Origin: Lepidodermella squamata
Taxonomy: Eukaryota; Animalia; Gastrotricha
Assembly: GCA_047495785.1 (NCBI GenBank)
Contig: JBLDXI010000013.1
Coordinates: 310,001 to 374,000, forward strand
Direction: 5' to 3'
DNA length: 64,000 nucleotides
The position numbers and the translations under genes were made by a program. The notes below the pieces were generated by a model. That model saw only the letters and a list, made by a program, of their open reading frames with translations. It ran no database searches and was not told the DNA's origin. Shown here piece by piece: positions 1 through 64,000 of the stretch (positions are counted from its first letter, which is position 1; each line of letters opens with the position of its first letter).

Positions 1-275
1 GGTTTAATGCTTACAGAGGTCATCCCGCAATGCTCAATTTACATTCTCAAAATTACAAGATACCTGTCTCAGTTTACATTAGGTGGTTTCATATGTTAAA
101 TTCGTAAAGGTAATTGACTCTCGGCTACTTCGCTCATTAATCGACTCAGTAGTTTATTTTGATGTTGCTATAAATTCTAAAACTAAACCTGTCTAAATGT
201 TTTTAATCTTAAGGTTTCGGTATTAATAATTGAATACCACGTTGTTCGCAGTTCATTGATTTATACCATCCAGTC

Positions 276-1616
276 ATGCAACCATCGAGCCTTACCCATC
301 TAACCATCGGATTCTCTATGATCATAGCTTCTGCAGTATCACAAGGTAGTTTTGATTGTTATATAGCGCCTCAATCATGACATTTTTTATTGCTTTAGGT
401 TTCAAATGCCCGGGATGTAAGTTTATAATAGTTTAAAAATGGAATCTTGACTTTACTGAATCTATTACTTGTAGCCAACTTCAGACTTTTTGAACTCCAT
501 TCGGATCTCGACAAACATTGGGCCGGAAAGTACGGTGAAGCTGAAAAGATGTGCGGCAAATCCGGACACAAACTTGCTCAAGATGGCGCGTGTTTGAAGC
601 AATACTTTTTGTCGAACGCAAATATATCAGAGGCATGGATCGATAAGAGCTTGAAACCGAATGACGCTAATCCGTTAGTTATCATTTTATGGATTCTGAA
701 TTATAATTTTCTACACCACGGTATTTATTCTCTGGACAACATTACCCAAATGTTGTATTCAGACCGACGTTACAGAACTTTGATTTATCATTTACAATGG
801 ATCGAATTGTTAAGTTATTAGGGGTTGAGGGTAAATATCGTGGTGTCTTTAAAATAGCCTTGTTTGCATCTTCATTTCTTATATTTCGACATTTTCGCTT
901 CCAGATGTGCGACCTGGTCTCGAGACAAGGGGGCTGTGGCTGTGTCGTGTGATCTTTCGCAAAAGGCTCTTTGTCAAGGATTGGCAGTTGATGACCATCC
1001 GAAATCTTATCCGGTTTGTGATCATTCAACTCTAATCTCTATCTACTCTGCTTTCTGACATTTCTAATAGAATGGTCCTTTTCCATACACGCAAGTATTT
1101 GTAAGTTTGCTTACGTACCTTCATCTTATTTCTGCTACTTCGCGTTTCTACTGTGGCATTTCGTTCTATTTGCTATTGATTTGCGAGTATTGTGATCAGA
1201 CTGTAATCTGGTGACTTTTTTCAGGGTGCAACCACCTCTGCCCCATCAACTCCGCCGGCAGTTGACGCTTATTACGTTGTATGCGGGGTCCTTGGAGTCG
1301 TTCTGATTTCCATCGTTATTGCAGCTGCTATCTGGAGATCAGGCTACGTCAACAACCGATATTCCTTCCGCCGACTGGTAATATATTGGCTCCATTGTTG
1401 CTTTAAAATAACTTTTTGCTGTATAAAGCCCGCTGGAGCCGCTGCTGCAGCTTCATCATCGCAAAAGGCCGCCCCGAAAAGCCACACTGTTACCTCGCAG
1501 CTGGACTCAGAAATTCCAGTAGGCTACGTGGTAAGTAGACCCTCCTTAATCAATTCTCTTATTTTCGGTATTTATGTTCACAGAAGGCTTCGGTCACCAA
1601 GGAGACTATCGCATGA
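276..1616 (+). CDS. Spliced type I membrane protein with a divergent C-type lectin-like ectodomain
   Basis: Exons join in phase at GT-AG sites: signal peptide MQPSSLTHLTIGFSMIIASAVSQ, then AEKMCGKSGHKLA...AWI...CATWSRDKGAVAVSCDLSQKALCQ (CTLD-like Cys spacing), an S/T/P stalk, a TM segment YYVVCGVLGVVLISIVIAAAIW, and a tail ending KETIA* (TGA 1614-1616). Confidence 0.55.
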
Positions 1617-3436
1617 GGCTGCACGATAATCGCCTTATTGTGCCCATCTTTTACACTTATCGTTAATGTGGTAGCTCTATTTTAACTGATGGGTTGATGT
1701 GCGTATACGCATGTTGGAAAATCTCGCTCATAAATGATCCTGAATCGTCCCGCGGTTTATTTTGTGTGAATCCTGTTTGTTGGTGGTTTTACTCGTTTGC
1801 CGGAGACTGAAAATTTGTTATTTTCATCAACTGGCTCGTTTCTCGCGTGCGTTTTCCTTGTGATATTGCCTGTCTTGTTAACTGTCGGACTTTTTCGCCT
1901 ATATTTTTTATAACGCTGCGAGTCCACAAGGCCCGTAGTTGGAAGAAATTAATAATGCACTAGTCCTCAACTGCCGATAATAATCAAGTATTTGATGTAG
2001 TTTTTCATCAGAGAACAAGAAATTGCTGTCTAGTCGTGTGTTTTTTGCTAGTTTTATGCTCTTTTGAGTTGGAACAAACTTGGCAAATGCTAATTCTTGT
2101 CAATAATCTCCAAACTACATACCTTCTTATACATATATGGCGTCTATTTTGAAGTATTTAGCGTTTCAGATTGTTATGATTTTTGATGAAAATATTCTGG
2201 CGCTCGCTTTGTTTGCCATCTCGAGTAACGAATTTTCCGGCGTGTTTCTGTTTTAATTTTGTGGATTCTTAGTCGTGTTTGCGCATAGAAAAATCTCTGA
2301 ATTTCCTCATGTTGTTTATGCTGTCTATTTTCATTACTGCGAGTAATCCTGTTGCAAAATTTGCGCGGTGCCTCTGCGACAATCGATACGAATTTTCGCC
2401 GTTATTCCGTGTTCAACATTGTCGGATAAGCGATCGTTGCTGTCGAAGTATTTTTAATATCAAAACGTGGTTCATCTCGACCGTGTGCCTATATACGTAC
2501 GCCATCGTTTTTTTCTGAAGATGACCTATAAGAAGAGTTATTTACATGATAAGAAACGAATAATTATTTTATTTTGGAGAGATAGAAAATTCGCTACAAC
2601 TGTCATAATTTGTATAGAGATGAATTAAATGCTTCGAGAGGTTATATTTTGAGTCTCCAAAAATGCTTATTTCTACACCTGAGCCATGACAAATATATAT
2701 TGGTATCTTTTTAGTTATCTTTCTCATTCTTCACCTTATGACAAATCTGAGGCTCTGGTTGCGTGTTTATGTATTTTTTCAAGTTTGTGATGACTCAGCA
2801 ACCCATCTGTTGTAACTTGTACCTTCGGTGATTGTATGCTTGTTTGTCCCAGATATTTTCATGAAATGTCAAAATCATCGTAAATTTCTTTACGATCCAA
2901 CCTAGAGAAACTATATGTTAGCCGTGTTGTGACTGCCTTATGTTTATAATATATTATCAGATACGTATATTAAAAATAAAAAGTTCTGTTCAGAAGCTGT
3001 TCTTGACTTTTCCATTCTTACGACAAAAATCAATGAGTCCCGTCGATGGTTAAGGTTGCTTAGGCAATTGCCTCAGTTGAGATTCAAATCAGAGTGCAAT
3101 CTTATAGGTCCGCCTGTCATCAAGTGAGGCGCTACAAGGTAGATTTAGCCCTACATCTATAAGCTGAGTCTGGAAAATTACCCGGAACATGCTGAAGGCA
3201 GCGTAACAACGCCTCAAGTTGATGCTAATCGAATTGAACGCGGATTTGAGCTGTGACGATTTTTCGTAGGCTACACATACGACTTCGAATCGAATCGATC
3301 GCTACGATTTTTACGTAATTATTTCGCGAGAGATGTCCAACACGTAAAATGAATGAAAAGAAACACAATGCCACCGCTATCATTTTATTGCATGAAAAAT
3401 CAGCGATTGCATCTCACAAATGTAATCACAAAGAAA

Positions 3437-6400
3437 TTAAAAACCGTAACGGGTGCGCATGTCTTCTAGCTTTTTGGAAATTTCAGACGGGCGCTTTTCA
3501 AGCTCCTCGGCGATTGAGCGTTGCTTAGTCGATTCGAGTTGAGCATATATCTCGCAGAGGTCTCCGTCTATCACGTTGCGCACCGGGGCGTAATATGAGC
3601 GAAAGGAGAGATGATCGCGGCCGGCCAGCGAAGACATCTCTTGACGCAGATGCAGCTCGAGGTGTTTGAAAAACTCGTGATCCTCTTTTGACGCGAATGG
3701 CACCAGCATGCCGATAGAACCGCCCAGGGTAGTATACAACAGCGATTCAACGCCGCCGGCAACGAGCGTCGCCCTCTGAAAACTTGTCACGATATCACCG
3801 ACGTAAAAATGAGCAATGGCGTCAGCTTTCTGCCACGCGCCATTCAAACAGCCTCGGTCCCAAAGAGCCCGAGCTCCCGAAGGATCATCCTCGGGCGAGT
3901 CATTGACGCCAGACGGCAGCCGTAGCACGAAAACGTTCCCAAACTTGTCTGCACCAGCAACTGTGTCGTGGTCGAGTAGGCACGCCGCCGTTATCCACCG
4001 AGGCAGGGTGTCGTCTGCGAACAGAACTAATTGGTTGTCCATGCGGCGGTACGATAGCCAGTGCAGTGACTCTTGCACATCGCCAACTATGATTCTCAAC
4101 CCGCTAGTCTGAATGGAAACGATCAGATTCGGTAACCGGCGACACTCTGCCTTGCGCAGCAGCTTTTTCCGACCCAATTCGTAAATTCGCAGCAAATTTC
4201 CAACGCCCGCAAGTAGCTTGCCCTGAAACGGCGCCAAACAACCCGGAATGTCTTCGACGGGTGTCACGTGAAGCAGCTCGATGCGCTGCCCGCCATCGGC
4301 AAGCCGGAATGTGTGAAGGAAACCACCGCTGCCAGCACTGCGCGGGTTAAGGACAAAGTCGCGCACTGTTCCAACGATCGCGCAAAAACCATCGCCTCCG
4401 CTCAAATCCATGCCGCCGATTCCAACAGCCGTTGGGAAACGAATCATGGCTATTGACTGAGCGGCTTCATTCTGTTCAAAGTCATGTCTGTCGATAATTT
4501 GACCGGTGACTGGATTGACTAGAAGGACGCACGATGACCACATGCCATTGCCGGCGCGTGGCGGTGTAAAAACGTCGTCGGGCAGTTGTTCCGCTAAAAA
4601 TTGAGCGGCGAGCTCAGATGCCATCGCTCGGTCTGATTCAGCAGCCGCCTCAACCATCTCCCGAGCCATTTGTTGTTTTCGTTGTTTGCGCACTGGTTCG
4701 GTGAAGGCCTGGTGGTCTGTACATATGATGACGAGATTGCCGGATACAGGGTGAACGACGAATCGTCGAGGCGTCATCGGCAGCGGGTGGCTAATTTGGT
4801 TGAAAACGGCGCCGCCCAATTTTTCAAGAGCCAGAATGCGCAGCGTATTCGCGGCTATGCATACAATGCCCTCGGGGCACTGTTCTGACGTGAAACCACT
4901 CGCGTAATCGATTGCTTCGTAGCACAGCGGCGAAACATGGAAGCGCGAGGCGTACCAGTAGCACAGCGTGGGCCGACTGCTGACAGCCAGCATAGCCGGT
5001 GCGCCCGCCTGGATTGCGATGCCGAACAGGCGAACGGGCCTCGTGCCGAGATATCGAGTACGTGTATCCGATAAATTACCGGAAACTCTGTCCAGACGAG
5101 TCCGCAGCAGCACACCATTAGTAAGACCAGTAAACAAGTAAAGACCGCCGGCAGTTTCACGTGAATCATCGGCAGGTCCCATTTCAGCAATCGACACCAT
5201 TTCAGGAGCAGCTGGGAGGGCCTGGGTACTCAGAGGCGTCAGGCAATCGTTCTGATCCAGTGAAACAATGCGAACAGTTTGATCAGCTAATCCAACCGCC
5301 AGGAATGGGAAGCGCTGCTCACCCGGAGGAACGCGGCCGAGAGCCATGCAAACCACGTCACGCTGCATTTGCCTGCGCTCTGTGTATTCGTTCAACTGTC
5401 CAGTCGGGTCCATTTCAAAGTAGACTAATTCACCGCCACCCAGAGCGATGACTACCTGGCGCTGATTAACAGCGCAGCGCACGATTTGTCGACGGCCAGG
5501 CGTGCGCCATTCATTGACTCTTCGATCGGCGCGAATGTGGCGAATGCCATCAGGGTATACCTGGATGAGCGCATCGTCGCCAATTTGAGCGGCTGCCAAC
5601 GTGGGGGCTGTTCCGAGGAAACCTGAATCCGTGACTTCTTCGACGGTTTCACCGACGGAGAGGACCAAGGTGGCGTTAACGAAGGACACAATGATATATG
5701 CATCAAAATCAGCAGATGCTGAACGGCGAACTGTCCACACAGCACTTGGATTGCCTGGAAGCTCAGAAACGGCCATTTCAGTCACTTCGAGGCCATGCCG
5801 CAGAACTTTCAAGCTGGATCGGGCAGAGCGACCCACAAGGGCGTACAAATGTAGCTGCTCTTCCATACCCCCTGTTACTGAAGCGTGTTCCGACAACTGA
5901 CAATTCAGAATAGGCGAAAGACTGTCGACCTCATCGACAAGAACCAAATTTTTCAGAGGCCGTGGAGCGTAGAAGAATGTCTCGCCTTCTTCCAAGGCGA
6001 GAGAGCTAGAGAATTCCGGCTCTGAATCATCATCGCCAAGATGAGCAATCTGATAGAGGTAGCTAAATAACAATGTATGTTGAAGAATTTACGAATACTG
6101 CCAATTCAACTCACTGGTTGCCGAATTCGGCTGCGACGAACAGGAAACCTGTCTTTAAAACACACATGCTGGTTGCGACAGGAAGAGTGTCGAAGTACTT
6201 GACGCGCATTTCTCGAACCATATCTTCATCAAGAACAAGAGTCACTTTGAAGACATCTCCTTGTTCAGTTTGTAGCAAGAAGAAAAACATAGTCTATATA
6301 ATCGAAATTACGAATGAAAATTAGAAGCAAGTAGGAGGCAGTAAATACCTTAGTCTTGTGAGATGCGGAACATACGAACATCATTCCACGCTCCGGATCG

Positions 6401-7340
6401 TCCAAATCATTCTAAATATCAACAGATTGCAGAAATGTAGGAATTCGTGGCTAGACTCACCCGTCGCCGTGGAATGGGAATCTTAATGTCGGGTTGGTCA
6501 CCCAAATTCTTGTACACCAAGAAGTTTTCAGCGCATAGCAAGAGACCGCTTGGGCCATCAGATCCACCGGGAACTGGAATCAACATATTTGCTTTGACGT
6601 CCAGGGGTTCAGAAAATTTACGAACAACGTGATTGAGACCAAGGTCCAACTCGTAATAAGTAAGGGATTGTTTGACGTTACGGGCAGTTTCTCCGGTAGT
6701 GTCTTGATCAACTTCTTCATAATCGATTTCCAAACAAGCGAAAATCGGATTGTCGAATCCAACATCCAGGCCAATGACGTGAAAGAGAATCGTGTTTGAC
6801 CGATGAGCTTCAAGAGGTGAGCTGATCGTAAGGCGAGCTTGACTATCGCGGTTGAAAATATAGACAAACTTCGATTTCTCTAATGCACAGATCATCACAG
6901 CTCTGCCCTTGGGATCCATGGCTAAATATTGGCCTGGAACGATCCGACGACATCCACTCCGGCCAAATGTTTCCAAGTGCACTCTGTCGAATTGGTTTTT
7001 CTTTGTGTCATACTCGAGCACCGATATTCTGCCAGCATCTGAGGCGACTACGAGGTAATCTTTGCTTCCACCGACCAACCTGCCAAATATATATTGAAAG
7101 ACTTGAACAGCAAATTGATCAATTAATAGCAAACCTGAACGGATAAATGGCCCTAATATTTGCAAAACAGTCGGCAACTACAAGCGATAGCAATCGCCCA
7201 GTTGTAGGATGAATTTTCAGCAGCTCAATAAAACGACCACGACATACTGCTATTTCTTGCTGACGGCCGCCGGCAAAATTTCCGTGGGCCGCCATTTGAA
7301 TGGCAGTAGGTCGATGAAGAGACAAATTATATAAAAACAT
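3437..7340 (-). CDS. SF3B3: Splicing factor 3B subunit 3 (SAP130/Rse1), 5 coding exons
   Basis: N-terminus [14 protein letters not shown], motifs [29 protein letters not shown] and [14 protein letters not shown]-terminus [11 protein letters not shown]. Introns are short and GT-AG; about 1230 aa in total. Confidence 0.97.
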
Positions 7341-7733
7341 CTCCTGTCTGAACAAAAATCACGAAGTTAAAACTGTTGAGGCTACCTAATGCCAGCTCGA
7401 CAAACTAACTCGACAACGACAAAAGCAATATTTCATTGTAGATTTTTTTTTCTTGGCCCACCAAAACGCGTTGAATCGGCTCTACAATTTCATAATGGGC
7501 TTATCTATTCATCAATCCGCTAACAAAATCAGATCAAAGCTCAAAGCTATGTAAGCTGTGTACTTATTATCAAGTAGTGCTCGTGGAATAGTGGATTAAT
7601 GGATTAATATGGTACAAAAGCTGAATAATAGTTAACTGTCATTAAAGAAAAAATCATTAAGCATGTTGAATTTGAATCGATCTCAGGTAACGATACCCAA
7701 GATGCCCCGTCGAGAAATCGGTGAATGTGCTTA

Positions 7734-9171
7734 CTGTAAAAACAGAAATTTCTGCGAGGACTTTATTTCTGCGAATGGCCAATTTTTCAGGTAGTTTTAA
7801 TTTCTGCGGACAAAATTTTTGCGAATGGAAAAACTGAGCTTTTTTCGGAGAATTCTGATCGCTTCCGGAGGGTTAAAAGTTAAGGTTAGGGTTATGTTGG
7901 GGGTGGGTTGCCCTCTGAGAGTGAGCCCTCTTGGCACTTCTACACACGAAATTGGAAGAGGATCGGCAACTGACGTTCATAACGTTTAGCTGTTCTTAGC
8001 GTAACGCTATTGACTATTGGTCCGGGTCAACTTTCAAAACCCAAACCAGCAAAAAGAACAGGTCTAACCCTAAGATGACTCGTGAATATTTTTGGCTTTG
8101 AGAGATAGAAAGGTAACTGACATATTGTAATTTGATGGCGAAGCTATTTTCAAAAAGGATTTCCCCGGTGCTCTCGCCCCTATCAATAGTTTTGAACTCA
8201 ACGAGCCATGCGCGAGAAGCGTCTGCCGAAGGATGAACTCTTATACCAGGAAGGCTGCAAATCAACATTGAGCAAAATCCCTGAGCTTGAATCCGTCGTT
8301 TTTTTTCATTTACCGCGAGGTTCACTTGTAGAGATGTAAACTACGCCCGCCGAGCCTCGAGAAAATTTTCACTAGAAATTTCGTTTTTCCAACGACAGTT
8401 TGAGCACAAATTCTTCTACGAACCCGGGCTTCGAACCCGTGCATCACTAAAACCCCACTAAAACCTATACTAGTTGCAGTGGCGGAGATAAGAGGTTGTT
8501 CGGGGGATGCAAGCGACCGTAAATTACCGTAAGCCGTAACCCCAAAAATGGACCTTTTTAGCCCCTCTTTAGGCTTTAGGCAAAGAAAGCGCCAAAAGGC
8601 TTTCCGAAAAGCCCACAAGTAGGTAAAGCCGAGTACTGCTATGTGTCTGCTATATTCGGTTGGCTCACATGACAATAATGATGACAAGGCGTTTTTGTGG
8701 CGATGAAAAACTACGAAAAATCGAAAAAAACAAACACGAGCTGGAGACTTTATTTAAAGTTCCCTGGGGTTTTGAAAAATGAAGTTGTGACCCCCTTACT
8801 CAGACTATTTTCCCACCTCGTGCTAGCTTAGCTTATCCGACTTATTTCCGCCACTGGCTAGTTACCTGTTACCTAGGAACCGGGCCACTTTGCTCATTAA
8901 ATCTGTGAAATTTTATCCTCTAGGCCATGCTAATTGCTCTACATACCATGGAAAATGGCTAAGGGGCCCAACCCGGCTAGGTAGCCTGTATTCCCTTGCT
9001 TCATATGAAGGGGCATGCAAACTTTCACGAGCCTGAGCGATTATTGCTTCGTTTTAAGCGAATTCTGAAGAATTAGTGGGACTTAAATTCTGCGAATTTA
9101 ATTTTTGCGAGTCAAAATTTTCTCGCAGATTCGCAAAAATTAAGTCCTCGCAGAAATTTCTGTTTTTACAG
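7734..9171. mobile_element. Non-autonomous DNA transposon (TA target duplication, Tc1/mariner-pogo-like)
   Basis: Perfect 30-bp TIR CTGTAAAAACAGAAATTTCTGCGAGGACTT at both ends, TA at 7732-33 and 9172-73, subterminal T(C/T)TGCGA repeats, no transposase ORF. Confidence 0.88.
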
Positions 9172-9770
9172 TATTTACGATCACTAATCCTTAGTTCGGC
9201 GAGCGGTGAGATAATCAGACCTCCGAAACATCACGTCGAAATATGAACTTTTGATAAAAAGGACTGCGTTGTAGCACAGATCGATGTATCTTTTCAGCTA
9301 AGTAGAGGTACGACTCTCGGGGGTCGGGGGCCGCACCTCAGCAGGTTTGGTTATCCGCTCAAATGGCGCGGATCATATGGATTTTTAAATTATTTTTAAA
9401 CAAATTTTTCAATTTGATTAGCGTATATAAACGATTGCCGGATGTAACAGTATGATCCTGATAAGCATTAAGCTAAATAAGGGGAAAATATTAAACGTGA
9501 CGATTATTTGAAAGTCGCCATTCATTTCAAGCGAACAAGGCTCGGCGGAACTTCTCCCTTGAATGTGATGCTGCTGAGGAAAAAGCGGGTGTTTGTGGGC
9601 AAAAGAGTTTTCCGATTGTGAATTATGATCAAACACATGCATTTTAATTTCAATTTTCCGCTTTGGAAGTACTCTTTATCAAATTTTGGGTATCAAACCT
9701 TGCGGTATCAAATTCATGCCGTACTTCATTGCTCTAGATTTAAGTAAAAGACTGTCGAGTTGCTTTCGAA

Positions 9771-11953
<2,183 letters not shown>

Positions 11954-14900
11954 GCAATGCCCTGGCGCAGCAAGAAGATGGTTCGATTTCACACTTACGG
12001 ATGGAGAACTATCACTAACTCGTTTCTGAATCTAGCTTAGGCATACTTCATTTGTAAATGTGTTCTAAAACTTCAATCGCGATTGTTTAATCGTTAGCAA
12101 AATGGGATTTCTCCTAAAAAGAGGAATGTTGTCTGTTTTAGCATTGTGAACGGCGAGCTTGTTTTTGAAAGGAGAAGATTTTTCGATCAACTCAGATCGT
12201 CATGTAAAAAACATCACAAGTCTCGCTAATGTGATCCTACAAATCAACTTGAACGCAATGTGAATCAATAAAAGCCTGTTTTTGAAAAGAGTTCTTTTTC
12301 AAAAGAGACGATGATTAGCCTCGCGCCATACTCTGAACATATTTCTTTGTTGTTCTATTGAATGGTGACACAAAGAATTAGCTCAGGGTAAAGAGCGATA
12401 GCTTTGAGAGTGGTAGAAATGTTCCATCAACAGTATGAAATCCGAGACTAACGTTCTCGTCAGCCAAGACCCGCTTAAGTATCGCTCAGCAGCTGGCTTT
12501 GCAACGTGGTCTAATCCTACTTACATGCTGGCCGGGTCGTAAAAACTAATATATTCTTGACATATCACCACCTGATATCGTTCGCGCTCTCCTAACAACT
12601 AAGCCGATTTTTTATTGCTTCAAACGCTGCGCGTAACGTGCCCAACGGCTCAACCGGTAGTGTTCAGGACTTTAAATAATGGAGCTATGCGCCGCCAAAT
12701 AAACGAGACAAATGTATGAAAATCATCGAAGATTTCTTGACTCAGCCAGGTTCGCAGTGGTAAGTAAAACGATCTGTGTTTCGAGTCGTAGAATATCTAC
12801 CTGAATGTACCTGAAACATGCGACACGTGAATTTCGCTGTCTGCTCTGCTGAGTCACCGGAATGAATATTTCTGCTGTTTTATTTGCCGATCAATTTAAA
12901 ATACTAACGTCGACTAATTTCAACATCAATAGTCATCAGTAACCTTCGTTTGAACATTTTTGAAACGTTAATAATCTTGGTAAGCATTGTTCACCGCTAT
13001 CCGGAGCTGATCAGATTGACACTTCATTCTGCCCGCATGCGAACAAACGATCAACGTTTGGTACACTGATTGTATCCTTTAATTCGGCTACCGTGTGACA
13101 TCTAGTAAACAGTGATAATTGTTTGCATTTCATCTACTCATCAGGATACTTGAGAGCAATCGATCACTGAAGCAATGCGATTTATTGTACAATTGCAGCA
13201 GTCTCGCAATTTCATCCTTGATCATGTGAATATTACAAGAATCCGATCAACATATAATCAGCAATTCGCTTTCACAGTGAGCTTCAAATTGTCATCTACT
13301 GTGATAAGAAAGTCTGAGCTTACTTATTACACAGATTGAGTTTCCATCATGAGGTCAGATGGGACGACATCTCTGTTGCAAATTAGAGAACCTTGATCAT
13401 CGATATTGAAGAATAGTGATGGGCAACTAGGTCTCTCTTAGTAACTATCGTATCACAAATTACCGAGTCTGTCTACCATGGTTTCAAGAACCCCATTTAC
13501 CACGACATCGCTCTGCGTCATAGAGTCAGGAATTACAATCATCTAGCAGTTATAGTTAGTTCATCCACGTATGTTGACAGCATTTCCCATCGTATTTTAT
13601 AAATCATCATTCGTCAATGATGTCACCATTCTGAATAACTGAGGCGCAGATCGTGAACGTAGGAGAGCTGAGGAGAAACTTGCGGTGTCCTCAGCAACGC
13701 AGTGAAACCAACAACCAACAACCAACATGAAACTAACAAGACTGCAAACACTGCTTTTATATTTCCTCTTCTCATGATGTATGCAACGAGCATTCAGCAT
13801 CAGTTGGGTTGATCGTCGCTAGCATCCGCGTACAGGCGTACGCAGACGGTGGCTTGAAGCTTGAATGGAATAACAATTTTATTATTCGCGCGCTTTAATT
13901 TCGTTGCTAAGAAAAAATATTTTTTAATATAATTATTATTACTTATTTTTAATATGGTTTATAATTTAAAATAAAATAAAGTTGAACAATGTTTTTCAAC
14001 TGCCAATAGGAATCGTAAACAAAATTCAAATGTGGCCAATGGCGGCCTCCTGTATAATGCGAAAGCCGCGTTGTACCGACGTTGGCACTGACCATGTTCA
14101 TGTACGTAAATTGATTATTCACCGTATATACAATGTGAACGATTTCTGCCCTCCATGTCTCTCTTTAACTGTCTTGTTTTAAATTGGTTGCAACTTCGTT
14201 TCCATTCACCTGGCTTCGTCCCAGTTATCTTCGGGTATTCCCGTTCTCGGTGTTACCAAATCACCTGTGACGAGCCACTAAGAAACCAAACCAAGTCACT
14301 AGAGTTTCTTTTACTAACACGCTTACATGGGATGTGTGCCAAACCAGCACGTGGGGTTTGGCGCCAAACTCGATTCTTATTGTTTGGTACTTTATTTTTT
14401 TCAGGATAATCTGAGCCTTGACTTGAAAGACATGAGTAGTGAGATGTTTTACACCTTCTGTAGCTAGAATCATCTTGCTGCTATGTCTTTCGGGCTGCGG
14501 TTCATCATTCATCAGCAATGCTATCTACTCTTTGTTATCGTTTTGATGCGGCGTTAAAATGGTGCGGCACGAGAGGTGGTGATGTGCTTATGATTTCAAC
14601 TAGGCCGTCATATCACAGCCTGCTTGTGTCCCACCATAGTCCGCAATGTTTGTATCATTGTTCTATTTTCAGATTCAAGTTATGGTTGGCCGTTCTGCGC
14701 AATCGCCTTTCTCCATTTATTTTGTGATGGATATTATTGTCTCGAGATCTTGTGAATAAAAGAATCGTTGCTTCCCCGTTCAGTGTTTTTGAGAAATTCG
14801 AGAGTTGAAGGGAAACAGATATCTAAAGGAAGTAGGAAGAGTGTTAGAAAGGGATGACCTCTGCTGTGTTAAGCTTGGAAGCTGTTCACATACAAGTTGC

Positions 14901-16689
14901 GATTTGCAGTTTACGCGTTGTGAGATAATTGTGACCACTGGGACACTGCCCGGCGAATCTAGCTGCTGCTCTGCTTGTGCTTGCTGCTGAGAGAGTTGTA
15001 GTGAGTGACTGGACGTCGTTATTGGTGAAACTGAGTGAAGGAAGCAAGGCGCCTGTAGTTCGTCGTACAACACCCATACCTGCAAACTGGGGGTAGGATG
15101 ACGGGAAGGATAACGCCATGTACTGGTAAACCTAGGCTTATTTCAATAATAGGTATAGTAAATACATGAGTAACAGGAGAGTTCAACCTGATAAATGGTC
15201 TGGGAGAATTTCTCGCTTTCATGCGTATGTTGATGATTTAGGTGTACAAATATAATGCATGAATATAATGCATACAAATGATTGCGCAACTCCCGCTCTC
15301 GTTCGCTTTCACTCTTGCGCGCTTGTCTAAACGCGCCTATTGTTCACCATGTAACTGTGTAGCCTTCTGCTGTTGATTATGAGAAATGTGTGCTGAAATT
15401 CGCATCTGAGACAAAGTATTTGTTCACATAATCTGCTGCTATCTTGCAATAAAAGCCGAATTTAAATCATGCATAGATGGAAATTAACGCGTAGCAAAAA
15501 TTGCAACGTTTGGTTTTGTTTATTTGAACGATCTGGCCAAGTCGCATTTTGTCTTCAGCCACAAACACATTGCAGGCAAAATGTGGAAAATTCGAGCGCC
15601 TTCACGCCCAATATCAATGTTACCATACAAATAACACATGAGATACAGAAGGCTGCCTATGTGCCTTCACGCATTCCAATTCAAATTCAAAAAACGACGA
15701 ATATCACGATCCAGCTCACTTAGGCGGAATCCCCTATGAAGGGCCAGTACAATAATTCAATTGTATAGACAACACAAGTTTTGATCGCTGTTCGGTTAAC
15801 ACCAGTTTTAGGAAAGGAGCGAATAGAAGCGAGAGCGAACATCGCGTATCGCGTTTACACTGCAGGAGCGAGCGAGAGCGAAAGAGAGCGTACATTCAAT
15901 TTTCATAGAGCAAAATTCATAATGGTTCGATTTTGCTCAGGTTTTTCACAAATGGCATTTAAATAATGAAATTAATCTATTGGTTAATAATTTTAATCGA
16001 AATTTCTTTTCTTTTCGTGAAAATCGCTGAATATGACATCATTCGATAGAATTTAAAAATCCGTACAAGCTACAAAGATAGCATGTGGATATTAATTCTG
16101 ACCTTAAAACGGGTGATTTTGTGTCAATCGCTCTGCTTCGTGCGCGCGCACGCGTTTCTATTATCTCTGTTCGCCCTCGTTCGCTCAACTTCGCTCAATT
16201 TCGGGTTGATTCCGCTCTGCGCGGAAGCCATGTTGGCAAGACATTTTTGCTCACATGTGTATATAATTTTCATTTTGTGGATCATGCAACCTACCTATAA
16301 GGTACCTATATCGTCTTCAATGATGTCCGATGTGCATGCCACATGTTGAGCTGGAGAACCGTGTGTGCAAACCATAGATTATTTCGGTCAGAATTAAGCA
16401 TTAATTCCTTAAAATAATTTCAAGTTTGTCGTAGTCACTTAATATTTTCTGATCGATGCGGTTTTTGATTTTTCGATTCGCAAGAGAGATGAGGCCCGTT
16501 CACCTACAACCACCTGCTCCAGCGATTGTAAGGAATGGTAAAGGAGTTCAAGACGCCTTATTTGCCGTTTGCGTAAATATATTTCTCATGCCGCCGGTGA
16601 TAGTGATGGCATGTGGTAGTGGTGGTATGTGAAGGCATGTGAAGTCACATCGCAATCACTACCTATCTAAGAAACCTTAGAATTTGCGC

Positions 16690-17590
16690 GTGTCTTGGTA
16701 TTGCAGTATTGTGCTTTATTCTCGTAGATTTGAGGCGGAAATGGCACTGTGCATAAAGGAGCTCGACATCGATCCAAGAACCCGGCCCTGCCCGACGACC
16801 GCCAGTCAACGAGCCGCGATCTCAGGAAAGCGAAACGCGATTCGTGTTTCGAGGAGTGGTGTTCGAAACCCACAGGTGAGGGCGCTGTGTTGTTCAAGGA
16901 ATATCCCGCGGGCAACAACCTGATCCTGAATAAAACCGGCCTCTACACCTGCGAGTACACCTGCGCACTAAAGATGACGCGAGATCTGTGTCAGTGAGAA
17001 GCAGTAAGTTGGCTGCAAGCGACGGGACCCAGTGCCGCCACTGCTGCGCTGAGAAAGAAACCCTTGGTCATGTCCTCGGCGCTTGTCATTTCAACTCGCT
17101 GATGATCACCAGTCGTCATGATAAAATCCGCTCAATGATCGCTACGGCACTACGGAAGAACGGGATGAAAGTGCACGAGGAAGTCGCGGTAAATAGGAGA
17201 CAGACGGCGCGTAGAGATGAGTCGACATAATCGCGTACGATCCGAAGACGAAGGAGGGGGTTGTCATTGACCCAACCATCGGGATCGAAAAGTCGGCCAC
17301 CCAGTTTCAGGAGGTGGACGATGAGAAGAGGGCAATCTACTTGCCATGCGTTCCGTACCTACTCGAGGTCTATACAAACTCAAGTCCATCGAAGTTAGCG
17401 GGGCTTTCATTGACGCCCGAGGCACCGTCACCCGTGGCCTAATTGAACTATTTAAAAACCGTAAAAATCTTAACCGTAGCTTACTTAACGATATTGTTCT
17501 CGGTGTTACTAAGGATTCCTGCAGAATTCTGCATCACCACTTGTATACCAAGTAGATTTTTTAGCTTGAGTGCATCTATAAATAAAACAA
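16690..17590 (+). mobile_element. 5'-truncated, frameshifted RLE-type (R2-superfamily-like) non-LTR retrotransposon, 3' end only
   Basis: Zinc knuckle CRHCCAEKETLGHVLGAC, then RHDKIR, RRVDII, IDPTI, EKRAIY and ARGT restriction-like endonuclease motifs across frameshifts. Stop at 17555 is followed by an A-rich stretch with AATAAA. The 5' boundary is approximate. Confidence 0.85.
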
Positions 17591-18746
17591 CTATGTGTAT
17601 CTGTACTATAGCTGAGTGAGAAGCCACCCAAAAGGGATGCTTTCATCACACGGTAACTTTTTTCTTGTTAAAAACTTCACGGATTCAGAAAGCTCGCCTC
17701 AAAATACGGTCGCCGATGTTAGCTTTGATAAATTATTCCCCTATCTGAAACCTGAACTTTGAACCCTCTCTGATCAGGGGGAAATTTAATCTCTCTATGC
17801 CTAGCTATAGAATAATCCTTTATTTTCATTTTGGCAGCGGAACCTGAATGGGAGTCATTTGTGGTTGTATTAGTGAATGTCGAAGTTTTCTCTTCTTAAA
17901 TTGCGGATTCGGAAATAAAAATATGAAAACATCAGCGACCGCGTCCGGAGCAGTCCTGAGCAGTCATGAGCAATCCTGAAGATCGGTCGCACTAGGAAAC
18001 GGGATAAATATTTGAAATAGACAAGAACACCTAAAATGTATGATTCAATCACAGAGGAAGTTTCCTTTATTTAAATAGCTCGCTGAGGTGTGTGGCTGTT
18101 TATCGATGTTTATCAGATAAGAAGCTGCTTTGGCACTTCGCTTTGACGCGCAAACCTTCCCGCGACGACGCTAATATAATTTCACCGCAATAATATGCAT
18201 TTTCGAAAGCTATGAAATTTAAGGCTATACAAAGCTACATCGAAGCTTCAAATTGTTGGTTCAAGTTGCTATTTCCCCTTATTTTGGGCTTTTCCAAACA
18301 GGAAACCTCGGCTATTAAACAATGTTGACAGTGTCACTTAATCCTCAATCTGTTGAGAAGTTCGCAGGGTGGCCGAAATCTATACCAGTAATGCAACTGG
18401 AAATTTTGTTAAAAAACCAGTCGTTAACACATGCTCTAAAGCTATTATTTTTATAGATTTGGTGGTTGGTGTTTGAAGCCTCACGCATGAATGCATGCAA
18501 TTTTTATACGCTCTACGAATCTATAGTCAGCTAAGATGGCCGCATCATACACCTTTTTTCCTTTGCAATTTCATTATTTTTATTAAAGAAACACGTATTT
18601 ATTTTTTCATGATTCTCTGCTTCTTCATTTTATTCATTTTCTTACTTTTTACTACCTAATGATTTACTCGATCTTCGAAGGTTCGCCGTAGGCCAATGTT
18701 AAAAAAGGTGTAGTGACTATCCTCGCCTATTCTGACATATCCTAAC

Positions 18747-18991
18747 CAAGGGATGTTAAGTACCGGATGCAGAGCTACTGATCTCCATACTAATTTTCTC
18801 GCGCCGTCGAACCATTTTTTGCAATGCCAAAAATAGCAACGTGTTCTATTTTTAGCTTTAGATTTACAGCAAATCACTATACATCGAAGATTTTGTTACT
18901 ATATTTAGCATTTGCAAAAAATGGTTCGACGGCGCGAGAAAATTATTATGGAGAAGTCAGAAGTTCAGCATCCGGTACTTAACATCACTTG
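18747..18991. mobile_element. Fold-back MITE with ~80-bp inverted arms and an 8-bp target duplication (P- or hAT-like)
   Basis: Arms CAAGGGATGTTAAGTACCGGATGC...TTTTCTCGCGCCGTCGAACCATTTTTTGCAA and its near reverse complement. ATCCTAAC is duplicated at 18739-46 and 18992-99. Confidence 0.85.
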
Positions 18992-19496
18992 ATCCTAACA
19001 GGTGAAAATCGTATGATCGCAAAAATGGCGAATTTTTATAGTGACATGGAAGATTAAAGCTGGGTATTACGGTACCCGCCATCCAGCGAGTATAATAATT
19101 AGGTAGATATTGAATAATTAAGAATGAAAATCCACAGCTAATTTTTTCAACGTCAAGCTGTTTTTATTCGTATGTCACTCAAAAGTTTTAACACTGGTGG
19201 CTTTATTACCCTCCTGAATCGCTTTCAAGTTCTTTTTATCTGTGGTTGAGCAGAAAACTACCTACCGGCCTAACCTATCTGCTTGTTTGTTAGTTTCAGC
19301 AGGTGAGGCTCTTCCAACCTGGTCCGCAACCGGTTTGTAAACAGTTTACAGGGTACCAAGAGCGCTGGAGATTTCCGAACTTTGTTGGCGCAGTCGACGG
19401 GATGCAGCCCAGAAGACAGAAGAACGCAGTCCTATTTTAGGTCTAAATGTCTGGCTCTATAGCACCACATTCACAACCACAAACACGACTTCAGTA

Positions 19497-19535
19497 TCGC
19501 CCTGATATTCGCCCTGATATTCGCCCTGATATTCG
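19497..19535. repeat. Short tandem repeat, 13-mer x3
   Basis: (TCGCCCTGATAT(T)) repeated about three times. Confidence 0.75.
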
Positions 19536-20376
19536 CTTATAGCGTTACTAATTGCTATTTTTTATAGCCAAGCATAATTCGGCCATAAGACATTGAGTCC
19601 GGTGAAATCAAGGTTCCTGGTCCAAACTATCGGGCGATATAAAGAACCGCTTTATATTTTAAAGCTAGGATTATATTGAAAGCTAGGAGCCCTGACTGTT
19701 TTGAATGTGACCCTGACTGAATGTGTGTGTAACAGAAAGCATCATTTACGCTCCATATCAATATTTTAATAATAATTTATCGATCAAATAATTAATACTG
19801 ATATGAATTATTATTACAATAAATTAATTTAATTATCATTCTTCATCAAAAACGATTCATCAATATAACAATATTGCAGATGAAAAAATGAAGATTATAC
19901 ATAGCCATATATAATTTTGATAAGAATGTTTCATGCACAAATTTTCTTCCATGCGCATAAGGTTCATGAGAAATCAAGCTGGGGAAAAACGTCAATGATA
20001 TAATCTGTTTTAAGGGACAAACAGTTGTTGAACAAAAACGATTGATAGGTGGGATTTCAAAGCAACACGGCGGGGGATAACAGACAAAAACTAAACGCCA
20101 TATAATTGAAAACCATGAGAAAACACAGTCATCAATTTCACAACTAGAGTTCGAAGTTATTCAATTTTTTAAATCATGTTGTGGCAATGGCTAAGTGGAA
20201 TCGCTACATTTGACACTCACAACGCTACAGCAGCACTACGTTCTAATAAAGCTATGAGATTGCTTTAATTTTAATATCAAAATCTACTGCGCCAAGTCGA
20301 TTGACTTTTATCCGAAAATTTAAGGAAGCGAATATCAAAATAGGCTTGAAATTATGTGAAAAACAGTAGCTGTCTC

Positions 20377-23300
20377 TCAGTAGTCAACACCCGCGCCCTG
20401 CCAGCATGACGCGGCGTTGAAGCAATTGGCTGTTGATGGCGACGAACTCATCGCGGCTGCTGCCGTTAGCAGCGAAGACAGTGTAGCGGTTGGTGTTGCT
20501 GATGGACCGAAGCCGGTCGAAGCGTACAGGCGAGAGAGAAGTTGCAACTCGGCCGGCGTCGACGCACCCTGCGCGCCTCCGTTCCACACGCCCGGCAACG
20601 CGCTTTGATGGTGCGCGAGGCCCTGAGAAGCGCCCAGATGCGATGAATGCTGGCTTTGCACGTGGTGCGGCATCGATGGCTGGAACAGCGTCTGGTTGGC
20701 AACTGACGCCGGGTCAGAGTAGAACTTTTTAGCGGCGGCGTATTTTGCCGACGCCATGAGGTAGTCACTGCTCGAAAAGCTGCCGATGTGGTGCGCTGCG
20801 CTTCCGAACGCCGAGTGCATCGACGCCGGTGTCGTAGCAACGCTGCCGAATGACGATCCAGTCGACATCATTGACTGTGAATGGTGATGATGGTGGTTAT
20901 GAGGCTGCTGAGAGTGAACTAGGCCAGCGAAGTCGAACTTGTACGCGTACTGCAGAGACAAATTATGAACACAGACAAAGAATTATCGTTAGCGACTTAC
21001 TCTTTTGCCGTGGACTTTGGTCATGATACTTTTGTCGTAGTAATATCTAAATGAAGAGGAAAAGAATTATCAAACAAAGGTCCCAGCTTTCAACCACAAA
21101 CCTGAGTGCGCGACTTAGTTTGTCGTAGTTCATATTAGGTTTCGATTTTCGTTGACCCCATCGGCGAGCTACCTCGTCAGGATCGATGAGTTTGAACTCC
21201 CCAGCCGTCCCCTCCCACGCAATGCAAGCGGAATTTCGAGAGTCAGAAAGCAATTCCAGTAAAAACTGCCACAACTGAATCTGGCCACTGCCAGGCTGAG
21301 ATAATTTAGCGCAAATCGGGCCGAGAACTTCGTAAGGATCTGTTACGAAATTTCGCACAATTAAAAATTGAATAATAGCCAAGTGATTGATTACTAACCT
21401 GGTTGCTGATGCTGCTGTTGAAGGCTGCCGAAAAAAGCTGAAGATCGTTGGTTTGAAGATTGCAATTGTTGCGATTGCGAAATAAACTGTGATCTCTGAG
21501 ACTGTGACTGCCCCTGCCCCGACGCCAATGCCATCGACTGCACGGCGCTTCGGCTGTGTTGCTGCAAAATCGCAGCAGCTGAGCGAATCGTAGCGTTGTT
21601 GTTCGCGCCGCCGTTCGGCTCCAGCGTGTGGGAGGTGTTCCCGTAGCTGGACAGATCAACAGAGCCCATCAGCGAACTTGAAAGCTGCTGCTGCTGTTGG
21701 GCTGACGAAGTAATTGCCGAGAAAATATTGTGGTTGTTACGCAAAACTGATGAAGATGCCACCACGTCGGACGGGGTAGAGTCCATTGGCGCATGGTGGC
21801 GGGCGTTATTTGCGTTATTAACACGGATTGTTGAAGTTTGATTTGTCTTGGCCAAATCGTCACTCGCTGCTTTTACACCATCGAAAAACAAATTGTTGGC
21901 TGGCGTCGAACGTTCGGTCATCGCCGAGGAGTAGTTGTTTGTGGCACCGTCTGTCGCAGTGTTGTTGTTGTTGTTGCCTGTGCTAGTGGTCGGAAGGAGA
22001 AGGTTATTGACGCTGTAGCCGATTTTTGCGCTGCCGTATGATCGATTGCTATTTGAAACGATTACAGATGACGAATCCGTAGTCGCGGAATAATCGGCGA
22101 CGCCGCTGTCGCAACTCGATTGTTGCTGGCGCTTTTGCAGCGGCTGGAAGCGATCAACAGCAAAAAGCGCTACAGTGAAACGAAAAAAAACGCTCTTTAA
22201 ATTTAGACGAAATAGCGGGAAAGATGAGAAATCCGAGAGGATGATACTCGGAGGCGCTATCAGACAAATCGCTACACAAGTAATTCGGTTACGCTACACA
22301 GGAATGATTATCGTTACCCACTAATGATAGCAATCAGGGAACGACACGGCGATAACGCCCGCGCTCAGTCATAACGATGATGCGCGCCCAAGAAACGGAT
22401 AGTCTACATTATTGCATAGAGAAATCGAATTCGGCACCCGGATGATATCGAGTTGGGTAACAAACAGCCGGCCGGATGCCGGATTGACAAATCGCGCTAC
22501 AACGCGGTAACGGTTCCGAACGCCGGCGCATGCAAATCATCAGCGGGTAAAATTTCCTCTCATCAGCAATCACCGGAAAGTCCCCGGGTGCATCGCAGAA
22601 CTGCTGCGGCCATTTCCTCGACGAAAATAAGCCTCGACTGCTGATGGCGACCTCGCGGCGAGTTTCGATGATTGCGCGCAATTTTCGATCGCAAGACTAA
22701 TCGACGAGTTTATGCGTCGATATACCTAATAATAACCAGCCGAGTATAAACAATAACAATAACAATCGTTATCTCTTGAGCCATCAATGTAGCAAATTAG
22801 CTACGTAATCTGGGCTTCGCGACGGCAGGGCATTTCATGCTTCATCGCTCGGCCCAACGTCACCCTGACGACTTTCGATCCAATTACAGGCCATTGCTTC
22901 GATTTTATTGCTCAGCCTAGCGCGCGCAATACCAATAGATGGCGAATTTTCTTCCGCTCGGAAGAATCGCAGATAGCATGCGGAAAGATGATGTTTCTCT
23001 TCTATTACCGCACTTTACTGAAGCTTCCCCGTGCAATTGAAAACTGAAATTAAAAATATTGGGAACATACAATCTTGGCGGTCTTTGTCATCCTGCTGAG
23101 GCTGATGAACAGTAGGGGGCGCTGCCGTAGCTGGAGGAGTAAGAGTGACGGCGTCAGAGATGACGTTTCCCGAACCTTCAGCGCTGTCGTTCGGCAGTGA
23201 TACTTTTGCCACGCTATCACTTGTCATCTCGGCAGAGTCGTTGAAAAGATTAGTTCGCCGCATAGTGACTTCTCCAATTGTAGACAGTGTGCCGGAGTGA

Positions 23301-23401
23301 TTCCAAGGCCGCTTCAGAGAAGCCGCGGACGACGCCGAAGAAGTTCCTGGCGCGTTGTTGTTGCTGCCATTTTGCTGTACTTGCGGTGACAACGATGGCA
23401 T
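20377..23401 (-). CDS. ETS transcription factor of the ERG/FLI1/FEV class
   Basis: Spliced ETS domain [17 protein letters not shown]...[28 protein letters not shown]|[15 protein letters not shown]|YAYKFDF, with Q/S/N-rich N-terminal exons and a His/Ala-rich C-terminus. The start ATG is inferred. Confidence 0.9.
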
Positions 23402-23615
23402 TTTCACGCGAAATCAGTTAGAATTATCGGTTATAGAAATCAGCTTTCAGATGGCTTATAGGTGACTGAAATTTCCTTGCGATTATAGTATGTGACACAT
23501 TTTCGAAAAAAGCGGTGACATCATAACAAGACTCTTTATTTGACAGTGCCCTTGAGCGCTTACGGTGCATCGCTGTGCTGCGAGTCGAGGGGAGTCAGCG
23601 CATCACACGTTTCGA

Positions 23616-23660
23616 CCAATCAGCGCGCGAGGCGAGCCGGCTGTCAGCCAATCAGCGCGC
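23616..23660. promoter_or_regulatory. Tandem CCAAT (NF-Y-type) boxes upstream of the ETS gene
   Basis: CCAATCAGCGCGC occurs twice (23616 and 23648), 32 bp apart, about 215-250 bp upstream of the inferred ATG. Confidence 0.55.
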
Positions 23661-26600
23661 GCCGGTGAAGAATGTCAAACCGCCCGGATGGCTATTTGTA
23701 CAAAATAGCGGACGCTTTGCGGCGCATTTCTTAAAAATCCAGCCATAAAAGTCAACAGCAGTAGTCGTCGAGTCATGTTTATTGTTTGCGCTTACGTTGC
23801 TGATTCACTTTATTGTCATTGCTACTTTTGCGATCAGGTAGTAGCATTCTTGCGCCTGGAGACTGCTGTAAATTTGTGTACACAGCGAGGCGCAAACTAC
23901 ATTCCATAACCACACCCGTGATTATCTCCGATGTTCGCGTGTTTTCTGCCTTCATCAGGTGTGAATATACCGATGTCTCCGCTATTTACTCTTGACGCAC
24001 TTTGATCGTACGGTGTCGTCTACGACTTCAACGTTGCGAAAGCGCCTCCTGCTCGTGTTTATGATTGGTAATCATACCAAAACAGCAGCTACCTTCTACC
24101 GGCTTCTACCAAGACGGTATGGTTGTTGCGCAAGAGAAGCAGGTGCTCTGAAAAGAATTCAGCTGCCGCTTTAACTGAAACCAAGACCTGTAATGGATCC
24201 CAAAAATTCTGAATTTATACCAAGCTGGATTATGGAATTCGAGCGATTGCAACTCTTAATTTTATAATTTCGAACTTGTTCAATCGAATTGTTTCAACTA
24301 CACGTTTCGATATTTAACCGAAATTTTCAAGATTCCATATAACGGCATATACTCTACCGTCGGCGAAAGTGGCTGAATTATAAAATCATGCATGCATGCA
24401 TGCTATCATCTATTATTTACCGGGTGTTACATTTTTATGCCGCCAAGGTACCGGGGCTTGGTGGATTCAGAAGCGATGCGCTAGATAACAGAACGGCGTA
24501 GCTACCATCCGTTCTTGCCAGCCCGACACATCCGTTTTTCATGCATTATCCCACAACTCGTCATCGACGTCATCACCGAGACCACCAGTATCAGTTAATT
24601 CAGGCGGTCAAAGTGGGTTGGAGAACTGACGAGTCATCCATTAGCATTTTATAGCTTTTTACTCTGCATATTTGCTAAAGCACCGCTTCGCCGCATTCGA
24701 TGTAGCATTAGTCTGTTTCGCCCGGAGGTCGCGGCCTGCTTCTCCGCCAAAGAACGGAAGTTACATACGCAGGCTAAAACGAAAACGCTCTGCAAGGATG
24801 GGTCGTCACACTGCCGCGCGCAAAAAGTAGCATGACGAAGAACAGGAAGGTTACCGTGCCGTTGAGTGGCGGAAGTAGGATGCGCAGACGCTGGAAGTCG
24901 ACTGAGCCAGGTGAGCGCGCCATGCTTTCGGATTTCCATGTAGTGCAATGACTCCGCCACGTTTTTCTTCCTATAAATTAAGTATTGATGCCGATTCCTG
25001 TTAGGCAATGTGCAGTGGAGTTGACAAGGTAGCTGGATTTACTGCTATTTTTGACGTCTTTATTCGATTCGGAAAAACGTAGCAAGGGAATCATCCAAGA
25101 GCTCCCATCATCAAATTGCTGAAGCAACAGCAATCAACCTCAGTCTTTCTCTCTAATCCATGCACAAAACCGCGATTCACAGTCCATTACAATCATACAT
25201 CGTTCTAATAATGTGGATATGATAACAACGAAATTTGTAACAGAGCAACTGGTGAATTAGAATTCAGACATGAATACAGCAGTTTGATTCGAATTTCAGT
25301 AAGCAAATAATGCCCTTATTGAGAAAACATGTTGATGAAAGGAAAATAGTTATCTATTATATTTTGATTTTTTCGATTATAGCATGGATAGTTTATATAT
25401 ACTAATAAACATTAGAAGAAAACGTTTGTATCACGGGGTAAGCGTGTAACCTTTGATTGTTACGCTCGCCAATTCCTCGGAGCCATGCACACGGCGGTTT
25501 TAGAATGTGTATCGCGATATTGCTTCCTGAAAGAAATAATAATTAATCAATTAGCAATCAACAAACATGTTTTCGTCCTAACAGCATATCGGCGGGGAAA
25601 GGTTTACGACCTCGCGAATCAATTTCATGAGCGGCGCGCAAAGTATATCGCCAAGTGTGCCGCTGATCTGGTGCGGGTATTTGAGGAACATAACCATAAA
25701 TTTGGACATTGCTCGTACGATCTCTGGAATCCGATGACACGAGTGGGGGTAACTGGTGAGGATTACAACATGCAGCGGAGTTGAGAAATGCACTGAAATC
25801 GTTGTAATTGAACGAAGTTCGCATGGGTCGTGCAGAAGAGAAATTTTGTTCGACGGTATCGCGAACTTCTGGCATATTCTAAATGAGAATCAGCATCAGA
25901 AAGAGCTAATTTCATTCTTATTGAAGCTAATTACCAGACAGTTGAAACCCGGAGGGCGCTCTTCTTTTCCAAAAATGGTTCGTGAGCCGTAATTATTGAA
26001 GTCGCCTATCCGCGCATCAATAAGAAGTAATATTGATAACATCGCTGAATAAAAAAATGATGAGAGACCTGAGGTGCATATTGTTGATGTGCGGCAATGT
26101 TCATCGGACAACTTGTGAAGAACGTTGTCGCGATCCATGGCTCGGATAGTAGGCACACTCGGGTTTGTTAGTACATCTTGCTTAACCGCCACAAGTTTGA
26201 CGCGTCCATGACTTGGATAGGCATAAGTAGGCATTTGCAAAGTTTGCAATTTATTATCAGCAGCATAATGAACAGGTATGGTAGACATTATTTTGAGAAG
26301 ATCAAGGCCTCTCTTAAAACTAATCAGCCACTATTACACACTCTGAAAACGATACTTGTTGCGGAAAGATCGCAAACGTTAAGTGTTGCACCGCCATTGC
26401 TACGCAACTAAAAATTAATTAAAGAATTTAATATAATATAAAAGATCTAAACATATTTATAGTTGTTTGTTGATAATTATACTTCAAGAAAATTTGAGTT
26501 TTTGCGGGATTTTTTCATCTTTTTCTACGAACGAATTTTTTAGGAACAGCCTGGTAACTAAGCGCAGCTTCTGAGTTGTTTCCGGTGTTCAGATGTCTGA

Positions 26601-27684
26601 CGTCTGATGGAGCGACTCTGTGAACCTTTTAAGGCATTTGCCTAGATCTAACAACTCATGCTGCACTATATGCATTGTGTAGCATGTTTTAAGTTGAAAT
26701 ACTCACACAGCTTGGTCGTATTTATATCCAAGTTATCAGTTATTTTTATCAAGACTCCGCTTTGCTATATACCTAAATCGTAAATCGTGTTTTCGCTATC
26801 ACCCATCTAGTCAGATGAGACGTAGCTAGTGATTCGAGTCCTTTCTTTTTTGAGCATCAAACGATTGCTTAGCCAGCTGATGTGCACTCATTGTTACGGA
26901 ACACAGAATTGTTACGGATTTTTTTTAACAAAAAGTGTGTAAGAGCCGGAATCATATCCCATGTCTCAAATGGAGTACGCTGCGCCTTCAAAATGGACCA
27001 TGTTAGAGCCGTGCTTCATTATTCGAATTTACTGCTGCAATGCCATGCGGCCCGTCGAAAACACTGAATGTTCATGTTCATCAGAGGGTTAGAACCAACG
27101 TTGAAACTAAAATCATCCATAGCATCCGTAGCAATGGAACCACTGCAGATGGCAGTGTTACTAAGTGCAGCTTAACGATCTCAAATAATCACCCGAAATA
27201 TCCTAGTCATGGGGTTTAATTTTTATTTCTTGGGCTAGAAGTAAACATCCTCACGGAACTACTGAAACCCATAACATCGTATTGGCGATAGGTCCTCTGT
27301 TCGAGCCGCGCCCTGTGAAATCATCAGAATTGTATGCATTGTCTAACATACATTCATGCATCTATACATCTATAAACTTCAAGTTTGAGCAAGCCGCCGA
27401 GAATGTAGAGCATTGAATTAGATGCCGCATTTATTCGAAAAAATGCGCCGTGTAAGATGTGCTTTCGGCCACAATATATGTAATTGCTTGACCACGAATT
27501 CCTAACATCAAGGGAAAATATCGTGCTCACGAGCGCTTACTCATGGGCGAATTCATTAATAACTTGAGAGTTCGTGCGAAGACTAAGCTGTCGGTTTATT
27601 AGCTATACTTGACCGCTCCTCCTTGCCAAATCAAAAATGCATCTGGTCTTTATATAGATTTCACTTAATCAGTAAATTTGAGTG

Positions 27685-28243
27685 ATGGCATTTCGTCCGA
27701 CAGCCGGCGAAGAGGTAATAAAACTTGATTTTATTTACAGTTAGCATTTCATTTAACGTTTCGACATGTCAGGCCGAGTCTTTCGCCCCCGAAGATCCAT
27801 CTAAGCAGCAACAAAAGCAGAAAGCTGCGGAGGAGAGGCGTATGCAAGAAGAAGATTCAAAGCGAGCTTTTCTTACTCAGGTTATGCATGATCAATGTGC
27901 ATGAGATCGAAGTTGTGATTTTCTCGTTGCCCGTCTTCAGGTGTTGGATCAGTTCGCATTCGCTCGTTTGAATACCTTCAAGTTGGCTCGCCCCGACAAA
28001 GGCGCTGCTGTTGAGGAGATGCTCATGCGAATGGCTGCGATGGGTCAAATCGGGCCCAGAGCTAATGGGGGCGCCAAAGTCACTGAAGCTGAACTAATTC
28101 AAGTTTTGGAAAAAGTCAGCGAGCAAACTACTGTTAAAACCACTGTCAAAGTTCGCGAAAGTTATTTAATTCTTCCCTTGTAATCAGTTTTAATATTCTT
28201 TCAGTTCGATCGACGAAGAAACGCGCTGGACGACGATGATTAA
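27685..28243 (+). CDS. PDCD5: Programmed cell death protein 5
   Basis: Four exons encoding ...LLTQ|VLDQFAFARLNTFKLARPDKGAAVEEMLMRMA...ELIQVLEKVSEQTTVKTTVK|FDRRRNALDDDD*. Confidence 0.9.
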
Positions 28244-28769
28244 GCAATAAGCCTGGCTTGGTCTGGAGTTACCCCTCACATTATTGATCATTATTCTTTC
28301 TCCGATATGTGATGTTGCAAAATCATTTTTTCAGTCATTTCATAACCGTCTTCTGCTGCAAAGAAATAAACACGACACCCGGAGATATTTTTTCAATTTT
28401 TATTACTTGGCTTCAGCTCGCTCTTGTCAGCGGGTCATCCAACAAAGCAATCAGAACACAGTTGATAAATTGATAACAACTAAGGCGCTCCTAACCCAGC
28501 GAACATTGGTATCTCCACAGCAAAGCATAACAGTAGGAAAAATAAATCAGACTATGTTTTTCGAAAATAAGCAGTTTGAAGTATGCAAAAGCCTGTGAAC
28601 AAGAAGAGGTCATATCGGAGCGCGCTAGAACAGCCGTGTGTATAATATTATATCGAAAATACCTGCTTCTAGTCGATTTGATAGAAGTTGAAGTTGGGAA
28701 AAATAACAGTGCAAGTCTATGATTAAACGCGAGTATTAACAGCCGTCACTGGTAATTCCATGTATCTCC

Positions 28770-30043
28770 TTAAAATCGCGGTACCGACTGGGCAGTGCGC
28801 ACTGTCTGAACCACCGATCTGATCCTTCCACGGATCTCAAAAGGAGTAGTCGTACGAAGCCGATTGTGACGGGAACTATCACCAAAGCCAAGTTTCTAAA
28901 TAACGCCGATTATAGGAAATGGAAATATTTATTATCAAGGTAAGAACATACAGGTAAGACCGCGACTGACGAAGACCAAAGAGAGGCCGAGTCGATCGGC
29001 CGGCGGTTCAGGCCGTAGTTCAAAATAAGAAGTTCCGGTATGCGCTCGGCAACTTCGTCGTACTTCTTAATAACAGCCGGCTCAACATTTTCCAAGCGCT
29101 GCGTCGGGTCGAGACGCAGGTAGCGATCAATCAATTGCCGATGCTTGGAGAACTTTGAAGTAGTGTTACGCAAGTCGGCCCGAAGCTTTTCCAAGCTGAG
29201 ACCAGCGCTTTCCAAGTAGGAATCCGTCGAAGGGCGGTGTTCGCTACGGCCGCGACGCTCAAAAGCGAGGCTTGGTTCAACAGGCGCCCTTTTGGGCAGA
29301 TCGTAATAATGATGCGGGTGGACATGATGATGCTGAAAAACAATTTTTTATATAGCAAAAATTCCAAGTAAAGAAACTTAAACATAAAACTAAACTAAAG
29401 TAAAGTAACATTAAACTAACCGGCGGTTCCATGCGTCTAGTGGCAGGACAGAAATGCCAATTCGCCGTCGGTGTGTAGTGGTTTGGCGTCGCCAGAGACG
29501 TCGGCAGCGTAATGTAGCTTCGCGTGGCGGACAGGTGCGATGCAGCAGTCGGCTGGCGCATGCGATGCAAAGCATTCGAGTGGGCGATTGGTCGAATATA
29601 AGACAAATCGCTGTCATCGTAAGACCTGATAAATGACCGGCGTGGGTACGACGATGTCGTGACAGTAGTATGTGCATGTGAGTGGCAGCTCGAAGTCGTA
29701 TGCGGGTTCGAATGGCAGCTCTGGTGGGGGGAAATAATTGAAATATAAATATTATTGTTACATGTACAAGCTTCAAGCTTCATCGTACACTAAATACTAT
29801 CGGGCGGAGAGCGGGGAGAGTCACGGGTCTTGATGTTGAGACGATGGGGCGATAGGGAGCAGGGGTTCTGGTGACCACTTGGTGGGAGTAAACCACTGGC
29901 GCTCTTGCGTAGTAGCGAACAAGAGACGATGGGTAGAATGCGTAATCTGTGCCGTAGTCATCGTCATCGTCAACGTCGACGAGGCTGCGATAGCGTTGTA
30001 GTGAGAAGTGTCTGTGACTATACCCAGGTGGATGGCGGCTCAT
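28770..30043 (-). CDS. Uncharacterised R/Y/H/S/P-rich protein, 4 exons, about 350 aa
   Basis: Four exons join in frame at GT-AG sites: MSRHPPGY...|SCHSNPH...|HHHVHPHHYYD...VAVLP|KLGFG...SVPRF*. No recognisable domain. Confidence 0.65.
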
Positions 30044-31035
30044 TTTGCTCAGCAGCTAAAATAAGCGGCCGTAAACTGTAAACGATTTGTGCTTTCTTCT
30101 CAGTGCAATAACTGTTCCAATTGCTGATTTCTGTAGGCGAGCAGTGTCTTTGACTTGCGATGCAAGTATAAACACAGAGCGTACTGCAGAGATGGCTATT
30201 ATTCGAGCTCACCTTTTTCAAATGAGGGAGAGTTTATCTACGATTGAGCCATGAGTTAGATTATCTTGCGCTAATATTAGGCCAACATAGCACCAAGCTA
30301 ATACATATATGTGCCACAGATAGGAAACTCGCTGGGCCGGGTGCGGACTGAAGACCTGAAAACCTCGTATGATTACTGAATAAAACGCTTGCGCCCCCGA
30401 TACGAGTGTTGATCCAAATATATATTAGTTACCCTGCGTCGAAATAATATTATCATCATATCGTATTATCATTGCTATAAACAATATTTTTCGTCATTCG
30501 GGAATTAGTTTATATTCTACCACCGCCAAAATACCGCAGTCGATATCAAGGTTTACTACGGCCTAGGGATTTATTGGCCCATTCGCTGTGTTATGCCTTC
30601 CAGTTCACCCGTGCTCTCCACGCCGCTCCGCCGTACGCGGCTATCTCCAAACGCGTACGATGTAGACAGCGAGCAAAAAACAGCATATAAGGCGACGCAA
30701 CTGGTTGCTCAATAAATCTACAAATAACTGCTCAATTTTTGTCGGCAGAGCAACTGTATGCCCGGGTTAATGCAAACCAGAGAACCGCGATGAATCGCCG
30801 CGATAACGCAGACAGCCGTTTGTTTTATCACCCCCAGCATCGTTCACCCACCTGCGATTGTATTCCTGCGCGGATAACAAGGTTTTCTATACCATTATTT
30901 CAGGATTTTTTGCGCTCTCTCCCTCTGAGTTTTCCAAACCGAAATATATCTGGGATGATTCATTTAACAATGCGATGAATATTATTACATGAGGTAGTGG
31001 TAACAATTTCATGCTCTTTTCAAACTTCAGTCAGC

Positions 31036-31694
31036 CTAGATCTTCAAGTTTAAAAATTCAATTACCGAAATCAGCGGACTGTAGGAAAAATTCAGGTTTT
31101 TTCCATGGCTCGTGATGTTGTCGTCAAAAGTGATTTCTCTTCGATATCGCTCAACACGATTCTTCAGGTCCCTCAGGCTGATGCTGTCATCGTTAACTGG
31201 ACTCCTTACAGGCAGAGAGTAATCTCGGATAGGCCGTCGAGGCGTGTCTGTAAAATTGCAAACATATAACAGCAATCCTCGTCAACTTAATTGATGAATT
31301 ACACGGGCTAGAAGAAGGCGACGTAGCCAGCTTAGAGGAGCGCGTTTCTTCGCCTCGGCGGGTCGTAACGACAACGATCTCGCTGAACTTTGGCGCATCG
31401 GTAGATATAGTTCTTGAGGCGCGTTCCAGCACTGTCTCTGGCGGCAAAGAGCGCCGAAAGATGTGCTGCGTTTCTGTAACCATGGTCGGATATCGCTATA
31501 TAAACAGGTAAAAATAAATACACGTTGGTTTTACTGCGTTAGCGATGAGTTTGATCGGTCACTTGAGAAATCGAATTTACTTTTCCGAGGTATTCAGGGT
31601 TAATCGAATGATAATACGGGAAGGAGTTGAAGTTCACGCGCCAATCGCTGCATTTCGGACAAGTCATAGAAACATGGTAGCGCCTACTGATCAT
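31036..31694 (-). CDS. Uncharacterised spliced protein, possibly with further upstream exons
   Basis: In-phase exons MISRRYHVSMTCPKC...YLGK|RYPTMVTETQH...SSSP|YTPRRPIRD...LNLKI* with short GT-AG introns. Confidence 0.4.
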
Positions 31695-33206
31695 GGTGAA
31701 CTAACGATCTTGAGACAAGTGAGAGTGGAGCAACTACGCTTCTATACTATGAAGCAACTATATGTTCATAGAGCTGTGAACTAGATATATCAATAATATT
31801 CACGTCTTCAGGCAATCGCAAACGCTAGGATGTACAAGCGAATTTGTAATGGTTCGTAGCGTAATATATCCGTCTCAAGACGAGCTATTAATGCTGCGGA
31901 AATGTGGCTGCTAGCGGTAAAAAGTAAGACGTCGCATTGGCCTACTGATCTCAGGAAACACAGGTGAATCGGTAGAGGAGGTTGAAAGGGCTTGAGAGAA
32001 GATGGAAACAGGGCAGCGTCGAGTGCAAACACATAAAACAACCTAAACAGAGCTTGAACGGGCGGATAAACCTCTCGGCCTGCCACTATTTTTTTGCGCT
32101 AAGATAACGTTTCATGGGCATCTAGCAGTTCATCAAGGTTCAAGAAGTCGTTTTATAGTCTCGCATTAGGAATTATTACGCTTTTATAAAGGTAACACAT
32201 CGCGTCCGGATATACGCAGCAACACACGTATCAAGTCGCTGCCCACAGGGATATTATTGCGATTTTTTACGATGCGAATAATAACTGAGAAAAAATGCAA
32301 TATACCGAAAATGATAGCGCAAATGATACCCTTGGAGCTTATGTAACAGAAGTGAACACACCAATGAAAAAAATTTGCACTGAGACGCCTCTCATTCCAT
32401 TGCACTGATGCAATAAAAATGTAAAAAAGACCGTGGCATCTGGCATGCTGATTCGGCCGTGAAAATGTTTCACATTAGCAATAACGATATAGCGCTTCCG
32501 TTAAGCTGTGCTCAAGATCGAAGAAGCTATTCCACATTCATCCATCGGTCTGCAAGTATTTTTTCATACCGCTTGAGCGAGATTAGTTATAAGCGCAACT
32601 CTTGTGTTTGCGTCTGGCGCAACATCGGCAACAACATCCAACCATCAACCATTACGGATAATGGTCGATTACGGCAGTACTGTTTTTTGTTTCGTATAAT
32701 AGCCGGGCCACTACAACCGGTTGTTCACGCGCATTGATATATCAAGACCCGACGAAATTCAGCGGGGTGCGCCATCGGAAGGCAGGCGAGCGCGCGTACG
32801 GAATGTGGGCGATGGCATCAATCTAATATAATAGAGGCTAAGCCTCGGTGTGAGTGTTCGGATGAGCATTTCAAGTTGGATATCAAATAAGCTCTGTCGC
32901 GAAATGAGAACATGTATCTTGATTCGCAATTCTTTCCTTATTCCTTCAACATAAGGTGCGGCAAGCAATCGAGCTGTTCTGTAACTTGGAAAAGGATTCA
33001 AAAACTTCTAAACTTTGGTTTTATTTAGGCCCAAAATTGCAGTTGACGTCATTACAGCAGCAAGCATCATATACGAATTCATGACACGATAAGTCTCGTG
33101 GCGATAGAAGCAACAATATTATAAAATAAATCATACCACTGCTATTACAATGAAAAATTATGTCTGCTGATGGAATTTACAGCATTGATAAGGCACTGGT
33201 TAGAAA

Positions 33207-35081
<1,875 letters not shown>

Positions 35082-35758
35082 CGCCAAAACTATTCAGCTA
35101 TTTAATCTCTATATCAATGCTGAACGGATGATTTAGTAATTGAGTGAAATATACGTTGGTGTTAAAATGTGTCGTTCACCTCACATGAAAATGTTCCGCA
35201 AGCTGTTATCAAGGCTAAAGCATTCGACCAACCTCTTGTTCAACTCGCTTTTATTTACGCAAGCCGCTCCGCGTCCGAACGGCACATACACGTACGACAC
35301 GCAACGAGAAAAGCAAAATAAACAATATGGTATCATTATCTTCAATTCTTACTATCGAAGGGCGAATCTCGGCGGAGTCGGCCAAATCCGCTAAAATAAA
35401 AAACTCATTCCGCCCAGAGGCGTGTGCATTAAACTTCCAGATGATTGCCACCAACTTAGCACATCGCCATAATTCATGACAGTTTTAACAATAATTTAGC
35501 GCAAGCAAAGCGATGTTAATGCGCTTTTCAAAATATTCGAGGCAATATGCGTTAAAATATCATTGACCATCAATGTAAGAATTCAATGCTATCAAGATTC
35601 AGCCATTTACGAGATGAAGGAAGTCTGTCACACAGTCTTGGCGATTCGGCAGAATAAACCGAGATTAAAAATGTCTTTACATAGAAAAGTTCAGAAATTT
35701 CTACTTTCCAGCGAAAAAAGCAAGCAAGCTAGGTGTTACAATAATAGAAAGCAAGCTT

Positions 35759-37241
<1,483 letters not shown>

Positions 37242-39002
37242 TGATTATAAAAAAATCTAGGAGGATGAATAAAATGACTGTTTTATTACATCAATCGTTC
37301 GACGGCGAAATTCCTAATTTTAGAGACAGTAACTTTTGAAATGTATCCCGTGAGTGACCAAGCAGAAAACTATGAAAATCAGAGCTTGCGGATTGCGGAT
37401 GCAAAGACTTGCGTTCAATTATTCAACGCTTACCGCTTATTGGTTTAGCCTTTTCACGAGAATCACGAGAAGATCAGCCATAAGTGGGATTCGGTAAACA
37501 CCCTCCTGTCGGGCAAAAAATTGCAAAAAAATATAGCTTACAGTTGAGATATTCAATTTCGAGTTAACCACGAAATAGAAATGTGAATAGGATTGACATG
37601 AATGATTTCTGCCAGAGTCTTTCAACTTCAAACGATTGAAATAAAGATTTATCGATTTTGGTAACCTATACTCTAGCTAAGCTAGCAATTTAGGAACTTC
37701 ATCAACCTGCTCTGCTTCATCAACCCCTGATCTACCGACAAATTGGGTCTTATGAACCTCTATGCTCTATTAAAGGGAATAGGTGCTAGGTGCATTAATG
37801 TCTGGCAGATGACGATAAAGATAACCAGCTGGGGACGCGGAGCGACGAAAAGGAGATGTTGTCACATGCTCCTGATGAGTAGCGAGGAAAGAGCAAGAAA
37901 GAATTGTCATGGATCTTGAGAAAATTGCCAAGAAATGCGCATGAGCGAAGAGCGAAGCGAATGCGAAAGCATGTCTTTTCATGAACAACAATAAAAAGTG
38001 CGATAAAATACGCAAATCACATAGAATGACAGCGATCGATGAAACGAAGACAGATTGGAAACCAGCTGTGCAAAAGGAAACAAAGATTCCAGCACCATTA
38101 TTCAGGAATTAAGCATCAGCATCACGCCCGATGCATTCATTCGATCCACCCAAAAAGCTGAGAACATTTACGCGGGTAAAAAGTTGATTCAGTCAAAAAT
38201 TATAAGGTTTCTAAAAAAATTACAATTTGACAAAATAACCCTTAAAATCTAACTTATTAATCTATAGTGAATTAAAAATAAATATCTATATCGCGGCATG
38301 TGTTTTGTGATTGTGATTCGTTCTTCGGCGCACGTCGCTCGAGTTAGAGTTTTGTGTAGTCCTACCTAGTTGAAATACGGATGACCGTTCAGTCACCGCT
38401 AAGCACCCGTGAAAACGATCACATATGATGAGCTAACAGGATGCCCTAACCCCTCAACCAGAATCGGTGACTGGGCTCCTCTAACTCTATCAATTCATCC
38501 ATGACTTTTGGAAGAAAACGTTACAGCGGAGCATTTGGAACTTTCTTATTCTTTTTTCAATTCCTTCTATGCACAAATGATACTGGAGTCCTCAATCTAT
38601 AAAAGTTTCTGTTAGCAAAAAGTTGTTGAGCTAAGTTGAGTTGAGTTTTGTTACATATCTGAGCTTTCCAACTCTCTGTGGATGAATGGCTCACAAATAA
38701 ATAAATAAATGAGTTGTATTTTGTTTACTTTGAGAAATCATTGCGCAAACGATGCAGAATGGTTTAAGCTATTACACATACAAAAGAAGGTCTCAGCAGT
38801 TCAGCAGAAAGCGTTGATACCAGTAACATTTGAAATAAAAAATTAATGAAGAAATCGTATCGGAGGAAGCAAAACTTTCCAACTGCTCTGGTTTACCGAA
38901 AAAAACCAGAGGTTCATGCATCAGGCCATTGATGAAAAGCTCACAGTGAAGCAACAAATGCGATTTTCAAATTCAACTTGTTGACACGATAAAAAAACTT
39001 AA

Positions 39003-39206
39003 GGCTCACGTGAGACGTACCAGGACGCAGGGGCTTGAATCCTCCTTAACAAAAATATCTGTGTTACGTGCCGGACTATGCATGAGCTGATCGCATTGAT
39101 TTGATGCACGACTTCTGCAAAAATAAGGTGTTTTGCTCATTAAAAGATAACACAACAACCACGCTTTTCTACAAGCTCCGGCGTCCTGGTACGTCTCATG
39201 AAGGCC
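39003..39206. repeat. Inverted-repeat pair, probably an old MITE
   Basis: Perfect 18-bp core TGAGACGTACCAGGACGC / GCGTCCTGGTACGTCTCA inside ~35-bp imperfect arms. No clear target duplication. Confidence 0.55.
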
Positions 39207-40004
39207 CCAGGGTATTAGACAGTCCTAGTCAACGGGGTGAAGGGCATTCGCCACGCAAAATTAATTTTCGGTTTTTCGTCTCAGTCATGCCTCGAATCAA
39301 GGTGATCGATTTTACACCATAAACAGAGGTGAAATTGCCCGGACTTGCGGAAAGCGGCTTTCCATAAATTCTACTTTATCGGATTTTTTTTCAAGAAATT
39401 CACCTGGATGGCATGAATTTATGACGGGGCGCTGCTCTATTGCTCGTCTCGCATTCGTCACATTCAGCATCGCATTCAAGTCGTTACATTCAACAACAAG
39501 CGAGCACGAAGACCTTCAGTCCGTGTTATATGAATTAAAACTTCGCTACCGTATTAATTTACTATGGATCATCCAACAGAATTAGGTGCTCTCGTGGTCA
39601 TGAGAGGCATCCTACCAGCTCAGGTAAGCCACCTTCTTTCGATCCACACCTGTCAGATGATGCTAACAAAAAAAAGATGAACATCGTAATCAGCGTCTTT
39701 TGGTGATACAAAGGTTGGTAATTTTTGTTTCTATCATCTATCATGATGAAATTCCCAGGATAAGTGGAAGTTAGTTCTGATGATGAACCCACTGCTAGGT
39801 TCCGTTGGGCTTTTGGAAGCAGTCAATATATCGATAAATTAATCGATGGATGGAAATGAAGGACAGTTGTGTATCATAGGCCCACGCGATAACTATTGCT
39901 CTCGCTATGAGATGATAGTGATAAAATTATAGGCGTCATGACTAATGCCGCAACTCCATTAGAATCAAATCAGTTCCATGTGAGAGAAATAAGTTAGCCT
40001 GACA

Positions 40005-40452
40005 AAGTGTTGGGGATTTGATTTTTCAGATTTTAGACCTTTTTTGGCTGTGATTAGATTTCAGGGATTATTTGAAAGAATAGCGATTTGATTGGCGCAA
40101 AAAATTTATTTCAGGGATTTCAAAATCAACTCCGGCAATAAACATCGTGGGAAAACGTCGTGGGAAATGCGCAAAATGCCGGGATGATCATAAGAAACTT
40201 CAAGTTTCTTTGGTTTAAACCCATCCTGGACAAAAAACTTCTTATTTGACATAATAAGAAATCCAATTTCGAGTAATAAACTTCTTGGACATGTTTTCCC
40301 TCGCGTTTTTTTGTGGTTGAATCTAGCATACATTTCCAGAGATTTCAGAATGGGATTTGATTTCAGTGTTTTGAGATTTGATTTTGGGAACAGGAAATGA
40401 TTTTAGAGGGAGGGAGATTTGATTTTGATTTCAAATCAAATCCCCAACACTG
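40005..40452. mobile_element. hAT-like MITE, copy 1
   Basis: TIRs (A)AGTGTTGGGGATTTGATTT / AAATCAAATCCCCAACACTG, 8-bp target duplication GCCTGACA (39997-40004 and 40453-60), GATTT subterminal repeats. Confidence 0.9.
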
Positions 40453-41021
40453 GCCTGACAGCACCAAGACAGGATGGTACGTATTTTATTATTATTATTT
40501 TTCGACTTGAGTCCAAGCTCCAGGCTTTAAATTTCAAATACTACCTAACAGCTGAATGGCTGCTTTGTTGGCTACTTGAACAGTTCGATATTTACAAGAC
40601 TCTGAGTACTAGTCACTAGTCATCGACGTTACCAACAGCTGCAGGTAAGGCCTACGAGATTTGAAGTATAGGCATAATGTGAGTTTCGTGGTGCTTTGAT
40701 CCATGGAACAGTAATAGGTCTGTGAGAAAAAGGACAGACATGGGTATATCAATATAACATTTACTTCCGAATTATATAAATGTAAGCAGCAGCATGCTGT
40801 GCGTGGGAGACATTGTAAGAAAATATCGCCGTCACGAATCATAAACATTTCTTGAATATATCGAATGATAATTTGCTGTAAGGTAGACCAGCGAGCACGA
40901 AAGCATTGACAATCTACTAGAACGCATAATAAATTGTATTTTCACCGAGAAAAGCTTAGATCATTGGCCGAAATTTGATCAATTAATGTATCCCCATCCA
41001 ACGCTCTTTGCAATTTAGATT

Positions 41022-41738
<717 letters not shown>

Positions 41739-42420
41739 CTAAAACCAAAATATATGTCTCAATGAGTCAACTTTATTACACAAATTTGATGAAAACATTG
41801 TACACGAATCGTTAGGAAAATGTCTCGACTGCTAAAGAAAACACAAAAATTTTCAATTGAAAATTGCGAAACATAGTTAGTTGCAAAGGCTGACGATGTA
41901 TCTGTTCATGTGCTTCTCAGTCGATTAACTAGTGATGTCAGCAATGTATTTCCATTTTAGAAGAAGGTATCTTACAAATTAAGTCGAACAATGCCAACTC
42001 GAGTTGGCGTTAGAGAAAAGCAAAACAATGCAGCATTCATAGCTCTGTATCAGATTAGATGGATATGCATTGTTCGAAATATTTTGCTGATCTACTATAA
42101 GGAGTAATAATGCGTGTCTACAGATAGTACTATGACAAATTTATGCATCAGGTAAGAATTACCCGCTGCTAGTTTAACAGTAAAAAATTACTACTGATTA
42201 CTGATATTACAAAAATAAGATACATTGCTGAATAAAAAAATCGACAATTATCAATGAATAGAAGCACGACGTCAACGGCTGGTGATTTAACGATTTCCAC
42301 TCTGAAGGCAACAACAGGTGGCCGTATCAGAATCGGAAAACTTTCAATTATTCAGAAACATCCGCCCGTGCAAATGATGATAGGCCAAGGTGATTATATT
42401 AGTAGCAATCAAGTTGGGGT

Positions 42421-43383
42421 TTACACCGATATAGACGGAAAGAGACAGGAATCATCGCTTCCACTGGTACCGGTACTCAACTTTGTTTGGGGCTCCACAA
42501 GATCATCCTCGTAGTCGAGATCGAAATCACTCAGCTCCTCGCAAAGACTATTGTCCATACGCTTGTGCTCTGGTAGTAAGCAGCGACAGCACAAGAAAAC
42601 AACGCGTTTCAAACGACGATTATAGAAAAGATAATTGAAGGACCAAACGGCTTCGCTGAAAGGATCCGATGCGAAGTCTGGGTGATACGAGTAGATCTCG
42701 CATTCTGAAAATGTGATTAAGAAACCTCATCATATAAAAACAATTATGAAATGGACCTTACCGGGTAAACTTATTTCATCGTCAACAACGGTCCATAGCT
42801 GACTCGCGGATAGATGATTAGTGTCGCCAAGTGAAGCAAGAAGTTGCGAATTAACCGTTGACATGACAACCTCCAGATGAGGCTGTCGAAAAAATTCGCA
42901 AGATTTTGCACTATAAAGAATGTTTGCATTAGTAAACGGAGACAGTTGGCGACTGTACTATACCTGGAGAAATCATAATCGGGCTTAAAAGAGGCGTTTA
43001 GAACTCCTATTAAATAGGATAGAGTTTTTACGCTGACAGCATCTGTCATAGTCAGCAAACTGCCACCGCAGTCAGATCCATTACTTCGCCCATACGGACT
43101 TCTTGATGTGTTCTGATTCGACTGGCTATCAGGCAGTGACAATGGTACCAACGATTCTGGATTACCACCCCCTTCTTGACTGATAAGCTTTAACAGCCGC
43201 TTGTCGTTTCCCGCCATCTTGCAGGAATAACTCTCCAACCTAAATGCGCGTTATTAGGCGTTATCTCGAACAAATTTCACATCACGCGTTCGAAACTCAC
43301 CTAACTTCCAGGTGTCTATCAGCAACATCTGCCGACAGTAATGAGGACAAGGCATCAAATCTGGCGTTTTCTAAAAGCTTCAT
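42421..43383 (-). CDS. MAF1: Repressor of RNA polymerase III transcription MAF1
   Basis: [14 protein letters not shown]|[57 protein letters not shown], and an acidic tail. Confidence 0.94.
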
Positions 43384-44917
43384 TGGCACATCTAAATGAA
43401 GATAACACAGAATATGCATATAAAATCTATTAGATTTCAAATAGGTAGGTAAGGAGATAAATACTGACAATAGTGATTTGGTTTCGGGTGATAATATGAG
43501 AAATGATGATGTTGTTCGTCGGCAGGCATGGATAAACCTGATGCATCACAAAACTATGAGCTACGGCTTTGATTAATGATTTCTAATCCTTTTTTAACAA
43601 TGAAAAGGGCAGCTATCTATGTGTATGAAAATATTTCCCAAACATGACAGATTGCGGGCTATCAGTTCCGATAAAGTTTTCAATTGTGGATCGCAGTATA
43701 TTTCTCCAGCTATCAGCTATCTTAAATCCGATGATCCGATTCATAAAATACTCCAATTTTTCGGTTAAAATTTGAAATGTTTCCCAGTTCTCGCAACTCG
43801 CAACTATGTAACGCGGATGAGCCAAAGCAAATCAAGCAAGATAAATCAATGACTTTTGATTACGATCTCAAAAATATCAACTTTCAACTTCCATCTCCTA
43901 TATGAAAATTTCACAGTTTCAGCCTTAACTGAAACAACACTAAAGGCACATTCTACTACCAAAGAAACGACGGGCCTGGAAGAGCCAGAACCTGAGTGGG
44001 ACGTGGGACGCCTCCGGACCAATCTTACTAACGTAAAATGTGTGAGACCCTTGGAAAAAAACGTCGTCTTGCGCGATAAAGGAAGCGTCGAGATCACTTT
44101 GATGATTATAGCAAAAGTAAGTAAAAATCTCATATCGATAATAACATTCATAATACTTACAAAATATATAATGATTTATATTATAAACAGTCAGACACGC
44201 CGCATTATTTTTTTATTTCAGAAGAAGATTTCAGGAGACAGACGGCGGATGGACCTTAACAATGCCGGCATTATCCCCAATCCCTAGGTCTTAACATCAA
44301 TCAAATTTCAGCAGTATGGGCATTTGATCACATTCAGTTGCGAGAGTTACAAGAGGAGAGATAGAAACCTTAGTTACAACGACTAGAAAAGATGAATGGA
44401 TTGTTGATTGTTGTCTCAGGAGCCGCCAACTTTATGGGGATCGACTTATATCCAGCTCAGCATCACGACGCAAAAATATACCGGTCGGCGTGCGTTTTGG
44501 TTCAAAGTATTATACAGTGTCTGGCAACTCTTATCATGGGCAATAATATGACTGAAGGATATTATGTGACCATGGGTTAAGAGTCTGATTGAGGCAACGT
44601 ATGTCTTAATAATTGAAAATAGCCAGAATGATCAAAATAATAGATGCGAGATGATTAGAATGACCTAAAGATGATTTATCAACCATAACTAAATACTTGA
44701 GGCTAATCACATTAGAGGACAATAAACATAACGTTGTGGAAAATTTAATCAGAGTCATGGCCTCGCGGAACGAAGTTCAAGTCTTGCGAACACAAAATCA
44801 CGAGTCAGGTCATATATATCTTCGCTTTCTCAAAAGAATTTCAGTTAGTTAATCATGTAAGTGGCCTATAACAGCCCGTTTTTTTCCTTGACATAACGGC
44901 AATCTCCTCGCTATAGC

Positions 44918-47330
44918 ATGTCTGATATCGAAATGCATCAACTCAGCGCAGCCCTGCCAGAAACCGGGTCCGAAAACGAGTTCTTCGTAAAAACCATGGC
45001 TCAAACGGCTTTTGCCTCCGACGGCATCCTCGATGCCAAGTTCGACTTCCGACTAACAAGGGCCCAGGTTGGCGAAGCGGCTTCCTCCATGAGTGGCGAA
45101 CCAGACTGGAAGCTGCTGTTCATCTCTCTGATCCTTCAGCACATCACTTCTGCGCCCATCAGGACCCGCGTTGTGAAGGCCATCGCCACCGCCTTCAAGG
45201 AAGCCCTTCTGCATGCTCCCCCCCCTCGCTGTTCCTGCTACTCTCCTGCCCTCTGTCGTCACCGCCTCTGCTGTACCGGATGCCCCTGCTGCTCTTCTTC
45301 CCCCCGGCCCTGGCTCTACTTCTGGCGCTAGCTACTTTCGTCGCCCTGCCCTGCCTTGCTCGCATTGCGGCAAACTTGGCCATGCTGCCAGCCGCTGTTG
45401 GGGGATTCTGGAGCGTCCAAAGCCAAAGCAAGCTAGCGATGACATGGCAAAACATCTCAAGCAAATGATCATGATGAAGATGCTAGCGAAACAACAAATA
45501 CCGGCGAAAAGATATCATCAACTGATACGGCAAGTTCAGCTGGCATCGAAACCTGGATGTGGCCGTATTCCAGCCCTGGAAAACGGGAAGGACGAAATGG
45601 GACGGCTCATCATGGTATCTGACGACATGGATAAGGCGCAGCTATTAGCCGATCACTTTCAAGAGAAGATGGAACTACCACCACGGCAAGGAAATTGGAG
45701 CGACGAGGTGCAAATTCTGGTAATAGCTAGCACAATTGCAGTCAGCAAATCGGAGATAGCTCAAAGACTGAAGCAGCTGAAACCAGGAAAGTCACCGGGA
45801 CCGAGCGGAGTCGGCACGAAGCCACTGAAAATGTTGGCCGACTGGATTTCAGAACCACTCGCACTGTTGTGGAAGAAAATGCTTCCTGAAGGTACCTGGC
45901 CATCAGTCTTCAAGGTCGTTAACGTATGCCCAATTTTCAAGAAGAAGTCTAAATCGAACAAGGCCAACTATCGACCCGTGGGTATGGGTGAACACGTAGG
46001 CAAAGTCCTGGAGAGAATACTTGCTGAACTAGTCGTAAAAACCGCGATAGCTAACGGAGTAATACCTCCAGAACAAGCCGCCTTCCTGTCAGGCTGCGGC
46101 ACAACCGATACCACTGTCCGTATTTGCTGTCCGTGGTAATCGACATCATCTCCGCGATAAACGACAGAAAATATTTTATCCTCCGCCAAACTGATGTTAG
46201 TGGGGCGTTCGACAGAGTGGAGAGATCTCTTCTTCTCGACATTCTTTGGAAATCTGGCATACAGGGACAAGTTCACGCTATGATCCGATCATTCCTGACA
46301 GACAGATACTTCCGTGTCTTGGTGGCCGGGGCGTCGTCGAGCCTTCGATCCGAAGATGCAGGTATCTGCCAAGGTAGTGCACTGGGGCCATCCCTCTGGC
46401 TCGTCTGGTATAGCGGAATCAGCCGATCGGCGCCCAAAATCGTGTCCGAAATCGTCGACCAGCCCAATTATACCACCCACCCGAGCCGTACACCTTCGCC
46501 CTTAACCTGGGAAGCACGAACCAATCAGATGTCGACATTGGAGAAGGCTATGCAGTGGGCGAGAGCTCACAGAGTCTCGATGGACCCGAAGAAGAGGATA
46601 GATACAAGGTTCTCCTATCCCCGTTTCAACTGTGGAAGAAGAAGACTGGATGAAGATAGCTCGCTTGAAAGCACCAACCCCTCGAAAGCGGGCCACTACA
46701 ACGCTACTGGGCCTAGTACTCGACACCGGTCTATCAATGGAGGAATGCATGACCAAGAAGATCGGTCAGGCCAACAGGGCAATCACGCAGCTCCTAAGAC
46801 TGAGACCTTACTTATCGACACGCCAGCTCGAAAATGCTTACAAGACCTACGTTCTACCATACCTCGAATTCGCTATGGTTCCATACACATTCGCGGCGTC
46901 GGCTAGCACCTTGGAGAAACTCGATGCAGTTCAAAACAGATTTGTGAAGATGACGGAAGCCAAATTGACACCGCTGGGCCATCGCAGATTCGTCGGGTGA
47001 TGACGTATCTCCACAAAACAGGTGGTAGCAGGTCGGGGGACGAAACAAGTCCGCTCGAAATTTATAAAAATCCCGAAGCCGAATACAAGAACGAGGGCAG
47101 CGAGCGAGAAACACCACCATCAACTACAGCTCGCAAAATCGTCGAAGAACAGGGTCGACACGGCACCTTTCCGAAGGATGCAAGAGATCGTCAATCAATG
47201 GAACGATACCTTCCCTGACACCGTCAACATCACAATATTTAGAGAAAAGTTGAACGTCCTAGGGCGTCGGCTATAAGCCTACTAATGATAACTGTGTGCG
47301 CCTGAATTTTTTCGTAAATAAAAAAAAAGA
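44918..47330 (+). mobile_element. Decayed LINE (CR1/L2/jockey-group-like RT) with a CCHC ORF1-like region, endonuclease missing, A-tail
   Basis: CSHCGKLGHAASRC zinc knuckle, KSPGPSG, PIFKK...NYRPV, DVSGAFDRV, ICQGSALGP, LLGLVLD, YKTYVLPYLEF. Several frameshifts; ends AAATAAAAAAAAA at ~47316-28. Confidence 0.9.
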
Positions 47331-47873
47331 TGCTAGAAGACTAACTTCGAATTTTTCTCCTGTGATTTTGAAATTGATCGTGATTTATTTTTTTATTTTC
47401 TTTTCCTCATTAGAACGTAAGACGTTCACTTGTAAGGGAGGGGCATATGAGAGGGTCGCTATGTTCCCTGTCCCAATTATTAGTTCATTAGTCCATTCTT
47501 ATTATTCTAGCTAGCGCTCGGGACAATAATATCACGTGACGCACTTCATTATAACTCATCTAATTTGGCGTCCTCTTGGCTATATAAGCCTTAAAGAATA
47601 ATAATAAAATACCCGAGATACATAACGACATAACTAATTCGGCTTGTGTATTCAGTCTAATCGCTGTTATTAGTTTGCCCCCGAACCAGGTCAGGGATAA
47701 CAACCCTTCAACGACGCTCGTGGCGGCGTTGCTCTGTTTCTTCGGGAGCGCTCTCGCGGTCGCCGAGCGGCGGCTGGCTCTGACCGGTCGCAAGCTTAGT
47801 GCATCACTTCGTCACCCGTCTTGGTCTGACAGTTCTCTATTCGCCTCCCACGCATGTGTCGAAGGCTCACAAG

Positions 47874-48389
47874 CAGTGTTGAGGATTTGATTTTTCAGAT
47901 TTCGATTTTCAAGATTTTAGACCTTTTCTGGCAGTCATTTGATTTCAGGGATTGATTTCAAGAAACAAAATATTTGATTGATTGGCGCAAAAAAGCTTGA
48001 TTTCAGGGATTTTAAAATTAAATACGGCAATAAACATCGGGGGAAAATAGTGACCCGTACGCGCAAATTGTCGAGATAATCATAAGAAACTTTAATTTTT
48101 ATGGGGTTTAAACCCATCCTGGTCAAAAAACTTCTTATTTGACATAAAAAGGGACCCAATTTCTTCAAACTTTGCTCATATGCTCCAGTAGGAAGTGATG
48201 TAATGTGAGTAATCATCAATGATCTAAGTAAAAGCCAACATAATCCAAGTAAAAACCAGTTGAATCTAGCAGATAATTGATTTCCAAATATTTCGACGAT
48301 TTTGTGATTTGATTTTGGGATCAGGAAATGATTTCAGACGGAATGAGATTTGATTTCGATTTCGATTTCAAATCAAATCCCCAACACTG
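47874..48389. mobile_element. hAT-like MITE, copy 2 (same family as 40005-40452)
   Basis: TIRs CAGTGTTGAGGATTTGATTT / AAATCAAATCCCCAACACTG, 8-bp target duplication CTCACAAG (47866-73 and 48390-97), internal similarity to copy 1. Confidence 0.9.
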
Positions 48390-48719
48390 CTCACAAGACC
48401 CTGTCTACGCTCGATATCTGGATTGTCAACGACGCTGCTCTCCATCTTATCGACGGTGGCGTGTCTGTTGGCGACCGACTTGGCAGCGACCACGGTGGAG
48501 ACGGTTCCACGCAGCACGCACGCGCCTGGAAACGCTAAACGACACCGAAATTGAATCAGTTTTACAAATAGATTCAGACTTCGTTATTCAGTTGCTAGGA
48601 TCAAATTCGCTCAAAGAAAATGGAAAGAAGTCTCAAGTCATGATTATCTTATAGTTCATCGGTACCAAAAATTACTATTACAGGTTTTTGAGGACAAACA
48701 AGTTGATCTGACAAAATCA

Positions 48720-49080
48720 ATGAAACTTCTCGGAGTAATTATCGATGACGACTATCGGAAACATGTCGATAAAGCATGTGCCAAAGCACGGAAATGACTT
48801 TTCGCATTAACTGTAGCATCAAAAAATGGCCTCAGTGGAAATTGTTTGAAAGCTATGGGCTTAGATTCTCCCACCTGCATTACAATAATCACCGCTTTTG
48901 TTCCGATTCAAGGTCATCGATATCCTGTAATGAAAAAGACGAATACACGGCTGGACAGAAGTCCAAACGAGATAACGTATATGTTTTATACGCTCTAAAT
49001 CGGAGGGCCTTAGAAGAATTTGGCTACCATTCCGTTGATACGATTACATTTCGCTGCAAGAGACTGGCAATGATCTGAAA
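48720..49080 (+). mobile_element. Old LINE (CR1/L2-like) RT C-terminal fragment
   Basis: MKLLGVIIDDDYRKHVDKACAKARK*LFAL resembles the post-RT KxLGVxxD...HxxxxxxKA motif. It contains stops and indels. Confidence 0.55.
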
Positions 49081-50119
49081 AAGTTATCTTTGAATTGATA
49101 GTAACACCGGTCTTTCACTGTATTGACAACTTGAAGGTCCACACCATTGATGCATCTGCTTCACATCTACATCCCATCTAACTATAATCTACATCCAACC
49201 TGGATGCATCCTAATTTTTCTTTGGAATTCTATTTGCCAAATAGTTCTAAAAATGCTTATAAACTGCAAACCCTCAAGATCCTCGGTACTCGGAAGCCTC
49301 GTTCTAAATGGGTGAGTTCTCATGCTAAATTAGTATTTCGAGACGAATCCAGCCGTGCAACTAGTTACTCATCTCATTGCATCGCTTTAAGGGTGGCGTT
49401 AAGACATGTCAATCATTCAGACACAGTTGATGGCTGAGCGAACGTTTTGATGGCTCGACTGCGTTGCCGACTGCATCTCTCTAAGATACGCGGCAAAAGT
49501 CGGTTCGACTACCAAGTATTAGAATGGCTGAACCCACGGCTCCAGATCGATGCTCGGAATCGCCAGGCCTCTTCATTGAGGTCAATGAACTTTTGCGCGC
49601 AACCTGAAAAATGATGACCGTCAACCGTCAATCAAAATCTAGGCTAACGCACTCGCCACGGTTGAATTCGTCTCTGCGGCAAAGTTTAAAAAAATGAAGG
49701 TCATATAATTTCAAAATTTGCTCAATATACTAATTTGCTAATGATTTATTTATTATTAGAGATATTTATATATCCTTGAAGAAAACGCACGTGCTTTATT
49801 TAACCAAGCCCGACTTGCATGCTTCCTGAGATGTTATAACTCCTCAGAATCTTTAGCCTGAACATCAGTTATCTCAATGCTGATAATACTTCCTCTCTAA
49901 TCCACTGCGCTGCAGTAAACCGTAATTCTGTCGTCAATGGTCTACCAACCGGCGTCCTTCGATTAAACAGGTTAGTCTTTTTTACTATATTTGCCGTATT
50001 GTATATGGCGGGTGTGATCAAAATGTTGACCAGGAGCTGCCTTCTGGTTGCTAACTTGGGAAGTTGGTTTGACCGTTGTGCAAGTTCACGTCTAGTTTTT
50101 TTCACACCCACTTATCAAT

Positions 50120-50168
50120 TTGATGAGCTAGTTCCGAACCTGTAATTTGATGAGTTATTCCTAACTGA
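50120..50168 (+). ncRNA. Candidate minimal box C/D snoRNA (intron 1)
   Basis: C TTGATGA, C' TTGATGA, D CTGA ending 71 nt before the acceptor. TTATTCCTA could pair with 18S UAGGAAUAA and AGTTCCGAA with 18S UUCGGAACU. It is unusually short. Confidence 0.5.
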
Positions 50169-50357
50169 TTCATTAAATTCATTTCATTTGTTACACAGTC
50201 ACTTGCCAGCTCTTTAAATGTATTTGTATTATCATTCAGATGCAGTTGCCGATTACTACCTCTCTGGCAATTTTCGGATTGATTGTTGCAGATTACTACT
50301 TTGCCTTACTGAATACTCATTAAGTAAGTATCAATGTGGATCCAGTGATTATCTTTC

Positions 50358-50419
50358 ATGATGATTTGCTTTGGTCCGTGTTTCTGATCAAGTGACGCTA
50401 GTCCGGCATTAATCTCTGA
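50358..50419 (+). ncRNA. SNORD18: Box C/D snoRNA, U18/SNORD18-like (28S Am649 yeast / Am1326 human equivalent)
   Basis: C ATGATGA, guide TTGGTCCGTGTTT plus D' CTGA complementary to conserved 28S AAACACGGACCAA, D CTGA 50416-19. Confidence 0.88.
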
Positions 50420-50571
50420 TACTTTTTATTCTCTATGTTCCCCGCTATCACATGTTTTTCCATCCGCGTAACTTCAGTTTTTTTCAGATGCCAATTCGGA
50501 AAGCATTCGACGTATCTGCATACATCGCCTTGTTTCGGTATGTCTAGTTTCCTGTCCGCCTGATTCGTCAA

Positions 50572-50627
50572 ATGATGTTTTCCGTGTTTCAACTGATCCT
50601 CTGCGATGTTAACCTACCTTTGCCTGA
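50572..50627 (+). ncRNA. Box C/D snoRNA targeting the second A of 28S UUGAAACACGGA
   Basis: C-like ATGATGT, guide TCCGTGTTTCAA plus D' CTGA, D CTGA 50624-27, terminal stem GTCA/TGAC. Confidence 0.75.
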
Positions 50628-50786
50628 TGACATTTTACAAAAATTTCCAACCCGAGTTGTAATTTTAGGACGGGCTTATACAAGTTTTCTGTATTTGCAG
50701 GTTGCCGTTTGCGCTCTCTAAACATTTGCATCGTCTAGTGATTAATGGTGAGTGATAGAATCATGAAATGCTTCATTAGTTATTTG

Positions 50787-50848
50787 ATGATGACCCCTTC
50801 TGGCTAGAGTTATGAATCTCTTTTGATATCACCCGTACCTCCTTCTGA
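50787..50848 (+). ncRNA. Box C/D snoRNA, target not identified
   Basis: C ATGATGA, D CTGA ending 68 nt before the acceptor. Same size and position as the neighbouring snoRNAs. Confidence 0.65.
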
Positions 50849-51010
50849 CTTGAGTGCAATCTTTGCAATTTTAATTGCGCATTGCAGAATTTGACTGATT
50901 TCTGTCTTCTTTCCAGGTCCGATCCTTCATGCTTTCATGCTGCTTCGCTCAATTTCTGCTGCTACCGTGGTAAGTAAACGTTGATTTTCCGTCTCATCTA
51001 AATTCTCTTA

Positions 51011-51073
51011 GTGATGATTATGGTTCCGTGTTTCATCAGATCTCAGTGACGATAGTTCCATGCACCACGCTGA
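51011..51073 (+). ncRNA. Dual-guide box C/D snoRNA (28S UGAAACACGGA and 18S Gm1271 yeast / Gm1328 human)
   Basis: C GTGATGA, TCCGTGTTTCA(T) plus D' CAGA, C' GTGACGA, CCATGCACCAC(G) plus D CTGA complementary to 18S GUGGUGCAUGG. Confidence 0.85.
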
Positions 51074-51219
51074 ATTAGGCTTATCTAATTATACTCTCAT
51101 TTGAGACATTTCATGCCCTAACTTGCTTGTTTTCTTTCAGACTGAAGACCCGGCGACGTCTTATTCGGAATGCAGCGATTGAGGTGAGCAAGGAACATTT
51201 TTAATTCATGCTACTTTGC

Positions 51220-51281
51220 GTGATGATTTGCTGGTCCGTGTTTCTGAGTGTTCATTGACGTTAACAAGGCATTTTCTCTGA
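51220..51281 (+). ncRNA. SNORD18: Box C/D snoRNA, U18/SNORD18-like, copy 2
   Basis: C GTGATGA, TGGTCCGTGTTT plus D' CTGA, D CTGA 51278-81. Confidence 0.88.
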
Positions 51282-51444
51282 CTTGATTTCATGTCTTATC
51301 TTCATTTTTTATTCATCTCTCGAAATGTCTAAGTCTTTGATTAATTACAGGTGATGTCTTCGATTACTGCTGTACGACACTCGATTCAACGAAATTTTAA
51401 GCAAGGTGAGTATGCCACTTCTTGCTTTTGATGATTTCCTAATC

Positions 51445-51504
51445 ATGATGATTATGGTATTTTGTCCGACTAATGTTTGACGACGCATCCATGCACCACT
51501 CTGA
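51445..51504 (+). ncRNA. Box C/D snoRNA with a snR40/U32-type guide (18S Gm1271 yeast / Gm1328 human)
   Basis: C ATGATGA, D'-like CCGA, C' TTGACGA, CCATGCACCAC(T) plus D CTGA. Confidence 0.85.
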
Positions 51505-51663
51505 CTTCCTTTCTACTTTGAAATGGAATTCGTTAAGATTTCAGAATTTTTCAGTAATACCAATTTTCTGTTGCAGATGATCACGCGCTGGTTTACCGAA
51601 AACCGCTACGGCTATATTGCTTAGGTGAGTCACTAATCAATCACTAGTTGAGAAATAACATTC

Positions 51664-51725
51664 ATGATGATTTGCTGGTCCGTGTTTCTGAGTTATCATT
51701 GACGTTATCAATGCATTCAACCTGA
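51664..51725 (+). ncRNA. SNORD18: Box C/D snoRNA, U18/SNORD18-like, copy 3
   Basis: C ATGATGA, TGGTCCGTGTTT plus D' CTGA, D CTGA 51722-25. Closely similar to 51220-51281. Confidence 0.88.
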
Positions 51726-51964
51726 TTTTTTTTAACATCGAAGAATGAATTTCGAGCACCTTTCTTGTAGTCAATTCTAATCTTTTCTTTTTACTTTTCA
51801 GATTTCGAAGATGGCGAACTATGAAACAACTGGGAATCTCCCGCAATGACAATATTATATTTATTATTTTTGTATTTAAATGTAAAAAGATGAATAAAAT
51901 GTGTTTAGAATATGCATTGTTTTCGCTGGTACCACTTTGAATAGTTGTCTTATGAATAGTAGTT

Positions 51965-53583
51965 ATGGGTAATTTGAAACTTTGCATAGCGTTCGCTGTG
52001 CTGAAGAGCATACTATATCTCTGGCCTCAGCCAGGCTTCATCCACCCCGACGAATTTTTCCAATCAGCCGAAGTCGCCGCAAGTTTGTCTTTGAGAAATG
52101 AAATGCCTGCTAGATCAGTGCTTTGTTACATTTAGAATCAACCTTATCGATCAACCCTAAGCTACCATGGGAGTTCCACGAATCTCTCACAACACCCATC
52201 CGCGCTTCGATTTGGCCCAATCTATTTGTCTGGCCTGGATTCTACCTACTCGACAAGCTTTCGCTACCACTCACGCCATTGATGGCTCTGAGATTTTCAC
52301 GTCTGATCATGTTTCTTACTTCATTTGTGTGCGATTTGGCGTTTTGGAAATTGGCCATGGCAGTTTTTAACAACAGAAGATCAGCATGGCTTGTTATGCC
52401 ATTTTGGATGAGTTCTTATTCGAATTGGGCTCTCATGCCTAGAACTCTCAACAACTCTGCCGAAACTTTTTTCACCGTCATCATGCTGCTGCTCATTTTC
52501 GACAATTTCAAGGTGAACAATTCGAGATTAGGACGGAGCAGTTTCTTATTAGGAGCTGTGGTAACATTCGGATCATTCTTACGTCCGACTTTCCCTATTT
52601 TCGCCGGTGTTCCTCTGTTGTTATGGCTTTTTAAGCTACGGAGAGATGCCTCGGCGCTATTTAAGTGTTTCTCAATGTTCACCCTGTCGGTATTCGCCAC
52701 TTCGTTGGCGTTAATTACCGCTGATTCAGCTTATTATCGGCGGGAAAAATTCGAAAATTTAATCGTGGATTTGCTGAGTGGCGAATCGATGTCGCTCACC
52801 CAATTGAGAGAAGCTGTCATATTCACGCCGCTTAATTTCGTCCTCTATCAGATGGATCAAAGCAATTTGGCGATTCACGGAATTCACCCGAGATTCACGC
52901 ATGCCGTTGCAAATTTGCCGATGCTACTTGGCCCCATTTACCTGATTGTAGGACTGCAAATTCTAGCCTCCTTAATTGGATCTAAAAGCGAAAATTCATG
53001 TGCTTTACTCTCGACTTGTTTCGTCGTTTCGCTGTGTGGAATAAGCACAGCCCCGCACCAAGAGCTGAGATTTCTCATGCCATTAGTTCCCATTTCATTG
53101 CTGATTTTCGGGCATTTTTTCCGGAAGTTGAAGCCAAGTGCTCAAAGTTTCTTGATTTTCGTGCATATCGCATTTAATGTTTCCGTTGGTTCGTTCTACG
53201 GCTTAATCCATCAAGCCCAAGTTGTTCGACTGGCCGATTTCGCCTCATCGCAAAATTCAGGTGGATCGAAATTTATGCTGACTTGTTCTTACACTTTCCC
53301 GAATTTTCTGCTGCCCGGGTCTTTGAAAAATGTAAAAATCGAGGATTATGGTACTATGAGTAAGCGTGAAGCTTTAACGCTGTTCTATAACACGAGCGCC
53401 TACTCTCACTCGAACAGCAACATTTTTGGCGTTGTTCCAATCAGTTATTTATCGGAGACTTCGAAATTTAAACCGATTGCTACGCTTTTCCCAGTTTTCT
53501 CCGGCGAGTGCCTCGAGGACTTATTCCGCCATGGCTTCCCAAACCTTCTTGACATTTTCACTTTTGCTATCGTTCGAATCTGA
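51965..53583 (+). CDS. PIGZ: GPI mannosyltransferase 4 (Smp3-like, glycosyltransferase family 22)
   Basis: Exon 1 carries [15 protein letters not shown]. After the 52083-52135 intron come PWEF...[51 protein letters not shown] and many TM segments. Confidence 0.88.
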
Positions 53584-53655
53584 TCACCAGATACTCATAA
53601 AATAATAAATTTATTGCAATACTTGATTCTATTAGGATTGGTTTTTAATTTAAAT

Positions 53656-55126
53656 ATGATATCATCCTCTTTCGACTTTGCGGTCGGTACCGATAATAAT
53701 ATTGTCAAAGGTTTGCTTTCTTTAAATATTGTTATAGTTATTAAGGAGGATTTTTAACAGGAATTTGCGGAGCTTCGGAAAGTTTCGTAAATGTCACCCC
53801 TCTATCGGATGCCAAGCAGGCTTTAGAAATCACGAGATTAGTCTGGAACGAAGAGTCGGATTGTGTAAGTAACGATTTTTTCGAAAAAACTACGCTGAAA
53901 ACTATTTTTTCAGTTATTTTTCGGTCGGAATGATGGCTCGTTTGGTCGTATGCCATTCAAAACAGCGAAATTCGAAACTGCTAGCGAAAAGTTGGACAGC
54001 TCCATCATCGGGCTTGAATTTATTAGCAAAAAGTTTGCCAGATTTTAAGTCGGTGATATGTTAAAATTCGTTATTTTTCAGAAAGGTTTTACTGTGCACG
54101 AAAGATGGATCGGTGAATATTTATAATCCGGCAAATTCAGAGGCTGAAAAGCTAGATTTCTCACCGGGCCCGAATCTCTTCTCCGCCCGAGCTTTCAAAC
54201 CAACCGCCAGCCGGATATTGATGGCGACGGGCGGGAAGGAGAACGAACTAAAATTATTCGATGTCGCCTCAGAGAAGAAGGAGCCGGTATTCCAAGCGAA
54301 AAACCTCGCAAATGACTGGTTGAGCCTGCAACAACCGATTTGGATCCGCGACGTCGGCTTCATCGACCACGACGCCGAGCAACCGAAACTGGTCACCGTT
54401 ACCGATAACGGTTTTCTCCGGGTCTATGACTCGAAAGTGCAGCGAAGACCAGTCATTAATGCGTCCCTGGTCGACCATCCCCTGGTCAGTGTGGCGGTGT
54501 TCCCGCCGGGCACGTCGCCCGGCCCGGTTCCGTTCATCGCAGCCGGGTCGGCGCAAGGCTGGCTGGGCATCGTCGACCTGCGACTGCCGAAAGCGGCGAT
54601 CGGGAAGCCGTTGCCTGGCAACTGCCAGACAAAACACCGGCTAACAGGCCGTTGTCGCAACGTGACCGGCAGCACGCGATCCATCGCTATTCTGCCGCGT
54701 GATGACGGCGCCCCGCTGCTGGTTTCGGCTGGTCTCGATCGATTCACGCGGGTTTTCGACACGTCGCTACCGAAAAGTGGCCCGATGGCGAAAATTTTCA
54801 CGAAATCGAAACTAACGGCGTTGGCGATAAATCCGAAAATAGACGCTGATAAATTGTTCGAGGCGATGAAACTCATTGATCAAACACCGAAGACGGTGAA
54901 GAGGGCCAAGTACGAGCCGGAAGATGACCCGAACCATCTGCCTGATTTGGTGCTTGGTTCCGATGACGAAGACGAGGACGACGATGAAGATAACGAAGAT
55001 GAAAGTGGATCTGAAGGAGATGACGATGACGACGATGAGGGTTCGGTCGAAGATTGCGGCAGTGTTGACTTGGACGATTTTGAAGAAAAAAATCAACGCG
55101 GGAAACGAAAGTTTGGCAGAAGATGA
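53656..55126 (+). CDS. WDR74: WD-repeat ribosome biogenesis factor WDR74/Nsa1
   Basis: ATGGKENELKLFD, FQAKNLANDWLSLQQPIW, LRVYDSKVQRRPV, SAGLDRFTRVFD, an acidic tail and basic C-terminus. Three short 5' introns. Confidence 0.9.
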
Positions 55127-55235
55127 AATGTTGTTGTTCATCGCTAAATTTTTCAGTCTTTCGCCCCATAATATTGTGCATTGTTGAAAGAATAAAACAA
55201 CCTTGTTTTTTATTCAATCGCTTTTTCATCGTGTA

Positions 55236-56051
55236 CCGTAAGGCGGTCTTACTTCGGACAAAAACGTGTTTTTGGGGCTCAGTTTTTCGAGGTGAACGAA
55301 TTTTTTGACGGGCTTTATGTCAAAAGATGCGCCTTGAAAAACTGCATATTCTAGTATCAACTCCGGTAAGCAAATAATTTTTCCCGTACAGGTATTAAAG
55401 GAAAACTGGTCCGGCTAACTTCGGACACAACTGAGGTAATTTCGGACAGCTCAATGTGAATATTTAGATTGGGGTCAAAGTTCACATTAAAGCGAGATAA
55501 AATTTGTGAGCAGATTTAAGAAAAAACTTGGAAAAAAAACCAAAACGCATGATGAGGGATTCGAACCCTCAATATTGAATTGTGCTCCCAACGCAGCTTA
55601 GTGCTGTTCTCGATAAAATATGGAGTTTAAAAATGTCAAGGTCAATTGACATCTTTTTGAATTTCCCGTAGTTTGAAGCTGTCCGAACTTACCCGGGACA
55701 AAATTTGTTTTCCAAAGTATTTCCTGATCAAAATTTTCGTTAAAAATTGGTTTGAACATGACAGCATTACTAAATCGATGGTGCTCTATCTTTTCCGCTT
55801 CTCGCCAGCAAAAATTACCGACCTGGTGAAAAGTTAGCAATTTTGGGTCGCGGGACATGACTGCCAAGAAGTTGGACTATTCTTCACATACTTATCTGTT
55901 TTCAATGTTTCTGGTGTCATTTGAAAGCCAAGACTCAGGGCTATCTTTTGCAATTTAAACAGTCTCTATATTCACCGGGGTTGAGGAGAAATTCCAGTTC
56001 GAAGTCAAAAGTGTCCGAAGTTACCCTGTCCGAAGTAAGACCGCCTTACGG
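55236..56051. mobile_element. Non-autonomous DNA transposon (TA target duplication, pogo/mariner-like)
   Basis: Perfect 25-bp TIR CCGTAAGGCGGTCTTACTTCGGACA, TA at 55234-35 and 56052-53, internal TTCGGACA repeats. Confidence 0.9.
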
Positions 56052-57807
56052 TAATCTCTCTTAAAAAAATAGAAGCAAATGAAATGACACACAAGCCACA
56101 AAAATATGCCCGACCGGCTAAAGTGAGGTAGTATAAAGACTTTGATTTTCATGTGGCTAGGAGGATGGCGGCGGTTCTTCGATTTGATCCCTTTTTGCGG
56201 TTCATCGGTCGGTTCGCAACAAAAAATGCGTCCACTGGAATCGCTATTCCAACCAGGTGAAGTACGACCCTTATTCAGTATCAAACGTTGAATGGTTTGA
56301 TCAAAAAATTCCAATTATCCGCTGCTGAAACCCCTTTTAAGTACAAATAGTCAAACTATTACTTTAATCCCATTTTAATCGGAAACGGAAACGCTCATTT
56401 TCGGTTTTCTCGCGATTCACGTAAATGACGTTTCTCTGCGCTGGAAGCTCCGTTTAAAACATGGCTTGCGGTGTTTTTCATATCTTACTGGGATACACAG
56501 GGTTATCACTGCTAACAAGCGCAAAAAAATCTGGTACCTTGGTTCTCGGACAATTCGTTTTCTCAGTTATTTTGCGCTTATTCAAATTATTGCGCAATGC
56601 TCAACAGCAAAGTGCAAATTTGTTTCCAGCACGTGACAAATTATTCCCTAATTTTCAACGCCAAAAACGATGGGAATCAAATGTTTCAGCTCGGGTTGCC
56701 TTTTCAGCATGATTTCGCGGTTCGGGAATTCTGGATTAATGAAGCGATCGAACTTTTTTCTTGAAAACTTCAAAAAACTGATAACCGAGAATATCGAAGA
56801 CGATCTGAAATATTTTGCCTTTATTATCTTGCTTTCCGACATCCGGGCACGGTATTGAAAACAACGACGGAAATTAGAAAAAAGAAAGTACAAAGGCGCA
56901 CCTTTGTTTTCCGAACGTGGGCTCAGCGTCGGTAAAAAAAACACAAACATCGCAGCTCAATCATTCTTCGGACAAAGAAACCAGAACAGGACAGGGCAAC
57001 AAACAATCAACAAGTTACTTTTGTTACGAAATTACAAAAATTATCAGAACCTGGACAATCTTACAGAAGACATGCTTTGACACATAATTTTCAGCAAAGC
57101 TCTCGAACAGGCTTGAAACAAGTAACGAATTAGCGATTTAGAAACTGTACATATGTTTTCACTGAAATATGATAGACAATAGATGATGTCGCCGCAATGA
57201 TACATTCACAATAAATTATTCATGAAAATTAAGTTTTACAAAAGAAAGAAAACAATATCATTTCTCTTCTCTTTTCAGCGAAACTAGGATCATTTAAATC
57301 AAATATCTGTCGTATGTCTTGTCGAACAGGCGGAACAAACATCATAACAATCATTTATATCATCTCTATGTACAATACTGAGCGCGACGACAGAATGCAA
57401 TCTATGTATAATAAGGTTTCATTATCATTTATTTCAGGTGAGCAGCAAGCAATATAACGCAGGCAAGTCCTAATTTTGGAGAAGGCGAACTAATTTTTTG
57501 GAGTGGAATCGCAATCGCAGCATAGCATTTCAAAAGTATTTCGATAATCGAGCGCGAAGCTGCCGCAATAAATATTGCTTTGGAAGGTACGGCGCGTAGT
57601 TTCATAGTATAACAGAGGTCTCTGTCGAACCACAGTTAGAACGATTCTTGGAATCATTTCGCAAAAATTAACAAATACAACAAAATTTACGATGATGGTA
57701 TGAAAAAAAAGTAAATTGAACAAAATTTGTCAACAATTTTTGATTGAGAATTCGAGGCTGGAAAAAGAAGAAACGTTGAAAAAGAGATAACAGGCGAGGC
57801 GTGTTCT

Positions 57808-59995
57808 TCACCAATGAGAAGGTGAAGACATAGGCGGGCGATTTTCAGCGTTTTCCGCGTCTTCAACGCTGGCCAAGTGCGAAAATAGCGGCGTGCTTTT
57901 AGCGAAGATGTCCATGCTATCGCATCGTTTCACCAGAGGCGAGGTTGTATTCGCTGCATGAGGCATCGAGTACGACGATAGTTGCCTGCGAACGAGCGGA
58001 TTTCTCCTTGCCACCCTAATAATAATTAAAAAATTAATTAAATTAAAAATAATTGAATTGATTTCAACTAACCGATAATGTCTGTTATTTTCATCGATAG
58101 CAATGGCGTTTTTCGACGACGGCTCTTGCGAGCAAGACAGCCGGCTCGAAGCGTCGGAGGTGGCTGAGCAGCTCGCGGATAGCGGCGAAATCGCAGACTG
58201 GCCGACGCTTTTCACGAGGCGATCTTCAACGGCGCTCATCGTCTTGTACTTTTTCCATTTCCGAAGTTCGGTGTTGTGCTCCTCAGCATGCATCGGCGTG
58301 TAACCGCCGAATGGCTCGAGCAAGTGGCACTGGTTAGTACCGCAGCAGTACTCGTAGAACGCCTTGTAGCCGCCCTGAAGCATGTAAACTTCGGGATAGT
58401 CGAGGCGCGGGTAGTTGTTGCGATTGCGGTGACGATCGAGCTTGCGGAACGCCTTCACCATGTCCGGCGCGCGTTTGCTGCTGAACTCGCAGTGGAAAAT
58501 CAGCAGCGTCCGCTTCGGGTCGCCGTTCTCATCCAACGAGTCGTCGGACGCTTCGTGGTCGTCGAAGAACTGCTTCAACAACGGCTCGGCCTTCGGGTGG
58601 TTGACGGCGCCCTTGATGTGGCCGCCTTCGTGTTCGTACGGGTACCGGCAGTCGATGATGTGGAAATTCTTCACCTTCGACTTGTACTTGCCAGCGAGTA
58701 AATTCGCCAGGACAGAGCACTCGATTAAAACGGTGCTTTCGTGCGGCTTGCAGGGCAGCAAATAAGGCCGCGAGCCGTCGCCGATCATGCAAGTGTCCGG
58801 CGGCGCCTGGTGCGAACTTTCTTCAGCAGTTTTCGTCACGGTGACAGCAGACGAGGAGGACGCGAGAGGCGTGCACGTGGATGGCGCGCTTGTTTGGTGT
58901 TGCAGCGGGGTTGAAAGCACCGAGTACGACTGCGAGTGGGCCAACGAACGTTTTGGTTCCGATACAGCGTTTTCTTTGATACACTCCAGCTGCGATTTCA
59001 GTTTTTTCGCATCACCGAATGGCGAGCCGAACGGCAGCCGGCTGAGGTTTTCGAACGACGACTGGTCCATGCAGTCGGAGGTGGCGACGCGCTTCAGGCT
59101 GTTGGACCGAGGCAGCGAGTTGTTGCGTTGCGTTTCATTCGTCACGGCCGTTGCGAACAGGCTCTGCTTGCCGAGCGACTTGCGGATGAAAGCAGTAGGC
59201 GATGTCGATGACGTTTGCTGCGCCAAGATGCCGCCGCCGCGGACCAGCGCTTGAATGTGTTGCGGCAACGACGGGCTCGGCGAGCAGTGTTTCGGCGTCG
59301 AGCCGCGGCTTCGAGAACGTATCGCGATGACTCGACTCTGCGGTGTGCCAGGGCACGGCGAGGCGTTGAAAGAATCGTGGCTGGCTTCTTGCGACGGCGA
59401 GAGGAGAGCTGAGGGCGAGAACGCGAAATTAGACGACTCGTTGATGACTTCGAGCGGCCGAGACGACGGCGATGACGTGGCCGTGCTTCGCTGGCTGTCG
59501 GACCACGACTGCAGGGACGACGAACCGAACCCAGAGTCGACAGACAGTTCGTTGAATGTCGAAGACCGCCGCCGGCCCCACGCCGCTTCGACTGTCCTTG
59601 ACTGAGACAGGCTATCGTCGAGTCCAGGGCTATTATAAATTTCAGTAATGAAAACGTGACTCAATTCCAGGGCCTTGTGCTTACAATTTTGTTTGCTCAT
59701 CGGCAATCACCAAGGGTGACAAGCGACCGACATTAGCGGTAATGTTGCCTGAAAACATAAAATGGGGTCATTTTATTTTATCAAGGTTGACCTTTGAGAC
59801 TACTTACGTTTATTGTCAGGCCGCCGACTTGGCGTGCAGTGTGGCGGACTGTTCGACAGATCTTCATCGTTTTGGCAATCGCTGATCAGCCTTAATAATT
59901 AGAAACAAACATTATGAATAACGAAAACTCGACTGCCTGGTAAAATAATACCTCAATGGCATACGCGACGAGCGATGTTTAGCTAAAAGCGGCAT
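57808..59995 (-). CDS. CDC25: M-phase inducer phosphatase CDC25/String (proximal-start model)
   Basis: IIDCRYPYEHEGGHIKGAVN, catalytic FHCEFSSKR, YPRLDYPEVYMLQGGYKAF, S/P-rich N-terminus with SVDSG. The 5' exons splice in phase. Confidence 0.93.
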
Positions 59996-60021
59996 TTATC
60001 GCTAGTAATATTTATTGTCTA

Positions 60022-60641
60022 TGCGCGGGATAAATTTAGGATATAAAATTTTGAAGCAACGCTGAATTTTGATCTGGCTCTGGATAAAATATTTGCCGCC
60101 AACAGCGGATTGCAGCCGCTCCCTGATGCGCTTTCATCTCTTTGTGCTGCTCAAGCGCATGCGTGAACGATCGCTGGGCGCAAGCATGCGCGTAGAAAAT
60201 ACGCGCGCGCCCGCGATCGCACAAAGGCGGGAGCCGGGCGGTACCGCAAAGGAAATGACGATCCCGATCAGCGGGGTGTCGTAGATTAGCGGGCATTAGG
60301 CAAATAAGTGGCCGGAGAGTTTTCCATAGTCTCAGGCAAGCGCGGGACAAAAGACAGCAGCAGCACGCTAAACTTTACTCAAGCCCACGATTTAGTCTGC
60401 GGCCGCCCGCGCCCAGCCGACGGGGACGATGAAGTGCTACTTCGAAGTTAACACCACGGCACCCGCCACACGAGCGTTGCATAATACGAATTTGCGCGAT
60501 GGTGATAAAGTACTATCCATGGTACAGTGTATAATTGGCGCACAGGGAAGCCGGCAGACCACGGCTACGCAACGGATTGCGCAATTGCAGCCAAACAAGG
60601 TCATTGAGAATTTGGCGCCAAAATTGGCGAGGCGCGGGAAA
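60022..60641. promoter_or_regulatory. E2F-like and CHR-like motifs upstream of CDC25
   Basis: TTTGGCGCCAAA at 60611-22, GCGCGGGAAA at 60632-41, further GCGGGA motifs at ~60024, ~60227 and ~60342, and TTTGAA at 60050. Confidence 0.5.
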
Positions 60642-60678
60642 GCAATAAAAATGAATTAAAGCAATGAAATAAACTTAC

Positions 60679-60912
60679 GACGTATGAGATAATTTGTTGG
60701 CGAGATCGGTTCGCGGAGAAAAAGCAGCGTTGCAGTCGTCGGCTAATAATACCGGCTTTTCGAATTCGATGATGCTGCTGACTTTGGAGACGCCAGGTTT
60801 CATTACTGAATAATCGCTTTCGCTGTTGCTAACGTCGGCAAGCAACCCACTTCGTATAGGCACTTTGGCCATCGACACAACTACGTTTAACAACAACGAG
60901 GGAGCTTCTACG
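60679..60912 (-). CDS. CDC25: Probable alternative upstream coding exon of CDC25
   Basis: Bounded by CTCAG and GTAAGT. Open frame MAKVPIRSG...FSPRTDLANKLSHT; the phase-2 donor is compatible with the CDC25 exon whose acceptor is at ~59891. Confidence 0.6.
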
Positions 60913-63900
60913 CTGAGATAGAAAACAATTTTAAAATTTAAAATTTAAAACAAGTAGTGGCATTTGTTAAAATTATGAACACGACAGTTGTTGCTGTGCC
61001 AGGCGTAACGTCGATGTAACTATTTCTGCGAATGAAATTTATCATTGAAATACATTTGAATTTACTAGAAAATATAAAGATAATGGCTCAGGAAACATCA
61101 GTGTTTATCAATGAGACTGATAGCGTTAGGATAAAATTAAACTCAATTTAGGCCTGAACTAGCTAATTTTGGGAACGCGCGCGCGCCATATGCGGGCTAA
61201 TAAAGAGTACATAAAATCGTCAGGTCGCCCTCAATTTTGTGTGTGGCACACCGTAGAACGACTTTAAGGACCACAAGAGGAACCGCGAGCGCCGTTGTGA
61301 TGACCCTGTACCGGTTGAAACCGTTAGGCCACTGAGCATCGATTGCCTTAGCTTGCAGTACAGATTATTGCAGGCCGTTGCAATCTGTACTTGTTCATGT
61401 ATTTTGGGTCCCGCGCGCGCTGCTAGCCTGTGGCCCCAATGGGCACGCATATGTTGTTTAATTGCGCAACAGTAACGATAGTACCGCGCTAGTAACGCTC
61501 GCGTATTGGCCAGCACTAAATTGAATAACAGAATACTAAAGCATCATTTGACTACGGCTGTGAGATAGCACAATATTGCAGCCTAGGCATCACGTCGGCT
61601 TCGGTGTGATGGAACCGGATGGTCGTTATGCCTAACAATTCAGTGATGACACACAATCCTGAATGAATAACAAGAAAATACCTACATTCGAGGAATTCAA
61701 AACGACATCTGCTAATATTATTCATTATGCATTCGCACGTACTAGTTGCAGTGGTGTCATGAAATTGCACAAAAATTGAACACTCTACAGAAACCGTTAT
61801 AGCTTTAAACAGAGGTGTAAGCTCCTAATTCAAAAAAGCCCGAATAATTTTCAGAAACGCTGTTTACCCGCGGACAAAGTGGCACGCGCCGCAGAATTAG
61901 ACTCGCTTGGCAAGTTAACAGAAATTTGCTCTACCTGAAATAAAGAGCGCCAAAGGGCTATAGCCACGCCGCAAAACAAAATCATTAGGGCTTGACAAAG
62001 TAGCGATTTGCCGAGGATTACAAATCATAGTGGCTGCCCTTATTAACAAGCCATGAAAATTTGCCATAGATCAGCGGGTAGTTAGGTTGAGAAATGTAGG
62101 TGACAATTAGTCACAACGATAACAGTACATTACTGACATAACAACAAGGTGACCTCAAATTTAGCAAGTAACAACAAGGTAACACGGTGTTACATGTCTT
62201 GACTCGGTATGGCAAATAATCACAGCTGTTTTTGGAACCCGCGGAGCAAATAATTTTGGCGCCAAATCTCGGCTGCGTTAAATTTAGCACGCTCTCTGCG
62301 CACATGGCGACTAGCGGCGAGGCGAGGCGGTCGTTGCTGCTGCTTGCTAGCCACTCAAAACAATGACAAGCACGCAATCGCGATTTCAACTACTACTATA
62401 CACACGAGCCATCACCATCTGGTGTCGCGTGGAGCAATAACTATGTATTAGCCACGGCTCGTTGACCAATTCACGGAAAATCACCTGCGATCATCTTAAT
62501 TAAGGTATGTATGAATGTAACCGGGTATTCATGACAAATAGACAAGTGAAAATTCCGTACGTCATGCCGCATGGGACATGGTAAAACCTAAAATCACGTC
62601 AGGGAAAGACAATATATTTGTAACCTGGCGGCGGCGTGTTCAACGAATACTGCGCCAATTTAGCAACAATTTTCGCCTTGCTGTCCTCAAACCGAGCGCA
62701 GTCAAAGCTGTACGGAAAGACTATAAACAATGAAAGATAACAAATTCGCTATATTAAAAGCGTGATGTTTATGATGTTACGTACGATTGTCTGGCACATT
62801 ACCTGGCGCGAATGACGAGACACACCACGTATCTCATCGAGCACAGCAAGCGCTCAGACACATATAAAAACGAGCCCCGCGTGGGCTATTCGGCCTGGGC
62901 TCGCGCGCCTGTCAAGTACACGGCGTCGCCTCTTTCGGCAAATCTATTTTCGTCTACGCGCTAACTAAACTATGTCGCGCTCTTGTGTTTTCGACGGTTA
63001 CGACGCTATGTGTTTAGAAAACGGCAACTGCTCTTGCCAGTTTATTTAGAGATCGGTGGGCATTTGATGCCGTTCGAGCCAGCTGTAGTAGTGGGCTTGA
63101 ATTCAAGAGATGATTAAACATGAAATGAGCACACACATCTGGGATCATTCTCAAATAAAGCATCGTGATACAGCTCCAGTCTTTACAGCTAAAAGATTTG
63201 GGACAAAAAGTAAACAAGCCGAATCGAAACGGGTGCAGGGGCCATTACCCGTATCGCCCACGTGTGTTCGGCGATAGGATTAGGCACTTGAAACAGTCTG
63301 ATGCGCATGGGTTCTGCGGGCAGCAAGTGCAATAAAACTCAAACAGGCGTGCACCACATGAGCAAACGGCGACTTTGCGCTCGTTAGGGTAATATAATAA
63401 TGCGAGGGGCGGTTTGCTACGCTTTTTATCCGAATAACGTCCAATTAGACGGGTGGTGTGTAATACAAGCCGGGCAACGCATAAGTTGTTGCAATAAAAC
63501 GGCCGAGACCGGGTAATTTATCATTATGCAAACCGTAACTGTTTTCTGTGAGAGGAAAAAACGAACATATTGTCAGTTTAAGCTTCTACTGCTGATGAGC
63601 CTAAATCGTAAAGCTTTTCCATTTCAACGTGAAAATTTTACAGTATAATGACTGCTTATGGGAGGTCGACCTTTGGATTGAAGAAATTTATTGCGCAACG
63701 CCGAACGGTCAAGCGAGGACACCTATCGAAGGCGTTCACCTACTGGAAGCGCACTATGTTTTCAGCTTGAGGTCACTTGTTGGCGCGCTTCTGCGGCCCG
63801 TAATGCTTTTCAGGACGTGACCGCGTGCCGCGTGCTTTCAAATTTTACTTTAAAGCTCTAAATGAGCTGTTATTCTCAGGGCGGAGCAAGGTCCCGATGC

Positions 63901-64000
63901 TGTAACAGCGTCGTAATAGGGCCGTAATAAGCCGTTCATCGCGATTTATCAGCATTCAAATACTGTAAATTAGGGCTGTCCACCAAGCAACGCGCATCGC

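Follow-up and report, generated by a model that had tools for sequence, protein, structure and literature searches.

A 2-kb stretch of the Lepidodermella squamata genome is very probably a spliced gene without a protein product, with eight introns that each hold a small guide RNA for rRNA methylation. It lies in a window of 64,000 nt (assembly GCA_047495785.1, contig JBLDXI010000013.1, forward-strand positions 310,001 to 374,000), and all positions below are those of the window unless otherwise stated. Judged from the sequence, we are highly confident that it is a non-coding Pol II host gene of UHG/GAS5 type. The anatomy of the locus, its complementarity to the rRNA of other eukaryotes and its pattern of conservation were observed directly. 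A sequence-only reading of this DNA had proposed a GAS5/UHG-type host with U18- and U32-type guides, and that proposal is borne out by guides to invariant rRNA, a fixed spacing between box D and the acceptor, and a syntenic relative with kept guides and unrelated exons. The predicted gene is laid out as follows.

49788-49793, no strand assigned: CACGTG E-box, candidate Myc-type promoter element (weak, with 11 CACGTG in the window)
49889-49970, plus strand: exon 1, opening with a 10-nt pyrimidine run (49889-49898), a candidate TOP/TCT start
49971, 50324, 50538, 50748, 50970, 51184, 51406 and 51625, plus strand: donors of GT-AG introns 1 to 8
50239, 50487, 50700, 50916, 51140, 51350, 51576 and 51801, plus strand: preferred acceptors of introns 1 to 8
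50008-50112, plus strand: 100-nt hairpin that lengthens intron 1 (z -3.4)
51802-51915, plus strand: final exon, carrying AATAAA at 51893-51898 (approximate 3' end)

Eight GT-AG introns of ~160-270 nt with one C/D unit each had been claimed, and donors, acceptors and units could all be located. With the preferred acceptors, the predicted introns measure 269, 164, 163, 169, 171, 167, 171 and 177 nt from first to last. All eight acceptors are pyrimidine-rich, and a second candidate acceptor is found in four of the eight introns. Exons range from 43 to 114 nt and would join to an RNA of about 575 nt. The other introns of this region, put at ~55 nt in the earlier reading, are indeed shorter: four introns in the adjacent genes, PIG-Z and WDR74, measure 49-53 nt, as compared with 163-269 nt in the host. 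The pyrimidine-rich opening and the closing AATAAA are likewise present as motifs (49889-49898 and 51893). The eight units are the following.

50120-50168, plus strand: unit 1 (intron 49971-50239), compact C/D RNA, weakly SNORD50-like
50358-50419, plus strand: unit 2 (intron 50324-50487), putative U18-type guide for the 28S Am1313/yeast Am649 site
50572-50627, plus strand: unit 3 (intron 50538-50700), putative guide for the Am1310 site (fly Am796 equivalent)
50784-50848, plus strand: unit 4 (intron 50748-50916), putative D' guide for the U52/snR78 helix of 28S
51011-51073, plus strand: unit 5 (intron 50970-51140), putative double guide, with D' (CAGA) directed to the 28S Am1310 site and D to the 18S Gm1328 site
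51220-51281, plus strand: unit 6 (intron 51184-51350), putative U18-type guide
51445-51504, plus strand: unit 7 (intron 51406-51576), putative U32-type D guide for 18S Gm1328/yeast Gm1271
51664-51725, plus strand: unit 8 (intron 51625-51801), putative U18-type guide

Every host intron contains a single box C...CTGA unit of 49-65 nt (8/8), with box C close to its 5' end, internal D' and C' boxes, and box D at its 3' end; some of the internal boxes are degenerate, and degenerate boxes among the units include CAGA and CTGT. The distance from the end of box D to the acceptor is 67-76 nt in all eight introns, and that from the donor to the start of box C is 34-41 nt in seven, a spacing that resembles the conserved placement reported for C/D RNAs in introns (PMC8162545). 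Eight such motif pairs in 2 kb are far above chance (~0.3 expected), because just 16 comparable pairs were found in the rest of the window (~126 kb of strand, both strands counted). An Rfam search of the window at gathering level found no snoRNA. Below gathering, matches were specific: SNORD18 for units 2, 6 and 8 (E 7e-4 to 3e-3), and Me18S-Gm1358 and the SNORD32/33 family for units 5 and 7. A profile built from the units found no further copy in the window or in the marine sequences L001-L004.

Duplexes were evaluated with rRNA from unrelated eukaryotes (rDNA contaminating bacterial assemblies, none of it taken for human), this animal's own rRNA having been looked for and not found. The rDNA loci were fetched with a probe pattern, and those recovered carry the expected landmarks. 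Targets were called by the D+5 rule, under which the methylated base lies five upstream of box D or D' (PMC8162545). Units 2, 3, 5, 6, 7 and 8 carry an rRNA antisense element of 11-15 bp beside D or D', within the 10-21 nt expected of box C/D guides. As a control, CTGA sites in the window were paired with reference rRNA: 8 of 609 had at least 11 Watson-Crick pairs, and six of those eight are host units. The other two pair with variable rRNA and have no box C. Second guides of units 2, 3, 4, 6 and 8 were rejected as functional, having background-level matches only and differing in the relative.

The relative is represented by two marine metagenome contigs, L003 and L004, which were found through a 40%-identical PIG-Z-like homolog; no second relative was found. 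Directly upstream of PIG-Z and WDR74, which they share with the window, these contigs carry six intronic units. Their order is U52-type, Am1310-type, U18, U32, U32, U18, close to that of window units 4-8. In L003, box D lies 62-79 nt from the acceptor, and the first one or two introns hold no recognisable unit. Conservation was assessed exon by exon, joined exons being used only for ORF lengths, and no window exon aligned with an L003 exon better than shuffled controls. Since the guides are kept and the exons match at shuffle level while the neighbouring PIG-Z and WDR74 proteins are 40% and 60% identical, selection acts on guides, boxes and splice geometry and not on exons, as expected of a non-coding host. 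The host had been called lineage-specific; it is common to this one distant relative and was found nowhere else, but the term holds in no wider sense. Note also that L003 9415-9472 is a recent duplicate of a U32-type unit, with box D altered to CTTA, and that the D' at L003 9011 reads CGGA.

Units 2, 6 and 8 form 12-15 bp in 16/16 rDNA loci, and their D+5 base is the A methylated by U18 (unit 2, SNORD18 33 bits, E 9e-4, 15-bp duplex with one G-U; unit 6, 31.2 bits, 12 bp; unit 8, 33.5 bits, 12 bp). They share the D' guide and predicted target of SNORD18 (RF00093; human Am1313, yeast Am649, fly Am799), and their number equals that of the U18 copies in human, namely three. Because their scores of 31.2-33.5 bits fall under the SNORD18 gathering score of 41, we call them “U18-type”, as functional equivalents. 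Units 3 and 5 form 11-12 bp on the same target helix, but there the D+5 base is the A three bases upstream. Unit 3 has 12 bp with 28S in 16/16 rDNA loci and a matching register at L003 8754-8812, and unit 5 has 11 bp at each of its two targets. Both 28S sites are mapped elsewhere, as fly Am796/Am799, Dictyostelium Am841/Am844 and human Am1310/Am1313 (PMC11014333, PMC8817022, PMC13736010). The Am1310-type target is named here by its site only, because no paper that connects SNORD126 with A1323 turned up in our literature search.

For units 5 and 7, the D+5 base is the 18S G of U32/snR40, which places them with U32/SNORD32, snR40 and fly Me18S-Gm1358 (RF00133, RF00533) at the same Gm1328/Gm1271/Gm1359 site. 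As in U32, the Gm1328 guide adjoins box D; the score is 22.5 bits, as against a gathering score of 44 for SNORD32/33 (RF00133). The second guide of human U32 is directed to 28S Am1511 (PMC5597630), unlike that of unit 5, which is predicted to act at the 28S Am1310 site. Unit 5 has the ends of U32-type copies and the 5' guide of Am1310-type copies. It could be a recombinant, or it could be an ancestral double guide that has since decayed in the sister units. The 5' guide of unit 7 looks decayed. TTATGGT directly after box C is kept in all four U32-type copies (51011-51024 and 51445-51458; L003 9190-9203 and 9415-9428); no target was found for it, and the 5' guides of these copies differ. Predicted targets of the units agree with methylation sites mapped in other species (PMC8817022, PMC11014333, PMC5597630).

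Unit 4 forms 10 bp, including two G-U, with the GACUCUAG helix of 28S (non-self rRNA), in which the candidate bases are a C and a U. We take this helix to be the site of yeast Um2421/human Um3904 (the U52 site), and the placing is consistent with the TtnuCD15 alignment. U52/SNORD52, snR78 and Tetrahymena TtnuCD15 all have D' guides that pair with the same helix; Rfam gave unit 4 no match to U52 or snR78. The D' box of unit 4 (ATGA) sits one base closer to the guide core than it does in TtnuCD15, and the D+5 rule therefore selects the C that directly follows the usual U. In both species D'+5 falls on this next C and not on Um3904/Um2421, and 17 nt of unit 4 are identical in L003 (8550-8566). 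The shifted site (equivalent to yeast 2422/human 3905) does not appear in the methylation tables consulted (yeast, human, Arabidopsis, Dictyostelium and fly), and the fly map lists no methylation in the target stretch of unit 4. Either this lineage methylates the C beside the usual U, for which we would give a little better than even chances, or the RNP reads a +4 register.

Unit 1 (49 nt) is the weakest of the eight, and we regard it as a real guide with fair, not high, confidence. It shares with U50/SNORD50 (RF00278) the CCGAAC guide end and the D' position, but scores 16.7 bits as against 42, and its second guide is unlike that of U50. Its target could be a 28S Gm2863-type or an 18S Gm867-type site: with non-self rRNA it forms 7-8 bp, including wobble, at the 28S U50 site, and 7 contiguous bp at the 18S 867 site in one rDNA locus, and neither pairing is convincing. 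No counterpart was found in L003, and a search of metagenome contigs with a pattern from its two guides returned chance matches only and no rRNA. The 3' half can form a competing 14-bp hairpin that holds C' and D (50144-50179). An 11-nt direct repeat covers both C and C', and unit 1 may have arisen by a small duplication. At L003 8086-8130, a donor-like site is followed by a stretch like the unit 1 guide without a proper box C, possibly a decayed copy of unit 1. The 100-nt hairpin of intron 1 is single copy, absent from L003 and without an Rfam family. It starts 37 nt past the donor, the position at which box C starts in other introns, and it may loop out to give standard intron geometry or be part of a longer RNA. 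It was rejected as an H/ACA RNA or a pre-miRNA, having no H/ACA boxes in place, a 3-nt loop and no Rfam match.

From established snoRNA biology we infer transcription, splicing, processing, methylation, the TOP start and NMD. The pre-RNA would be spliced, and each intron lariat, once debranched, would be trimmed down to a box C/D snoRNP of 50-70 nt (fibrillarin, Nop56/58, Snu13). The spliced exons (about 575 nt, short ORFs only) would be a by-product, probably removed by NMD. Base-paired to pre-rRNA, the guides would set 2'-O-methylation at the fifth base upstream of box D or D', which gives the 28S Am1313 site (units 2, 6 and 8), the 28S Am1310 site (3 and 5), the 18S Gm1328 site (5 and 7) and the U52 helix (4), so that three or four rRNA sites would be methylated. 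The cluster would have grown through guide copying from intron to intron.

The pyrimidine run at 49889-49898 is the only YCTYTYY match in 49600-49970, and both species have a TOP/TCT-like run ahead of their first donor. At ~1.2 such motifs per kb by chance, the run is common enough that it could be fortuitous. CACGTG with a similar A-rich 5' flank is also found at L003 8405. It lies ~100 nt from the TOP/TCT-like run in both, upstream of it in the window and within an early intron in L003. In fly, the Uhg genes are targeted by Myc (PMC4430873), and the run together with the E-box would fit growth control of the kind seen in those genes and in ribosome-biogenesis genes (PMC4430873, PMC2570694). 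The two motifs are short, though, and transcription could start further upstream. Two genes follow the host.

51944-53583, plus strand: PIG-Z-like mannosyltransferase gene (PF03901; ATG at 51965; 53-nt intron)
53635-55126, plus strand: WDR74/Nsa1 ribosome-biogenesis gene (WDR74 E 2e-26; unpaired YAG at 53635, ATG at 53656)

The PIG-Z ATG stands 67 nt after the end of the host AATAAA, with unpaired YAG at 51944, 51959 and 51962, and WDR74 follows PIG-Z in the same way. In L003, which also has an AATAAA (9809), the gaps at the same two junctions are tighter, 45 and 34 nt. Same-strand genes no more than ~100 nt apart, with a poly(A) signal and then an unpaired acceptor, are an operon feature, seen here at two junctions in both species. 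Because there is little room for promoters between the genes, an operon headed by the host is likely, though by our estimate only modestly so. More generally, the nine exons may form the 5' portion of a longer transcript: they would be the leading cistron of a host > PIG-Z > WDR74 operon resolved by spliced-leader trans-splicing, or else a cis-spliced 5' leader of the PIG-Z mRNA. The close junctions tilt us slightly towards such a transcript. The AATAAA kept by both species speaks against a plain leader, and PIG-Z translation would be hampered by 575 nt of leader containing several ORFs; any longer transcript must be set against possible internal promoters within the last introns of the host. 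The snoRNA part would work as in a stand-alone host, and only the transcription unit would differ. The combined proposal, in which a growth-regulated trans-spliced operon, host > PIG-Z > WDR74, opens with the host as a non-coding cistron and unit 4 is a slipped U52-type guide methylating the next C, is possible but doubtful as a whole.

Elsewhere in the window, mir-71 (14418-14499) is followed by a mir-2 seed at ~14615, the usual protostome cluster (14418-14640, plus strand). This cluster and coding introns of ~50 nt mark the window as that of a compact-genome protostome. Upstream of the host, ORF translations read as frameshifted non-LTR retrotransposon-like reverse-transcriptase ORFs (45213-47200 and 48600-49080, plus strand), the first of which had no Pfam match. 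L003 has a myosin-light-chain-like EF-hand gene in their place. A Cdc25/string phosphatase lies at 57808-59706 (minus strand), with a 75%-identical homolog in the same marine samples (L001/L002).

The longest ATG-led ORF is 35-109 aa over all acceptor choices and 63 aa in the preferred model. The 27-aa ORF of the earlier reading does end with exon 2 and fills it (50240-50323). That description needs slight amendment: exon 1 holds an earlier 9-codon ORF (from 49937), and the preferred model contains the 63-aa ORF, with lengths of up to 109 aa if less likely acceptors are used. A host that encodes a small protein (27-109 aa by acceptor choice), with the snoRNAs as guests of a fast-evolving coding gene, is improbable: exons 2, 3 and 8 begin with ATG and one splice choice yields the 109-aa ORF, but the first host ORFs stop far upstream of later junctions, with stops upstream of many junctions, and the exons are unlike those of the relative though the neighbouring proteins keep 40-60% identity. 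A conserved long ORF, which the earlier reading had named as contrary evidence, did not emerge from the exon-by-exon comparison, and local ORFs on either strand matched no Pfam family. Still less probable are chance motifs, or a decayed, no longer expressed array of snoRNA pseudocopies, in which scores under Rfam gathering, degenerate boxes (CAGA, CTGT) and second guides that mostly match nothing would find a place, since two distant species have kept their splice sites, spacing and guides intact and the enrichment over background is large.

As a non-coding host, the locus can be compared with known systems. Human U18 is hosted in RPL4 and human U32 in RPL13A; thus human U18 has a protein-coding host, whereas the U18-type units here have a non-coding one. 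Such a host fits the known picture in which snoRNAs move between hosts while their targets stay constant (PMC3511168). Our literature search found no paper on gastrotrich snoRNAs, and the locus is a further snoRNA host, missing from annotation, in a protostome that has been little studied. If true, a one-base shift of rRNA methylation and a non-coding host heading a probable operon with a 60S assembly factor would be added, neither of which would change the general mechanism. The layout itself is already well known from Drosophila Uhg and the mammalian GAS5/UHG (SNHG) 5'TOP hosts, which have many short non-coding exons and one C/D snoRNA per intron, as here. Candidate motifs are present for their pyrimidine start, poly(A) signal and E-box near the start. 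Their fixed distance from snoRNA to acceptor is matched by 67-76 nt in the window and 62-79 nt in L003, and their poorly conserved, non-coding exons by shuffle-level scores and a longest preferred ORF of 63 aa. Compared with fly Uhg and mammalian GAS5, the host here is far more compact (2 kb), is packed nose-to-tail with two coding genes and carries a different cargo (U18-, U32- and U52-type and Am1310 guides), the likeness being one of layout.
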